From the IMG/VR virus record IMGVR_UViG_3300006752_004097, positions 5,607 to 69,606 of that record: a DNA stretch of 64,000 nt. One strand, written 5' to 3'. The stretch's first letter is position 1, and each line of letters opens with the position of its first letter. The notes below the pieces were generated by a model. The model saw only the letters and a program-made list of their open reading frames with translations, was not told where the DNA came from and did not search any database. This DNA comes from a virus. Position numbers and translations under genes: made by a program. Of the stretch, positions 1-64,000 are shown one piece after another.

Positions 1-193
1 GACCCGTTAATTCTTTTGTGCGATATCCAAGGCTGTTAAAGTTATATTCTAACTTGTCAGCAGTATTATGATAGTGCCAACCTTCTTTGTTATGCTGTTT
101 ATAATTTTCTTTATCATCACCACAATACCAATGCAGACTCTTACCAGCCTTGCCAGGGAAATATAACAGAGGATGGTCTTTACTGTAATACAT
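1..193 (-). CDS. Partial hypothetical protein running off the window start (MYYSKDHPLLYFPGKAGKSLHWYCG...YNFNSLGYRTKELTG)
   Basis: Manual translation. The ATG at 193 overlaps the stop of the upstream dehydrogenase (TAATG coupling) and the frame is open to position 1. The FNSLGYR motif resembles the N-termini of SGNH-like phage proteins (inference). Confidence 0.6.
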   Translation of the reverse strand, partial: MYYSKDHPLLYFPGKAGKSLHWYCGDDKENYKQHNKEGWHYHNTADKLEYNFNSLGYRTKELTG

Positions 194-1377
194 TATCTTG
201 TGTTTCCGTATTGTATGATAAGATACTTAGAATTCTTTTTCATTGTTCTCCAAGGATCAATAAACACAGTATCCTCAGCGTAATCTAAGTATGGGGTTGG
301 GTGAGCAAGTAAAACTATGCCGCCAAGTTTTGCTTCATGACTTGGCATTTCACTTGCAAGTGGATCGATAGCAATAGTTGTTTTTCCTGCTTCTCTTATA
401 TAATGATCTACAAGTAACGCATAACTTCCATCAACATATGGTACTCCTGGTTTATATGAAATACCATTTAGAAAGATACCGCCGCCATATTTCTTTTGTG
501 TTTCAATAACAAACATTGCAAGGTTCTTTGCTTGTACTTCTCTTGCTGTCATAATGCTATCAAAGATATCATATTTTAAATCTAATTCTTTTGCCATGTA
601 ACGTAATGCAATATTATCTCTTGGGTGGCAACTGCCTCCGTCACCCATACCTGCTGTCATGTACATTGGACTCATAATACGTTGTGTTGAATGTGCAAGT
701 GCATCTGTTACTACATCAACATTAATGTTACCTTGACGTTGTGCAACATCTTGAATCATATTAACAAAACTTAATTTAGTTGAAATAAATGTATTGTAAA
801 ATACTTTAATACATTCGCACTCGTCATATGTTCCTATAACATAGCGTGGATCATTTTCCATAATGCTTTCATAAAATTCTTTTAGTTGTTTTGCATCACC
901 TGTTTCGCTACCATCGTCTGTGCCTATCATTACCATCTCTGGATTAATCATATCCCAACCTACAGTACCCATTGCAATTAAATATGGGTTATATACAAAA
1001 CGTGTATGCGTAACACGTGGTACAAATTCTCTACGTGTTGTACCTGGTATTACTGTACTAATAAGAACAAGCAGTTGATCTTTTGTCATAAACATATCTG
1101 CTTCTTCAAGAACTTCATTTACAATACTATAATCAAAGTCTTTAGGTTCAAGATTACTTGTTGGACGTCTGCCGTCATAGTCAGGGTGGTGTGGTGTTGG
1201 CACTGCAACAAATACAATATCTGCACCAGTTACTGCTTCACACACTGATTCTTTATGCTCAATCAATTCACTATAAAAATTTCCAATGTCATAGCCTTGA
1301 ACTGTATGCCCTTTCTTAACTATTTCCTCTGCACAAGGTATGCCCAATTTACCTACCCCAATAAATCCAATTTTCAT
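193..1377 (-). CDS. UDP-glucose/GDP-mannose dehydrogenase family protein
   Basis: Rossmann GFIGVGKLG, FVAVPTP, STVIPGTT, IKVFYNTF, catalytic GGSCHPRD and GISYKPG. Start moved to MKIGF (1377), which has an AAGGAG Shine-Dalgarno. Confidence 0.9.
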   Translation of the reverse strand: MKIGFIGVGKLGIPCAEEIVKKGHTVQGYDIGNFYSELIEHKESVCEAVTGADIVFVAVPTPHHPDYDGRRPTSNLEPKDFDYSIVNEVLEEADMFMTKDQLLVLISTVIPGTTRREFVPRVTHTRFVYNPYLIAMGTVGWDMINPEMVMIGTDDGSETGDAKQLKEFYESIMENDPRYVIGTYDECECIKVFYNTFISTKLSFVNMIQDVAQRQGNINVDVVTDALAHSTQRIMSPMYMTAGMGDGGSCHPRDNIALRYMAKELDLKYDIFDSIMTAREVQAKNLAMFVIETQKKYGGGIFLNGISYKPGVPYVDGSYALLVDHYIREAGKTTIAIDPLASEMPSHEAKLGGIVLLAHPTPYLDYAEDTVFIDPWRTMKKNSKYLIIQYGNTR

Positions 1378-1481
1378 GATATCTCCTTGTAACCGCACCG
1401 GTGCAGATTTTGGAACCGGCTAAGGCTCCAATCTTCAGACCAATTGCATAAATCAATAGTTTCACTCACACTATTACTTAT
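1378..1481 (-). promoter_or_regulatory. Late-type promoter ATAAGTA (1475-1481) plus structured 5' leader of about 90 nt
   Basis: Hairpin at 1405-1434, palindrome GCACCGGTGC at 1395-1404 and SD at 1383-1388. Confidence 0.45.
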
Positions 1482-1492
1482 TAACTACGCAC

Positions 1493-1499
1493 ATAAATA
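1493..1499 (+). promoter_or_regulatory. Late promoter ATAAATA
   Basis: Variant of the T4 TATAAATA late promoter, 5 nt upstream of ATG 1505. Confidence 0.65.
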
Positions 1500-1504
1500 T
1501 GTGT

Positions 1505-2092
1505 ATGTTTGAAACCGTCAAAGAGTTTGAAAGAAGCATTGCAGACTATTACAATGCACCATTTGCTGTAGCAACGGATAGTTGTACTCATTCTATCGAA
1601 CTTTGCCTACGTTACTTGCAACCCGACCAAGTAAAGATACCTGCAAGAACATATATTAGTATTCCATTTACATTAATGAAGTTAAACATCAAGTGGGAAT
1701 TTGTTGATGCTTCTTGGAAAGAAGAATATGTATTAGGAAACACAAGAATTGTTGACGGTGCTGTTAGTTTCAAAAGTGGTAGTTATTTGCCAGATACTTT
1801 TAAGTGTTTAAGTTTCCAATATAAAAAAATGTTAGGACTTGGACGAGGTGGTGCAATACTTTGTAGCACACAAAATGATTATGATATTTTGAAAGCAATG
1901 GCACATGATGGTAGGACTGACGACAAGCCATGGGGCGAACAAGACATTCAATACATAGGTTATCATTATTACATGACTCCTGAAACTGCGGCACAAGGTA
2001 TTGACTTGTTAAAAACAGTAAAAGAAGAAGAACAAAAAATTTGGAGTAGCGATGACTACCCATACTTGCCTGATATGAAAGTTTTTAAATGA
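1505..2092 (+). CDS. Short DegT/DnrJ/EryC1/StrS-family PLP aminotransferase
   Basis: Motifs ATDSCTHSIEL, PARTYIS, VDGA, SFQYKKML-GRGGAI and GYHYYM. About 195 aa, lacking the usual C-terminal domain. Confidence 0.8.
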   Translation: MFETVKEFERSIADYYNAPFAVATDSCTHSIELCLRYLQPDQVKIPARTYISIPFTLMKLNIKWEFVDASWKEEYVLGNTRIVDGAVSFKSGSYLPDTFKCLSFQYKKMLGLGRGGAILCSTQNDYDILKAMAHDGRTDDKPWGEQDIQYIGYHYYMTPETAAQGIDLLKTVKEEEQKIWSSDDYPYLPDMKVFK

Positions 2093-3057
2093 ATACAAAC
2101 GAATGGGGTCAACTTAGAAAAGTAATAGTTGGAGTTGCAGATCATGCAAAGATCCCGTATGACATTGATATTAGTTTACGCTGTGTAAACTTTGCTGATA
2201 AGTTAGACGAAACAGAAATTATTAAAGGACCTTATCCAAGTAAGGTTATTGAAGAAGCAAATGAAGACTTAGAAACATTTGTAAAATTTTTACAAGCAGA
2301 AAGTGTAGAAGTTGTACGTCCTGAGAAAACAGATTGTAACTACTATAATTATTGTCCAAGAGATAGTGTATTTGTACACGGTGATCTAACACTTGCTACA
2401 CCAATGCCTATACGAGCAAGAAAGGGTGAGTGGAGAGCATTTGCAGATCACTTAACTAATCCTAAAGAAATACGTTGCTTCAATGAAAGTCAATTATACA
2501 ACAAAGACTGTATTGGCAACAAAGATATTTTAGCACTTAATGAATATAGTCCTGCATTTGATGCCGCTAATATTATTCGTGCAAACGATCAACTGCTATA
2601 CTTGGTTAGTAATAGTGCAAACAAGTTAGGTGCAAACTTATTACAAGGGGCTTTAGGTTCTACTGCTAAAGTAAATCTACTGCAAGATGTTTATAGTTAC
2701 ATGCACATTGACAGTACTGTTGCATTTTTGCGTGAAGGTTTATTACTTGTTAATCCAAGTAGAATAAAAGTAAGAGAAGATTTACCTGAGCCATTTAGAA
2801 ATTGGGATATTATATGGTGTCCTGAACCTGTAGACATTGGTCACTTTCCTAAATGGTGTAATGCAAGTACATGGATCAACATGAATTTGTTTAGCGTAAA
2901 TACAAAGTTAGTTGCATTAGAAGAACACCAAGAGGATCTAAGACATCTTCTTGAGCACCACGGAATAGAATGTGCTATGTTACCAATGCGACATCAACGT
3001 ACACTTGGCGGTGGTTTTCACTGCGTAACATTGGATGTAAAAAGAGATGTGGAATAA
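2089..3057 (+). CDS. Amidinotransferase (glycine or inosamine-phosphate amidinotransferase family)
   Basis: NEWGQLRKVIVG, CPRD, FDAAN, MHIDST and GGGFHCVTLD match the Asp-His-Cys catalytic motifs of AGAT/StrB1. Confidence 0.9.
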   Translation: MNTNEWGQLRKVIVGVADHAKIPYDIDISLRCVNFADKLDETEIIKGPYPSKVIEEANEDLETFVKFLQAESVEVVRPEKTDCNYYNYCPRDSVFVHGDLTLATPMPIRARKGEWRAFADHLTNPKEIRCFNESQLYNKDCIGNKDILALNEYSPAFDAANIIRANDQLLYLVSNSANKLGANLLQGALGSTAKVNLLQDVYSYMHIDSTVAFLREGLLLVNPSRIKVREDLPEPFRNWDIIWCPEPVDIGHFPKWCNASTWINMNLFSVNTKLVALEEHQEDLRHLLEHHGIECAMLPMRHQRTLGGGFHCVTLDVKRDVE

Positions 3058-3541
3058 AGGTAAATGCCCTATACTATGGGACGAAGGATACAAATATTTT
3101 AATTACGTTAGACAACCTATTACAGGTGCTGAGTCTGATACATGGCGTGAGCAAGGTTATACACACGAAACTACAACAGGTAAAATGTATGACAGTCGTA
3201 ATCCTATGCCTGACTATGCTGAACAAGTTGCACAATTATTAAACTTAAAAAACTGTGGCTTTGTATTTTATAAAATGGATACATTAGATATTATGCCTAC
3301 CCATGTTGATCATTATAATACATATTGCAAAGTTTTTAATCAGAAACACGAAGATGTAAGACGTGCTATCGTGTTCTTAGAAGATTGGAAACCAGGACAC
3401 TACTTTGAAGTAGATGGTACTGCACTTGTGAATTGGAAAGCAGGTGAGTTTGTTTTATGGCATCCTGAAGTACCACATGCGGCCAGCAACATTGGTATTG
3501 ATCCAAGATACACTTTACAGATTACTGGCACCTACTGGTAA
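3047..3541 (+). CDS. 2OG-Fe(II) oxygenase-like (cupin fold) protein
   Basis: HVD...H(AASN)...R(YTLQIT) facial-triad spacing. Confidence 0.65.
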   Translation: MWNKGKCPILWDEGYKYFNYVRQPITGAESDTWREQGYTHETTTGKMYDSRNPMPDYAEQVAQLLNLKNCGFVFYKMDTLDIMPTHVDHYNTYCKVFNQKHEDVRRAIVFLEDWKPGHYFEVDGTALVNWKAGEFVLWHPEVPHAASNIGIDPRYTLQITGTYW

Positions 3542-4563
3542 TGTTCAAACAAGATATATTCTGGGGTAACTTACCTGTTAAGTCTACCAAGTTAGGCACG
3601 ATGTTTAATGAACTATTTGAACATTGGTTTCCTGAAGAGCCTTTTATTATCTTTACTGGTACAAACAAAATAAACTTTGATAAGTTTCCTCTTACTCCTA
3701 AGATGGCAAAGAAACTTAAAACACTCAGCATATATTTGTACGAGCCGTTAAGTTTATACGAAGTTGGTAAAAAGCATAACAGACAGTTCTTTAGTGAATT
3801 CAAAGGTGGTGAAAAACTTTATGCTGATGAGTTAGATAGTATATTAGTATTCAGTGAAAAACTAAAAGATGTAGAGATTACTGTTTACACTTGTGATTAT
3901 AATGTAAACAAACATATAGACTCTTATCCGTTTAAACTTAAATGCTTTGATATATTTTTACGCAATCAATTTAATGGCGGTGTGCTTACAATTAAAAACA
4001 ACATTGACAAACACTTTATCTGTCCTAATTGGCGTTACAGTTTACACAGACGCTTAATAGTAGAACACCTACAAGACACTCCAGGTTATTATAGTTGGGC
4101 GTTTACTAATCCTCCATTAAGTATTGATACAGAATTACAAAGTGTAGATCCTGCACATAAAAAATGGCCTGAAGGAAACTTAAATGGTCCAGCAGGACTA
4201 TCTAAATACTACGAAAAAAGTTTTTGTGTAGTTGCAAACGAAACACGCTTCTATCAACCAACAGGAAATTTTAGTGAAAAAACTGTTAATGCAATGATAC
4301 ACAAACGCCCGTTTGTTTGCGTTGCTCCGCCTTACACATTAGAATATATTCGTGAGTTAGGATTTAAAACATTCAGTTGGGACGAAAGTTATGATACTGA
4401 AGAAGACCATATCAAACGTATGAATAAGATACGTCACTTGTTAGATAGTATAAAATTAATGAGTATCGAGCAGTGTAAAGATATGCTTATTGAAATGGAC
4501 GATGTGCTAACACACAATCAATTACTTGCGGCTAAGGTTTACAAGAATCATAAAATTCTTTAA
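3541..4563 (+). CDS. Glycosyltransferase-like protein (GT10-like C-terminus)
   Basis: SFCVVANET...FSEKT...KRPFV...ELGFKTF..WDESYD pattern, plus gene context. Confidence 0.5.
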   Translation: MFKQDIFWGNLPVKSTKLGTMFNELFEHWFPEEPFIIFTGTNKINFDKFPLTPKMAKKLKTLSIYLYEPLSLYEVGKKHNRQFFSEFKGGEKLYADELDSILVFSEKLKDVEITVYTCDYNVNKHIDSYPFKLKCFDIFLRNQFNGGVLTIKNNIDKHFICPNWRYSLHRRLIVEHLQDTPGYYSWAFTNPPLSIDTELQSVDPAHKKWPEGNLNGPAGLSKYYEKSFCVVANETRFYQPTGNFSEKTVNAMIHKRPFVCVAPPYTLEYIRELGFKTFSWDESYDTEEDHIKRMNKIRHLLDSIKLMSIEQCKDMLIEMDDVLTHNQLLAAKVYKNHKIL

Positions 4564-5899
4564 GTTCTGGAAACGTTTCAACAAGGTTGCTATTGCTACG
4601 CTTGTCATATTGCGTAAACCAATTGTAAAAAGTTTTACGTCCTATTGCTAACTTCTTATCATCATAGTTAGTTGTACGCATATAGTCTACAACACGTCTA
4701 AAACGCTCATACTCCAACAAACTAAACTTATGGCGGTCACTGTCATCAACGTTGTCTCCGATGTACTGTAGGTGCCTTGTCATGTACGGAATGAACTGTT
4801 CTTTAGGCAATATGTTCATGTCAAACTGTATTGGCTCTTTTAAGTACGGAGTATCAAATCTAATATTTTGCCATTGTATACCTGCATTTGCTCTTGTATA
4901 TTTTTTACGCCATTCAAGTATTTTCTTAAGAAGCAAATCAAAACTTGTTACAGCAAACAAATTAAATGTAATCATAAACGTTACAGGATAACCAAGTTCA
5001 GTTAGATAGTAATCTAAATTCTTTTCCCATAGTTCAATATCTAATCCACGTCTTGTGTATTCTGCTTTAGGTCCCCAAGTGTCTATGCTTGTGTATAGTT
5101 TGAAACTTCTTATGCAGTTCTTTGCTTTAAGTTCTTTTACACGTTCTACAAGTTTGTGTACAAGAGATTCCTTAACACCCATGTTACTGTTTACTTCAAT
5201 TTGTATATGAGGTTTAGGATTTGCTTCAAGTTCATCAAACAAACGCCAAGTACTTTTGTGCATTAAAGGTTCGCCACCAGTAATACGTAAGATGTTTAGT
5301 GTCTTACTAACTTCGGGCCACCACTTCCACCATGCTTCTACATATGGATTAGTTTCTTCTTCATAAAGTTCAAACCAATCAATGTCATTACGGTGTGCTG
5401 ATACATCTGTGTACGGACCTTCTTTTTTAATTTCATTAAAGTATCTACTACTAAATTTAGGGTGACAGTATCCGCATTTAAAATTACATTCATTACTAAA
5501 GTTTACTTCAATGTATTCAGGATTAATATCATAATCCCACGGATTGTTTTTTATCTCTTCGATACGTTTAGGTGTGTATATACTTGTTGTTTTGATATGC
5601 CTATCACTGATGTAGTCTTTACCCATACATTCAATGTTCCAACAATATTGACAACCGCTTGGCTTCTCGCCGGCAAGCATTTGTTTACGTTCTTGTTTCT
5701 TTTGCGGAGTATTATGTAATTGACTTGGATTGTCAATTAAACCTTCAAGTGGTATTTTGTGCGGAGCAGGGTGATAACAACTGTGTGTTTCTCCTGTTTG
5801 CAAATATATTGTTACATGGTGCCATTTAGCCAAGCAGAATGTAGGCGAGATTTTATCTGCCTCTGGCATTATTTTTTTAATTTGTTCTACTTCGCTCAT
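4532..5899 (-). CDS. Radical SAM protein with an additional N-terminal Cys cluster (SPASM/twitch-like)
   Basis: CNFKCGYC (CxxxCxxC), ITGGEPL, and extra FCL, SCYH and CQYC cysteines. Confidence 0.85.
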   Translation of the reverse strand: MSEVEQIKKIMPEADKISPTFCLAKWHHVTIYLQTGETHSCYHPAPHKIPLEGLIDNPSQLHNTPQKKQERKQMLAGEKPSGCQYCWNIECMGKDYISDRHIKTTSIYTPKRIEEIKNNPWDYDINPEYIEVNFSNECNFKCGYCHPKFSSRYFNEIKKEGPYTDVSAHRNDIDWFELYEEETNPYVEAWWKWWPEVSKTLNILRITGGEPLMHKSTWRLFDELEANPKPHIQIEVNSNMGVKESLVHKLVERVKELKAKNCIRSFKLYTSIDTWGPKAEYTRRGLDIELWEKNLDYYLTELGYPVTFMITFNLFAVTSFDLLLKKILEWRKKYTRANAGIQWQNIRFDTPYLKEPIQFDMNILPKEQFIPYMTRHLQYIGDNVDDSDRHKFSLLEYERFRRVVDYMRTTNYDDKKLAIGRKTFYNWFTQYDKRSNSNLVETFPELKEFYDSCKP

Positions 5900-6141
5900 T
5901 GAATCCAGTTATAAATTCCACGCACGGCAAGTACCAAATAAAATAATTCCATTAATGCTCTTGGTGTATCCCCGTCTTTCCAACCCATATAAATCCAGAT
6001 GGCACAACTAAAACATGCAACCACCCAACCTATGGCTTGCCAACTTGGATCACCGCCACTTAAAATAAACGCAGACGCCATAGCAAGGAAAAATCCTAAC
6101 CAACGCCATCCGTTAATATTATGATAGTATCTAATTTTCAT
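5896..6141 (-). CDS. Small membrane protein
   Basis: 81 aa with about three hydrophobic segments, translationally coupled on both sides. Confidence 0.65.
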   Translation of the reverse strand: MKIRYYHNINGWRWLGFFLAMASAFILSGGDPSWQAIGWVVACFSCAIWIYMGWKDGDTPRALMELFYLVLAVRGIYNWIQ

Positions 6142-7031
6142 TTTCTTCTAATCACCCTATCTCCGTTTACGTAAACAAGTTTAAAAAACTTGCTTTGCTC
6201 TTGATCTAATGCTCGTGTACTTATCGGTAAATCAAATGCATTTTGTAAATGTTCTCCAAGATTAAAGATCTCTTCTTCACATTGTTCTTTACTAAATGAG
6301 TCATACAAATCATTCCAGTATTTGTTTAAGTATTCAAAGTCTCTTGTTTGTGTATGGTCCCAATCAGTAAGCATTGTTTTATAACAACCTTCTCTTGCAC
6401 CCATAATGCTCCATAGTCCATTAGGAACATCTGCACCTACTTGCATCCACACCAGTAATCTATGATAATTTTGCCACCATAGTTCACTAAAGTCTTTAAT
6501 AATCTTGCCTTGATCTAAACTCATCTTAACACCTTCACGGAAACCTGCTCTCCATGCTTGTTGAGGTGTTGCACTTATAATACTTGTACTGTAATTTTGA
6601 TTTAACTGATAGTAGTTGTCAAAGTAACAAAACTCAATGCTTGTTTGATCAGTACCGTCTGTGTTTTCATGTGTTTGCATATTCTTAACAAACTCTTTAG
6701 TCCACATTTTTAAACTGCCGTTACCATACATTAGTCCGTTGACGTCAATCTTACCGCACCAACTAAACTGATAGTCATCGTCTATACCTAATTTGTCTAT
6801 GTCTATTACTACATTTAAAAACTCTGGCTTAATAATAGTATCACCATCTACAGTAACAAAGTGTTTTGTTTCGGATAAGTCTGCACAGGCTTTGTGTGCG
6901 GCATCTGAGCCTTCAACTCCATGCACACGCTTTGCCCAAGGTACTTTGCGTTTTAGGTCTGCCCAGTTTTCTTCAGCATTAGGCTCATCATAACTTAAAA
7001 AGATGATATCTTGTTCAGCGATTTTAATCAT
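6138..7031 (-). CDS. GT-A fold glycosyltransferase-like protein
   Basis: IIFLSYDEP start, AHKACA, and FVTVDGD (DxD). Confidence 0.6.
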   Translation of the reverse strand: MIKIAEQDIIFLSYDEPNAEENWADLKRKVPWAKRVHGVEGSDAAHKACADLSETKHFVTVDGDTIIKPEFLNVVIDIDKLGIDDDYQFSWCGKIDVNGLMYGNGSLKMWTKEFVKNMQTHENTDGTDQTSIEFCYFDNYYQLNQNYSTSIISATPQQAWRAGFREGVKMSLDQGKIIKDFSELWWQNYHRLLVWMQVGADVPNGLWSIMGAREGCYKTMLTDWDHTQTRDFEYLNKYWNDLYDSFSKEQCEEEIFNLGEHLQNAFDLPISTRALDQEQSKFFKLVYVNGDRVIRRK

Positions 7032-7587
7032 TTACGACTCCTGTGCTATAACTGTTGAACAACTTATTAGTATATAAGTCGTATTGTGTTATTATAGCAT
7101 CATCTTGGTCAAATTGCAAGTCTAAATTTGTATCTGACAAGTTAAATCTTAATGTTCTATGTAATTTATATGGATCGTTTTTATCTACAACACTAAAGTT
7201 TTTGATTGTTTGTAATGTTACAGTATTTTTCTCTAATGTTTTGGCAAATAATGTACCAAACTGTAGTTGCCATGTTTTAGTTTTGTAGTTTTTAATAATG
7301 TTAATGTCTGCTTCTATATTATTAGGTATCTTGTATATACTATTGTTAACATTATATTCAAAACGTTCTTCTTCATGTATGTTAACAAGTTCATACATAG
7401 TTGACGTTGGATTAAATTGAACTTTGTAGTGTAAAAAGTTTTCTGAGCCGTCTAATAGTCCTGCTACTGCTTTTGTATCTACTTCAATATGCTGTTTAGT
7501 TGGGTACGAAGTAATCGTTAGGACATTGCCTGTCTTAGAATCAAACTCTATATATGTTTGTACTTCATCTTTATGCATATCTGTCAT
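7024..7587 (-). CDS. Hypothetical protein
   Basis: ORF within a coupled operon. The likely start is MTDMHK at 7587. Confidence 0.6.
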   Translation of the reverse strand: MTDMHKDEVQTYIEFDSKTGNVLTITSYPTKQHIEVDTKAVAGLLDGSENFLHYKVQFNPTSTMYELVNIHEEERFEYNVNNSIYKIPNNIEADINIIKNYKTKTWQLQFGTLFAKTLEKNTVTLQTIKNFSVVDKNDPYKLHRTLRFNLSDTNLDLQFDQDDAIITQYDLYTNKLFNSYSTGVVND

Positions 7588-8380
7588 AAAACTTATCCGT
7601 AAAATCTTTTTCAGTGTAATGAAACACTGTATCTTGTAAATGACCACCAACTCTTAATTGTGCTTCATTGTTAACAAAACAACTTACACGATCTTGCCAT
7701 TTCTTTGTTTGTGTTTTCCATGTTTGTGCATACGGTTTCATGTGTACAAAAGTTGGAAACGCTAACGTCTTGTTTGTAACTTTATTTTCTACACCTAACA
7801 TCTTGATAGCAATACTTGTACACACATCTACGCTGGCAACTTTTTGCATACGCTTGGGTGCATACTTTTCGTAACACTCTTCCCAATGTTTCATTGTGTG
7901 TTCTAATGCATGATAAAACTTTTTTGCAAAGTCTGACTTTTTAAAGTAGTGCAATGCAACATAAATGTCTGGTAAGTCGTTTGCTTCAAACATTTTTCTA
8001 TAGTATCTTGTGTGTAACTTACACTGCTTGTAGTCAGTAACATTAGTTGTATAAAATACTTCGTAGTTCTGCATCAGATTCCACCAATTAGATAAGTCAT
8101 GACATACTAACATATCTGTGTCTAATACAAATGTACTGTCATATGGACATGCATGGTATATCTTCCAACGGTTTTGTACTTTCCACTTGTGTTCTTCTGC
8201 TTTATCTTCCCACGGTATAGGTACAATGTCATCGAACAGTTCTTTACGCTCTACATTATCATTAGTAATTAAACAAATTTTACTGTTTGGATTAGTTTTT
8301 CTAATACTCAATGCTAACAATTCTGCTTGACGTATGTAGTTGTGTTCGCTATTTTGTGCAAGGAAAGTAAAATTAGACAT
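7571..8380 (-). CDS. GT8-like glycosyltransferase
   Basis: LALSIR...ICLIT, PYDSTFVLDTDML (DxD) and FVHMK. Confidence 0.65.
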   Translation of the reverse strand: MSNFTFLAQNSEHNYIRQAELLALSIRKTNPNSKICLITNDNVERKELFDDIVPIPWEDKAEEHKWKVQNRWKIYHACPYDSTFVLDTDMLVCHDLSNWWNLMQNYEVFYTTNVTDYKQCKLHTRYYRKMFEANDLPDIYVALHYFKKSDFAKKFYHALEHTMKHWEECYEKYAPKRMQKVASVDVCTSIAIKMLGVENKVTNKTLAFPTFVHMKPYAQTWKTQTKKWQDRVSCFVNNEAQLRVGGHLQDTVFHYTEKDFTDKFYDRYA

Positions 8381-9194
8381 TAGCAATTACCCTTCCTAAA
8401 CTAAACTTATTCATTACATGCAAATTTATACCTTTTGACTTTATTAGTGTATATTCTCCTACACGATCTTGTTTTTCAACAAGCAAAGTTAATTCATCGA
8501 AAAGAATTTTTTGTAATATATCTTTGCCTGTGCTATAAACCATTTTGCCCGGCAGTTCTTTTGTGTAACCCATGATGTTATTTGCAATACTAAATGCAAT
8601 ATCATTTCTAAATACTGTTGTTGTAACTTGATATAGGTTACGATAGTGTTCGTAATTTTTCTTTATGTGTTTTACAAGATCAAAGAAAGCATTATTACGT
8701 TCTGACTTGTCAAATATAATACAAGTTGCCCACCAAAAGTCTATTGATGTTTCACTAATTAATTCAAACTCACTTTTATCACGCCAACCACTGATATCCA
8801 TACTGTCTTTGTACATCATTAGTTCATGTGGTAACTTCATTGCTTGTGCAAGTAAATTATTACTTACAATATAGTCAGTGTCTAATACAAGAGTCCTATC
8901 ATAAGGACTTAGGTCATAACTATCACTTCTATTAAAGTTCTTAAACTCTAATACTTTTTTAGATAAACTTCCGTCTTGATATGTTTTGTGATTTTTGTAT
9001 TCTATAGATGATGAAATAATTTTGTCAAACACTTGTTTTCCGTTGTAAAATTTTACAACACGTTCTACATCATCTGTTACAAGTGTGGTAGGTAAGTTTA
9101 AGTACTTTTTAATTCTTTTTGCAAGGAACCGAGCCTGCGATACGTAATCAACTTGCTCATTATTGAATGCAAATAAAAGTACTCCACTATTCAT
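8373..9194 (-). CDS. GT8-like glycosyltransferase, paralog of the adjacent gene
   Basis: SPYDRTLVLDTDY (DxD), RNDIAFSIA and HVMNK. Confidence 0.65.
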   Translation of the reverse strand: MNSGVLLFAFNNEQVDYVSQARFLAKRIKKYLNLPTTLVTDDVERVVKFYNGKQVFDKIISSSIEYKNHKTYQDGSLSKKVLEFKNFNRSDSYDLSPYDRTLVLDTDYIVSNNLLAQAMKLPHELMMYKDSMDISGWRDKSEFELISETSIDFWWATCIIFDKSERNNAFFDLVKHIKKNYEHYRNLYQVTTTVFRNDIAFSIANNIMGYTKELPGKMVYSTGKDILQKILFDELTLLVEKQDRVGEYTLIKSKGINLHVMNKFSLGRVIANV

Positions 9195-9534
9195 TAACCA
9201 ATCCATCTACAGATCTACTTGTTTCAAGTTTGCTGTAGTCTTTATGGTAGTTGTTTAGTGCAACATAATATTTGTCTGCAATATTATCGTAGAAATCTGA
9301 TATGTCATCAATAAAGATAGGAGTGTCAGTGTCATCGATTAACACAGATGAATCTTGATCAGTTGACTTTAATGTGTAAACATAGTTAATCAACTCTTTG
9401 TTAATTGTAAATTGTCCGCCTGCAAAGAAATACATTGACTCTGTAGCAAACTTTTCTTTCAACATTCTTCTTTGGTTATTAAGAGTCGCGGAATAGTTTC
9501 CAAATTCTAAGGCTTTTGATAGTTTCTCGTCCAT
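9187..9534 (-). CDS. Hypothetical protein, possibly fibre-associated
   Basis: 115-aa ORF with GTAAATA (9540-9546) 5 nt upstream of the ATG. Confidence 0.6.
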   Translation of the reverse strand: MDEKLSKALEFGNYSATLNNQRRMLKEKFATESMYFFAGGQFTINKELINYVYTLKSTDQDSSVLIDDTDTPIFIDDISDFYDNIADKYYVALNNYHKDYSKLETSRSVDGLVNE

Positions 9535-9560
9535 AGTAATATTTACTATGTAATTAGAGA

Positions 9561-10481
9561 TTAAAGTGTATTTGTGGTATTAAATGTTGGGGAAGTTAAA
9601 GAAACTCTTGACCCTGTAGGTAGTCTTTCGCCAACCACACTTTGTAGTGTACCTGTTACTGATTCATCTTGTGGGTTGAATGCACCATCGTTGTTTGTGT
9701 CATCACCAATGTCATCATCTCTGAATTGAATAGTAAATTGGATTGTTGTTGAATTTAACTCTTTTGCTTTGATGTTATAATCGTTTTCAGTATAAACGCC
9801 TGTACCATCTTTTTGGAATACAAGTTGATCAGTAGCAGTTAAATCAAAGTTACCAACGTTAAATGCTGTTCCTGGTGAACTTCCAACTGATGTACAGTTT
9901 TCTGATTTAAATAAAACTGTTCCCATGTTTGCTAACAATGAATTCCAGTCGTTGTTCTTACCATTTGAAGACGCTGGATCTAAATCAGCAGTAAATCTAA
10001 TTTCACCGCCTGCATTAAAAAAGTGTCTACGTGCATCTGCATTAGCAAAAGTTACTGTTGCAGTATGATCAACTATACCTGACCATGCAGTTGTTCTTGA
10101 TGTGTTTGTTTTGTTTGCTGTAATTGTGCTTTGTGAAGTATCAGCAGTATAAATTACGTCTTTGTTTGTTTCAATTAGAGTTGATAAGTCTTCGTATTGT
10201 AAGATACCTTTTGCAGTACCTGTGTCAGTTGCATCTTCTTCAATAACATCACCTGCTGATATTGACGCTAATGAATTAGGAACACTACCTACTTGGTGTA
10301 CTCTTGCATTAATTAAGTCAGTGTACAGTGTGGACATATGTCCTGAGTCGATAACAGTATCTGCCGCAACTTGCGAACTTGCTAAAGTTTGTCCGTATCC
10401 AAACTGTCCAGCACCATTGCCCATTATGTTTGCTACTGTCGATTGTAATGAGTTATATCTTGCCGCTGTAATTATAGCCAT
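9561..10481 (-). CDS. Virion structural protein
   Basis: Thr/Gly/Asn-rich, beta-type composition, located in the fibre operon. Confidence 0.55.
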   Translation of the reverse strand: MAIITAARYNSLQSTVANIMGNGAGQFGYGQTLASSQVAADTVIDSGHMSTLYTDLINARVHQVGSVPNSLASISAGDVIEEDATDTGTAKGILQYEDLSTLIETNKDVIYTADTSQSTITANKTNTSRTTAWSGIVDHTATVTFANADARRHFFNAGGEIRFTADLDPASSNGKNNDWNSLLANMGTVLFKSENCTSVGSSPGTAFNVGNFDLTATDQLVFQKDGTGVYTENDYNIKAKELNSTTIQFTIQFRDDDIGDDTNNDGAFNPQDESVTGTLQSVVGERLPTGSRVSLTSPTFNTTNTL

Positions 10482-10498
10482 TTCTTACTTCCTCTATT

Positions 10499-11977
10499 CT
10501 ATACTTTCAAGAATGTTTCTACTAATTTTTCTTCGTGTCTATCGTTTGATTCTAAAGCAATACCAATTAAATCGCCTTCGTCTGCTTTTTGTGCAGTACC
10601 GTTAGCACCTACGTATAGTTTGTCGCCTTTGCTAACAGGTCCCATAACTCTTACTGGAACTCTACCTTTAAGTGCAACTGCTTGTCCGTCTGCTTCTGCA
10701 TTCATTAAGTATGCTGGCTTAGTACTAATAACACCAATTGGCATGTCTGTCATTGGACACCAAGTTGCTTCACTACCTTCGTCAGTGCCTATTGTCATAA
10801 TAGTTCCTACTGGATACTGATCGTCTGTTGTGTATTTCTCTGCCAAGTCAGCATATTTTGCTGAACTTGCAATACCTTGGAAGTTATTAGCAAACAAGTC
10901 ACCGTTTGAATCTCTAACTGCAACTGTATCGTTAGTTGCTGATGTACTTGCTGTTCTATTGTTTGATCCAACAACCATTGCGTTTGCACTTGTTGCCGTA
11001 CCGTTAAATGTCGTTGCCCATATATTGCTAAATTTTAATGAACTTGAACCAATGTCAAAAGTTGTATTAGCACCTGGGAAAATACCCTCTGCTTTAAACT
11101 GTACTGGTTCTGTTGATTGTGCTGATGCATTATCAACTTTAAATCTAATTACAGTACCAACATCGTTACTAATAACTGCTTGGTTTCCGTTTTCAATTTT
11201 AACTGATAAGTCATTTGAGTCACCAACTGTATAACCTGCGTCTGCAAATCTTACAACTTCAGCAAATGAAGTTACTGCTCCTGGAACTGATACAACGTAT
11301 TCGCTTGCCGCTCTACCGCCTAATTTCTCTGCGTTAGTTGCTGTACCCCAGAATCTGTGTGCTGTTGAAGTAACACCTTGTTGTGCATTAGTAGTATTCT
11401 TTAAAGTCATACCCTGATGAACTACATCGAAACCTGTTATGGCATTGTTTGGGACAGTTGAGTCGATTGTAAAGTCAGAGGCACTTAATACCACTACTAC
11501 TTCATCATTGATTGTACCTTTAATTACTGTTCTTTGTACATTTGCAATGTCTGTTACTGAATCAGTTACAAATGATGTAACTGTAGAACCTTGTGACTGT
11601 GGACCAATTAGTACAAATCCTGCACCAGTGTTCGCATACAACTGATTGTTTGCGTTATCCCACCAAAAGTCACCTTCTGTTAGTCCTGATGGTTGACTTG
11701 CACTTACTTCTGCTCCACCAGTTGTTCTAAATTTTGTTCCGTCATAGAACTTTAATTTGCTCGTTCCCGAGTCAAACCAAAGTTGACCGCTAATTGCTCT
11801 GGATGGTGCATTCGCACTTGAGAAGTTCTCAAGCAAATGAACGAAGTTTTCGTTCTGAATTTCGCCATATCCAGCGTAGTTTTTACCAACAAGTTTAAGA
11901 TCAGTAGTTTGATTGACTGTGCCGTCTTCAACTACTGCAATCTGGCTACCGTCGGTTTTGTTAATAATGTATGCCAT
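10499..11977 (-). CDS. Tail fibre or baseplate-attached fibre protein
   Basis: N-terminal MAY..GKNYAGYGE..NENFVHLLENF..GQLWFD module. C-terminal YADLAEKY..VALKGRVPV chaperone-like domain. Confidence 0.7.
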   Translation of the reverse strand: MAYIINKTDGSQIAVVEDGTVNQTTDLKLVGKNYAGYGEIQNENFVHLLENFSSANAPSRAISGQLWFDSGTSKLKFYDGTKFRTTGGAEVSASQPSGLTEGDFWWDNANNQLYANTGAGFVLIGPQSQGSTVTSFVTDSVTDIANVQRTVIKGTINDEVVVVLSASDFTIDSTVPNNAITGFDVVHQGMTLKNTTNAQQGVTSTAHRFWGTATNAEKLGGRAASEYVVSVPGAVTSFAEVVRFADAGYTVGDSNDLSVKIENGNQAVISNDVGTVIRFKVDNASAQSTEPVQFKAEGIFPGANTTFDIGSSSLKFSNIWATTFNGTATSANAMVVGSNNRTASTSATNDTVAVRDSNGDLFANNFQGIASSAKYADLAEKYTTDDQYPVGTIMTIGTDEGSEATWCPMTDMPIGVISTKPAYLMNAEADGQAVALKGRVPVRVMGPVSKGDKLYVGANGTAQKADEGDLIGIALESNDRHEEKLVETFLKV

Positions 11978-12010
11978 AGTATATTACCCCTTCATTGTTA
12001 GTATTTATCG

Positions 12011-14095
12011 TTATACCGCAGAACTTACTCCGCTGGTATAAACCCAGGCACCACCAGTTACAGTACATGTTAATACGTATCTGTCAACTGTTAGTGAAAC
12101 CGATCCTGTTACGTCACTAAACTGTACATCTTTTAGTACGGTCTCGTTTTCCTGCCCTGTTTCTGTTACCCTCGATACACTCGCACTATCCGCTGTATAT
12201 GTACCAACTTCACTGCTTGTATCTAAGTTTATCTCTATTTCTGTTGAACTTACAATCCTATTAATAGCATATGTACCATTAATCGCTGTAACTCCCAATG
12301 CACCTGTAATTGTTACATTACGGCCTGCATCATAGCCATGAACTGCATCTAATGTTAAGATGGTTAATACACCTTTAGTAATAGACGCAACTGTTCTTGT
12401 TGCTACTGTAACTGTTTTATCAACTGCTACTGTAGTTTCATCTAATCCTGTATTCAATGCACTTGCTGTTAGTGTAGCACTTGCTGATGTTTGATCAGTT
12501 GCATGAATTTTTGCTTGTGTTCCGTTTACCTTTGTACTTGCTGGAACAATCTCTTCAAGTAGTGTAACAAGTTTAGCACCAAAGGCCGCTCCGCCTCCTG
12601 CGCCTGCATTGTAACCTAAGCCTGTAATGTTAAGTGCCATTGCAACGCCTTCGCCGTCAATAGCAGTATCTACATAATTTTTAGTTGCCGCATCTGTGCC
12701 TGCAACTGGCTCACCTAATCCTGAAATCTTATTAGTGTTAAGTATTTCAATAACACCTGTTGCTCCTTCAAGTTGTAGGTTACCTACTCCTGTTGAAACT
12801 TTTTGTCCGTCAACACTAACATTATCAACATCTAATGATGTAAGTGTTCCAAGTGTTTGCATTTGTGGAGCACTTGTAATTGTTCCTAATGTTGTACCTG
12901 ATATAACTGTGTTACCGTTAATCTTATAACCTGCTGTTGAGTCAAAAAATACATTTGATGTAAATGCGTTTGTTGCAAGTTTCCAAATAAATTCTTTATC
13001 GTCTGGTGTTGCTTTAACAATAATACCTGCATCATTAACATCTGCATCTGGTAATACTGTACTATCACTTGTAATAGCAAGTTCAATATTTTTATCTTTA
13101 ATTCTTAAGTTTTCAACATCTGTGCTAAAAGTGTCACCACTAACAGTTAAGTTACCGTCAATTTTAACATCGCCGCCAACGTCAAGTGTTGCTGTAGGTG
13201 TTCCTTTGAAAATACCTGCGTAACTATTTGTAGTATCAATTTTAATTGCTGAAGTTGCACCACTTGCTTTTCTTACTTGGATATCTAAATTTCTATCTCT
13301 AACTTGGTTTGCAATAACTGTTTGGTTTGCAACAATACCAATGTTAATATTATCTTCTGGTCCTACTGTAATACCACCATTGTTAATTGTACTAATAGTA
13401 CCATTTGAAGTTGCGTTAGCATCAGTAGGCATAAACTGTGATGCGTTTTTCTTAACGCCTTGTGCGTTAATAATTGTATCTGCTGAAGTTGCTGTTCCGT
13501 GAAACTTAAAGTCATCATCAATTACATTAATACCTTTTTCAACTGCGCCAACTATTCCTGTAATAGGATTTGCCGCATTAGGTGTAAATCTAATATTTGA
13601 AAGTATTGCTTCTTTTTGTCCGCCAACGTTTAAGTTAACAAGTGTTCTGTTTGACTGTGTTGTATCTAAAACTGTTTCAGTTGTAAAACCTGATGTTCCT
13701 TCTGATGTTGCAAAGTCAGGACCAACAAGTACTAAGTCTGTTCCGTCAAAGAAATATAACTTATTGTTTTGATTGTCAATCCAAAGATCGCCTGTAACCA
13801 TTTGTGGTTGTGTAGGACTTACAATTGGACCGCCTGCACTTTTAAATTGTGCGCCATCATATAATTTTAATCTTGCTTCGCCACTGTCATACCATAATTG
13901 ACCTGTAAGTGGATTTGCTGGTGCTTGTGTGTTAGTAAAGTTTTCAAGCATCTTAACAAAGTTTTCGTTAATGCTTTCGCCAAAGCCTGAATAGTTTCTA
14001 CCAACTAATGAAATATCAGTTGTTTGTGTGTTTAATTGTCCGTCAACTAAATTTACAAGTAAGTCGCCGTTTGTTTTATTAATCTGATACGCCAT
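12011..14095 (-). CDS. Tail fibre or baseplate-attached fibre protein
   Basis: Same N-terminal module (ENFVKMLENF, GQLWYD) and the DAATKNYVD fibre motif. Confidence 0.7.
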   Translation of the reverse strand: MAYQINKTNGDLLVNLVDGQLNTQTTDISLVGRNYSGFGESINENFVKMLENFTNTQAPANPLTGQLWYDSGEARLKLYDGAQFKSAGGPIVSPTQPQMVTGDLWIDNQNNKLYFFDGTDLVLVGPDFATSEGTSGFTTETVLDTTQSNRTLVNLNVGGQKEAILSNIRFTPNAANPITGIVGAVEKGINVIDDDFKFHGTATSADTIINAQGVKKNASQFMPTDANATSNGTISTINNGGITVGPEDNINIGIVANQTVIANQVRDRNLDIQVRKASGATSAIKIDTTNSYAGIFKGTPTATLDVGGDVKIDGNLTVSGDTFSTDVENLRIKDKNIELAITSDSTVLPDADVNDAGIIVKATPDDKEFIWKLATNAFTSNVFFDSTAGYKINGNTVISGTTLGTITSAPQMQTLGTLTSLDVDNVSVDGQKVSTGVGNLQLEGATGVIEILNTNKISGLGEPVAGTDAATKNYVDTAIDGEGVAMALNITGLGYNAGAGGGAAFGAKLVTLLEEIVPASTKVNGTQAKIHATDQTSASATLTASALNTGLDETTVAVDKTVTVATRTVASITKGVLTILTLDAVHGYDAGRNVTITGALGVTAINGTYAINRIVSSTEIEINLDTSSEVGTYTADSASVSRVTETGQENETVLKDVQFSDVTGSVSLTVDRYVLTCTVTGGAWVYTSGVSSAV

Positions 14096-16158
14096 TATTT
14101 CGCCCCCGCATAAATTAGATAGTTCATTGCCAAGTACGGATTCATTACATTAAAGTCTTGCCCGACTGCTGTATTGCTTACCACTCCTCCTGAGAATGGA
14201 AACTTTTGTCCTGCATCTGTACCTTGCGGTGCATCTGCTACTGTAGCATCACCATCTACTGGTGTACCTTGTACATCTCTTGTTGCGTAATATTGTGTAC
14301 CACTTGGTCCACGTAAATCATGTTCGTGTTCTGGTAGTTCATCAACTGCAATTGGTTTCTTCTCAACACCTGCTGTACCACCCATTGTATCAGCGTTTTC
14401 ATCTGTAACTCTGTTTGCTGGTCCTTGTGATGTTGCCATGTTGTCCATACCAAGTGGAAATCTACCACGTAAGTCTGGTAAAGCAAATTTACCTAATGCA
14501 GGATTTGCTTTGAATGATGTACCAATAATTTCATGTAGTTCTGGCCAATCAACAATAAACACTTCACTACCATCACATAGTAACCAACCGTTCAAGTCTA
14601 AGACTGATGTTGCACTACCCGCATATGGTGTAATCATTCCAATTGGGTTAACAGGTAAAGCACTAAACAAGTTACTTCTTGATAGTTTCTTAATACCTGT
14701 TCCACTACCGTTTTCATCGTTAACTCTGTTAACAAGGAATTCGTCATCAAATCTTGATGTTGGAACTGATGTTTTATTTGTAATGAATGTACTGTTAATA
14801 CTAATGTCAAAGTTTTTAACAAGTGTTGTTTCGCCTGGCGCACTATATTGTCCGTCAAAGATAACTGGCGGTGCTGTTACATCACCTGTAACTTGGAACG
14901 TTGTTCTTGAAGCAAGTTTATCTGAACTTCCTGAACGTCCTGTAACTGTTCCAGTTACGTTACCAACCAAGTTAGCCTTTACTGTGTTTGCATTAATTTC
15001 TGCAAACTTTAATGTTGTGCTACCAATATTAACTGAGTTTGTAGAATCTGGTAATACTGTACCACCTAATGTAGTTGTACCACCTACTTCTAAACTGTTT
15101 CCAATTCTTGCACTCTTGGCAATACCAATACCACCTGTTGTAGTAATTGCGCCTGTTCCAGTGTTAACTGCTTCTGCAATTCCATTAATAACAAGGTTGT
15201 TACTAACAATAGCATTACCTGTTACGTCTAATGCTTCTGCTGGTGATAAGTTGTTAATACCAACTTTTTGTGTTGAATCAATTCTTAATACAGGTTGTAA
15301 ATTTCCTGCGTTGTTAATACGTAAGTCAATGTTAGCGCCTGATGTATTATTTGAAATAATAGCATTCTGTCCTTCAATACCTATTTGAACAACAGCATCA
15401 CTACCAATGCTAACACCTGTGTTATTTTTAATTTGTAAACTTGAATTTGAAATACTTGCAACGTCACCTCTTAAAAAGTTTGATGCCGCTACTGTGGTTG
15501 CGCCTACAATTAAGTTTTCTGCTTTCTCTGATACACCATAGTATTTTCCTACGCCTGCACCTGTAATGTCTGCTGAACTTAAATTAAATCCTGGACTTAC
15601 TGTTTGAAATCCTTGAATAGTTGCTTTAGGAGTAAATGCACTTGTTGAATAAATTGCAACAACCTTACCGCCTATTTCAACTTGTAATGCTGTGTAATTA
15701 ATATTGTCAGTACCAGTTAGTGTAGTAGGTCTAACACCTGCCGCTAATCCGTCACTGAACTCTGGTCCTACTAAGATCCAACCTGAACCTGTAAACAAAT
15801 ATAACTGTTGGTTGTCTGTGTCTGTCCACAAGTCACCTGCTACTGAATTTGCTACGTCTGGTGCTGAGTCGCCACGCTTTAATCCGCCGGCTTCAATCCA
15901 GTTAGTACCATCGTAAATTTTAAGAATGTTAACACCAACTGCTGTGTCATACCATAGTTGGCCTTCAATTGGTCTATCTGGTGCTGTACTATTACTAAAG
16001 TTTTCTAATAGTTGTAAAAAGTTTTGTCCAATTAACGCACCGTAGTCTGTTGTAAATCTACCTGGAATTTGTAATGTAGTAGAAGTATCGGTGGTGTTAT
16101 CCTCGATAGCAATACTACCCTTATTCGTAATGTCGGTATAGTTAATAGTATATGCCAT
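14095..16158 (-). CDS. Short tail fibre-like protein with tail-collar domain
   Basis: Same N-terminal module. C-terminal PIGMITPYAG..GWLLCDG..FALPDLRGRFPLG..HEH..NPYLAMNYLI. Confidence 0.8.
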   Translation of the reverse strand: MAYTINYTDITNKGSIAIEDNTTDTSTTLQIPGRFTTDYGALIGQNFLQLLENFSNSTAPDRPIEGQLWYDTAVGVNILKIYDGTNWIEAGGLKRGDSAPDVANSVAGDLWTDTDNQQLYLFTGSGWILVGPEFSDGLAAGVRPTTLTGTDNINYTALQVEIGGKVVAIYSTSAFTPKATIQGFQTVSPGFNLSSADITGAGVGKYYGVSEKAENLIVGATTVAASNFLRGDVASISNSSLQIKNNTGVSIGSDAVVQIGIEGQNAIISNNTSGANIDLRINNAGNLQPVLRIDSTQKVGINNLSPAEALDVTGNAIVSNNLVINGIAEAVNTGTGAITTTGGIGIAKSARIGNSLEVGGTTTLGGTVLPDSTNSVNIGSTTLKFAEINANTVKANLVGNVTGTVTGRSGSSDKLASRTTFQVTGDVTAPPVIFDGQYSAPGETTLVKNFDISINSTFITNKTSVPTSRFDDEFLVNRVNDENGSGTGIKKLSRSNLFSALPVNPIGMITPYAGSATSVLDLNGWLLCDGSEVFIVDWPELHEIIGTSFKANPALGKFALPDLRGRFPLGMDNMATSQGPANRVTDENADTMGGTAGVEKKPIAVDELPEHEHDLRGPSGTQYYATRDVQGTPVDGDATVADAPQGTDAGQKFPFSGGVVSNTAVGQDFNVMNPYLAMNYLIYAGAK

Positions 16159-16161
16159 CTA

Positions 16162-16776
16162 TTATCCCTCGTTAAAACCAGTTAAACTTTGTACTCTAAC
16201 AGTATAATCAATTTGAATTAATCTGTTTAATGATTTTTGTACAGGATGGAAAACAACGTGTGTTAGTAATCTACCTGTTCCTGTTGGACTATAACTTACT
16301 AATCCTAACTCATCAAACACATACTGATTTTCAGTATCCGTTGCTGTATCGTTTGCTTCTTGACCATTTGGCTCACCGTAGTCTAACAAACACTGTACAA
16401 TAATGTCTGTGTAGTTAGTACCACTAACGTGCCTTGTTTCAATTTTGTTTCTATTAGGATCAACGTTGTTTACACTTTGATCATCAACAATTTTCTTGTA
16501 TGTTTGATTATATAAACTTGCGTTTGTACCTGTGCTATTTGGAGTTAGGTAAGTAATAATGCCTGTAGGATCAACACTTGTACCACCATTCCCAAACGCC
16601 ATTTCGTACACAAATCCTTGTCCTGCATTTGCAAGAGATTCTGCCAAAGCAATACTCATATTTTCATAGTGAATTGCATTGCGTTTATCAATGAAAACTT
16701 CTTTTGTTTCGGGGTTAAAGATCTTAATGTGACCTTGCACTAACACTCCGTTTTTGTCTAATATGTTATCTGTCAT
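16162..16776 (-). CDS. Putative baseplate structural protein
   Basis: 204-aa ORF between the wedge and fibre genes, preceded by ATAAATA at 16794-16800. Confidence 0.55.
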   Translation of the reverse strand: MTDNILDKNGVLVQGHIKIFNPETKEVFIDKRNAIHYENMSIALAESLANAGQGFVYEMAFGNGGTSVDPTGIITYLTPNSTGTNASLYNQTYKKIVDDQSVNNVDPNRNKIETRHVSGTNYTDIIVQCLLDYGEPNGQEANDTATDTENQYVFDELGLVSYSPTGTGRLLTHVVFHPVQKSLNRLIQIDYTVRVQSLTGFNEG

Positions 16777-16796
16777 TTATGTTTCCTACATTGTAT

Positions 16797-19700
16797 TTAT
16801 TTAGGTAAGTCAACCTCTTCAGCTCTTAAGAACTGTGCTATTGCATTTTTTGTCTTTCCTAACGTTTTTCCTGAATCATTCCAAGTTTTACCAACTTTTC
16901 TGACTACTGTTACCCTAACACCATCCGCTGGTGCTGTTATTAGTGTTAATATATTGCCAGAAACACTAAATTCTGCTGGTGCTGTAATATCGCCTTCTGG
17001 ACTGTCTTGAGCAACTGTTGCATCAAACATTGCAATATCACGTTTTCGTAGACGTTTACCGCCTGCGAACACTTCAAATTCGTCAACACCTTTAGTAGGT
17101 GTCCAATCTAATGAGTATTCTGTTGAACTTCCATCACCAATATACGTGTTAATTAGTGTTTTGTCCTGGTAAGGAACAGTTTGTTGGAAACCTTGATCAA
17201 AGATTTCATCACCTGTTTCGTGCATATCTTTAACTCCAGTACCAAATGTACCTCTACGTAACTGTGTTAAACTGTTACTATCCTTAACCATATACTCAAT
17301 ACGCTCACCATTAATGAAAATAACGCCTGGTGTATTTGTAGTTTTATCTGGAACAAACATACTATCTGGGTTATCTACTATAATTTCTTTATCAAATGGT
17401 TTGAGGTCTTGTACTAATCTATATTTATTATTATCTCCAAGACGTTTGTACACTGTTCTGTTAAGCATATCCTTAAATACTCTCCAACCAAACTTTTTAA
17501 CTGTTGGACCTGTTTCAGCGAACTGTATAATCTCAATAATATCATTTGCTGTTAATGGTTGTGCCATTCTTACAAATAAACGATCGTCTGTAACTTTGTA
17601 ATCAACACTTGGCGTTTGTAACTTGCCGTTAATAACAATCCAAACATATTCAGCATCAAGTGTTTGTCTTTCAAGTTTAATTAGACCTGCAAGTAAATGA
17701 TTGTATTCAATATCTGCCGCACTTTCAAAGTCAACAGTAGTTCTTGTAATAATATCGTAATTCTTACGATCAATCTCTTGTACATCGTGTTTACTAAAGT
17801 GTGTAACTTTGATTGTAGTATCTATTGCTGGTACAGTATCTAATGTTAGTATGTTGTCAGTAATTGTATAATCGCCATCTGTTGTTACAAATATATCAAG
17901 TTTGTCGCCTGCTTGTGCAACATTCTCAAAAATTTCAACACTTGAGTTAGCAGGACGGAAAATAAAGTCTGAAGTATATGTTAATGCATTACCGTTAAGC
18001 AATACAATAATATCATCAGCACCTAATGTACCGCCTGGTTGTTGCCAGTTACGTAATTGATATTCTACTCTGCTGTCAATAGTAAATGATTCGTTATAAC
18101 CTGCATTAAGAATATTATCGCCAACTCTTACAATTATATTATGACTTGCAGGTAAACTACTAAATGGTGTTGTGCTTAATTCATAACTTGCACTACTTCC
18201 ATCAGCAATCAAGTTATCTGTTTTAATTTCACTAAATGTTTGTGCTTCACTTGCATAAATTGCAAAGTTAATTACTGCGTCATTGCCAGGTGCTACACCA
18301 AATGTTATTGCAACTTTGTTTGCAGTATCATAAGAACTATCAGTTGTTTCTAAAACGTAATCAGGTTTTTCGCCGTCAACGGTTACAATACTATTTAAGT
18401 CTTCTCTCCAGTCAACACTTGTAACAAACTGTATTGTTGAACCATCACCTCGGAATTGGTCTAAGTCAAGAATCTTATCACCGTTACCACTCATTGAAAG
18501 TATATTAACTCTTTCGTTAAGTGCTGGTGCACTTGCCATTGTAATAGTTTTGTTTTTGTAATCAACTGTGTAAGTGGATTGTAATTTAATTATGTTATTA
18601 ACTTTTACTAACAATGCATCTTTAGACTGTGGTATGCCGTTATAAGCAAATACCGTAGTTGAATTATCGCCAACGTATGCAACACTTTCAATAACACTTG
18701 CGCCACTTCCAACCCTATCGTAAATTTTCATATCAAGAGTATCTAATACTTGTCCTGGAATTTGTTCTTCAGGACCTTTACTTGTTAACTGTGTTACAAA
18801 GCCGTCACCGTCAATGTTAATATCTTCTGGATTAATACCTGTTGCACTTGCATATGCTAAGTCGCCACCTTGTACTAATGTATCGTATGCTCTTGGATCA
18901 GGTACAAACGAACCGTCACTTGTATTTTTTCTAAATATTAATACATCGTCAGCACCCGGACTGTTAATACCGTTAATATCTAATCCATCATTGTCAAGGA
19001 AGATAGTTTGTGTTGTACCATCACCTGTTAGTGTTGTAGTCCTTGCGTTTGGATTAGTTGGATTGCTTGGATAATTCGGATCATCAATTCTTGTACCATT
19101 CAAGTAAACATTATATTCAACACCATTTTCTAATGGCTTAGAAAGTGTTACACTAATTGAACTTCCGTCTAAACGTATTACTTCATCTTCGTATGTATTA
19201 TCGTATGAATCATAAGCGCCTGTGAACCAACCTTCTGTTCCCCAACCAGAGCCGCCACCAAAGTCGAAACTCTTAACTTGAACGCCACCGTAATCAATAC
19301 CGTCCATTAACTGTCCAAGATCGTTTGCTAACTGTCCTGTAGTTGGATTGTAGAATAAGTTAATTCTATCTTGTGCAGTTAGTAATGAAATTTCTTTCTT
19401 ATAATCAATTGATATATTACTGTTATTAGCCGGAGGTGTTGTAAATGTTATTTGTCCTATGCTACGATTATGTGTTCTACCTACACTATCAGTAATATTT
19501 GAAACTGTATAACCACTTGGTAATACTTCAATACCGTCTACCATTACTGATACTTGATCGGATTTAACATCCATTGGCCATTTCAGTTTAAAGTTATACT
19601 TGCCACCTGTGCCTACAAACGTTTCTGTTTCTGCAAGTGTTGTAATAAAGAACGTTCCTGTTACTCTATCAAACTTAACAGTCATGTGTGTAGTTCTTAG

Positions 19701-22700
19701 GTTTGAGTTGCCTATAATTGCACTTGCTTTACCAACTGTGCCACCGTCTGCTACTGTACCGTTAAGTACTATTGTGGGTGCGGACACATACCCCTGGCCC
19801 GCATTGTCTATTTTAATTTCTGTAATTTTTCCACCACCAACGTATGCTGTTGCTTTGGCTCCTGTTCCGCCACCGCCAACAAACTCTACACCCGGTGCAT
19901 TTTCATATCCTGTACCTGCATCAAAAATATCTACTGATTTGATATTAAAACTTGCATTGTCTTTCCAATGCTTACCTGGATAAGTGTCTAAAGGTAATGC
20001 TGATTGTAATTGATCGTCAACTACTCTAACTGTCTGTGGAATAATTTTTCCTGCAACATCGCTGTATACTGGAGGTAAATCAAAGTCAGTAACCATAGAT
20101 GATGCTGTGTCTTTACCTTCGTATGTACTTAGGTATTCTCTAATCTTAGATTTATATGGTTTAACTTCTTTTACATATTCTTCATAACTTTCTAAGAAGT
20201 CATTATTAAATGTAATATCTTTTCTTAGTGAACCAATATTATGTTTTGCTTTGATAAACGATGTTTTAAACATCCAATCAACAAATTTTTGTTCTGATAA
20301 AATGTAACGCATTTGTGCAAAGAACAATTTATTGTAATCAATAGCAAGTTCGTCAACAAATATTTTATCTCTTAATGCTTTTAAGATAATACGCATTTCA
20401 TCAATTGGTTGTAAGTCAAATGCACTGTCGTCATAACCAAATGAATCGTAACCAATTAGTTCTCCGCTGTAATCATACAGTGACTTATCTAATTCTATTG
20501 TTGCATTTTGTCTACCAATAGTTTTATAGTTAACTGTATAGTCTACATTTGCTTGTGAATCTACTTTTTCTAACAGTAACCAACCGCCTGAGCCAACATT
20601 ATTAATCTTAACAATACTACCAAACGTGTCTTGTAGTGATTCTAACTTATAAGTTTCGTCAATAACATAGTCTGCTTTTGTTAAAGAATTATAACCTGTA
20701 GCATACCAGTCAATGTAACTCCAATAAGGTTGTACATCATATCTTTGACTCTTAATTCTATTCCAAATTACTGTACCGCCAACATATTCATATAATGACC
20801 ATTTGTTTTCGTATGTTGTGTCAGTTGTTGTAAGAACTGTAAATGGTCTTATTCTAATAGTATCTGTTTGTGCATAGTTAGTACCACTTTTAACAACTGT
20901 TGCACCTGTAATCTGTCCTACGTTGTTCATTGTAAGAGTAACTTCAGCCCCTGTACCTGATACTGTTGTAATTGCTACTGTTGGTACTGTTTTGTAACCG
21001 TATCCTTGTTCAGTAACGTCTGCTCTTAGCACTTGTCCGTCTTGAATTGTTAAACTAACTGTTGCTTGTTTAAGTCTACCTACTGGTACAAACTGTAATT
21101 CGCTATCATTGTCAATTTGTCTATCAAATTTTCTTGATGCTATTGTTGGAATAGGATCATTAGTTTCTAAATCACTTAAATCAAAGTCGTCAATTAAGAT
21201 TTTTTGTTTTAGTGAGATGTTAACTCGTTCAACAAGTTGTTTTAATGCTTCAATCCTGTTAACAAACATTGTTTGTCTTGGCTCATTAAGAATACCGTAC
21301 CTATCTTTTTCAGTTAACTCTCTGGCTGGTACTGGTCTTCCTTGCTCGTCAAATCCAATTAAACTATCAAACCATTTACGTTCTAAATCTGTTTTAGGAA
21401 CACTTGTTTCTAACCCGTCTGTAATAATCTTGTATTGATTGTGTACATTTTTATCAGTTTCTTCAATATTCCAATATGCAAATTTAAGAATAGTGTCATC
21501 ACCTGTAATAGAACTTTGTAAGTTATGTAATGTCCATTCGTTCTTATCAAGCATTGTTGCAAATTTTAGTCCTGCGCCTGATGGATCTCTAATTAACTCT
21601 TGTACATCAGCGGCACTAATTGTTCTTCCTGGTACATCTGGTGTTGTTTTCTTATTACGTACCCAGTAGTAATAATAAAGTGTAAATTTTTGTGCTTGGT
21701 CGTCATAAACACGTCTTGAACTATAAGCATTGTCGCCGTATTTCGATGTACCACTAATTCCTTCTGCTAATCCTGATTCAGTATCCGCTTGTTCGTCCCA
21801 TTCACTTGGTAATAAATCACTTTCTACCCATTCGTAAATTTCAACTTCTGTTCCTGGGAACACTGAATTCATTGTATTACTTGTAGTGAAAATATTTCCT
21901 GTGTTACTGTACGGATTAATAAATCTTACAGCATCAATATCCCACCATAATTTACCAACATTGTTTGTTGTGTCAAACATTGTTTCGTCTTTTACAACTG
22001 TTGTATCAGTTGCTATATTATATGTTGAAGGATCATATGTTGTTTTAAATGTTAACTCTGTTTCAGCCGTTCCTGCAATTTTTCCTTGTGCTGGATCAAT
22101 GTAATCAAGATATTCAGTAACCTGATTTGTATTTTTATTGTATAAACTAATACCTTTAAATCTACTAAGGTCAACTAACGGTCTTTCAGCTCTAATTTTT
22201 TCCCATAATTTAGTATTAGGAGTTGATCTATAATCTAATATAGTTCCTTTGCTGTCGTTATCATCTCTACTATATGTTGGTATACCAACATAAATGTGGT
22301 TACCGTTGATGAACATTGTTCTACCAAAGTATAATGCTTTGCTATCTGCAAATTCTAACTTGTCTGCATACACATATCTGTTACCTAACAGTTCATAAAG
22401 GAATACTTCACCAGTATCAATAAGTGATGTATTGAATAATGTAGTTCCGTTATCAAATGCTGTTATGCCGCCGTCAAATCCTGTAATACTTGTAAGGTCA
22501 CCACCTGCTGAATGTACTGCAATTCTATCAGTTCCGTACTTAACAACTGATCCAAACTTCTCGTTTGCAATTCCTTGTGGACCAACCAAGTGTTGTACTT
22601 GTTGGAATGTACCATTAATGCTTTCGTAAATGAATACTGTACCTTGATTTACATAATCAGCACTATATTTAGGAGCACCTACTGCAACAAATCTACCATC

Positions 22701-25700
22701 ATTGGAAACTGTTACTGAACTTCCGTAGCCAATGCCGTCTGCGTATGCATCAATTACTTGACTGAATAAAAAGTGTCCTAATACTTTTCTATAAATTGCT
22801 AACTTAGGTGTATTAATGGAACTATCTACAGCATCTCCGTACTTAACAATAGTTGCTAATACTTCTCCGTCACTGCTGATTCCAAATTGTGTACCAAATT
22901 CATATAAATTATTATCTTGTATTGCACTGTCGTCACCAATAATAAAGCCTGTGTCGTTTGGTAAGTATCCATTCAGATCAAGACCTTCAGTGATTGCTGT
23001 CCAATTAGATTCATTCCACGCACCTGCAATAATATTTGTTTGTGCTTGCCAAATTTGTTCAAGATATTTTACATACTCGCCGGTTTTATAAGTTACAGTT
23101 GTACTGAAATCACCTTTGTAGTCTACATCTTGTCCTAAAATCCAACCTTTTGTTTTGTCGTATTTTATAACATTAATTCTACCTGGTTGTGCAAACGTTC
23201 CGTTACCTTTGCTTAACAAGTATGCAGTATAAGTTCCATCATTGTGTGTAACCATTTCAACTGATGCACCTAAATGTCTACTACTTGCCGCATCTGGCAT
23301 AATGTAAATGTTATGTAAATTATAGAAGTTACTTGCATTTCTTTCGTAGATAGCATATGCACCTTGTCTTGTTAATGCACTTGCTGTACCAGATGAGTTT
23401 GCAGTAATATTGTAAACTCTTTCCCAGTCGTTATTAGTATTACCTGGAGGATTTGCATCTCTTGGAATACCTGACTGTTCTACACTGTCAAAAATCCAGT
23501 ATTCAAACCCTTGTAATGTTCTTGTTGAACCTGGTGTTAAGTTTGTTCCTCTATCTACAACAATAATTGGACCTGCTGTATTTGATTCTAAATGTCTTGT
23601 GTTAATTGTACCCATGAGTCTTACAACGCCTACGCCTTGTGACCCACCGTCAATGCTTATACTTGTAATGTCGCTGTTATCTGAACCAAACTTCCAAGTA
23701 CCGTTAACATTTTTAACCCATAGTCTGCAAGTATTAAACAGTTTTTCTACTCCTGCAACTTCTGCCGTTGCAAGTGTGTCGTTGTCTTGTACTGTATCTC
23801 CAACAATAGGAATAAAAGGATTACCGTAATTAGGGTTGAAGTCAGCATCACCTGGTGTTGGCGAACCTCTATCATCAAATGCTGTAAGATTTACTTCAAT
23901 CCAACCGTTCCAAATATCATCAATAGTATGTTCTGTTCTGTTTAGATAGTCGTGTGTTATCTCTGGACTTATTACAGCCGGATCTTGAATTAAATTATCA
24001 GCAGTTGCATATTCATTAAAGAAGAAGTTAAATGTATTTCCTATTACAAGACTACTTGTTAAAGTTGCTGGTGCTCTAAATACCCATTTGTCAGAAAGTA
24101 CATTACCACTATCACCTAAGAATGATAAAGTTTCAATATAACTTGTTACTGTAGGATTCTGGTCTGTTAAATCATCTTGAATTCTAAGTGCATTTTCGTA
24201 ATATTTTACACTACGTGATACACCTGTTTTAATAATGTCTTGAATAACAAGGTATGGTTTAGTTTCAATAGTAGTTGTTGAAGTGAAACTTGAACTCGGT
24301 CCGTCAATTTGCCACCAACCGCCTAATACATTTTCTTCTTGTTGTACTGCTCTTTCAAATGCACCTATTTGAATATCACCAACAAATAATGTACCTGTTG
24401 ACTCAAACAATCCGTTTACATCTTTAACATAAATTAAACTTCTATTATCACCTGTAATGTTTACTTTAGTAACAACTGCAACTGCTGTTGCACTACTAAT
24501 TGTTTCTCCTACACTTGGAATAGCCTGTGTATTGTCAATTAATAATATATCATCAATTTTTTCTACAATAGCATGTTCGCCATCTAAAAACGCTTTAGTC
24601 ATTAATGGATCATTGTTGAACGGTGTTACACCACCTGGATATCTTGTGTTAACATCATTCCATAGTAGTTGTAACTTATCACCTACTTCTGTTCCATCGT
24701 ATTGTCCTTTAGGTGCTCTAATTAACATGTGATCTGTTAATTCTTCAGGGAAACTAAAATTACCTCTTAATATAAAGTATAAGTTGCTGTACACATTATT
24801 TTCTAATGTACTAACAAGTGCTTGTAAATGCGAGTTAAATGTTTGATATTCTAAACTTAAATCTTGTGGCTCAACTGTTGTTTTTGCTTTCCAGTACTGG
24901 TTTGTAAATTTTACAATATCTTGTTGTACGTAAGTGGTAGCACTATTAAAGTCGCCTTTGTAAAAGGACTTAACATTAGAAGCATACGGAATACCAACAA
25001 CTAACCATTTACCGTCTGTGGAAATATTTGTACTTTGACCGAAACTGTTTAACCCAGCAGTCATAAAGTCTGTTGGAGCCTCAAGTATTTGAGATTGTAC
25101 AGCCTTAAGATTTTCTGATGCTCTAAAGTAAATGTCTACTCTACCATTTGTTGAGTCTTCACTCGATGGTACACCAATTGGAATAATGCTGTTAGTTGCA
25201 TTTGCACTAATACTTGTTCCAAAGTCTCTATCGTCAGTACCTAAAATACCTTCAATACTGTTACTAAACATTTGTTGCGTTTGTGCATATTTGTTTTTAT
25301 TTTCTACAACTGCCCATCTGCCATTTTCGTCTTTGTCAACCCAAACTCTTTCGTTGTTGCTAACATTGTCTCTTGTAATTTTTTCATTAACGCCATTAAG
25401 ATCAGCAACCCTTACACTGTTTAACTGTGTAATGAATCCTGAAATCTCTGGTAAGTCTGGTTGTTCTACTGATGTTGTAGCAAAGATAGTATTAAGACTT
25501 GTTCTTTGAACTTTAAAGAATCTATCTACATCACCTGTACCAAGCACACTAATAATATCGTCTTTTACGAACGGAGGTGCTTTACCTGTTGTAATCTCTA
25601 TCATACCCGAACTATCCGAGTTTACAATAGAACTTACTTTGAATGGTGTTTCAGTTTGGCGCAAGACATCCCATGTTTGGCCTTTTTTAGCAACCCAAAT

Positions 25701-28700
25701 ATATTTTCCTACATCTATTGTGTTAGGATCAAGTCCAAGTATATCATCATAGTTTGTAACTTTAAATTCAGCATCTGCGTCAGCAACATAACCTGCTGTC
25801 TTGATATATGAATCATCTTCCGGAATATATTTTGTTGGGAACGGAGCATGATCGTAATCGTCTGGTTTACTGTATACCTCTGATGGCTCATATCTGTAAA
25901 CAAGATCAGTTAACAACGGATCAATGCTTGGTACTAATTGAAACGGTTGTGGACTTAATCTAAACTTGCCTTCGTCCAGTTTATATTCAATTTCTTCAAA
26001 GCCACCGTTGGCTCCATATTGGCCAACTTTAAATGCCCACTCTTCAAAAAATTCTAAACTTGAGTTTTCTGTATTTGATAAAGCATCAAACAATTTACTT
26101 AATGAATTTACTGTTCCTTTATCTTGGATATATCCTTGATAGAATTTGTACTGTGAAACATCATCATTAATAATGTTTTCAATATACTTACGTTTCTGAT
26201 AACCTGTTAAGTGTTGTGCAATTCGTTGCTGTTCACTGTCAAAGTTATCTGTATCTAAATCATAAAAGTCTGCAAATTGATTTGCTTTATAATCTAAGTT
26301 TGGTACAAGTTCTGCTGTAGGTTTTTCAGGTAATTTATACCAGTCTGTTTCATCAAAGTTTGTAGAACCTGGAATTTTATATTTTGCACTATAATAAAAT
26401 GTTTTATATAGAACTACTGAAGCAATATCATAATCTACATTTTCTTCCCAATCTTTACACACAACATTATCGTATGTAAACCCAGGAATATTTAAACCAC
26501 CATTCCAATCAGTACTTCTGTAACCTAATATTTTAATACGTGCTTGTCTGTATCCAGGACCTGGATTATAAATTGTGTCATTGAATACTGTTACGTTGTC
26601 AATTAAACAAACATGTTCTTTTTGTACAAGTGGTAATTTTAAAAAGTAAATTCCGTCAGCAGTGTTTTTAAGTTTTAATCCAAAATTGTTTTGATTACTA
26701 CGTAATGTATTTGTAAATTCTTCTTTAAGTTTGCCGCCGTCTGCTTTTAATAACGTATAGTCATAAAAGTTATCAAAGATATTATCTACTACTGAATATG
26801 GTCTGCTAAACTGTAGATTAATAGCACTTGGACTTAGAGTAAGTAATGCTCCTTCACTCCAGTTTTGTGTAGTCCAGAATAAAAATTCTCTTGCACTTAA
26901 TTCCCAGTTTTCAATTGTTTCAAGTTCTCTATTAAATCCACTAAAGTCAAAGCCTTGTTTTATTAAGTACTGTTCGTAACCTAATATAAAGTCAATAACG
27001 TCTTGAGTAGTTCTTAGCATTGTACCGTAATTCAATTTACTTGGAGTACTGTCAAATGCTCGTCTTAGAATTCCTTCTCTGCCACCTTCCATTGGAAGTT
27101 CAGCAAGTTTAACAAAATTTTCATCTGTAATAGTTTGGAAACTTCCTGAATTTTGTACACGGAAAAAGTTAGTAGAAACTCGTATAATTTGTCCTGCTTG
27201 GTAACGTTCTCCTGGTACCCATTCTAAGAAGTTTTCACTAACACCACCTACGTTAACAACTGGGTCAGCGGAACGTTCAATGTGTTTGTAATAGTCAAAG
27301 TATGGTTTGCTTTTGTCATAACCTTTAACAACAAATCCTGCTGTACGTTTTTCAATAATTACACCACTGTAAGAAACAGTGTCAACTGGAGAACTTGTGT
27401 TTAGAATAATTTTATAATTTTCTTCTGGTACAAAAACGTTTCCTTTATTATTAGGAGTTCTTGAATCAAGTAATAACTTGAATTTATCTTTTTCAGTAAA
27501 GCCACCTATCTTAAATCCAAGTTGTACTTTAAGGCTCTTAATGTTCTCTTTATACGCTTTGTTAAGTTTAGTTACGTCTGCATTAATATAGTTGAAAATA
27601 TAGTTAATTAGACCCGCTGTAGTTACACGAGTAGTATCATCTACGGTGTTAGGGAATACTAAATTCTTAGGTTCTAAACGTTTTTCACTTGACGAATAAA
27701 CAATGCCGCCTGCTGGGTTACGTTTAATTCTTGCTCTATCAAATCCAACACCTATTACCTTAGCAGGTTGATGAATTAAAAATGCTGTTAGTAATGCAAA
27801 TGGATATTCTGCACTTCTGCGCCATGCAGTTTCTACAGGAGATTCGTCACCAAATACAAATGAGTTATTTGTTTCAGGAACAATAAGTCCTTGTGCATAT
27901 CCACATTCATATGGACTTATTAAATTACCTTGTGTGTCTACAGGAATATATTTTGTTAAATCTTTTCTCTTATAATTTGTTTTGTATCTAATAGGATTAT
28001 TAGGCTCACGTACTAAACCTTTCTCAAGGTCTTCCCAAAGAATTAAATTTTCTTTTGTGTACGGTGCTGGGCCATATACTGTTTCCCACCAAGTTGGTTG
28101 ATCTATGTATCCTAAAACTTTCCATGGAGTTGTGTGCGGAGTATCTGTACTTAGATACTCTTTATAAATTGCTCTCCAATATCCTGGTAACGGTATTCCG
28201 TCTGGATCAGACATTATAGAATAATTCCATGTAAATGAATTTGCTCTATCGTAGAATGATATATCTGTGTAGTCAGGATCACCTGCAATGCTTAACCATT
28301 CAACAAAGTCAGTAATAGTAACTTCGTCTGCATCAAGTTTTGTAAATCCTGTGTCTCTTGTTTTATGCCCAAGGAAACTGTCAATATCAAATATGTTAAT
28401 ATCGTAACTTACTTTAACATTGTTATAAATTCTTTTTTCAATTTCTAAAAGAATATCATCTCTATAATCTTCGTATGCTTTAGTAACACTACCATCATGT
28501 CCTTTAATAAGCACACGCGGTGTACTATATGTGTTGTCAGTAAATATTACTGGTTTGTGTAACGGATACAATCCTAACTTTGTTGGTGTAGGTGGAATAA
28601 ACGAAGCATCTGTTGATTCGTATTCGTAAATTGTAATAGTGTCATCTATAGCAAGAACAAAATCATTAGTAATTTGAATAAAGCCTTCTGTTGTAAATGT

Positions 28701-31661
28701 ATAATCTTGACCGTGTAACATCTGTACATTGTTGTGATATACATAAACTGCGTTAGCACTAATTGTTTTTAAGTCAAATGCTGTTGTTAAACTATAAAAT
28801 TTGTTGCCTGGATCTGTAACAGTAAATTCACGCTTGTTATTAGCACCTGAACCAATCATGTCTGTCCAGTAAAATGCTGTTTGCTTTGATTTTTCAGACT
28901 GCCATTTCTCAATTACTTTATCAGTCAAGTATTGTGCTGATCCGTCTAAGCCTAATTTTTCTGAAATATCTACTACTGCTCTTTTAAATTTTGCATATTC
29001 TTTTCTTGCAAATCTAAGTGCTTTTACAATATTATAATCTTTGTTTGTAATATGATACAATGATAACGGAATAGCACCCGAGTGCTGTACAAATTTTGTA
29101 CCAAGTTTTGCAAGTCCGCCTAAGTTACGTAAGTTACTTGGTCCTGGAAAAGATCCTTCAAACCCTTTAACGTTACTAATAATAGTGTTTACATGATCAG
29201 TTACTTCACCATATGTAAAAGTAGTGATGTTTTCATTAAGTGGGTTATTCTGCAAGTTAATCGGAAACTCGTATTTTCCGTTTTCGTTTTTGTCTGCTTC
29301 ACTTGTAGTATGGATTATTAAGTTATCGCCATTTTTTAGTGGAGTAACAAACTGTACATAAGCAATGCCGTTTTGTCTGTTTAATGACCAAGCACTTTGT
29401 CTTACATTGTTTACAAATACTTGTACATCTAAATTATTTAAATCGCCACTTCTGTCATATACATCAATTGCAAAGGTATTGTTTTGTCCATCAACTGTAT
29501 ACTGACGTATAACTTTTTGTATACTGTCTGTGTCTGCTTTTTCCCAACCACTTACATTTGTATAAGTGTTTAGTCCTGTATATTTTCTTAAAGTAGACGA
29601 ATCTGTATTTTGTGTATAATCTTTTTGTCCAAGTTGATATGTAAAAGAGTCTGTTAACAAATCAAAGTTAAAAACAATATCTCCACTGTTTTCAATATTT
29701 CTATAAGTTAACGGTATTCCTATTACAGGATCATTAGCACCTGTACCTTGTTTGTAACTAAACAAACAACTACCTGTAAATGTATTTGCATTATACGTAT
29801 CAAAACTTACATCAGTGATATCATAAAGATTAAATTTAGGTTTTTGATTTGTTGTTAATTTGTCTTGTGCTTTGATCCACTTAGATCCATTGTACCAGTA
29901 AATCTTACCTGAGTTTACTGTACCACCTGCAACTAATACTGTTTCATTTTCTAAAGGAGTAGTATCTGTTTCATCTTGCAACGCAATTTGTCTTTGACCG
30001 TTGTGTGTGATAAATTTTACTTTGTAAATTCTACCATTAACTCTGATGTCAGGATCTTTAGTAAACAATACACGCAGTCCTTCAGTAAGTTCAACACCGT
30101 CAACGTTATAACCTTCACTGCCTTCAATAGTACTAAACACATCACCTGTAAAGTCGTCAATCAAATCAACGTTTGTTTTCTTCATACTACCAAAGTTATA
30201 CAAACGTAACCCTGCATTAAATTCAATAATAGGACGTTTAGCACGTTGCGTTTGATCTAACGAAACTTCTGTACCATTTGCTATCGCAGTTTTTTCAATA
30301 GTGTCTTTGTGGAACCATCTGTTGTGTCTACTCCATTGGTTACCGTCAATACTTGCTCTATTGATTGTAATATAGTCTTGTTCTTTAGGATAGTTAAGTG
30401 CTTGACCAAAAGGTAACTTATCAAAGTTTTCTGCATCAAATGGTACAAATATATTTGAACTATATGCTCCAGTAATTTCAAGATCTGCTTTGTTGATTAG
30501 TTGTATAGATTCACCAACACCTTCAACATACCAATATCCTTCGCTGTACTTTGCTGGTGTTACATCACCTAAAAACTCTACTAACATACCATTGGATAAA
30601 TCAGTATCTGTTCTTGTTGTGTAAGTTAACTTTTGTAGAATTTCTTTTTCTACATCTATCTCTGTATTTTCTAAAATATTATAAAGTGTAACTAAGCCTG
30701 ATGTGTTTACATCATTTTGACTGATATAAAATAATGTATCAGGTGCATCAAGTGGCACTGTAAATTTAAGTGTGCCTTTTTCTACATACACTGTTGCTGA
30801 TTCTACACCGTCGGTATATAATGTAGAGATATTATCTCCGTCCTTGAATCCAGTTATACCGCCTTCGACAGGCTCTACTATGTATTCACCTGTGTCGTAG
30901 CCATCGGTGTCATATAATTCTGCTTCAAACTTACCAGATGCCAACACACCTTCAACTGTCTCAGTTATAATCGCTTGTCCTGGAGTAAATGCTCTATTGG
31001 TTGCAAATGCTATTGGGTGTCCAGGTGTATCAATCTCGAATATGTAAGTTTGACCTTTGTAAAGTTTTAGAGTAGGATTTTGTGTTAAACCTGTTGGGGT
31101 AAATTTATACGCTACATTGTCATCATTCTCCTCCACGGATACTTTAAAAGTAGATACAATTTCTTTGTTCTGTCCAAAGATAGGTAATACTTGTGGTCCT
31201 GCTGGAAGCCAATAGTATTCTCTAAAGTTTGTAAACTTATCCCAATCAATATGTGGTTGCCACGCATAATATTCTTGTGCGTTAATTTTACTATGATCAG
31301 GATTTCTATTACCAAACGCTCTTAGTTGGTTTATGTAATCATTATAGTCTTTGTAAAAGTCAACATTGTCTGCGTTGTCTTTTAAAACAACTGCTGGTTC
31401 TAATTGGTAATTTTGTCTATCGTCTGAAACGTCACTAATATAGTTGTCTGTTGACTGAACTGCTTTTGCGTCTCTACGCCCATAGTATGAATTAAGTTTT
31501 TCAACTTCTCCTGGATTCATAAACTGATCCAGTGTGCTTGTTAAAAACTTTTTATTCGCTGGTGTTCTAAAATACTTAGGTAAGTGACTTACACTTGTTC
31601 GATTCTCGCTATCGTCGTTTGGACCAATTGGAATATCATTCTGGTCATTATCGTAAGCCAT
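16797..31661 (-). CDS. Giant 4954-aa baseplate wedge-like protein (gp7 position)
   Basis: Uninterrupted ORF directly after gp6. It has propeller-like repeats (FGQSTNISTDGKWLVVG, YGSSVTVSNDGRFVAVG), GxGY repeats, an EVKPYKSK motif and C-terminal GDGS Ig-like repeats. Confidence 0.7.
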   Translation of the reverse strand: MAYDNDQNDIPIGPNDDSENRTSVSHLPKYFRTPANKKFLTSTLDQFMNPGEVEKLNSYYGRRDAKAVQSTDNYISDVSDDRQNYQLEPAVVLKDNADNVDFYKDYNDYINQLRAFGNRNPDHSKINAQEYYAWQPHIDWDKFTNFREYYWLPAGPQVLPIFGQNKEIVSTFKVSVEENDDNVAYKFTPTGLTQNPTLKLYKGQTYIFEIDTPGHPIAFATNRAFTPGQAIITETVEGVLASGKFEAELYDTDGYDTGEYIVEPVEGGITGFKDGDNISTLYTDGVESATVYVEKGTLKFTVPLDAPDTLFYISQNDVNTSGLVTLYNILENTEIDVEKEILQKLTYTTRTDTDLSNGMLVEFLGDVTPAKYSEGYWYVEGVGESIQLINKADLEITGAYSSNIFVPFDAENFDKLPFGQALNYPKEQDYITINRASIDGNQWSRHNRWFHKDTIEKTAIANGTEVSLDQTQRAKRPIIEFNAGLRLYNFGSMKKTNVDLIDDFTGDVFSTIEGSEGYNVDGVELTEGLRVLFTKDPDIRVNGRIYKVKFITHNGQRQIALQDETDTTPLENETVLVAGGTVNSGKIYWYNGSKWIKAQDKLTTNQKPKFNLYDITDVSFDTYNANTFTGSCLFSYKQGTGANDPVIGIPLTYRNIENSGDIVFNFDLLTDSFTYQLGQKDYTQNTDSSTLRKYTGLNTYTNVSGWEKADTDSIQKVIRQYTVDGQNNTFAIDVYDRSGDLNNLDVQVFVNNVRQSAWSLNRQNGIAYVQFVTPLKNGDNLIIHTTSEADKNENGKYEFPINLQNNPLNENITTFTYGEVTDHVNTIISNVKGFEGSFPGPSNLRNLGGLAKLGTKFVQHSGAIPLSLYHITNKDYNIVKALRFARKEYAKFKRAVVDISEKLGLDGSAQYLTDKVIEKWQSEKSKQTAFYWTDMIGSGANNKREFTVTDPGNKFYSLTTAFDLKTISANAVYVYHNNVQMLHGQDYTFTTEGFIQITNDFVLAIDDTITIYEYESTDASFIPPTPTKLGLYPLHKPVIFTDNTYSTPRVLIKGHDGSVTKAYEDYRDDILLEIEKRIYNNVKVSYDINIFDIDSFLGHKTRDTGFTKLDADEVTITDFVEWLSIAGDPDYTDISFYDRANSFTWNYSIMSDPDGIPLPGYWRAIYKEYLSTDTPHTTPWKVLGYIDQPTWWETVYGPAPYTKENLILWEDLEKGLVREPNNPIRYKTNYKRKDLTKYIPVDTQGNLISPYECGYAQGLIVPETNNSFVFGDESPVETAWRRSAEYPFALLTAFLIHQPAKVIGVGFDRARIKRNPAGGIVYSSSEKRLEPKNLVFPNTVDDTTRVTTAGLINYIFNYINADVTKLNKAYKENIKSLKVQLGFKIGGFTEKDKFKLLLDSRTPNNKGNVFVPEENYKIILNTSSPVDTVSYSGVIIEKRTAGFVVKGYDKSKPYFDYYKHIERSADPVVNVGGVSENFLEWVPGERYQAGQIIRVSTNFFRVQNSGSFQTITDENFVKLAELPMEGGREGILRRAFDSTPSKLNYGTMLRTTQDVIDFILGYEQYLIKQGFDFSGFNRELETIENWELSAREFLFWTTQNWSEGALLTLSPSAINLQFSRPYSVVDNIFDNFYDYTLLKADGGKLKEEFTNTLRSNQNNFGLKLKNTADGIYFLKLPLVQKEHVCLIDNVTVFNDTIYNPGPGYRQARIKILGYRSTDWNGGLNIPGFTYDNVVCKDWEENVDYDIASVVLYKTFYYSAKYKIPGSTNFDETDWYKLPEKPTAELVPNLDYKANQFADFYDLDTDNFDSEQQRIAQHLTGYQKRKYIENIINDDVSQYKFYQGYIQDKGTVNSLSKLFDALSNTENSSLEFFEEWAFKVGQYGANGGFEEIEYKLDEGKFRLSPQPFQLVPSIDPLLTDLVYRYEPSEVYSKPDDYDHAPFPTKYIPEDDSYIKTAGYVADADAEFKVTNYDDILGLDPNTIDVGKYIWVAKKGQTWDVLRQTETPFKVSSIVNSDSSGMIEITTGKAPPFVKDDIISVLGTGDVDRFFKVQRTSLNTIFATTSVEQPDLPEISGFITQLNSVRVADLNGVNEKITRDNVSNNERVWVDKDENGRWAVVENKNKYAQTQQMFSNSIEGILGTDDRDFGTSISANATNSIIPIGVPSSEDSTNGRVDIYFRASENLKAVQSQILEAPTDFMTAGLNSFGQSTNISTDGKWLVVGIPYASNVKSFYKGDFNSATTYVQQDIVKFTNQYWKAKTTVEPQDLSLEYQTFNSHLQALVSTLENNVYSNLYFILRGNFSFPEELTDHMLIRAPKGQYDGTEVGDKLQLLWNDVNTRYPGGVTPFNNDPLMTKAFLDGEHAIVEKIDDILLIDNTQAIPSVGETISSATAVAVVTKVNITGDNRSLIYVKDVNGLFESTGTLFVGDIQIGAFERAVQQEENVLGGWWQIDGPSSSFTSTTTIETKPYLVIQDIIKTGVSRSVKYYENALRIQDDLTDQNPTVTSYIETLSFLGDSGNVLSDKWVFRAPATLTSSLVIGNTFNFFFNEYATADNLIQDPAVISPEITHDYLNRTEHTIDDIWNGWIEVNLTAFDDRGSPTPGDADFNPNYGNPFIPIVGDTVQDNDTLATAEVAGVEKLFNTCRLWVKNVNGTWKFGSDNSDITSISIDGGSQGVGVVRLMGTINTRHLESNTAGPIIVVDRGTNLTPGSTRTLQGFEYWIFDSVEQSGIPRDANPPGNTNNDWERVYNITANSSGTASALTRQGAYAIYERNASNFYNLHNIYIMPDAASSRHLGASVEMVTHNDGTYTAYLLSKGNGTFAQPGRINVIKYDKTKGWILGQDVDYKGDFSTTVTYKTGEYVKYLEQIWQAQTNIIAGAWNESNWTAITEGLDLNGYLPNDTGFIIGDDSAIQDNNLYEFGTQFGISSDGEVLATIVKYGDAVDSSINTPKLAIYRKVLGHFLFSQVIDAYADGIGYGSSVTVSNDGRFVAVGAPKYSADYVNQGTVFIYESINGTFQQVQHLVGPQGIANEKFGSVVKYGTDRIAVHSAGGDLTSITGFDGGITAFDNGTTLFNTSLIDTGEVFLYELLGNRYVYADKLEFADSKALYFGRTMFINGNHIYVGIPTYSRDDNDSKGTILDYRSTPNTKLWEKIRAERPLVDLSRFKGISLYNKNTNQVTEYLDYIDPAQGKIAGTAETELTFKTTYDPSTYNIATDTTVVKDETMFDTTNNVGKLWWDIDAVRFINPYSNTGNIFTTSNTMNSVFPGTEVEIYEWVESDLLPSEWDEQADTESGLAEGISGTSKYGDNAYSSRRVYDDQAQKFTLYYYYWVRNKKTTPDVPGRTISAADVQELIRDPSGAGLKFATMLDKNEWTLHNLQSSITGDDTILKFAYWNIEETDKNVHNQYKIITDGLETSVPKTDLERKWFDSLIGFDEQGRPVPARELTEKDRYGILNEPRQTMFVNRIEALKQLVERVNISLKQKILIDDFDLSDLETNDPIPTIASRKFDRQIDNDSELQFVPVGRLKQATVSLTIQDGQVLRADVTEQGYGYKTVPTVAITTVSGTGAEVTLTMNNVGQITGATVVKSGTNYAQTDTIRIRPFTVLTTTDTTYENKWSLYEYVGGTVIWNRIKSQRYDVQPYWSYIDWYATGYNSLTKADYVIDETYKLESLQDTFGSIVKINNVGSGGWLLLEKVDSQANVDYTVNYKTIGRQNATIELDKSLYDYSGELIGYDSFGYDDSAFDLQPIDEMRIILKALRDKIFVDELAIDYNKLFFAQMRYILSEQKFVDWMFKTSFIKAKHNIGSLRKDITFNNDFLESYEEYVKEVKPYKSKIREYLSTYEGKDTASSMVTDFDLPPVYSDVAGKIIPQTVRVVDDQLQSALPLDTYPGKHWKDNASFNIKSVDIFDAGTGYENAPGVEFVGGGGTGAKATAYVGGGKITEIKIDNAGQGYVSAPTIVLNGTVADGGTVGKASAIIGNSNLRTTHMTVKFDRVTGTFFITTLAETETFVGTGGKYNFKLKWPMDVKSDQVSVMVDGIEVLPSGYTVSNITDSVGRTHNRSIGQITFTTPPANNSNISIDYKKEISLLTAQDRINLFYNPTTGQLANDLGQLMDGIDYGGVQVKSFDFGGGSGWGTEGWFTGAYDSYDNTYEDEVIRLDGSSISVTLSKPLENGVEYNVYLNGTRIDDPNYPSNPTNPNARTTTLTGDGTTQTIFLDNDGLDINGINSPGADDVLIFRKNTSDGSFVPDPRAYDTLVQGGDLAYASATGINPEDINIDGDGFVTQLTSKGPEEQIPGQVLDTLDMKIYDRVGSGASVIESVAYVGDNSTTVFAYNGIPQSKDALLVKVNNIIKLQSTYTVDYKNKTITMASAPALNERVNILSMSGNGDKILDLDQFRGDGSTIQFVTSVDWREDLNSIVTVDGEKPDYVLETTDSSYDTANKVAITFGVAPGNDAVINFAIYASEAQTFSEIKTDNLIADGSSASYELSTTPFSSLPASHNIIVRVGDNILNAGYNESFTIDSRVEYQLRNWQQPGGTLGADDIIVLLNGNALTYTSDFIFRPANSSVEIFENVAQAGDKLDIFVTTDGDYTITDNILTLDTVPAIDTTIKVTHFSKHDVQEIDRKNYDIITRTTVDFESAADIEYNHLLAGLIKLERQTLDAEYVWIVINGKLQTPSVDYKVTDDRLFVRMAQPLTANDIIEIIQFAETGPTVKKFGWRVFKDMLNRTVYKRLGDNNKYRLVQDLKPFDKEIIVDNPDSMFVPDKTTNTPGVIFINGERIEYMVKDSNSLTQLRRGTFGTGVKDMHETGDEIFDQGFQQTVPYQDKTLINTYIGDGSSTEYSLDWTPTKGVDEFEVFAGGKRLRKRDIAMFDATVAQDSPEGDITAPAEFSVSGNILTLITAPADGVRVTVVRKVGKTWNDSGKTLGKTKNAIAQFLRAEEVDLPK

Positions 31662-34600
31662 TAGTAACCTCCGCTACTTGAACTTGATGAACTGCTTGAT
31701 GAACTTGAACTTGAAGTCGAAGTTGAAGTTGTTGTACTCGAACTTGTTGTACTTGTATTTGCACTTGATGTAATCCCTGCATTTTCTGTTGTGGCTGTAC
31801 TTACTACACTACCTGTTGTTTTTAGTCTTGATGCTGTAAGGCTATCAATTATTTCAACATTATCAACAGTTGCTCCACTAATGAAAATTTCATCATTCTC
31901 TGTTGACACTTCGTATAAACTTCCAAATGCTTTCTCTGATTGATTAGGTACTAACACAAGTGTTGTAATGTCTGGTGCTAATACATTAACAATATATGTA
32001 GACAGTTCTGTAAAACTAAACTTGTCTCCGAAGTCCCAGAATTCTAAAGCAAAAAATTCATTAATTGCTTGTACAATTCTTAACTTAACATCATTGTCAT
32101 TGGTTATTACTTCTGAATTTTTAACAACTTTAAATGTTGCTTGTAAATCTGAATCTGCTTTGTCACCAAATAATATTTTATAGTTAACTGGGTGATAAAT
32201 TACTTCATCACTGATTGATTTAATCTTATTAATTTCTGCTCCAAAGTTCTGAAACAATTCATCTGAACTTGGTGGTAACGGTTTAGTAGTTATAGTATTT
32301 GCCAAGTACTGTCTAAATGATCTATCATATGTTTTTGTTAACAAGTATGTGTCAATAATATTAGAACTACTTGGATCTAATCTATTATTCTCATCAGCAC
32401 TGTGTACGTATTGGAATACAAGTTTGTCTCTACCTTGATATGCTTTATATCCTGTTTGTAATGTTAGGTTTGCGTTTGCTTTGCTGTATACTTTAAAAAC
32501 ATTGTTGTCTACAAAGTAAAATATTGCACCGTCATCATATTGTGATAACGCACCAGTTGATGTTTCTGATGCAAACGCTCTAATATTTTCTACTGCGGCA
32601 TCTACGTAATCATAATTTGTAGATTGATTGTTTGAAATCTTTTCTTTTACAAAAACCCATTTTGTTAACGAATTAGTATCTTGTGCAACAAAGTCATCAA
32701 ACAACGATGGATTATCAACTACACCGTCGCCGTCACTGTCAAAAAATCCTACTTCTACTTTTTTACTATTAATATAACCTTCATCATCTCTAAACTCTTT
32801 AGTAACTTGCCAAGGATAATCAATAGTTGCAGGTGATACTGAATCTGGTTTCTTGTTAATAGACATTAAGTTAATTTTATCTCTAATAACTTGTCCTGTT
32901 CTACTATCGTAAATTCTATCTGTTTCGTCAAAGTAAAACTTAACTTCCTTATCACTTTCAAAAATGTATCTAACACCTCTGTAAGTAACAGTATACTTTT
33001 CGCCATCTGTTTCAAATAACATTAACCAACTTGAGTCTAAGTTCTGTCCTGACGTGTCACCAGTCTTGCCCATGTTAAACGCATTACCAATACTTAAATT
33101 ATTATTAAGAATTACACGCCATTCTCTATCTGTAGTACTGTAACGTACTCCAAATGTTTTATATGAAAATATTTGATCAATAATTTGTGTTGTAACATCA
33201 GTTGTTAAGTTTGTTGCAAACTTAGGCTTAACTTCATCTAATATTGCACCAGTTGGAATAACATCGTTAAAAATAATTGGTCCTTGACCGTCTTCGTAAT
33301 CTTCAGTACCTTTATCGTTTACTCTAACAACCTTTGTCCAAATGTATGTTGTAGCACCTGGATGGTCTGCATCGCCAGCCATTAATGCATGACTGTTGTC
33401 TTTCATAAAGTGTTGTCCTGCAGGAGCAACAAATTTAACCATTGCACCTGGCTCTACAAACTTTAATGTACTACCAGTAAATGTTCCTACTGTTAATTTA
33501 ATATCTAATGAGTCTGATATGTAACCGCTGGAGTTATTAGTTTGTTTTGCAACTTGTGTCCAGTCTGCCGCTAAATCTGCTGTTGATATTTTAGGAAACT
33601 GATTTAAGAAAAAGTTTTTAATTACATTGTTTGAAAGTAACGGTGTAATTACGTTTTGTATATTTCCTTCTACATCTGTTTTTGTATTAAAAGAAAAACT
33701 AAGTTTTTTATCAAACACATCTTTATAGATAACACCATCGTTACCAAATATGTTTGTACTTGAATACTTTCCTGTTGAATCAATTAAATCAAAGTATCTT
33801 GAAATACCTGAACTTGTTCTATTGATACTTTTTACTTTAACTACTTCTTGACTAACTGCTCTTGGTGCAACATTATAGTCCTCACCAGTAATCATTCTAT
33901 TTTGTGTATAGTATGTACTTGGAGCATTTTCTTTAATGCTTTTTGAAGTTTCTGGTCCACTTGCATTATCAACTGTGTATTTTAATGAACACACAAATGT
34001 AAATGTTTCAGGCGTACCTGCACGACTTGTATATGGTACACTAATAGTTACGTTAGTTAATTCTTCAGGTTGGATTGCAAACTTGCTACCAAGTCCTTTT
34101 CTAAAATAACATCTAAATTGTCCTTTAGGTAAATCACCGAATGTTCCGTCTGCAAATAATAAACTAATTCTGTCATCAATACGTGATTGCACAGCATACA
34201 AACTTCTGTTCTGTTTGTTAACACTATTATAAATTACATTGTTACCTTCAGTTGCTTCAACCTTAGTCCATAATTTTGTTTCGTTTCCGTTACTGTCTAA
34301 TTGATAAAGCCAAACATCTGAATTGTTAATGTTTGTTGTGTCAATTGCAACTGCTTGATTAGTAGTTGGATTTTCAATTGAAAAATTACCTGTGTCTAAT
34401 ATACCTTGTCTAAAGTGTACAAAATATCCTGAGTTTGAACTACCAGCGCCTTTGCCATCTTCTCTATATAAAAATGCTAAACTGTTACCTGGTAACGGAT
34501 CTTCTTCGTAAATTTTATTAGCATCAATAGTTGAAGATGTTACTTCAAATACAATATTCTTTTCGCCTACGTTTTTATTAAAACTGTAAACAGGTAAGTT

Positions 34601-35182
34601 TGTGTTTGATGCATTGAAACGATATTGCTCAGTTGTAATACCTGCAATAGTTTCTTTCTTTACTGGCTTACCTACAATACTGTTTTCTGGTAATGCCGCA
34701 TTTAAAATTTTTCTAAACTGTTCTGCCCAATCAGGATTTGATGGATCGTTCCATTGTATAGATTGTCCTGATAAGTTAACACCATTAGTGTCTTGAATTT
34801 CTTCTGTTGTTTGTACACTTTCAAACTTCATTAATCCGTTTGCTGATTGGTTACGCTTTGGATTATAAGAAAGTAAACGTGCTAAACGTAATACGCTTTC
34901 TCTACGTTCTGCTAATTCAAGGAAGTTTTCACGTGCATTTAAATCAACACGGAATGCCATGTTTTGTCCAAGATATGCAATAAGATCAATTAGTGCAAGG
35001 TATTCTGAACTTTCAATGTAATCATTAAAGTCTTCTGGATAGTTCTCACGCAAATATGCGATCATAGTTCTGCGTAAACTATCAAAATCATACGATTTGA
35101 AGTCCGCAGTTTTAAATGTTTGATATACTCGCTTCCAATCTTCAGCAAGTAATAATCTATTTTGTCTATCCGTTGTTGACAT
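31661..35182 (-). CDS. Baseplate wedge protein, T4 gp6-like
   Basis: DFDSLR..YLRENYPEDFNDY.ESS..LIDLIAY, ARLLSYNPKR, FADGTFG..P and QNRMITGEDY. Confidence 0.85.
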   Translation of the reverse strand: MSTTDRQNRLLLAEDWKRVYQTFKTADFKSYDFDSLRRTMIAYLRENYPEDFNDYIESSEYLALIDLIAYLGQNMAFRVDLNARENFLELAERRESVLRLARLLSYNPKRNQSANGLMKFESVQTTEEIQDTNGVNLSGQSIQWNDPSNPDWAEQFRKILNAALPENSIVGKPVKKETIAGITTEQYRFNASNTNLPVYSFNKNVGEKNIVFEVTSSTIDANKIYEEDPLPGNSLAFLYREDGKGAGSSNSGYFVHFRQGILDTGNFSIENPTTNQAVAIDTTNINNSDVWLYQLDSNGNETKLWTKVEATEGNNVIYNSVNKQNRSLYAVQSRIDDRISLLFADGTFGDLPKGQFRCYFRKGLGSKFAIQPEELTNVTISVPYTSRAGTPETFTFVCSLKYTVDNASGPETSKSIKENAPSTYYTQNRMITGEDYNVAPRAVSQEVVKVKSINRTSSGISRYFDLIDSTGKYSSTNIFGNDGVIYKDVFDKKLSFSFNTKTDVEGNIQNVITPLLSNNVIKNFFLNQFPKISTADLAADWTQVAKQTNNSSGYISDSLDIKLTVGTFTGSTLKFVEPGAMVKFVAPAGQHFMKDNSHALMAGDADHPGATTYIWTKVVRVNDKGTEDYEDGQGPIIFNDVIPTGAILDEVKPKFATNLTTDVTTQIIDQIFSYKTFGVRYSTTDREWRVILNNNLSIGNAFNMGKTGDTSGQNLDSSWLMLFETDGEKYTVTYRGVRYIFESDKEVKFYFDETDRIYDSRTGQVIRDKINLMSINKKPDSVSPATIDYPWQVTKEFRDDEGYINSKKVEVGFFDSDGDGVVDNPSLFDDFVAQDTNSLTKWVFVKEKISNNQSTNYDYVDAAVENIRAFASETSTGALSQYDDGAIFYFVDNNVFKVYSKANANLTLQTGYKAYQGRDKLVFQYVHSADENNRLDPSSSNIIDTYLLTKTYDRSFRQYLANTITTKPLPPSSDELFQNFGAEINKIKSISDEVIYHPVNYKILFGDKADSDLQATFKVVKNSEVITNDNDVKLRIVQAINEFFALEFWDFGDKFSFTELSTYIVNVLAPDITTLVLVPNQSEKAFGSLYEVSTENDEIFISGATVDNVEIIDSLTASRLKTTGSVVSTATTENAGITSSANTSTTSSSTTTSTSTSSSSSSSSSSSSSSGGY

Positions 35183-35237
35183 CTATTTTCCTCTTACAAT
35201 GTATTTATTTAAACGAGATATCTGAGTACTTAATTCC

Positions 35238-35684
35238 TTAAGACGCAAAGCCTGCATCTTTGTCGAAACTAAATTTCATTTGTTCAGATATGTTGTACGG
35301 TAAGTATTGAAGTTCACACTCAATTTGAATACCGCTCTCGTATTGATCAACAACAATTCCGGTTGCATTTATTCTTGGATCGCCGTTGATTATTTCTGTT
35401 ACATTGTCTATAATTGCTTGTTTCAATGAATCTGTTAAAGGTTCAAACAAAACGTCCCAAATGATTGTCCCAAACTCAGGATTTTCAAGTTTTTCGCCTT
35501 GTCTAATATGAAAGTGATTTAGTAAATCTTGTTTAATTAAGCCAATGTCATACAATGCATAAGAAGTGTTCTCAGGATTGACTGTACTAAGGCCTTTGTA
35601 TGCTCTACCTTTGACAGGCGGTTGTTCCTTGACATTAGATTTTACTCTAACATTTCTTACTGTATTTTTCTCTAAACTGCTCAT
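35238..35684 (-). CDS. Baseplate wedge protein, gp25-like
   Basis: IKQDLLNHF.IRQGEK..NPEFGT.IWD.LFEP..DPRI. Confidence 0.85.
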   Translation of the reverse strand: MSSLEKNTVRNVRVKSNVKEQPPVKGRAYKGLSTVNPENTSYALYDIGLIKQDLLNHFHIRQGEKLENPEFGTIIWDVLFEPLTDSLKQAIIDNVTEIINGDPRINATGIVVDQYESGIQIECELQYLPYNISEQMKFSFDKDAGFAS

Positions 35685-35692
35685 ATCAGTAT

Positions 35693-37237
35693 TTATGTGC
35701 CTTTCTTAAAGGTGTCTGGAGTATTGTCATAGTCAAAACTTTCAGGTATTGTTTGTGTATTCAGTCTATTTGTTCGTATCGGTTTGTACGCAAACGGATC
35801 AACATTTTCATGGTGTGGCCAAGGTTCGTGTTGTGGCAAACGCTTGTGCAACGATGTTAATGCAGTGTCTGTTGGTACTTTGAAAGGTCCTCCGGGAACA
35901 ACGTGTGTGGTAAACGGCGTAGCCGCGGTAGCGGTAGCGGCCTGCGGTCCATTCATATGGATTTCGGGTGCAGTTTCTGTATGGTTGCCTCCGCTGAGTA
36001 TATCAGTAGTTCCGCCTGCTGTAAGTTTGTTTGCTCCTGTTGTGTTTAGATCGTAATCTAACAATGTTGTAACTTGATTGTTTCCTGCAACATACGTTAC
36101 CATATCTGTATTTGTTTCAATCTGGATATCTTCTTTTGACAATACATTAAAGTTACGTCCTGCGTTTAGGTTAATGTCTCTATCCGCTGTTAGATTGAAA
36201 TCGTTTTCAGTGTGCATACTAATACTATCTTTTGAATACACATCAATTTTACCATTAGCAGTCATTTCTATCCAACTGTTACCACTGCCATGATCTATAC
36301 GTATTAGATCTTCTGTTTGGTGTAATAGTATTTGGTGTCCTGTACGTGTTCTAATACGCACAAGTTCGTTGTGTGGTACTGTGTAGTCTCCGCCCTTTTC
36401 ACCTTTTTCGTGATTGACAAATTCCTTTTTAGTTGTACCTGCGGGACCTTTACGTAAAATTTTGTCATCACCGTCATCCATTACAAAACTTGTTCCGCCA
36501 AGTCTATTAAAAGGAATTTGTGCTGACTGTCCTGCTGGACCGTATCCTGCTTTTGGTGCTCCAGGTCTCTTGTCATATGGTCCTGGTGTGTTTATACCAA
36601 ACACCATACTTGGTAATTCTCTTCTTGCACTACTTGTTGTTAAACCTCTTGTGCCATCTGCTTCAAGTCCTTGAGCAAATAATAAGTCCATCCATTGTTC
36701 ATTAATAGACTTTTTAAATTTTGTAGGATCGTTACCTTTGTTGTCTGCAAGATTCTTTTTATTAATTTCACCAACTACAACTTTGCTTGTTTTTGCTATT
36801 GCTGATTTTGCACCTTCGCCTACGGCTTTGCCTGAAAAGAAACTTGTTGCAACTTTGTCTGGTACATTAAGGTTAATGTAGTTGTCAGGTATACACCCAA
36901 TCCAGTAACCCATATTAGCCGCACCTTCAACAAACGTTACAAGTACTCTACTGCCAACGTCTGGTGGTGTCATCCACATACCATAAGCAGATTGTGTGTA
37001 TGCAAAACCTTGATTAGCACTAATACCGTTAACAGGTGTTTGTCCGTAAAATGGACTTGCATAACTTACTTTAAATGTTTGTCCGCCAGCGTCATCATTG
37101 TTTGCTACTTGACCTTTGAGCAGTTGTACTTCAAGAGATCCCATATAGTTAGGATCAAGATGTCCTACAACTCTTCCAATATACGGTCCTGCATCTAATT
37201 TGGCTTCTTGGCCGACTGTACGTGTTTCGTTAGACAT
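35693..37237 (-). CDS. Baseplate hub/central spike, gp5/VgrG-like, without a lysozyme domain
   Basis: N-terminal OB-fold pattern (DPNYMGSLEV, PPDVGSRVLVTF..G..YWIG), RTRTGHQI, and beta-helix repeats. Confidence 0.8.
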   Translation of the reverse strand: MSNETRTVGQEAKLDAGPYIGRVVGHLDPNYMGSLEVQLLKGQVANNDDAGGQTFKVSYASPFYGQTPVNGISANQGFAYTQSAYGMWMTPPDVGSRVLVTFVEGAANMGYWIGCIPDNYINLNVPDKVATSFFSGKAVGEGAKSAIAKTSKVVVGEINKKNLADNKGNDPTKFKKSINEQWMDLLFAQGLEADGTRGLTTSSARRELPSMVFGINTPGPYDKRPGAPKAGYGPAGQSAQIPFNRLGGTSFVMDDGDDKILRKGPAGTTKKEFVNHEKGEKGGDYTVPHNELVRIRTRTGHQILLHQTEDLIRIDHGSGNSWIEMTANGKIDVYSKDSISMHTENDFNLTADRDINLNAGRNFNVLSKEDIQIETNTDMVTYVAGNNQVTTLLDYDLNTTGANKLTAGGTTDILSGGNHTETAPEIHMNGPQAATATAATPFTTHVVPGGPFKVPTDTALTSLHKRLPQHEPWPHHENVDPFAYKPIRTNRLNTQTIPESFDYDNTPDTFKKGT

Positions 37238-39792
37238 TAGGTGAATATCCTCTCGTCTTCATTTGTTGTTCTGTTTGCGGCATCTTCAATAGTTCCATCT
37301 TCACGTTCAGTACCTTGTGCATCACCTGGTTTAAGTTCTTGTGTTCCTTTTTCACCACTGTCTGCTGTTGGTGTCTCAGACATCTGCGGTCTTTTCACAA
37401 GTTCAAGTGTTTGTTTAAACTGACCTGCTGTGAAAGAGTTCTTAACACTAATTACCATATATAATCCGCTAAAGAAATCAACTGGCACAGTATCATCTGG
37501 GAAACCCATAATACCGTTATCTCTATAATCAATTGGAGTTCTAAATAATACTTCAACATCTACTTCACCGTATTGATAATCTATACTTCCATCTGCATCA
37601 AGATTAATAAATTGTGTGTTCTCTGAGTTATAGTTTCCTATTCCGCTATCAGCAATATAATAAGGGTCGCCCATGATTTCCATATCGATTGTTAATAAGT
37701 CAACATCACTGTTTACAATCGCTTCGTTAAATCTACGAGCAATGTCAACACGCATATCATCAAGACTAACTGCACCTGCCGCCTTGGCATTGTTGTTACG
37801 AGTTTCTAATGCTTTACCATTAACTTGTGTGTCATTGTTAGGAGAAGTCATTGTAGTTTTCAAGAGTGGATCTTCACCTTCTTTAGAACCGTCTGCAAGA
37901 TTGTTCTTTGGAAGTACTCCTGGAGATACACTTTTAAAGAATGTATTATCAAGATTAATTTCAAGATCTAAAATATCTTCGTTTGCACCACTATAGATAT
38001 AATTGTAACGTTTACAACATTGCATTCTTAAAGCATTTAAACCTGCTGGTGTTTCGTCTGGAGCAATAAATTTACTTTCGTGGACCATATAAGGTAAAAC
38101 TCTAAACACATATATTCTTGGTGGCACACCTGTTTTCTTTTCTGTTTTTCTATCTGTAATATTAAAAACTTGTGTATCAATTTTAAACCAAGGACGCATA
38201 CCCTTTACTGCTGGTGCATCAATAATGTTTCTACCATAATCACTTAAAATTATACATTCTTCAATAATATCTTGAATACGTGTTCCTGCTAAAAACTTAA
38301 TTGTACCAAGTCCTGGATCTATTTGTAACTGTCCGCTTGATCTTACCCAAACTTGTTTTTCTTTGTCATATGTAAATGAAGCATCACCGAACGGTTGTTG
38401 AGTTGTACCAAGTGATTCAAGATTAAACATTTTTGACATTCCAATATTGTTAGAATGTTTTGCGCCTGTTTGTTTTTCTTTAATATCTTGACCAAGTTGT
38501 GTAGTTGAAACTAAACTTTTAACTTGTTCAGCCCAAGCCGAGAATTCATCTGGGGGTGGCCCGCCTTGTGCAATCTGGCTGTACAGTTCTTCCAGTTTGT
38601 CTACACTACTTTGTTTACGATCAGTTAAGATTGGTCCGACACTTATTTTTGATGCTTCTGACTCACTTGCAGAGCCATCTGTAGCACTGCTGTTTGTTCC
38701 GTAATAGTTACTGGAAAGTTTTCCTGCACTTGCACGGTCTTTAGGAAATACAACAAAGTATTGATTGGCTGTAAATATTTTGCCATCTTTTGCTTTTTTT
38801 GCTTCGTGAGCATTTAGTTCTTGTGCTAAACTTTTTAGGTTACTCTGTAACATTTGTTCTAAGTTTCTACCTGTCAGTGTAACGTCAACTGGAATACGCT
38901 GTGTATGATCTACTAATGCCGCTTCGTTATATGCAACACCTTCGACTACATAAGCACTGCCGCCTTCAGTTACACTTAAATCACTACCAACAAGTTTAAA
39001 TGGAAGATTCTTTGATGCTTCTGGAACTGTGTAAACTTTTCCATTATCATCGTATCCGACAAAATCAATAGTAAGTAAAAATGGAGATTCTAAGTAGTTT
39101 TCGTGTCCTGCTTGATATGACGCAAGTTGTAGAGTTTGCAAAAACAATCCCATACTATAAGGTTCTTGAATTTCTAATCTAAATCCAACTGCGTTAGTTG
39201 AACCTTTCTTACGTGTAGGAGCAATAATAGTTTCAATTTCTAAACCATTAATAAAGTATTCTACTTTTTTACCTATTGATTCATAGGCTGTTAGAACTTT
39301 CTTTTCTCCAAGTCCGCCACCACTTTGTAGAATAGCATACTTTGGTTTTTTAACTTTATAAGATTCGTCTGGATTATTAAGTTCTTCGTTAGTTAATGCA
39401 TATAATCCTATTTTGTAATTAAAACTTGAGTAGTTTCTTAAACTGTTTGGTAACGGTAATGATATAACTCTTCCGTCAGCAGTACGTGATTCGTATTTGT
39501 CTGCTTCAGCAAACTGATGTGGAGACCCTGACTCGTCGGTCTTCATCTTGTCCATGTTTGCTTGGTCTCTGGCTTGTTTGTCTTTTACAGTGTCAACCTT
39601 TGAAGCGTCAGTGTCAATTACTGTAGCATCTTTTGTTTTAGACATGTCGTCTACCATGAACACTTGTGGTCCGTCTGTAACTACTGTGTTTGCTGGTGCA
39701 TTAACATCATTGGATTCGAAACCGTCACCGATATCATCAGGCTCGCCTGTTGTACCAAATCTTTCTAATGTTGTTAATTTCTTCTGTGCCAT
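37237..39792 (-). CDS. Putative baseplate hub protein (gp27-like position)
   Basis: Lies between gp53 and gp5. The C-terminal EIMGDP...SGLYMVISVKNSF..GQFKQTLEL motif is typical of hub proteins. Confidence 0.55.
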   Translation of the reverse strand: MAQKKLTTLERFGTTGEPDDIGDGFESNDVNAPANTVVTDGPQVFMVDDMSKTKDATVIDTDASKVDTVKDKQARDQANMDKMKTDESGSPHQFAEADKYESRTADGRVISLPLPNSLRNYSSFNYKIGLYALTNEELNNPDESYKVKKPKYAILQSGGGLGEKKVLTAYESIGKKVEYFINGLEIETIIAPTRKKGSTNAVGFRLEIQEPYSMGLFLQTLQLASYQAGHENYLESPFLLTIDFVGYDDNGKVYTVPEASKNLPFKLVGSDLSVTEGGSAYVVEGVAYNEAALVDHTQRIPVDVTLTGRNLEQMLQSNLKSLAQELNAHEAKKAKDGKIFTANQYFVVFPKDRASAGKLSSNYYGTNSSATDGSASESEASKISVGPILTDRKQSSVDKLEELYSQIAQGGPPPDEFSAWAEQVKSLVSTTQLGQDIKEKQTGAKHSNNIGMSKMFNLESLGTTQQPFGDASFTYDKEKQVWVRSSGQLQIDPGLGTIKFLAGTRIQDIIEECIILSDYGRNIIDAPAVKGMRPWFKIDTQVFNITDRKTEKKTGVPPRIYVFRVLPYMVHESKFIAPDETPAGLNALRMQCCKRYNYIYSGANEDILDLEINLDNTFFKSVSPGVLPKNNLADGSKEGEDPLLKTTMTSPNNDTQVNGKALETRNNNAKAAGAVSLDDMRVDIARRFNEAIVNSDVDLLTIDMEIMGDPYYIADSGIGNYNSENTQFINLDADGSIDYQYGEVDVEVLFRTPIDYRDNGIMGFPDDTVPVDFFSGLYMVISVKNSFTAGQFKQTLELVKRPQMSETPTADSGEKGTQELKPGDAQGTEREDGTIEDAANRTTNEDERIFT

Positions 39793-39795
39793 GGA

Positions 39796-40089
39796 TTAGA
39801 TCCCCAGCAACGTTCGTAATCTACTACCCTTTGGAACACGTATCTCAGTACCAACTCTAAAATCAAATATAGGATCTTTTAGGATATCCATGTTACGCTG
39901 TGAGTACACCCACCACAACTTCGGATTGCCATACATGTCGTATGCAAGTAAGTCGGGTCGTTGATGATACTGTGCTTCTATCTCGTAAACTACATCATCA
40001 TTGTCTGCGGGAACTGGTCTAATATTTAGAATATCTAAATAGTTCCCTCTTCTATTAATTTTTGTTTTAGCCCACGGTGAACTTGACAT
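39796..40089 (-). CDS. Baseplate wedge protein, gp53-like (LysM-like)
   Basis: RPDLLAYDMYGNPKLWWV..N..DPIFDF..G..IRVP. Confidence 0.8.
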   Translation of the reverse strand: MSSSPWAKTKINRRGNYLDILNIRPVPADNDDVVYEIEAQYHQRPDLLAYDMYGNPKLWWVYSQRNMDILKDPIFDFRVGTEIRVPKGSRLRTLLGI

Positions 40090-40943
40090 TAAATAAATCC
40101 TTTATTATTTGATCCAAGATAACCACCTTTTGCAAATTTGTCTAAACTAAATTTCTCAACAAGTGCTCTTGAGTATATTGGTTGAATTGTTACAGTCATT
40201 TGACTTTCTGTTGGGACATACGATTTGTCACCTTCTGTGTTTGTAATTTGTCCAGAATTAATAATTTCATCCAGAGAATTCCAATCTCCTAAATCTGTCA
40301 TGTCGACTGCAATGTAATCAACATCAGTAGGCATATCAAGTGTAAAGTTTGTTACAATACAAGGAACATCTTTAAACACAAAATCTCCGTAGCCATTTAA
40401 TTTTACTACTGGAGGTGGAGCACCTTGATTAGATCCTGCGCCATAAAACATTTTTGTAATTGATCTTAGATAATGTAATGCACCTATCCAATATTGTCCT
40501 TCTAAATCGTTCTGACAATAAAACTGCCCTGTAAGTGTCATAGCGTCCACTTGTGAGTTCTGGTACGCAAAGAACGGATAATTACTATGTACAGGGGTTA
40601 CTGCACTGTACGAAGCGGCGTGACTCATAATAATTGTCGGAGTATATGGAAACGCAAGTCCGCCTGTTGCTACTAACGGTGCTAAAATGTTACTATCTTG
40701 AAAGGAATCGATGTTAGGAATACTTAATTTAACACGCCAATCTTTACCATTAGGGTCCGACGCCCATTTTGCTGAAGTAACTTGTAATTCATCTGGTTCT
40801 CCGTCTTTAGGTATTAAACGCGAACGTATACCTTTCATAAAGCCATCTGCGCCATCAGAGATTGCCTGCACACTATCACGTGCTAATTTCGAAATCTTGT
40901 CAACGGTAATACCGTCTTTTTTATTATCTACTGGGTCTGCCAT
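40089..40943 (-). CDS. Baseplate tail-tube initiator-like protein (gp48/gp54 class)
   Basis: FPYTPTI and PPPVVKLNGYG..FKDVPCIVTNF, plus synteny. Confidence 0.55.
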   Translation of the reverse strand: MADPVDNKKDGITVDKISKLARDSVQAISDGADGFMKGIRSRLIPKDGEPDELQVTSAKWASDPNGKDWRVKLSIPNIDSFQDSNILAPLVATGGLAFPYTPTIIMSHAASYSAVTPVHSNYPFFAYQNSQVDAMTLTGQFYCQNDLEGQYWIGALHYLRSITKMFYGAGSNQGAPPPVVKLNGYGDFVFKDVPCIVTNFTLDMPTDVDYIAVDMTDLGDWNSLDEIINSGQITNTEGDKSYVPTESQMTVTIQPIYSRALVEKFSLDKFAKGGYLGSNNKGFI

Positions 40944-40969
40944 TTTATTTTGGTGTCCTAACTATAAAG

Positions 40970-40976
40970 TATTTAT
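40970..40976 (-). promoter_or_regulatory. Late promoter ATAAATA for the baseplate operon
   Basis: TATTTAT on the + strand, upstream of ATG 40943. The same motif occurs at 12002, 16794, 35202, 35690 and 50784. Confidence 0.65.
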
Positions 40977-41004
40977 TGACTTTTTAATAAGAGTAGTTTA
41001 TAAT
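40976..41004 (+). promoter_or_regulatory. Sigma70-type promoter for gp55
   Basis: TTGACT-N17-TATAAT. Confidence 0.8.
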
Positions 41005-41027
41005 AAGAGTTCAAATAGGAGAATATC

Positions 41028-41924
41028 TTGAAAAAAGTAAATTATTTAAACAATAAGGACTTATTAAAAGAAATACACAAGTCCAAAACAACGTATTGTA
41101 GTTATGTTGACCAGAGTTATGCTGACTTTGATATTATACTGCCAAGTATAGATAAAATTAATGTTCGGACTATTGCTGAAGCAAAACGTAACAAAGCCAA
41201 GAAATTAGGAACCGCAGATTACGAAGCACGTAAACTTGCTGGTGAAAAAGTAAAACAAGCAGAATGTGCCATTGATTACAGAAAAATGGAGAAGAACGAA
41301 TTAATTTTTAGAATTATGACCTTTGATCATATTCCAGAAGAAAAAGGACGTAAAAAGAATCCAAAGACTGTAGCAGATACAAGAGTTAAGTTAAACTTTC
41401 CTCCATTCCAACATTTTAAGTTTGATGAAGAAACACAAGAATTATTGTGTGTTGGTAAAAGTCATTGGGAAGGTGGTATGGAAAACGGTGCGTTTAGTTT
41501 GAAGCATGGTAAGACTACTGAAAAACTTGCTCGTATGTGGATGAAGTTATGTGATAGATACGCAACAAGAGGTAATGTACGTGGATACACTTACAATGAC
41601 GAAATGCGTGGACAAGCAATTTTACAATTAACACAAATAGGATTACAGTTTGACGAATCTAAGTCTGCTAATCCATTTGCATATTATACTGCGGCAGTAA
41701 CTAATTCATTTGTTAGAGTTATTAATATTGAAAAACGTAATCAAAACATTAGAGATGATATTTTAGAGATGAACGACATGACTCCATCATTTACAAGACA
41801 GCAACAAGGTGAATGGGAAAGACAAGTCGAAGACCAAAGAAAAGCAATGGCGAAGCAAGAAGCACAAAAAATTACTAAGAAACCATTTGTTCCGCCTACT
41901 ATCAAAGCCAAGGTGCCGAGATAG
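41028..41924 (+). CDS. Late-transcription sigma factor, T4 gp55-like
   Basis: NYLNNKDLL, GYTYNDEM, FDESKSANPFAYYT..NSF.R.INIEKR. TTG start with an AGGAG SD. Located before gp47 and gp46. Confidence 0.85.
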   Translation: MKKVNYLNNKDLLKEIHKSKTTYCSYVDQSYADFDIILPSIDKINVRTIAEAKRNKAKKLGTADYEARKLAGEKVKQAECAIDYRKMEKNELIFRIMTFDHIPEEKGRKKNPKTVADTRVKLNFPPFQHFKFDEETQELLCVGKSHWEGGMENGAFSLKHGKTTEKLARMWMKLCDRYATRGNVRGYTYNDEMRGQAILQLTQIGLQFDESKSANPFAYYTAAVTNSFVRVINIEKRNQNIRDDILEMNDMTPSFTRQQQGEWERQVEDQRKAMAKQEAQKITKKPFVPPTIKAKVPR

Positions 41925-41934
41925 CCAAATACGG

Positions 41935-41963
41935 TTGACTTTCATCAACAAATGCAGTACAAT
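41935..41963 (+). promoter_or_regulatory. Sigma70-type promoter for gp47/gp46
   Basis: TTGACT-N17-TACAAT. Confidence 0.75.
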
Positions 41964-41994
41964 ATAAAGAGTATAGTAATTAGAAGGAAATATT

Positions 41995-42999
41995 TTGTTT
42001 AAAAAATGTGCAGTATTCACAGATATTCACTTTGGACTCAAGTCCAATTCAGTGGCTCATAATCAAGACTGTGAAGCGTTCGTAGATTGGTATATTGAAA
42101 AGGCAAAAGCCGAAGGTTGTGAAACAGGCATCTTTATGGGTGACTGGCATCATAATAGAAATAGTCTAAACATTGTTACAATGGATTATTCAATCCGATG
42201 TCTTGAAAAACTTGGTAAAGCATTTGAACAGTTTTTTTACTTTCCTGGTAACCATGACTTATATTATAAAGATAAAAGAGATATTCAGAGTGTTGAGTTT
42301 GCAAAGCACATTGACGGCGTAACTGTAATTGATGAAATTACAACAATAGGCGATAGTACTATGGTGCCGTGGCTTGTTGGTGAAGAATGGAAGAAGATTC
42401 CTAAGATTAAAACAAAATATATGTTTGGTCATTTTGAACTTCCTAATTTTTATATGAACGCAATGGTACAGATGCCTGACACAGGTGAATTACAATCTAA
42501 ACATTTTGTACATCAAGATTATGTTTTTAGTGGACACTTTCATAAACGTCAAACACAAGGAAATGTAACATACATTGGTAATGCGTTTCCACACAACTAT
42601 GCAGATGCATGGGATGATAAACGTGGTATGATGATATTAGAACATGGCGGAGAACCACAATATGTTGATTGGACAGATTGTCCTAAGTATAGAACTGTAA
42701 AACTAAGTCAACTAATTGATGAAAAAGATTCATTACTAAAAAGTAAAATGTATCTAAGAGTTACACTTGATATTAACATTAGTTACGAAGAAGCAAGTTT
42801 TATCAAAGAAGAATTTATGAGGAACTACAGTTGTAGAGAACTTACATTAATTCCAAGTCAGCAAGATGACGAAATAAACAGCGACATTGACATTACAAAA
42901 TTTGAAAGTGTAGATCAAATTGTTGCAGAAGAAATTAATGCTATTGATTCAGAAAACTACAATAAGCAAACACTACTAAACATTTACAACGAGTTATAG
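41995..42999 (+). CDS. Recombination nuclease gp47 (Mre11/SbcD-like)
   Basis: DIHFG, GDWHH, GNHD, GHFE and SGHFH metallophosphoesterase motifs. Confidence 0.92.
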   Translation: MFKKCAVFTDIHFGLKSNSVAHNQDCEAFVDWYIEKAKAEGCETGIFMGDWHHNRNSLNIVTMDYSIRCLEKLGKAFEQFFYFPGNHDLYYKDKRDIQSVEFAKHIDGVTVIDEITTIGDSTMVPWLVGEEWKKIPKIKTKYMFGHFELPNFYMNAMVQMPDTGELQSKHFVHQDYVFSGHFHKRQTQGNVTYIGNAFPHNYADAWDDKRGMMILEHGGEPQYVDWTDCPKYRTVKLSQLIDEKDSLLKSKMYLRVTLDINISYEEASFIKEEFMRNYSCRELTLIPSQQDDEINSDIDITKFESVDQIVAEEINAIDSENYNKQTLLNIYNEL

Positions 43000-43000
43000 A

Positions 43001-44773
43001 ATGATATTAATTAAAGACCTAACAGTAAAGAACTTTATGAGTGTGGGTAACCAGACTCAAGCAGTTAACTTTAATAATAAGCAATTAACCTTAGTCCTTG
43101 GAGAAAACTTAGATCAAGGTGGTGACGACAGTGGGTCACGTAACGGTACAGGTAAGACCACAATCATTAATGCATTATCTTACGCATTGTATGGTGTGGC
43201 ACTAACTAACATTAAACGCAATAACCTTATCAATAAAACAAACGGTAAAGGTATGCTTGTTACTCTTAACTTTGAAAAGGCAGGAGTAAATTATCGCATT
43301 GAAAGAGGACGTGGTCCTAACTTATTAAAGTTTTTCATTGACGATACAGAACAAGACATTGAAGATATGAGTCAAGGAGATAGTCGTAAGACTCAAGCAG
43401 ACATTGGCGAACTACTACAAATGAGTCATACAATGTTTAAGCACTTGGTTGCATTAAACACATATACTGAACCGTTCTTAAGTCTAAAAGCAAACGATCA
43501 ACGTGAAATCATTGAACAGTTACTTGGTATTACTATACTTTCTGAGAAAGCAGAAGAATTAAAAGTAAAACAAAAAGAAATTCGTGACGCTATTACAGAA
43601 GAAACTGCACGTATTAATGCTATACAAACAAGTAATGATAAGATAGGCGAAACTATTAACAGTTTGCAAATTAAAAGTACTGCTTGGAAAACGCAAAATG
43701 CAAAAGACTGTGAACGCTTACAAACAGGCATTGATGAATTAGAACACTTGGACATTGAACAAGAACTTTCTAATCATGAATTACTTTCTAAGTGGGAAGA
43801 AACTGATGCTTCAAGAAGAAACTTAACTAAAGAAAAAGCAACACTTGAAAGTGCATTATCACAAACAGATAAACAGGTTGCAAAAGCAAGTGGAGAACTT
43901 GAACACATTGATGAAGCAAAATGTCATGCTTGTGGACAAGACTTGCCAGAAGAAAAGATTGACGAAATACAAAAGAAATTAGAAGAAGAATATGCTGACA
44001 CAATGTCCTACTTAATGGAGATTGATACAAAGTTTCAAAAGGTACAGGCTAAACTTGCTGACTTAGGCGAAGAACAAACAAAGCCAAATACATTTTATGA
44101 AACTGCAAAAGAAGCATATGAACACAGAAGTAATGTTGATAATTTAAAATCAGCACTTGGTGCAAAAGAAACAGAAACAGATCCTTACGTTGATCAAATT
44201 GACGAACTAAACAATAGTGCTATTCAAGAAGTTGATTGGAATTCAGTTAACGATCTAAATTCAATGAAAGAACATCAAGACTTCTTGTACAAACTATTAA
44301 CAAATAAAGATAGTTTTATTCGTAAAAAGATTATTGAACAAAACCTTGCATATCTAAACAACAGATTAACAAATTACTTAGACAAGATAGGATTACCGCA
44401 CAGTGTTGTATTCCAAAACGACTTAACAGTATTAATTACACAACTTGGTCAAGACTTAGACTTTGACAACTTGAGTAGAGGTGAGCGTAATAGACTTATA
44501 CTTGGTATGAGTTTTGCATTCCGTGATGTATGGGAAAGTTTATATCAGAATATTAATTTAATGTTCATTGATGAGTTGATTGACAGTGGAATGGATACAG
44601 CAGGTGTTGAACAAAGTCTTGCAATCCTTAAGAAGATGGGTAGAGAACGCAAAAAGAATATCTATCTAATATCACACAAAGACGAATTACAAGGTCGTGT
44701 GCAGAATGTACTTAAGGTTGTAAAAGAGAATGGCTTTACATCATACGCAAACGATATTGATATAGTACAATGA
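43001..44773 (+). CDS. Recombination ATPase gp46 (Rad50/SbcC-like)
   Basis: Walker A NGTGKTT, zinc hook CHAC, signature LSRGE, Walker B FIDE and ISH. Confidence 0.93.
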   Translation: MILIKDLTVKNFMSVGNQTQAVNFNNKQLTLVLGENLDQGGDDSGSRNGTGKTTIINALSYALYGVALTNIKRNNLINKTNGKGMLVTLNFEKAGVNYRIERGRGPNLLKFFIDDTEQDIEDMSQGDSRKTQADIGELLQMSHTMFKHLVALNTYTEPFLSLKANDQREIIEQLLGITILSEKAEELKVKQKEIRDAITEETARINAIQTSNDKIGETINSLQIKSTAWKTQNAKDCERLQTGIDELEHLDIEQELSNHELLSKWEETDASRRNLTKEKATLESALSQTDKQVAKASGELEHIDEAKCHACGQDLPEEKIDEIQKKLEEEYADTMSYLMEIDTKFQKVQAKLADLGEEQTKPNTFYETAKEAYEHRSNVDNLKSALGAKETETDPYVDQIDELNNSAIQEVDWNSVNDLNSMKEHQDFLYKLLTNKDSFIRKKIIEQNLAYLNNRLTNYLDKIGLPHSVVFQNDLTVLITQLGQDLDFDNLSRGERNRLILGMSFAFRDVWESLYQNINLMFIDELIDSGMDTAGVEQSLAILKKMGRERKKNIYLISHKDELQGRVQNVLKVVKENGFTSYANDIDIVQ

Positions 44774-44979
44774 GCATTGAAGACGACACACATGATAAGT
44801 TAACCAAGGCATACTTGGAATATTACAAAGAACTTGCACTATACCAGAAGCATGGTGGAGAACGTACCATGCAATCAAGCCGAAAATGGCTCAGAGAGAT
44901 ACGCACACTGGCTAAAATACGTATGGACGAGATTAAATCCGACTTTGATGCCAAGAAAGAGGCGAGGAAAAGATCGTAA
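44770..44979 (+). CDS. Small basic helical protein
   Basis: 69 aa, coupled to gp46 by ATGA overlap. SRKWLREIRTLAK loosely resembles Hc1-like DNA-binding proteins. Confidence 0.55.
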   Translation: MSIEDDTHDKLTKAYLEYYKELALYQKHGGERTMQSSRKWLREIRTLAKIRMDEIKSDFDAKKEARKRS

Positions 44980-44993
44980 CAGTAAGTAAGTTC

Positions 44994-45416
44994 ATGCAGT
45001 GGACTTATAAAAACAAAAAAGTTAAAGAAATCCCAGAAGGCGTAGAGGGGTTTGTGTACATAATCACAAATACCACTAACAACAAAAAATACATAGGCAA
45101 GAAGTTAGCAAAATTTAAGACCACTAAACCACCACTTAAAGGCCGTAAGAACAAACGCAGAGGTTACAAAGAGTCAGATTGGCGTGACTACTGGGGAAGT
45201 TCAGACAAACTCAACGAAGACGTACAAGCATTAGGCACTGATAAATTCACAAGAGAGATACTTTACTATTGTAACAGTAGAGGCTTGATGAGTTACCTTG
45301 AGGCAAGAGAACAATTTGAACGCCGTGTGTTAGAGAGCGACGATTATTACAACGGTATTATTAATGTTAGAGTTGGCGGTTCAAAAATTCTCCGAGAAGC
45401 ACTAAACAAACTATAG
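44994..45416 (+). CDS. Stand-alone GIY-YIG family endonuclease
   Basis: GFVYIITNTTNNKKYIGKK, YWGSS, FTREIL, E(AREQ) and YYN. Preceded by GTAAGTA (44982-44988) 5 nt before the ATG. Confidence 0.8.
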   Translation: MQWTYKNKKVKEIPEGVEGFVYIITNTTNNKKYIGKKLAKFKTTKPPLKGRKNKRRGYKESDWRDYWGSSDKLNEDVQALGTDKFTREILYYCNSRGLMSYLEAREQFERRVLESDDYYNGIINVRVGGSKILREALNKL

Positions 45417-45419
45417 GCT

Positions 45420-45890
45420 ATATACAGCACATAAGGTTAGCAGGCCAGTATAATATACTGCTGAGTAAAAGGTCCCGTGATAAGGACACTCGTACATATT
45501 GATCGACTACCCAGAGGTAGGAAGCCAACAAACAAATTGGGCTCACTGGTTGATATAGATTGAATGCTGTCAGTCGAAAAACACAAACACGTACATAAAA
45601 ACTCTTTAGCAATAGGAACGAAGCGAGAGGTAGTTGGAAACAACGATGTCGACGTAGGTTGGGAAAGGTCAGAGCCCATTGTACTTTGTGTATAAACAAA
45701 TTACCTATTTCCAAGTCTTGGCTGTGACGAGCTCACATGATGTTCAAGATTAGATGGAACCCTTAAACAGGTTCCGTCTGACTGAAACAATCTACATGAT
45801 GCTAAATTGCTTCGCAATTATTATATCATTAATTAAAAGATATAATGTTTGAGCGTAAGCGAAAACATAGTTGCTCAAAGAGCAACTTAT
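45420..45890 (+). ncRNA. Candidate large structured non-coding element (RNA, or partly ssDNA hairpins)
   Basis: About ten local hairpins and at least four long-range 6-7 bp complementarities, with no credible protein. G-U pairs favour the + strand. Confidence 0.6.
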
Positions 45891-45923
45891 AGCATTTTAA
45901 TATGTTTCAGTATTCAAACAGTT

Positions 45924-46106
45924 CTAATCGTATAAATCAGGATCACGTCCTAATCCATTTGGTCTTTCCGGATGTACTTCGAGTATTATATACTCTTCAT
46001 CTGGTTTAACTTCTTTTAATTGTTGTACCGTCTGAAATGCTTCACTCTGCGAAAGTGCGGATATGACTACATTTTTAGGAACAACTACAAATTTTGTCTC
46101 TGCCAT
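45924..46106 (-). CDS. Small hypothetical protein
   Basis: 60-aa ORF with plausible composition and TTAAATA at 46115-46121 upstream. Confidence 0.55.
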   Translation of the reverse strand: MAETKFVVVPKNVVISALSQSEAFQTVQQLKEVKPDEEYIILEVHPERPNGLGRDPDLYD

Positions 46107-46170
46107 CGTAAGATTATTTAAAAGAATCTGATTGGAATAAATAGTTATAGTTAAAACAAAGGACTATTTC

Positions 46171-46824
46171 ATGAAAGTTACACAGATCGTTGCTGAATCC
46201 ACTAAAAAACCTGTTTCCGAGGCGCCTGTATCAGGCTTAGCACAGTTTGGTAAGAAAGTTCTTGCTAAAACAGCCGCAAAAGTAGGTGCAAAAAATTTCG
46301 CGTCTGGCGTTGCAGGCAACGTTGACACAGGTGCTGAAGCAAACGAATTACGTAAAGCATGGCAAAATCATCAAGGTTCTATTGGCGGTAAAATGGGTGC
46401 TAACGATCCAGCAGAGTTTAAGCAATGGTTACTTAACAATGGCTTTAAAGGCAAAGATGCAGTCATTGATAAAGCAATGACAGATAATAAAATTACAGGA
46501 CCGTTTGGTAAAGGTCCACTTGATAAAGCATTATTACAAATAGTACAGAATTCTAAAAAGGCGTCGGCACAAGGTGCTGGTGCAGATCAAACAGCCACAA
46601 AAGCACAAGCAGGGGCTACAGCAGGAGCAGGAGCAGGTAAAGGCGCTACAGCAGGAGCAAGTGCTACAGCAGGTGCAGGTAATGAAATTCCACAAGGAAT
46701 TAAAGATCAATTAGATCAACTTACACCTGGAGAGAAAAAATATTTAAGTGATACACTTGGTCAAGGTAGTGCTCCACCTAAGGCTACTCCAGCACCAACG
46801 GCACCAGCAGGAGCAACAGCATAA
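46171..46824 (+). CDS. Putative internal head protein
   Basis: Late promoter ATAAATA at 46137-46143 plus SD. MKVTQIVAE N-terminus and Ala/Gly/Lys-rich composition. Confidence 0.55.
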   Translation: MKVTQIVAESTKKPVSEAPVSGLAQFGKKVLAKTAAKVGAKNFASGVAGNVDTGAEANELRKAWQNHQGSIGGKMGANDPAEFKQWLLNNGFKGKDAVIDKAMTDNKITGPFGKGPLDKALLQIVQNSKKASAQGAGADQTATKAQAGATAGAGAGKGATAGASATAGAGNEIPQGIKDQLDQLTPGEKKYLSDTLGQGSAPPKATPAPTAPAGATA

Positions 46825-46825
46825 C

Positions 46826-49597
46826 ATGAAACTTAATGAAGTAACAGCATACAATCTTAAGTCACAAGCAATATTAACAGAATCTCAGTCATGGGAAATG
46901 TTAACTGAGCAACAAAAAATCTATGTTGGTTCATGGGAAAAGAATGTTTGGCCATTAGTTGAGCAGTACAGCAACTTAATGGAAGCCGATCTTAAACCTG
47001 ACGAAATACAAAAAATATTTACACAGGCTGAAAAAATATCAATTGAAGGCGGTGAGAATTTAACAGCATTAGGTAAAGCAGGTAAAGTAACTGCTGAAGT
47101 TTCAGGCAAGATGAAAACTGAAATTGACAAGTTAATGGATGCCGCGGCAAATAGCGGACCTGTTAAAAACTTTGATGCACAGTTTGAAAAACTAAAAACA
47201 CAATTAAAGACCAAAGTAAAAGATATGCCCGGCGGTCAAAAAATCCTTGCAGGAGTTGACAAGTGGGGCGGATTTGCAAAAGACAATCCAGCCAAGAGTG
47301 CATTTATTATTGGTGCAATGACATCAGTACTTGCATTTGCAAGTGGTGGTATTTTAAGTGGTGCCGCAATTGGTTTCTTCTTAAAGTTAGCAAACAACAC
47401 TATTAAGGGCGATAAACTATCAACAGCAGTTGCTAAAGGTGTTAAAGGCGCGGCAATTGGTGCTATTGCAGGTGCGTTGGGCGATGCTATATCAGGAACA
47501 GCAGAAGATATGTTCCCAGCAGAGATTACACAAACATTTATGACTACCAATGGCGAGATAGATATAACAGAACTAACAGCCATGGGTGCAGACAGTATCG
47601 AAGACTTAGATTCTGAAGCAATTAAAGAACTTATTCAAACACGTACAGCAATGATACAGATGATGCCTAAATTAGACGATGAAGCATCAGCAGTATTAGA
47701 TAAACAGTTAGACGCATTAAACGATAAAATATTCGAACTTGAACCAGATGGTAAAAATGTAAAACAAGCAATTGACAATCTTCAAACTAAATTTAACATT
47801 GAAGGTGAAGGCATTGACGTTGTTGTAAAATCAAACACTACAGGTGATGCAAACGTTACTTTAGCAGATCCAGATAAGTTAGGTGATGAAGGCGACTACG
47901 GTTCAGGACCTGAGCAAGATGTAGGTGGTACTGGCAAAGACACAGTTGACACAACAAGTACTGCTGACCCAGACGGAGATGTAGGTGCTGAAGGAACTGT
48001 AAAAGCACAGTATAGCAAAGAAGAAATGAACGAACTTGGTATGGACACAAGTGAACAACCAACAAGTACAGGAATTGCTAAACTTGGTGACGAACTTGAT
48101 TTAAGTCCAGAACAAGTTGAAAAACTTCAATCAGTTTATCAAATGGAAAAAGCAGTTTCAACCAGAGAGTTTATGGGCATAAAAATGTCCGCTGACACTT
48201 CAATAAAAGATTTTGCAGGTAGTACACCACAAGTAGTTGACGGACTTGAAGGCGAGTATGAAGCAGGATCAGTATTTAAAAAGACTATTGAAACTAAAAT
48301 TCCAGGTTCAGACAAACCATGGAGTGCATTAGTTACAGGTTCAGTTGAAGGTGTAGATGCAGAAGGAAATATTGTTTACTCAATGTCTAAAGTATTTGTA
48401 GGTCCGGAAGTAATGGACAGTGAATTCTGGGCAATCATTGATTCACTACCAGAAGACCAAAAAGACAGAATGATGGACATGTTTGATACATGGAAAGAAA
48501 CAGCAGAATTAGAAACAGGCATTGATACATTCAAACAAGACATGGCTGAAAAAATTATGCAAGGTGCGGCGGCAGTTGCACTTGGTGGAGCATTAGCCAA
48601 ATCAGAATATGTAGAAAAAGGTGCAAAGAAAGAATCAAAAGTTTATAAAAATGCAGAACAGTTAGAAGAACAATACTTTAACGAGTTAGAAGATTACATT
48701 CTTAATGAAATAGACATTAAACAAATGGCTAAGAAAGCCGCGGCAGGTGCGGCTAACATAGGTAAAGCGGCGGCTAAAGGTACAGGTAAAGCAGTAGGCG
48801 CTGGCTTAGACAAAGCAGGTGCAGTAGCAAACAAAGGTATTGGCAAGGCTGTAGGCGCAGTTTCAGGCGCGGCTAAAAAAGCAGGTAAAGAATTAGGACA
48901 GAAAGTTACAACACGTAAACTTAACAAGGCTTGGACAAAAGCAGGTGAACCTACAGACATTGGTTCTATTACTAATATACTTTCAGCACAAGGATTAAGC
49001 GATGAGCAGATCGGTACAGTTGCTAAAGATACAGGGCAACCTCTTAAGAAAGATCCAAACGCCGGTGGACAAGATCCAGAAGGCGAAACTGGTAGCACGG
49101 CGAGTTCGGGAGGTGTTAAAGGTGGTAAAGGAACTAAATCAAGTCCAGACCCTAAAGCAGACAAAGACGGTGACGGAATAGCAGACGGAAGTAGTGCATC
49201 AACATTACAAGGCAAGGCTTCCAAAGATCCATTTAACGATGGGCCGTTCGATATGAAGTCAAGTCCACCTAAGGGTACAAACGCAGGTGCAACTAAAGAT
49301 GACTTTGAATGGAAAGGCGCACAGTGGATTAGCACATCTACAGGAAAAGTTGCAGACAAGGCAACAGCGGCAAAACTTGGTAATCCTAAAATAAACGAAT
49401 TAATACGTGAGATTCAAAAAGCAAAAGTTGAAAAACTTGTTGTAGATTATCTTGCAGGATCGGATAAGAAAGCACCAGCGGCTAAACCAGCGGCTAAACC
49501 AGCAGTTACAAAAACAATGACTTCTAAAGCGGCTAAGAAAGCACCAGCACCAGCACCAGGCGATGCAGGTGGCAAGTACGCTTCAATTCAAAACTAA
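46826..49597 (+). CDS. Large putative internal/ejection protein (about 923 aa)
   Basis: Start reassigned to MKLNEV (46826), right after the upstream stop. It has hydrophobic Gly/Ala helices, an acidic middle and a Lys/Ala/Pro tail. Confidence 0.55.
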   Translation: MKLNEVTAYNLKSQAILTESQSWEMLTEQQKIYVGSWEKNVWPLVEQYSNLMEADLKPDEIQKIFTQAEKISIEGGENLTALGKAGKVTAEVSGKMKTEIDKLMDAAANSGPVKNFDAQFEKLKTQLKTKVKDMPGGQKILAGVDKWGGFAKDNPAKSAFIIGAMTSVLAFASGGILSGAAIGFFLKLANNTIKGDKLSTAVAKGVKGAAIGAIAGALGDAISGTAEDMFPAEITQTFMTTNGEIDITELTAMGADSIEDLDSEAIKELIQTRTAMIQMMPKLDDEASAVLDKQLDALNDKIFELEPDGKNVKQAIDNLQTKFNIEGEGIDVVVKSNTTGDANVTLADPDKLGDEGDYGSGPEQDVGGTGKDTVDTTSTADPDGDVGAEGTVKAQYSKEEMNELGMDTSEQPTSTGIAKLGDELDLSPEQVEKLQSVYQMEKAVSTREFMGIKMSADTSIKDFAGSTPQVVDGLEGEYEAGSVFKKTIETKIPGSDKPWSALVTGSVEGVDAEGNIVYSMSKVFVGPEVMDSEFWAIIDSLPEDQKDRMMDMFDTWKETAELETGIDTFKQDMAEKIMQGAAAVALGGALAKSEYVEKGAKKESKVYKNAEQLEEQYFNELEDYILNEIDIKQMAKKAAAGAANIGKAAAKGTGKAVGAGLDKAGAVANKGIGKAVGAVSGAAKKAGKELGQKVTTRKLNKAWTKAGEPTDIGSITNILSAQGLSDEQIGTVAKDTGQPLKKDPNAGGQDPEGETGSTASSGGVKGGKGTKSSPDPKADKDGDGIADGSSASTLQGKASKDPFNDGPFDMKSSPPKGTNAGATKDDFEWKGAQWISTSTGKVADKATAAKLGNPKINELIREIQKAKVEKLVVDYLAGSDKKAPAAKPAAKPAVTKTMTSKAAKKAPAPAPGDAGGKYASIQN

Positions 49598-49600
49598 TAA

Positions 49601-49834
49601 TTAAAAGAACGGCAATCCGGACTTCTTAGTAGTTTCCATATTATCTTCTACGATTTTTTTGACCATGTCTCGGTCTTCAGGACCCATATCATATGCTTCA
49701 GATAGAGTTACTCCACCACGCATATACCAAACAAGTTTAAGAATATTGTGTCTTAGTTCTTTGGCTGAGTTTTCAAGATCAGTAACTTCTTTCTGGATTT
49801 TGTCAAGAGGCCACTGTGCTATTTGCGTACGAAA
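49601..49834 (-). CDS. gp51-like tail assembly chaperone segment, probably reached by -1 frameshift from the gp26-like gene
   Basis: Manual translation gives 77 codons, FRTQIAQWPLDKIQKEV...WYMRGGVTLSEAYDMGPEDR...KKSGLPFF. There is no ATG/GTG/TTG in the first 37 codons. Confidence 0.65.
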   Translation of the reverse strand, partial: FRTQIAQWPLDKIQKEVTDLENSAKELRHNILKLVWYMRGGVTLSEAYDMGPEDRDMVKKIVEDNMETTKKSGLPFF

Positions 49835-50751
49835 AAATTTGATTGGTCAAACGACACTGGTACCTCCCAAGTTTCAGGTGCACCTGCCGCCTTCTCTTCA
49901 TCTGTTGCTTGTGCAACTAATGGTTTAAGTGAATGATCATTTCTTTTGTGTTCTATTGACTTTTTAACTCCATCAAAAATTTCTCCTGATGTTTGTTCAA
50001 AGAACTCAAGTATATGTTTCTTATCTGTTACTTTATCTTCAGCACCAAATTGAACCCAATCCATTTGTGTTACTACAGCGTCTAAAGTCATTGAAGTTAG
50101 TTTACCAAAACTTTGATTAAACTTCTTCATTTTTTCTTCTTCACTTAAATCTGTATCAGCAATGGTTTGCATCATACGTTGTTCTTCAAATGCCTTTAAT
50201 GCAGTTTTTGTAAACTGTCTATAATTTAAAGGTCTAATATTAAATGTAAATCCGTTGCTTACATATAATGGGTCGTATGTTCTACCTTGTACAGTATCTA
50301 ATAACATAATTAAATCTACTTCTACGTCCTTAGTCATTTCTGTGTTTGGAACCTGTGAAGTAATTGTAAGTTTTTCTCCATAAGTAGCAATCCTTACAGC
50401 AATCAAAATAGCATCAAGGTCTAAACTTGGTGTATCGTATGCATTTTTAATATTAGGAATACAACTTTGAATCATTGTTACTGTTGACTCACCGTTAATA
50501 AGTGCGTCTGGTGTTTTTAATACTAACTCATCTTTGGCAGTCATTGGATAGACTGGAACTTCACCATTTTCTGGTAAGTCAAGTGATCCTTCTGGCCAAT
50601 ATGATCCGCCTGACGGAAGTTTAAGATACAGTTTTGGCTGTCGAAAATGCTTCGTTAGGGGATTTGCCCGAACCGGTTGTACTGGTGTACCCGGTTGTGG
50701 TCCATTAGGCATCATTGGTATACCGCCTTGTGGAATTTTATTTTCTGACAT
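49819..50751 (-). CDS. Baseplate hub assembly/tail chaperone, gp26-like
   Basis: LKLPSGG..YPMTAKDEL.LK, DLDAILIAVRIATYGE and C-terminal SNFF. Confidence 0.8.
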   Translation of the reverse strand: MSENKIPQGGIPMMPNGPQPGTPVQPVRANPLTKHFRQPKLYLKLPSGGSYWPEGSLDLPENGEVPVYPMTAKDELVLKTPDALINGESTVTMIQSCIPNIKNAYDTPSLDLDAILIAVRIATYGEKLTITSQVPNTEMTKDVEVDLIMLLDTVQGRTYDPLYVSNGFTFNIRPLNYRQFTKTALKAFEEQRMMQTIADTDLSEEEKMKKFNQSFGKLTSMTLDAVVTQMDWVQFGAEDKVTDKKHILEFFEQTSGEIFDGVKKSIEHKRNDHSLKPLVAQATDEEKAAGAPETWEVPVSFDQSNFFVRK

Positions 50752-50763
50752 ATTTTTCTCCTG

Positions 50764-50790
50764 CTAAATAGTTATAGCAAAAGTATTTAT
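50764..50790. promoter_or_regulatory. Crossed pair of late promoters
   Basis: CTAAATA (+, 50764-50770) and ATAAATA (-, 50784-50790). Confidence 0.55.
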
Positions 50791-50817
50791 TGCATTTATA
50801 AAGTGAGTATTTAATTA

Positions 50818-53079
50818 ATGGCTGTAACAGCAGATATACCCGGAATTGGAAATATACAGATCCAAGACGCGGCTACCGAAGCGACACTAAAAGACATCCT
50901 TGCGGCTCTAAAGAAGGGTAACAAAGGTGGAGGCGGTGGAGCGGCTGGAGGCGGTGGCGGAGGTGCTGGCGGAATGGCAGGCGTAATGGAAAAAGCCGCC
51001 AAGAAAACTGGAAACTTTGCAGACGAAATAGAATCTACTACTTCTGTACTTGGAGATTTTGGTAGAGGCTTGTCAATGGTTGGTGGAATGTTCACCAAAG
51101 GTATTGGAATGGCCGCAGGTGCTGTAACTGGATTAGCAAGTGAGTTCATGGGTACCAGCGTTAAGATGAGCGACTTTGCTTCACAACTTCCTGTAGTTGG
51201 AAATGCATTAGGCGGAATATTACAAGTTGTTGAAGGCAGTGTACAGGAATTTAGAACTTTATCAGAAGTAGGTGCAAGTTTTGGTAACAACATTGTTGAA
51301 ATGAACTTGGCGGCATCAAATGCTGGAATGAGTTTAGAAAGTTTCTCAGGATTTGTAGTTAATCAATCACAAAACATGATGCTATTAGGAGGAACTACTT
51401 CTAATGGTGCAAAAGAGTTTGGAAAATTAATTAAGAGTTTACCAAGAAAAGAATTTATGGGAATGGGGTATGAAATGGATGCCCTTGCTGAACACACTGC
51501 TGAGTACATGGAACAACAAGCCATGCAAGGCAGACTTGCTGGAAGATCACAAGCACAATTAAAAGCAGGTTCAGAAGCATACCTAATGCAGATTGACAGA
51601 CTTGCTAAAGTAACAGGTAAGTCACGTAAAGAAGCAGAAGCACTATTAAAGAAACAAAGTGCTGAAGCAAACGTAATGGTTATGGCAAGTAAACTGTCAG
51701 GACAAGCATTAACCAACTTCCAAGACGGACTTGCATTTGTTGATTCAGAATTACCAGGATTTAGTAACGCTATTAAAGATATGGCAGACGGTGTTGCACA
51801 AACTCCATTAGCACAAAAACTTGCGGCAACTATACCAGGCTTTGCAGACTTACAGAAACAACTTGGCGACGGTTCAATTAGTCAAGAAGAATATGTTAAG
51901 AAAATGGCAGGCTTTGGACCACAAATGGACGAATTCTTTAAGAACATGGATCCAGCACAAGTATCAGCGTTGATGGGTAAAGAAGGTTTTGAAGGTATGA
52001 CATCGGGTCTTGCAGAATTTAATAAAATGTCTGCAAAATATCGAGACGCAGACTTTAAAGCAATGGAGGCAGAACAACAACAACGTGATAAAACTACACA
52101 AACAGTTTCCGAGTTTGAAGTAGCAATAACAGAAATGCGTAACAAAATTAAAACAACTGTACTTGACAGTGGATTGTTTGATTTGTTTATGGAAGGTATT
52201 GGCAAGTTTACTTCTTGGTTTACTGCTGAGGGTGAAGACGGTATTTCTGCTATGGACAAATACTTAGACGAACTTCTCTTATACGGTGAAGAGTTAGCGG
52301 CATTCTTAAAAGATACCTGGGAAGCATCAGACGGTGACTTAGGTACATTCTTTAGCACAGTTTGGGAAGATAGATTCAAACCTATGATTGATAAAGGATT
52401 TGATAAAGTTGGAGAAATGTTTGGCGATTGGTTTGGAGACTTCTTCAAAGAACATATTGGAACAGTAATTACTGGTGTACTTGGTGGACTTGCAGGATTA
52501 ATACTTGCAGGGTTTGTAACATCATTACTACCAGCAGTGTTTGGAATTATACTTGGACCAATTATTGCACCATTCCTTGCAATCGGTGCGGCATTAGTTG
52601 CTATATTTGGTTGGGAAACAATTAAAGGTTGGGTAGCACCAATATGGGACGTTCTATCAGGAATGTTTGGTTGGATTGGAGACTTCTTTGGAGGTCTCTG
52701 GGAAAAGACAAAGAATCTTGGTAAGAAACTTAATCCATTAAATTGGTTTGGTGGCGACGATGACGATGATGTAACTGATAAGCACGTAAAGAAAAACCAA
52801 ATTTCATCAACAATTGAAATGCCAGGAACACCAGCAACTGTAACAGCAGGGACGATGCCAGACTATGAAATGCCAGCAGTTACTACACCAGAAGTTGATA
52901 CTGCCAAAATTGTTGCCGATTCAGGAGTCACAAAAATGCTGGCAGACACCACAGACACGGTAAATAGTAACAGTAGCGATTTGTTATTAACAACATTAGG
53001 TGAACAAAACAAAATTTTGAAGCAGTTACTACGTGCAACAAATAGTTTGCAAGGTAATATGTTGAAAGGACCTGCATAA
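50818..53079 (+). CDS. Probable tape measure protein
   Basis: 753 aa, helical, Ala/Gly/Met-rich, with Trp/Phe-periodic repeats and a hydrophobic block. Adjacent to the gp26-like chaperone. Confidence 0.65.
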   Translation: MAVTADIPGIGNIQIQDAATEATLKDILAALKKGNKGGGGGAAGGGGGGAGGMAGVMEKAAKKTGNFADEIESTTSVLGDFGRGLSMVGGMFTKGIGMAAGAVTGLASEFMGTSVKMSDFASQLPVVGNALGGILQVVEGSVQEFRTLSEVGASFGNNIVEMNLAASNAGMSLESFSGFVVNQSQNMMLLGGTTSNGAKEFGKLIKSLPRKEFMGMGYEMDALAEHTAEYMEQQAMQGRLAGRSQAQLKAGSEAYLMQIDRLAKVTGKSRKEAEALLKKQSAEANVMVMASKLSGQALTNFQDGLAFVDSELPGFSNAIKDMADGVAQTPLAQKLAATIPGFADLQKQLGDGSISQEEYVKKMAGFGPQMDEFFKNMDPAQVSALMGKEGFEGMTSGLAEFNKMSAKYRDADFKAMEAEQQQRDKTTQTVSEFEVAITEMRNKIKTTVLDSGLFDLFMEGIGKFTSWFTAEGEDGISAMDKYLDELLLYGEELAAFLKDTWEASDGDLGTFFSTVWEDRFKPMIDKGFDKVGEMFGDWFGDFFKEHIGTVITGVLGGLAGLILAGFVTSLLPAVFGIILGPIIAPFLAIGAALVAIFGWETIKGWVAPIWDVLSGMFGWIGDFFGGLWEKTKNLGKKLNPLNWFGGDDDDDVTDKHVKKNQISSTIEMPGTPATVTAGTMPDYEMPAVTTPEVDTAKIVADSGVTKMLADTTDTVNSNSSDLLLTTLGEQNKILKQLLRATNSLQGNMLKGPA

Positions 53080-53080
53080 T

Positions 53081-54844
53081 ATGAGCTGGAAAAGATACTT
53101 TACAAATGTGCCAACAGGCAATAACGACAACGGTAACATGAGCCCGTTCAGTGGACGTGGCGGTAATGAGCCTGGTCCAGCAAGATCCAATTATTCATCA
53201 TACCTACCAGATGTATATGTTGGTAGTCCAAACCGTGTTGAACGTTATGGACAATACAACACTATGGACAACGACAGTGAAGTAAATGCGGCTTTAGATA
53301 TTTTAGCAGAATTTTGCTCACAACAAAATCCAAGAAATTTAACACCATTTGAACTTAACTTTAATAAACAAGCAACAAACAGTGAAATTACTGTATTAGG
53401 ACAATACTTAAAACAGTGGTCTAAATTACAGAAGTTTGACACTAAGATGTTTAGAGTTGTTCGTAATACATTCAAATATGGCGATGCATTTTTTGTTAGA
53501 GATCCAGAAACTAAAAGATGGTTTTATATTGATCCTGCAAAAGTAGTACGTATTATTGTAAACGAATCAGAAGGTAAAAAACCTGAGCAATATATTATTA
53601 AAGATATTAACTTTAATTTTAGAGATCAAATTATTACTGATCCACATATTACAAGCGGAAATATTACAGGCGGTGGAACATCGTCAGGTTCACAAGGTTA
53701 TCAATCAGGTGGCGCACAAGGTGCAGTTGGTAATACAGGAACATCACAATCAGGATCAAGATTTAATGTAAACAACAGAGAAGTTGCAATTGATGCAGAA
53801 CATGTTGTACATTTAAGTTTATCAGAAGGGTTAGACAACAACTATCCATTTGGTAATTCATTACTTGAAAGTATCTTTAAAGTTTACAAACAAAAAGAAT
53901 TACTTGAAGACGCAATTATTATTTACAGAACACAAAGAGCACCAGAACGTAGAGTGTTTTACATTGACGTAGGTAACATGCCATCACACCTTGCTATGCA
54001 GTTTGTAGAACGTGTTAAAACAGAAATACACCAAAGACGTATTCCAAGTGCAACAGGCGGTTCAACAAGTGTTATTGACAGTGCGTACAATCCTTTATCA
54101 ACTAATGAAGATTACTTCTTTCCGCAAACAGCAGAAGGACGTGGATCTAAAGTTGAAACATTACCGGGTGGTACTAACTTAGGTGAGATTGATGACTTAA
54201 AATACTTTACTAATAAACTTATTAGAGGTTTACGTATTCCAAGTAGTTACTTGCCAACAGCGGCACAAGACGATGCACAAACGCAAAGTAACGATGGTAG
54301 AGTAGGTACTGCATACATACAAGAACTACGCTTTAACAAGTACTGTGAGCGTTTACAAGCACTTGTAACAGAAGAATTTAACCAAGAGTTTAAACGTTAC
54401 TTGATGGAAAAAGGAATGAACATTGATGTTTCAATGTTTGATTTAAAACTTGAGCCACCAATGAACTTTGCAAGTTACAGACAATCAGAACTTGATAACG
54501 TAAGAATTCCAACGTTTACACAAATTATGGCAGTGCCATTTATGAGTAACAGATATGCATTGAAACGTTTCTTAGGATTAAGTTCAGAAGAGATTGCAGA
54601 AAATGAACGTTTATGGAAAGAAGAAAATGACGAAAACTTAACTCCACCTCCAACAGACGCCGCAGGTGAAATGCGTGGCGTAGGTATTAGCGGAGCGGCA
54701 ATGGACGCAGATATAGCAGGCGGGGAAGACATTGATCCAACTGCTGAGCCTGATCCAATTGCAGGAGGAGAAGCGACAGCACCTGACACAACAACAGGCG
54801 GTGGCGCAGGCGGAGCACCTGCTCCTGAAGTTCCACCAGCATAA
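53081..54844 (+). CDS. Portal protein, gp20-like
   Basis: LLEDAIIIYR..RAPERRVFYIDVGNMP, EDYFFP..GRGSKVETLPGG.NLGEIDD. Confidence 0.95.
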   Translation: MSWKRYFTNVPTGNNDNGNMSPFSGRGGNEPGPARSNYSSYLPDVYVGSPNRVERYGQYNTMDNDSEVNAALDILAEFCSQQNPRNLTPFELNFNKQATNSEITVLGQYLKQWSKLQKFDTKMFRVVRNTFKYGDAFFVRDPETKRWFYIDPAKVVRIIVNESEGKKPEQYIIKDINFNFRDQIITDPHITSGNITGGGTSSGSQGYQSGGAQGAVGNTGTSQSGSRFNVNNREVAIDAEHVVHLSLSEGLDNNYPFGNSLLESIFKVYKQKELLEDAIIIYRTQRAPERRVFYIDVGNMPSHLAMQFVERVKTEIHQRRIPSATGGSTSVIDSAYNPLSTNEDYFFPQTAEGRGSKVETLPGGTNLGEIDDLKYFTNKLIRGLRIPSSYLPTAAQDDAQTQSNDGRVGTAYIQELRFNKYCERLQALVTEEFNQEFKRYLMEKGMNIDVSMFDLKLEPPMNFASYRQSELDNVRIPTFTQIMAVPFMSNRYALKRFLGLSSEEIAENERLWKEENDENLTPPPTDAAGEMRGVGISGAAMDADIAGGEDIDPTAEPDPIAGGEATAPDTTTGGGAGGAPAPEVPPA

Positions 54845-54859
54845 GGAATAAATAGTTAC

Positions 54860-55099
54860 ATGATACTAAGAGAATTATTTTATTTTGATAAAGAAACACT
54901 TGAACCTACCGAGGACAAGTCATACGATTCTGTTGACGACGAAGGTGTTGTACAAAAAGATGATACTCGTAAGACACGTTTAAGCCTACGACAAATTAAT
55001 AAAGCACGTCGAGCAGGCGAATTCCACAAAGAAGAACAACAAAAAGAATTACATTTCGTAAGACAAATGTACGGATTAGCGGCACAACCTGAAGTTTAG
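54860..55099 (+). CDS. Small head-module protein
   Basis: 79 aa, with ATAAATA (54848-54854) 5 nt upstream of the ATG. Confidence 0.6.
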   Translation: MILRELFYFDKETLEPTEDKSYDSVDDEGVVQKDDTRKTRLSLRQINKARRAGEFHKEEQQKELHFVRQMYGLAAQPEV

Positions 55100-55107
55100 G
55101 AGAACCT

Positions 55108-55704
55108 ATGTCAACAGCATTCGTTGTTGGTAACGGCACAAGCCGTAAACCTATAGAGTTAGAAACTTTAAAGAAATACGGCCCAATCTATGCCTGTAAT
55201 GCAGTTTACAGAGATTTCAAACCAGACCATCTTATTGCAGTTGATTCCAAAATGGTCATGGAAATCGTCAAAACAGGCTGGCAAAAGCATAACAAAGTAT
55301 ACACTAATCACAACAAACAATTCAAAGATATACAACATTTAAACATTTTAAACCCAAGTAAAGGTTGGAGTAGTGGTCCTACAGCATTAGATCTTGCTTC
55401 TGACCACGGACACGAGACACTTTATATATTAGGGTTCGATTTTAAAGGCACTACAGGCACCGGAAAAGGCGATGATAAGGTAAACAACTTATACGCTGGT
55501 ACATTTAATTACAAGCGAGAAAACGACCCTGCAACATATTTTGGTAATTGGGAGCGTCAAGTAGGCATAATATGCCAAAGAAATCACAGAAAGAGATATA
55601 TAAGAGTAGTAGCAGAAGGAGACAAGTTCTTACCCGGAAGTCTAAAAAACTTCACAAACTTATCTCACATAACCATTGAAGATTTCCAGAAGATCTTTGG
55701 TTAA
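55108..55704 (+). CDS. Maf/MptE-like (sialyltransferase-like fold) putative transferase
   Basis: AFVVGNGTSR, YACNA, LIAVD, WSSGPTA and YILGFD pattern. Confidence 0.55.
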   Translation: MSTAFVVGNGTSRKPIELETLKKYGPIYACNAVYRDFKPDHLIAVDSKMVMEIVKTGWQKHNKVYTNHNKQFKDIQHLNILNPSKGWSSGPTALDLASDHGHETLYILGFDFKGTTGTGKGDDKVNNLYAGTFNYKRENDPATYFGNWERQVGIICQRNHRKRYIRVVAEGDKFLPGSLKNFTNLSHITIEDFQKIFG

Positions 55705-55818
55705 TTTCATTAAGGTTTCAAAATCCTGCGTTTTGAGCCTATATTCCACGTATATTCCGAATAAAGTGTAAATATTATTGACAGCCTTACCAAACGTAAA
55801 CTTATAGGAGGTACTACA

Positions 55819-56772
55819 ATGGCAGACCGTAACAAATTCGAGCAGATGCTTGAAAAATTAGTTAACGAAGATAAGAAAGGTGCAGAAGAACTGTTCCATG
55901 ATATCGTCGTAGAAAAATCAAGATCAATTTATGAAAATTTATTAGAAGATGAGTTAGCAGACGAAGACACTAACGAAGCAACAGACGAAGAAGTAGATGA
56001 AACTACTGACGAAGAAGTTGATGAATCTTCAAAAGACGAAGAAGTCGACGAAGCAAAAGACGAAGAAGTCGACGAAGCAAAAGACGAAGAAGTTGACGAA
56101 GCATCAAAAGATGAAGAAGTTGACGAAAACTTTGCAGAAATTACACCAGAAGCAGAAGACGACATGGGCGGTGATCCAGCAGACGATATGATGGCTGACA
56201 TCGAAGGTGGCGACGAAGATAAAGGTGACGACGACAGCGAAGAAGATATGGAAGATCGCGTTGTTGATTTAGAAGACGCACTTGACGACCTTAAAGCAGA
56301 ATTTGAAAAAATGATGGGCGATAAGGAAGAAGGTGACGATGAAGATTCTGAGGAAGCACCAATGGACGACATGGGTGACGACGAAGAAGAAAAGGAAGAG
56401 GAAGCATTTGCTCCTGAATCCGATCTTAGCGTAGAAGACGAAGTACCAGCATTTGAAGGTACTAAATCTAACACTGAGCAAATGAGAGAGTATGTTGAAA
56501 AAATTGCTGAGCCAAAAGGCGAAGACAATAAAGCAACATCTCCAGTTGCTGGTGCAAATGACATGGGTGGAACAACTGCTAATATTGCAAAAGGTTCATC
56601 AGAAGAAAAAGGTGGTACTGTAAGTGCTCCTAAAACTGAAGATGGCGGCAATGTTAACGTTCCAGGTGGTAAAGCATCTAAGTCAATGTCAAACGCTAAA
56701 GGCCATGGCGCAGAGAAAAAAGGCGCAGGCGAAACAGGAACTGATGGTAAGTCAATCATTGGTTCTAAATAA
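55819..56772 (+). CDS. Acidic prohead core/scaffold-like protein
   Basis: Very rich in Glu and Asp, located between portal and protease. GTAAATA at 55768-55774 and an AGGAGG SD. Confidence 0.65.
   Translation: MADRNKFEQMLEKLVNEDKKGAEELFHDIVVEKSRSIYENLLEDELADEDTNEATDEEVDETTDEEVDESSKDEEVDEAKDEEVDEAKDEEVDEASKDEEVDENFAEITPEAEDDMGGDPADDMMADIEGGDEDKGDDDSEEDMEDRVVDLEDALDDLKAEFEKMMGDKEEGDDEDSEEAPMDDMGDDEEEKEEEAFAPESDLSVEDEVPAFEGTKSNTEQMREYVEKIAEPKGEDNKATSPVAGANDMGGTTANIAKGSSEEKGGTVSAPKTEDGGNVNVPGGKASKSMSNAKGHGAEKKGAGETGTDGKSIIGSK
55984..56127 (+). repeat. Coding tandem repeat of 24-27 nt units (DEEVDE-A/S/T-x)
   Basis: About six copies, including two exact GACGAAGAAGTCGACGAAGCAAAA units. Confidence 0.85.
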
Positions 56773-56791
56773 TTGTTGAGGATAGTCTAAG

Positions 56792-57412
56792 ATGATGAAC
56801 CTATTACGTGAGAACTTGACATTCGACCAGGCGCAGATCGTTCTGGAATCTACTGAGGACGGCAAAGACCTTCATTTAAAAGGTATTTGCATTCAGGGTG
56901 GCGTTCGCAATGCGAACCAGCGTATATACCCCGTAAGTGAAATTAGTAGGGCTGTCAACACTCTTAACGATCAGATTCAAGGAGGATATTCAGTTCTTGG
57001 TGAAGTTGATCATCCAGAAGGCCTTAACATTAACCTTGACCGTTGTTCGCACATGATTAAAGAAATGTGGATGGATGGACCAAACGGTTATGGAAAGTTA
57101 AAAGTATTACCTACGCCGATGGGACAACTTGTTAAAACAATGCTGGAAAGCGGAGTTAAACTTGGTGTTTCATCGCGTGGTTCAGGTAACGTAAACGAAG
57201 ATAGTAACGTAAGCGACTTTGAAATTATCACTGTTGATATAGTTGCTCAACCATCTGCTCCAGGCGCATATCCAACGCCAATTTACGAGCATTTGATGAA
57301 TACCAAAGATGGGTATAAGGCATTTAATATGGCTCGCGAAGTAAAAAACGACACAAAGGCACAGAAGTATTTGAAAGAATCTTTGGTAAACATTATCCAA
57401 GGTTTAAAATAA
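56792..57412 (+). CDS. Prohead protease, gp21-like
   Basis: NANQRIY, GEVDHP, LPTPMG, LGVSSRGSG and DIVAQPSAP. Confidence 0.93.
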   Translation: MMNLLRENLTFDQAQIVLESTEDGKDLHLKGICIQGGVRNANQRIYPVSEISRAVNTLNDQIQGGYSVLGEVDHPEGLNINLDRCSHMIKEMWMDGPNGYGKLKVLPTPMGQLVKTMLESGVKLGVSSRGSGNVNEDSNVSDFEIITVDIVAQPSAPGAYPTPIYEHLMNTKDGYKAFNMAREVKNDTKAQKYLKESLVNIIQGLK

Positions 57413-57419
57413 GGAGAAC

Positions 57420-58526
57420 ATGATGTTGGAAGCACTGAAATCACTTTTTGAGAATAATGTAATTTCTGAAGACATCAAAGCATCAATTGAAGAAGCATGG
57501 GCGGATAAGATCACTGAAAACCGTCAGGAAGTAACCGCAGAACTTCGCGAAGAATTTGCTCAAAAATATGACCACGATAAGGCTGTAATGGCTGAAGCAG
57601 TGGAAAAAATGGTTGAGGATAGACTTGGTGAAGAGATTACGGAATTTGCTGATGACCGCACAAAACTTGCTGAAGCGAGAGCAAAGTATCATGTGGCAAT
57701 GCGTGAAAACGCAGACCTACTGAAAAACTTTGTTGTTGCACAATTAGGCAAGGAAGTTTCTGAACTACATGAAGACCAAAAAGCAATGTCAACGAAATTT
57801 GGCAAACTTGAGGAATTTGTAGTAGAGGCTTTGGCAAAAGAAATTGCTGAATTCCATGAAGACAAGAAAGATCTTGCAGAGACTAAAGTTCGACTAATTA
57901 GAGAGGCTAAGAAGCATCTTAACACAGTAAAAGAAAAATTCGTTAAAAATGGAGCGAAGGTTGTTGAAAACACAGTTGCAAAAACTCTTACAAAAGAGAT
58001 TGGGCAACTTAAAGAAGACATCGACGTTGCACGTAAAAACGACTTTGGTAGAAAATTGTTTGAAACGTTTGCGGAAGAGTATACTAACTCTTACTTAAAT
58101 GAGAAATCAGAAACTGCTAAACTTTTACAAGTTGTTGAAGTGAAAGACAAGCAATTAGCAGAAGCGAAAGCAACTGTTGAGAAAACAACTAAATTAGTTG
58201 AATCTAAGGATCTTGAGTTTAAAAAGGCACAAGAAACTGCAAAAAGAAAAGATGTAATTTCCGAGTTGACTGCTCCACTGAGCAATGAACAAAAAGAGAT
58301 TATGACAGACTTACTGGAGTCTGTACAAACTGCTAATATCCAAAAACAGTTTGACAAGTACTTACCGTCAGTAATTGATGGTAACACTCCGGCAAAGAAG
58401 AAGGCAACACTTACCGAGGCGAAAGAAGTAACAGGCAACAAAGAAGAATCTAACGTTAGAAATGGCGCAAGTAATTCTGCAACAGATAATGTCGTAGATA
58501 TTAGAAGACTTGCAGGATTAAAATAA
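57420..58526 (+). CDS. Prohead scaffold, gp22-like
   Basis: Long coiled coil between the protease and the major capsid gene. Confidence 0.8.
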   Translation: MMLEALKSLFENNVISEDIKASIEEAWADKITENRQEVTAELREEFAQKYDHDKAVMAEAVEKMVEDRLGEEITEFADDRTKLAEARAKYHVAMRENADLLKNFVVAQLGKEVSELHEDQKAMSTKFGKLEEFVVEALAKEIAEFHEDKKDLAETKVRLIREAKKHLNTVKEKFVKNGAKVVENTVAKTLTKEIGQLKEDIDVARKNDFGRKLFETFAEEYTNSYLNEKSETAKLLQVVEVKDKQLAEAKATVEKTTKLVESKDLEFKKAQETAKRKDVISELTAPLSNEQKEIMTDLLESVQTANIQKQFDKYLPSVIDGNTPAKKKATLTEAKEVTGNKEESNVRNGASNSATDNVVDIRRLAGLK

Positions 58527-58536
58527 GGAGAAATCA

Positions 58537-59700
58537 ATGTCAGAACTATTAGAAAGTAGATGGCAGGAAACTAAGAGCGCATTACTTGAAGGCCTACAAG
58601 GCAATAAGAAGTCTGTTATGTCTGCTACGCTTGACAACACCAAGAAGTACTTGGCTGAGTCGGCTACAGCAGGAGCAACTTCTGCGGGTAATGTTGCAAC
58701 TTTAAATAGAGTTATCCTACCAGTAATAAGAAGGGTCATGCCTACAGTGATCGCTAACGAAATCGTTGGTGTTCAACCTATGACAGGACCAGTGGGTCAA
58801 ATCCACACATTAAGAGTTCGTTACTCAGACACATTAGATGATGTGACTGCAGGCGAAGAGGCTCTATCACCGTTCAAGATTGGCTTAGGCTATTCAGGTG
58901 GTGGATCTACTGATAAGGCATCTGCTACAGCGGCACTTGAAGGTGAAGCAGGTAAGAGATTGTCAATTCAGATCTTAAAACAAACAGTCGAAGCGAAGAC
59001 ACGTAAATTGTCAGCACGTTGGACTTTTGAGTCTGCACAAGACGCACAAGCACAACAAGGCATTGACGTAGAAGCGGAAATTATGGCGGCTTTAGCACAA
59101 GAAATTACTGCTGAAATCGATCAAGAAGTTCTTGCTTCATTACGTAACTTGGCTGGAACTGCTGAATCAGATGTACAGTACGATCAAACTGCTGTATCAG
59201 GAACTGCTACATTCGTCGGTGACGAACATGCGGCACTTGCTGTAATGATTAACAGAGCGGCTAATAAAATCGCACAGCGTACAAGACGTGGCGCAGGTAA
59301 CTTTGCAGTGGTATCACCGCATACGTTAACTGTACTTCAGTCTGCTACAACTTCAGCGTTTGCAAGAACAACTGAAGGTACATTCGAAGCACCTACTAAC
59401 ACTAAACTTGTTGGTACACTAAACGGCGCAATGAAAGTATACGTAGACGCATATGCAACAGACGCAACAGACGTACTTGTTGGTTACAAAGGAACATCAG
59501 AAGCAGACGCGGCGGCATTCTATTGCCCATACATTCCGCTAATGTCTTCAGGCGTTGTTTTAGATCCAACTTCGTTCGAGCCTGTAGTTTCATTCATGAC
59601 AAGATACGGTTATGTAGAGTTAAACAACACTGCATCATCTCTTGGTAATGCGGCAGACTACTTGGCACGTGTGAGCGTTGCTGGTGTAACATTTAGTTAA
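58537..59700 (+). CDS. Major capsid protein, gp23-like
   Basis: RRVMP..IA.EIVGVQPMTGPVGQI, EAKTRKL.ARWT.E.AQD, FYCPYIPL and FMTRYG. Confidence 0.96.
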   Translation: MSELLESRWQETKSALLEGLQGNKKSVMSATLDNTKKYLAESATAGATSAGNVATLNRVILPVIRRVMPTVIANEIVGVQPMTGPVGQIHTLRVRYSDTLDDVTAGEEALSPFKIGLGYSGGGSTDKASATAALEGEAGKRLSIQILKQTVEAKTRKLSARWTFESAQDAQAQQGIDVEAEIMAALAQEITAEIDQEVLASLRNLAGTAESDVQYDQTAVSGTATFVGDEHAALAVMINRAANKIAQRTRRGAGNFAVVSPHTLTVLQSATTSAFARTTEGTFEAPTNTKLVGTLNGAMKVYVDAYATDATDVLVGYKGTSEADAAAFYCPYIPLMSSGVVLDPTSFEPVVSFMTRYGYVELNNTASSLGNAADYLARVSVAGVTFS

Positions 59701-59721
59701 TTCTTAGAATTAATTTTATTG

Positions 59722-59752
59722 AAAAGGGCGGTGGCAACACTGCCCTTTTTTT
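59722..59752 (+). terminator. Rho-independent terminator after the capsid gene
   Basis: AAAAGGGCGGTG-GCAA-CACTGCCCTTTT followed by a T-tract. Confidence 0.9.
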
Positions 59753-59790
59753 ATGGCTATTCAAAATATATATTTTGGTAAACTTACTTC

Positions 59791-59819
59791 TTGCATTTTC
59801 CTACAAAGAGTGTTATATT
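59791..59819 (+). promoter_or_regulatory. Sigma70-type promoter for the ncRNA
   Basis: TTGCAT-N17-TATATT with an extended -10 TG. Confidence 0.6.
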
Positions 59820-59825
59820 AATAAC

Positions 59826-60069
59826 ATAGCAACAAAAAACTAATTACTTTTTGTTTATAGTGCAAGGAAGAGGCCTTTACCAGAAGGGTCGAACTTGACT
59901 GTCCAGGGGTGGTACCCAGGCTTGGTAGTAGAAATACGCTGAGTCACATCGCACTAACCCGCGGGGATAGGTTGTACGGTTTAGGAATGGTATTCCGGTC
60001 CGTGCTTGTAGGTGTACCCAAGTCCTACCTATTATGCTTATACTAAAAGGCTCTTCGGAGTCTTTTTTT
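59826..60069 (+). ncRNA. Stand-alone structured ncRNA of about 240 nt (manA-motif-like is a hypothesis only)
   Basis: GC-rich island with nested helices, flanked by its own promoter and terminator. Confidence 0.7.
60045..60069 (+). terminator. Rho-independent terminator with UUCG loop
   Basis: AAAAGGCTC-TTCG-GAGTCTTTT followed by a T-tract. Confidence 0.85.
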
Positions 60070-60085
60070 ATGACTAAATATTTGT

Positions 60086-60505
60086 ATGAAGGACGAGTAC
60101 ACAACGGTCTTTTATGACCTTGTCCAAGAGACACAGTCCACTACAGGGTACGAACTTCCCTTAGAAGTTGAAGCGTATGTAGTAATGCTCCTTGCAGATA
60201 AGTTAGATAAACCAAATTTCCTTCCTGAAAAATCATTTGCAGAAGCGTACTTGTCATTAAAACAGCCTTACAGACTGTCAGCAAAAGAACTGGGCGATAC
60301 ATGTCTTTTTGTTACAGGTGTATTTCCTGAATATGGATTGAGTATTGATTACTATTCTAATATAGGTAAAAGCAGTTATAGTATTGCTACAACAAATCTT
60401 GATATTGAAATATTTGAATTATTATCAACAAAATTTGATTTTGTACGTGAATTTATCAATATAGCAACAAAGCCGAAATATTCTCCAGTTCTGTCTATTA
60501 GATAA
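60086..60505 (+). CDS. Hypothetical protein
   Basis: 139 aa, ELGDTCLFVTGVFPE..YY..IGKSSY. CTAAATA (60074-60080) lies 5 nt upstream. Confidence 0.7.
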   Translation: MKDEYTTVFYDLVQETQSTTGYELPLEVEAYVVMLLADKLDKPNFLPEKSFAEAYLSLKQPYRLSAKELGDTCLFVTGVFPEYGLSIDYYSNIGKSSYSIATTNLDIEIFELLSTKFDFVREFINIATKPKYSPVLSIR

Positions 60506-60605
60506 ATACTTGTGTCAGATAGTGTGCCGCAAGGCGGACTTATGCAGAATACCAACTGCGTACCGGATAGAACCCGGATAGGACTACTTTATAGGAGAAA
60601 ACAAA
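60502..60605 (+). promoter_or_regulatory. Late promoter ATAAATA (60502-60508) plus structured leader of about 92 nt
   Basis: Three hairpins inside a potential multibranch junction, ahead of an AGGAG SD. Confidence 0.55.
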
Positions 60606-61055
60606 ATGGGAAGACCAATTAATAAAAAGTTTTTCGGAGTACCTACAGCAGGTGGCAACGAAATCAAAGTTGACTTTCATAACGGCTCTGCTGTTACTGA
60701 AGGTTATATTGTTAAGCAATTAGGATCTAAGAAGTTTCGTGTAGCGGCTATCGGTACACCAGGAACGAAGTACGATCGTTTCTTAACAACAGGTAAATTA
60801 GCATCTGCACTTACTGGTACAGAAATGGCGATCACTGTAAAAGGTGATGACGCAGAAACTTATCAAGTTTCTAAAATTTCTGGACGTAAAGCAACAATCA
60901 TTGCACCAGATGGTACAGGCTCAAATGCATTAAGCGGAACATCAATTGCTTGGAACTTTAGTACTGCAAACAATGACAGTGCTGTTCAGTTTGAAGAAGC
61001 GGGTGACGACGATACATTAGTCGGCACTGATGATGACGATTTCACTAACGCATAA
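60606..61055 (+). CDS. Putative virion structural protein
   Basis: 149 aa with its own late promoter, a strong SD and a terminator. Confidence 0.6.
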   Translation: MGRPINKKFFGVPTAGGNEIKVDFHNGSAVTEGYIVKQLGSKKFRVAAIGTPGTKYDRFLTTGKLASALTGTEMAITVKGDDAETYQVSKISGRKATIIAPDGTGSNALSGTSIAWNFSTANNDSAVQFEEAGDDDTLVGTDDDDFTNA

Positions 61056-61066
61056 AGAATAAACGT

Positions 61067-61095
61067 TGTAGGGGAGAAATCCCCTACATACTTTT
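61067..61095 (+). terminator. Probable terminator hairpin
   Basis: TGTAGGGGA-GAAA-TCCCCTACA then TACTTTT. Confidence 0.7.
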
Positions 61096-61106
61096 AAGGA
61101 ATTGTA

Positions 61107-62084
61107 ATGTCAAAATATGTAAGTGTACCAAATGGTGATTATACAGTAAAAACGCAAAGTGGTGGGACTATACGTCTTGACACAGGCTCAGGTGCTGGCG
61201 AAACAAGAGTTACAGGTGACCTTGTTATTGAAGGTAACACTGTAAACGTAAGTACTGTAAATTTAGAAATTTCAGATAATATTATTGAACTTAACAAAGG
61301 CGAAACAGGTGCTGGAGTAGGTGAAGGAACATCTGGTATTAGAATTGACAGAGGTACAAAAGAAGATGCATTATTTTTAATTGACGAAACAATTGAACAT
61401 GTAAATCCAAACGCACCAGCAACAGAAGTGTTTGGTACATTTGTATTTAGAGATGCAGTTGGAAACAACTTAGGAATTAGAGCGCCAAGTATTCAAACAG
61501 GCGGCAGTAGTTTATATCTTGACACAAATGGTGAAACAGTTAAAATAGTTGGTTCAGCAGTAACATATAGTAACAGCATTATTAACAATGACGATGATCA
61601 TGCACTTACAAATAAATTATATGTTGATCAAGTTATTGATGCAACACTAAACGATTTAGCAATTAGAAAAATTGCAGACGGTAATACGCAAGTAGAAGCA
61701 ACAGACGCTTCTGATATTAGCGGACAAAGTAGAGTTGACTTTATGATGGATAGTTCCATTGTATCAACATTCTTTCCAGACAGAATTGAATTAAATGATG
61801 TACGAATTAAAGACCAAACTATATCAGGAACAGTTAGTAATGGTGATTTAATACTTGAAGCACCAGGCACAGGTACTGTAAGAGTTAAAGATGTTTTAAA
61901 TATTGCAACAACACCAGGAACTGATGATGTTGCTGTTGATCCGTTAGCACCAGCAGACGGAGTAAGTCTTTATTCTAAGTCAGAAGGCCCAGGCAATACA
62001 GGCGTATATTACGTAAATACAAATAACGAACGAGACGAATTAATTAGTAGAAATAGAGCCCTTATGTTTGGGTATCTATTGTAA
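61107..62084 (+). CDS. Virion structural/fibre-like protein
   Basis: GDLVIEG..ISDNIIELNKG..SGIRIDRG motif, similar to a segment of the fibre at 12011-14095. Confidence 0.6.
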   Translation: MSKYVSVPNGDYTVKTQSGGTIRLDTGSGAGETRVTGDLVIEGNTVNVSTVNLEISDNIIELNKGETGAGVGEGTSGIRIDRGTKEDALFLIDETIEHVNPNAPATEVFGTFVFRDAVGNNLGIRAPSIQTGGSSLYLDTNGETVKIVGSAVTYSNSIINNDDDHALTNKLYVDQVIDATLNDLAIRKIADGNTQVEATDASDISGQSRVDFMMDSSIVSTFFPDRIELNDVRIKDQTISGTVSNGDLILEAPGTGTVRVKDVLNIATTPGTDDVAVDPLAPADGVSLYSKSEGPGNTGVYYVNTNNERDELISRNRALMFGYLL

Positions 62085-62098
62085 GGATAAATATTAGC

Positions 62099-62455
62099 AT
62101 GGCATTAGCAAACATATTAATTGACAATACACAAAAAGCAATAGTTACTGTACCAGCAAGTACTCAGTATGCTATCTTAACTTTAGTGGTTTGTAACACA
62201 GCGGCAGAAGACCTAAGTGGAGCAAACGATGCAACTTTTGATTTATACATTGTTCCAGCAGTTGCTAATCCAAGCGGCACAGGATCAATTGCAGTAGGTG
62301 CTCAAACACAGATTGCAAAAAGAGTAAGAGTAGCAGGTTCAGACACATTTACGTTTGACACAGAGAAGATGGTATTAGCCGCTGGTGATAGAATTATATT
62401 AGAAGGACAAGCACCTTATAATCTATCAGCAACAGTAAGTTACTTGGAAGTGTAA
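62099..62455 (+). CDS. Small virion structural protein
   Basis: Beta-rich 118 aa, with ATAAATA (62087-62093) 5 nt upstream. Confidence 0.55.
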   Translation: MALANILIDNTQKAIVTVPASTQYAILTLVVCNTAAEDLSGANDATFDLYIVPAVANPSGTGSIAVGAQTQIAKRVRVAGSDTFTFDTEKMVLAAGDRIILEGQAPYNLSATVSYLEV

Positions 62456-62982
62456 TGAAATTTCTTAAAGCACAAACAACTAATAATAGAGGAATCGACA
62501 GAGGTGTTGGTATTTTTTATAATACTGATCAAACTGTTGATATCAGATCCAAAAGTGCTTTGAAAGTTCCAGTAGGTGCAGACGCAGATCGTCCAGCATA
62601 TCCAGCATTAGGTCAAATGAGATTTAACACTACAAACAACAGTGTTGAATTTTATGATAATGGTGTTTGGAAAGAGATTAGACTTAAAGAACCAACACCA
62701 ATTACACAACAAAGTTTAGGCACAGGAGACGGTACTGAAACTGTGTTTGGGCCTCTTAACGCTAACGACACGTCTTATCCAGTACCAGCAACAGCACAGA
62801 GTGCATTAGTAATTGTAGAAAACGTTTTACAGTTATCCGTAACAAACTACACATTAGAACAAAGTTCAAGTGGTAACCTTGCAGGACCAAATGCACCTTA
62901 TGCAGACGGTTATTACATCAAATTCCTTTCAGCAGTACCAAACGGCAAAGCCGTAACAGTCCTACATAACTTCGACAAGTAA
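62455..62982 (+). CDS. Virion structural protein
   Basis: PVGADADRP..GQMRFNTT..VEFYD fibre-type motif plus a GDGTET Ig-like repeat. Confidence 0.6.
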   Translation: MKFLKAQTTNNRGIDRGVGIFYNTDQTVDIRSKSALKVPVGADADRPAYPALGQMRFNTTNNSVEFYDNGVWKEIRLKEPTPITQQSLGTGDGTETVFGPLNANDTSYPVPATAQSALVIVENVLQLSVTNYTLEQSSSGNLAGPNAPYADGYYIKFLSAVPNGKAVTVLHNFDK

Positions 62983-63013
62983 ATCCAATAAATATAGTTA
63001 AGGAGTATTAACT

Positions 63014-64000
63014 ATGAGCAGTCTTGGAAGAATATCAGGTCCGTTATTAAAGGCCAATCTACAGCGTGAAGCAGATCTTTCAGTAGAAACAGACCTACTG
63101 TACATAGGTCATACTGATGGTAAGATTGGTATTAACACAGTAACAAGGCCAAGGGATCTTACAGTTGACGGTACTTTAAAAGCAAGAAGCACTGGACAAG
63201 ACTTAACAGTAACTAATGATTTAAACATTGGTAACTTTACATTTGGTCCAAACGGTGTAAGTGTTCCATCAGGAAATATTAATATTAATCATGCTGGCGG
63301 AGTTGGCAGTGGTGTTGTAGTTGGCGGTATTAAAACATCTTCAGTTGACATACAAAATAATTACATCGGATCACACACTACAAATGCTGATGTAGATTTT
63401 ATTCCACAAGGCGCAGGTACTAACGAACTTATTACAGCAGGACAAACAGTTGGCGTTGATGGTAACATTCATGCAACAGGTAATATTACATTTGACGGAA
63501 ATGTTTTAATTGGTGGCGATGGTGATGAGGATAATGTTAGATTCTTAGGAGACATTGACAGTGATTTAATTCCAGACGCTACTGGAACTTATAATGTAGG
63601 TACTACTACTAAACGTTTTGACTTACAAACAGAAGATTTTACAGTAACAAATAATATTGGTGTAGAAAATATCACAGTTGCTGGTATTGAAGTTACACTT
63701 TCACAAGGTAACATATGGTATGTTGCTGTTAACGGTGACAATAATAATAGAGGTACTGCACCACAAGGTAGACTTGCAACAATTAAGTATGCGTTGAGTC
63801 GAGCAACAGCAGGAGATACTGTTCTTATTGCGGCTGGCGATTATGAAGAACAATTTCCATTAGAAGTTCCAGCAGGGGTTACAGTAAAAGGACAAGACAT
63901 GCGTAATGTTGAGATACGTCCGACCACTGATAATCAAAGCGAAGACTGTTTCTTACTAAATGGAGAAAGCACTGTTGAAGATTTAACAGTTAAAAACTTC
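63014..64000 (+). CDS. Partial fibre/spike protein with the onset of a beta-helix (pectate-lyase-like) domain
   Basis: Manual translation MSSLGRISGPLLKANL...WYVAVNGDNNNRG..TIKYAL..AGDTVLIAAGDYEE. ATAAATA at 62988-62994 and an AAGGAG SD. Open to the window end. Confidence 0.75.
   Translation, partial: MSSLGRISGPLLKANLQREADLSVETDLLYIGHTDGKIGINTVTRPRDLTVDGTLKARSTGQDLTVTNDLNIGNFTFGPNGVSVPSGNININHAGGVGSGVVVGGIKTSSVDIQNNYIGSHTTNADVDFIPQGAGTNELITAGQTVGVDGNIHATGNITFDGNVLIGGDGDEDNVRFLGDIDSDLIPDATGTYNVGTTTKRFDLQTEDFTVTNNIGVENITVAGIEVTLSQGNIWYVAVNGDNNNRGTAPQGRLATIKYALSRATAGDTVLIAAGDYEEQFPLEVPAGVTVKGQDMRNVEIRPTTDNQSEDCFLLNGESTVEDLTVKNF

Follow-up and report, generated by a model that had tools for sequence, protein, structure and literature searches.

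The window, a stretch of 64,000 nt from the 69.6-kb record of an uncultured marine T4-like phage, carries an element in a gene-free stretch after a small nuclease gene. The features of the locus are given below with the evidence for each.

41995-44773, + strand: gp47 (SbcD/Mre11-like, 334 aa) and gp46 (SbcC/Rad50-like, 590 aa), head genes of the transcription unit (ORFs)
44770-44979, + strand: orf69, small basic protein, conserved on the left side of the nuclease slot (ORF)
44994-45416, + strand: minimal GIY-YIG nuclease, 140 aa, SegE-type domain only (PF19835)
45424-45890, + strand: twin-box RNA, whole gene, type A (conservation, covariation, G-U pairs, no Rfam family)
45924-46106, - strand: convergent 60-aa ORF that bounds the element (ORF; no family in Pfam or PHROG)

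The gp47 product matched phrog_100 (E 1.9e-66), and tblastn matches to gp46 carry the annotation recombination endonuclease subunit. No family was found for orf69 in Pfam, PHROG or NCBIfam; it is homologous (E 7e-08) to the ORF preceding a PD-(D/E)XK nuclease in the related locus L251. The initial annotation of this DNA described the nuclease as a 140-aa GIY-YIG protein that is essentially the catalytic domain, and this was borne out: Pfam PF19835 (SegE_GIY-YIG) covered residues 3-123 with its full 123-position profile (E 1.6e-34), and a C-terminal DNA-binding module is missing. The protein also matched phrog_447 (E 6e-37; profile of 148 positions) and TIGR01453 (E 1e-4, under that model's cut-off), and in NCBIfam it weakly resembles group I intron endonucleases. 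It has 572 relatives among viral contigs; relatives measure 137-152 aa, and ~140 aa is the usual family size.

The stretch behind the nuclease had been called non-coding, and no credible gene was found at 45417-45923, where the longest ORFs measure 98 and 80 aa (minus strand) and 43 aa (plus strand). Across 80 related loci no ORF was positionally conserved, and a protein-coding or pseudogene reading was rejected for want of a conserved ORF or frame. No sigma-70-like + strand promoter site occurs in 44600-46250. A late-type promoter had been assigned to the nuclease gene; the T4-type late promoter sequence TATAAATA occurs 0 times in the window, and that assignment was dropped. The same annotation was correct in placing no terminator between the nuclease gene and the RNA; the sole terminator-like hairpin lies at 45869-45887. 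For either type of nuclease found in this position, 8-25 nt separate the nuclease stop from the conserved start of the RNA, with no promoter-like site there, and contigs from RNA libraries that span both the nuclease gene and the RNA give a weak hint of a joint transcript. The RNA is most likely co-transcribed with the minimal nuclease gene directly upstream. The element is located where transcription converges.

We consider it almost certain that 45424-45890 (+ strand) is the gene for a pseudoknotted non-coding RNA of ~470 nt, for which the working name twin-box was adopted, presumably transcribed by read-through from the gp47-gp46-orf69-nuclease unit and ending at the shared terminator hairpin.

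Conservation and fold of the RNA

Searches with nhmmer showed the RNA to be conserved in 66 of 77 nuclease-seeded loci. In an alignment of 60 distinct relatives, 93.1% of cells were paired as against 84.8% in shuffles (value reached in 0 of 500), and 46 pairs had changes on both sides. Folding relative to shuffles gave z -5.0 for the + strand and z -2.7 for the minus strand; many G-U pairs, which would become C-A on the opposite strand, likewise identify + as the RNA strand. The proposal of a large structured RNA was thus confirmed.

In Rfam, the window RNA had no family match, and at permissive thresholds (E 10) only two sub-threshold chance matches appeared. Six variant loci yielded nothing except a weak snoRNA-like match outside the RNA, and blastn against cultured phages returned no match. 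The novelty relative to Rfam that had been suspected holds for the window, yet one sister type has the Rfam motif Polynucleobacter-1 (RF01718) as its 5' domain. As far as our literature search shows, no description of the twin-box family has been published. The element had also not been recognised as a group I/II intron or a tmRNA. We agree: no Rfam intron family matched at E 10, there is no + strand coding sequence after the element, and ARAGORN found no tRNA or tmRNA. A skipping joint was not seen in the RNA-library contigs, a weak observation. The two-piece tmRNA of Melnitz is a different gene located elsewhere in the Melnitz genome.

The elements of the fold are as follows, with pairing percentages referring to alignment cells.

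45424-45429, + strand: PK1 5' strand ACAGCA, pairs with loop 45565-45570 (17/17 sequences paired, 5/6 pairs compensated, 0/500 shuffles)
45440-45461, + strand: H1 hairpin GCAG/CTGC (100% paired; 2 pairs changed on both sides)
45462-45492, + strand: H2 two-part hairpin TGAG/CTCG and GTCCC/AGGAC (6 pairs changed on both sides)
45496-45556, + strand: H3 multibranch stem around hairpins 45507-45520 and 45524-45541 (97.6% paired, 5 compensated pairs; inner-hairpin covariation by eye)
45558-45575, + strand: H4 hairpin GATTG/CAGTC, its loop TGCTGT being the PK1 3' strand (99% paired, 5/5 compensated)
45602-45629, + strand: H5 hairpin with invariant loop GGAACGA (83.1% paired, 4 compensated pairs)
45634-45645, + strand: H6 short GAAA-capped hairpin, where relatives insert 50-90-nt hairpins (alignments)
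45651-45711, + strand: H7 GACGTAGGT/ACCTATTTC with inner hairpin TGGG/CCCA at 45660-45678 (99.4% and 93.3% paired; compensated pairs in each)
45715-45750, + strand: stem TCTTG/CAAGA (88.7% paired; 2 pairs changed on both sides)
45735-45741, + strand: box 1, ACATGAT (same as box 2 in 60/60 aligned RNAs and 75/75 anchored modules)
45752-45779, + strand: H9 hairpin between the boxes, TAGATGGAACC/GGTTCCGTCT (98.3% paired; one-sided A-U/G-U changes only)
45794-45800, + strand: box 2, ACATGAT (same as box 1)
45805-45819, + strand: H10 hairpin with C(UUCG)G loop (95.7% paired, 5 compensated pairs)
45846-45867, + strand: H11 hairpin GUUU-GA-GC-GNNA-GC-GA-AAAC, kept in types A-C (covariation alignment; served as search motif)
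45869-45887, no strand assigned: terminal hairpin, resembling a terminator for the convergent minus-strand gene; likely RNA 3' end (8/8 compensated pairs)

Several local stems of the initial annotation reappear in this list. Covariation supports GAGT..GTCC/GGAC.ACTC, which is H2, and, as judged by eye, CTACC/GGTAG (45507-45520); the stem between the boxes, H9, also stands, with changes on one side only. TCTTG/CAAGA was partly upheld. Two stems were replaced: CAGTAT/ATACTG is specific to the window, the family consensus stem of H1 being GCRG/CYGC instead (45440-43/45458-61), and TTGGGAAAGGT/ACCTATTTCCAA was superseded by the covarying GTAGGT/ACCTAY (45654-59/45703-08). The four long-range pairs that had been proposed did no better jointly than shuffles. 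One of them, ACAGCA 45424/TGCTGT 45565, is PK1, a pseudoknot because it crosses the hairpin 45558-62/45571-75. The partners of the other three lie in covarying local hairpins, and TCGACT/AGTCGA (67.5% of cells paired), TGGGCTC/GAGCCCA (63.9%, the pair claimed as a pseudoknot) and TAGATTG/CAATCTA (90.7%) were abandoned. When the 5' end was set against CTGACT or AATCTA (helices 1 and 10), positions were invariant or had uncompensated mismatches. A kissing contact of the H5 loop with the UUCG loop was rejected, since the loop variants are uncompensated (by eye).

The RNA is modular. Its 5' domain (PK1, H1-H4) is swappable between phage lineages, one of which carries Polynucleobacter-1 there, and a universal 3' module runs through box 1, a hairpin, box 2, the UUCG hairpin, an A/U-rich linker, the GNRA hairpin and the terminator. 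The window has this layout, with identical 7-mers 51-70 nt apart around a hairpin as in the family, followed by the UUCG hairpin, the GNRA hairpin and the terminator. The gap is ~630 nt in three nuclease-seeded loci (L024, L027, L030). Of 26 metagenome matches to the H11 motif without a nuclease, L246, L251 and L294 were looked at individually; the L246 match falls in a GC-rich coding region and was discarded as chance.

Sequence and pairing of the twin boxes

The two 7-mers are identical, flank a hairpin and change in lock-step in all 60 aligned RNAs, and the same identity holds throughout the 75 anchored modules. Variants include ACATGAA, ACATGAT, ACATAAA, ACATAAT, ACATCAA, AGATAAT, TCGTGAT, ATATGAT, ACGTGAA, AGATGAA, ACAGGAA and GGATGAA. 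Both boxes are single-stranded in the consensus fold. No complement was found within 1.5 kb on either side or at conserved RNA columns (best 19/60), there is no third copy, and a search of the 69.6-kb record for a trans target found none. The box 7-mer has 9 and 5 sites in the genome versus 4.2 expected per strand and is neither avoided nor enriched. No nuclease residue was found to track the boxes.

Several explanations of the boxes were rejected. Pairing of the boxes with each other is contradicted by non-palindromic variants and by locus L007, whose changed boxes would mismatch; masking of the nuclease start codon lacks covariation; a role as start codons fails for ACATAAA and ACATCAA, which have no AUG; a target-site duplication of a mobile hairpin does not fit the variable linker between box 1 and the hairpin; and a K-turn or C/D-box is incompatible with the several variants that lack GA. 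No joint from excision between the boxes was seen in the RNA-library contigs, which cannot show its absence.

Synteny and nuclease replacement

Linkage to the nuclease, which the initial annotation had made a test of its proposal, was found from both sides. The nuclease gene lies just upstream of the RNA in 53 of 58 informative loci and just downstream in 2 more, and it is carried in 22/22 informative gp46-seeded loci; no empty nuclease slot was seen. Upstream gp46 was present in 41 of 44 RNA-seeded loci. In sister phages, the gp46-orf69 slot is occupied by an unrelated PD-(D/E)XK nuclease, with a homologous RNA behind it. Locus L124 has the order RNA, hairpin, nuclease, and such inverted neighbours occur in a context without gp46. 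The RNA homologs behind a PD-(D/E)XK nuclease and the RNA-then-nuclease order in another context are new here. Subtypes of RNA and nuclease go together, and nuclease identity stays at 70-96%, whereas RNA 5' domains have diverged past BLAST recognition.

Each partner also occurs alone. The RNA lacks a nuclease in L093 and L099, and close nuclease homologs lack the RNA in Melnitz (73% identity) and two cyanophages. For the PD-(D/E)XK protein, which PHROGs groups with RusA-like junction resolvases, 53 of 75 loci have no recognisable RNA. Its homolog in PA5oct also adjoins gp46/47 with no recognised RNA; the region beside it gave no Rfam match, z -2.4 and one 7-mer pair 56 nt apart. The constant position of the RNA next to a small nuclease of either fold and next to the Mre11/Rad50-like genes suggests that it acts in DNA breakage, in recombination or at the start of replication.

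Possible roles and known systems

With no complement within the RNA or close by, the DNA of the other box is the one sequence that is known to vary along with a given box. This suggests, as a tentative guess, that the RNA re-pairs with its own DNA in a shifted register and so marks a site for structure-selective nucleases and gp46/47. The transcript would anneal to the template strand of its gene, with box 1 of the RNA on box 2 of the DNA and the intervening hairpin looped out, and could hold a persistent R-loop or branched structure much like the ColE1 primer RNA II. A structure-selective minimal nuclease, GIY-YIG here and PD-(D/E)XK in sister phages, might then cut the R-loop or branch, and the cut would hand gp46/47 (Mre11/Rad50-like) an end for recombination-dependent replication.

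The reality of the RNA, the lock-step boxes with neither complement nor third copy, the gp46-nuclease-RNA triad, the two unrelated nuclease folds in one slot and the RusA-like grouping are in favour of this mechanism, and identical upstream and downstream segments fit it. Other observations count against it. An RNA-DNA contact of 7 bp is short; cumulative GC skew reaches its minimum near 40-41 kb and gave no replication-origin signal at the RNA; SegE-type GIY-YIG enzymes are site-specific, not structure-specific, nucleases. Cross-pairing is argued by elimination, and a distant or host trans partner is possible. Homologs of both nucleases occur without a recognised RNA, and adjacency may be inherited rather than functional, gene order being generally stable in T4-like phages. 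An unlikely extension makes the RNA the programmable part of a new phage DNA-break system, in which the identical 7-nt boxes would pair on their own locus or on a target with two complement copies and build a structure cut by either nuclease fold, feeding gp46/47. If true, a site-specific break or replication start would be specified by the RNA, with the protein interchangeable.

The RNA could instead be an independent trans-acting molecule (a riboregulator, sponge or scaffold whose boxes pair two copies of a 7-nt target in phage or host RNA) and the nucleases its neighbours, as free-standing homing endonucleases or as recombination enzymes belonging with gp46/47; we regard this as possible but doubtful. 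Nuclease families that vary between conserved orf69-like and RNA flanks are the classic picture of free-standing homing endonucleases. The loci with one partner alone, PA5oct among them, the lack of a nuclease residue tracking the boxes and the weak likeness to group I intron endonucleases agree with that picture. Unlike the slots of patchy homing endonucleases, however, this one was never empty, and the nuclease is well kept where RNA 5' domains have diverged. Independence also leaves aside that the adjacency persists in inverted order away from gp46, with matched subtypes, and that the record holds no trans target.

Cleavage guided or scaffolded by the RNA, as first suggested for this locus, appears improbable. 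The RNA would bind the minimal nuclease and the boxes would serve as short guides, for example to the two arms of an inverted-repeat DNA target. Tight linkage in two gene orders, nucleases without recognisable targeting domains and single-stranded boxes that vary like guides would all be accommodated. However, the analysis produced no supporting evidence: one scaffold would need to be bound by two unrelated protein folds, and the same RNA behind the PD-(D/E)XK nuclease is hard to reconcile with a single partner dedicated to binding it. No nuclease residue covaries with the boxes, neither a target nor self-avoidance was found, nuclease homologs function without the RNA, the RNA occurs without a nuclease, and our literature search found no paper describing an RNA-guided GIY-YIG enzyme.

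Quite unlikely, too, is a cis-acting operon end. It would be either a large structured 3' UTR with a stabilising or controlling effect on the gp47-gp46-nuclease mRNA, or an antitoxin-like RNA that inhibits a toxic nuclease. The lack of both promoter and terminator between gene and RNA and the position at a transcription convergence point would suit the former, and the gene order of L124 recalls type III toxin-antitoxin loci. But ~470 nt with a pseudoknot and lock-step boxes go far beyond what stabilising an mRNA requires, the RNA is found 3' of the gene in most loci and 5' in others, it occurs without the nuclease, and known type III toxins are RNases, not GIY-YIG or PD-(D/E)XK proteins. That there is no RNA gene at all, only the decayed remains of the C-terminal half from a longer Seg-type gene or a signal at the DNA level alone, is already disfavoured to the point of dismissal: T4 Seg proteins do exceed 140 aa, and GCGAAGC-type DNA mini-hairpins had been noted at 45805-45890, but covariation preserves helices and not reading frames, the G-U pairs are strand-specific, ~140 aa is normal for the nuclease family, and the element also follows an unrelated nuclease.

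Uncultured T4-like phages of marine, estuarine and fresh waters carry the family in abundance. Its only catalogued part is one domain of a single subtype, which has been an orphan since 2010. It is rare for large knotted RNAs to be conserved over hundreds of phages, and every one solved so far has brought new RNA biology. The evolutionary signature is very unusual, in that the boxes may have almost any sequence yet must match each other. Outside T4, DNA breakage, replication start and recombination are an open area for T4-like phages. Programmable boxes would be of technological interest, and an RNA independent of the nucleases would still be a new large RNA class.

Among known systems, OMEGA (TnpB/IscB) guide RNAs and IS110 bridge RNAs are likewise structured, have short programmable segments and are encoded right where a small nuclease gene ends. 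The enzymes here belong to the GIY-YIG or PD-(D/E)XK type rather than the RuvC type, no target or element end matches the window boxes, and the two segments are identical, not target versus donor as in bridge RNAs. In ColE1 RNA II and the T4 oriF/oriG R-loop primers, an upstream segment of a long structured transcript re-pairing with downstream template offers a model that would explain twin segments, but the window boxes are mixed-sequence 7-mers instead of G runs, and no skew shift occurs at the RNA.

The T4 Seg-type homing endonucleases share the SegE GIY-YIG domain, and SegB in the T4 tRNA cluster is a comparable case of a nuclease gene lodged next to conserved RNA genes. The window nuclease differs in having no C-terminal DNA-binding part, in being present in all sampled relatives (the 22 informative gp46-seeded loci) and not patchy, and in occupying a slot that a PD-(D/E)XK nuclease fills in sister phages. 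GOLLD (RF01998) and ROOL (RF03087) are also large, intricate phage or prophage RNAs of unknown function, but the window matches neither in Rfam; to our knowledge, they have no twin identical boxes, and a nuclease neighbour is not the rule.

Also close is the Polynucleobacter-1 RNA motif (RF01718; Weinberg et al. 2010, PMC2864571). Its model of 141 nt, which has no twin boxes, spans about one third of the RNA, and the window gave no match to it even at E 10 on 161 nt, nor did the 69.6-kb record. Both this motif and the window's 5' domain have two hairpins followed by a multibranch stem. A full match occurs in the sister locus L076 (71.8 bits, E 5e-13; gathering score 37 bits); it begins at the nuclease stop and occupies the place of the window's 5' domain, and the same twin-box 3' module follows it, with AGATAAT twice, the UUCG hairpin and H11.

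Locus and fold of the twin-box RNA

The window comes from a 69.6-kb uncultured virus record, in which gp47 and gp46 precede a 69-aa ORF, a 140-aa ORF and ~500 nt without a credible ORF; beyond these lies a minus-strand ORF of 60 aa, convergent with the others.

Features of the locus, in window coordinates.
41995-42999, gp47 ORF
43001-44773, gp46 ORF
44770-44979, orf69, small basic protein
44994-45416 (+), 140-aa GIY-YIG nuclease gene
45424-45890 (+), twin-box RNA

The SegE GIY-YIG domain is matched in full by the 140-aa protein (PF19835, residues 3-123, E = 1.6e-34), which has nothing beyond it and also matches phrog_447. Among cultured phages, the nearest relative is a Melnitz protein annotated as hypothetical (Methylophilales phage, 73% identity), and homologs at 40-50% identity are present in hundreds of cyanophage records. 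Viral contigs yielded at least 572 relatives, 80 of which were kept for analysis. Directly upstream of the nuclease start codon (window 44982-44993), GTAAGTA is kept in most related loci, perhaps as a translation signal in this phage group. Within the nuclease ORF (45308-45397, +), a trypanosomatid snoRNA model matched below threshold (28.2 bits vs 50), almost certainly by chance. Elsewhere in the window, at 46171-49597 (+), a low-complexity ORF of 949 aa is overlapped at its start by an Ala/Gly/Lys-rich ORF of 217 aa; neither has a family match. At 60523-60608 (+), the freshwater-2 RNA motif (RF02980) is matched over its full length (72.9 bits vs a gathering score of 49.9); the match terminates at an AUG and is therefore probably part of a gene's 5' leader.

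The element downstream of the GIY-YIG gene is a real RNA, and its identity seems settled. Folding z-scores of the region were -5.0 on the + strand and -2.7 on the minus strand; Rfam gave no match, either at gathering scores or with the threshold relaxed to E 10, and ARAGORN found nothing. Of the 77 loci having downstream sequence, 66 were matched by an nhmmer profile built on that region (24 at full length, 10 cut by contig ends, 17 over the 3' two-thirds and 15 over the last part only), and no conserved ORF was found there. In the A2 alignment of 60 distinct full-length RNAs, the consensus fold had 93.1% of cells paired vs 84.8% in shuffles, and 46 pairs were changed on both sides vs 32.4, values that 0 of 500 shuffles reached; the covariation score was 0.258 vs 0.119, and sliding the partners gave no more than 0.072. 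Because G-U pairs are frequent, the RNA was assigned to the + strand. All 8 pairs covary in the hairpin at 45869-45887, which resembles a terminator for the convergent gene.

Among the local stems drawn in the initial annotation, three were right, one was half right, and two were superseded by covarying alternatives. Its four long-range pairs, taken as a set, paired no better in the A1 alignment than in shuffles (78.2% in both). The first pair was present in 9 of the 9 A1 sequences reaching that far, and in A4, an alignment of 17 loci including the leader, ACAGCA (45424-45429) and the loop TGCTGT (45565-45570) were paired in all 17. The word pairs were ACAGCA/TGCTGT, CAGTA/TACTG, CCAACA/TGTTGG, CTAACA/TGTTAG, CCGACA/TGTCGG and GCAACA/TGTTGC, with five of six pairs compensated, a result reached by 0 of 500 shuffles. 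The partner strand forms the loop of hairpin H4, which makes this pairing (PK1) a genuine pseudoknot, and the 5' strand of PK1 places the RNA border at 45424, 8 nt past the stop codon, or earlier. The late promoter assigned to the nuclease gene is absent from the window, and no sigma-70-like site was found on the + strand around the element.

Each of six RNA libraries contained at least 26% of the sampled words. Four of these libraries, from four studies, had contigs covering the nuclease gene and the RNA, and one contig bridged the two; no joint linking the boxes was found. These contigs, which may include DNA and give no ends, strand or level, are a weak hint of expression.

Two nuclease families beside the RNA

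Linkage was assessed from the RNA side by scanning for H9, the hairpin between the boxes. Among the 58 loci that offered at least 900 nt of upstream sequence, 53 had the GIY-YIG gene directly upstream. L092 and L124 carry a 50-53%-identical homolog directly downstream of the RNA and have no gp46 in their context, the L118 contig terminates at the H9 motif, and L093 and L099 have no recognisable nuclease. The nuclease was present in 22 of 22 informative gp46-seeded loci, and nuclease subclades track RNA subtypes. Only one of 185,579 species genomes contained the H9 motif, on two contigs filed under a Neomarinimicrobiota MAG (L207 and L208; 335 kb and 153 kb); both bear gp46, the GIY-YIG gene and the RNA, and are therefore probably phage contigs binned with the bacterium. 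Six loci (L005, L048, L061, L104, L135, L125) have an extra ORF of ~90-100 aa between nuclease gene and RNA, which are thus not always contiguous.

Besides many chance matches, a scan for the GNRA hairpin H11 returned 23 loci with the GIY-YIG gene and two (L251, L294) of a new kind, ordered gp46, orf69 homolog (E = 7e-08), a 172-aa PD-(D/E)XK endonuclease and twin-box RNA. This endonuclease matched PF24608 (E = 7e-26 and 3e-25), and PHROGs groups it with RusA-like resolvases; its family in the gp46-orf69-RNA slot is a new observation. A search seeded with it gave 523 relatives, of which 80 were kept, with 75 loci having at least 600 nt downstream. The RNA was recognised at 22 of the 75 (19 by twin boxes and H11, three by profile), none with a GIY-YIG gene. 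A full type-A RNA, alignable with that of the window all the way from PK1 strand to terminator, is present at L369 and L371-L374. No RNA was recognisable at the remaining 53 loci; gp46 lay upstream in 32 of these, and 23 of the 32 had a gap of 340 nt or more with few ORFs. An empty nuclease slot was not seen among the loci examined.

In the cultured jumbo phage Pseudomonas phage PA5oct (L432, 75.7-76.4 kb of the record), gp47 and gp46 precede a structural gene of convergent orientation and a PD-(D/E)XK (RusA-like) gene. The adjoining ~730 nt, with just three annotated ORFs (38-50 aa), no Rfam match and a fold z-score of -2.4, may be a distant counterpart usable at the bench.

Modular architecture and twin boxes

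All RNA types share a 3' module of box 1, hairpin, box 2, C(UUCG)G hairpin, A/U-rich linker, H11 and terminator, and the 5' part differs from type to type.

Types of twin-box RNA.
Type A: type of the window's RNA
Type B: L010, L013, L031, L039, L041
Type D: eight loci
Further type: L093, L099

At L076 the 5' part is a full match to the Polynucleobacter-1 motif (71.8 bits), beginning at the nuclease stop. That model did not recognise the window's own 5' domain, so the relation is one of position and architecture, homology not being demonstrated. Within the searched library, the motif is mentioned only in a 2010 paper (PMC2864571).

Seven loci of other types (L043, L047, L251, L294, L384, L389, L414) have two to four direct repeats in the first 60-100 nt past the nuclease stop, either AGGCACA-like words or 10-11-nt units three times over; the window has a single AGGC at the stop codon. 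Such repeats could be promoter, processing or protein-binding sites. On the metagenome contig L262, the H11 motif occurs twice, 89 nt apart.

The window carries ACATGAT at 45735-45741 and 45794-45800. Compared by alignment column, the two 7-mers agreed in all 60 RNAs (ACATGAA in 41, ACATGAT in 14, ACATAAA in three, ACATAAT in two), and an anchor-based census found identical boxes in 75 of 75 modules, the eighth base differing in 28. Distant types always have two copies of their own word (AGATAAT, TCGTGAT, ATATGAT, ACATCAA, ACGTGAA, AGATGAA, ACAGGAA or GGATGAA). The cis tests made found no explanation for this identity: there was no box complement within 1.5 kb on either side, G-U allowed, nor did any conserved RNA column supply one (best 19 of 60), and there was no third copy of the word and no link to the nuclease start region. 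No nuclease residue tracked the boxes (best normalised mutual information 0.5), and the word was neither avoided nor in excess in the phage record.

Readings of function

The Melnitz nuclease gene is placed after nrdB, with ordinary small genes bearing ribosome-binding sites downstream, and the H11 motif is absent from that whole genome. P-HM1 and S-SRM01 have no gap downstream of their homologs, and two unrelated nuclease folds would be unlikely to use one RNA scaffold. Together these points argue against the dedicated nuclease-RNA partnership first proposed.

Our favoured reading, a tentative one, is a structure-forming RNA that might mark a break or start site. It draws on box co-change, on a nuclease slot that was never seen empty, on an alternative nuclease resembling resolvases and on the proximity of gp46/47; GC skew gives it no support. 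About as probable is an independent RNA whose neighbouring nucleases are just syntenic or selfish. The guide model of the initial annotation is improbable.

For the break- or start-site reading, the boxes offer a possible route. By elimination, each box has a single sequence obliged to change with it, namely the other box's DNA, which suggests that the transcript might re-pair out of register with its own template. Such re-pairing would be reminiscent of ColE1 RNA II, a transcript that re-pairs with its template.
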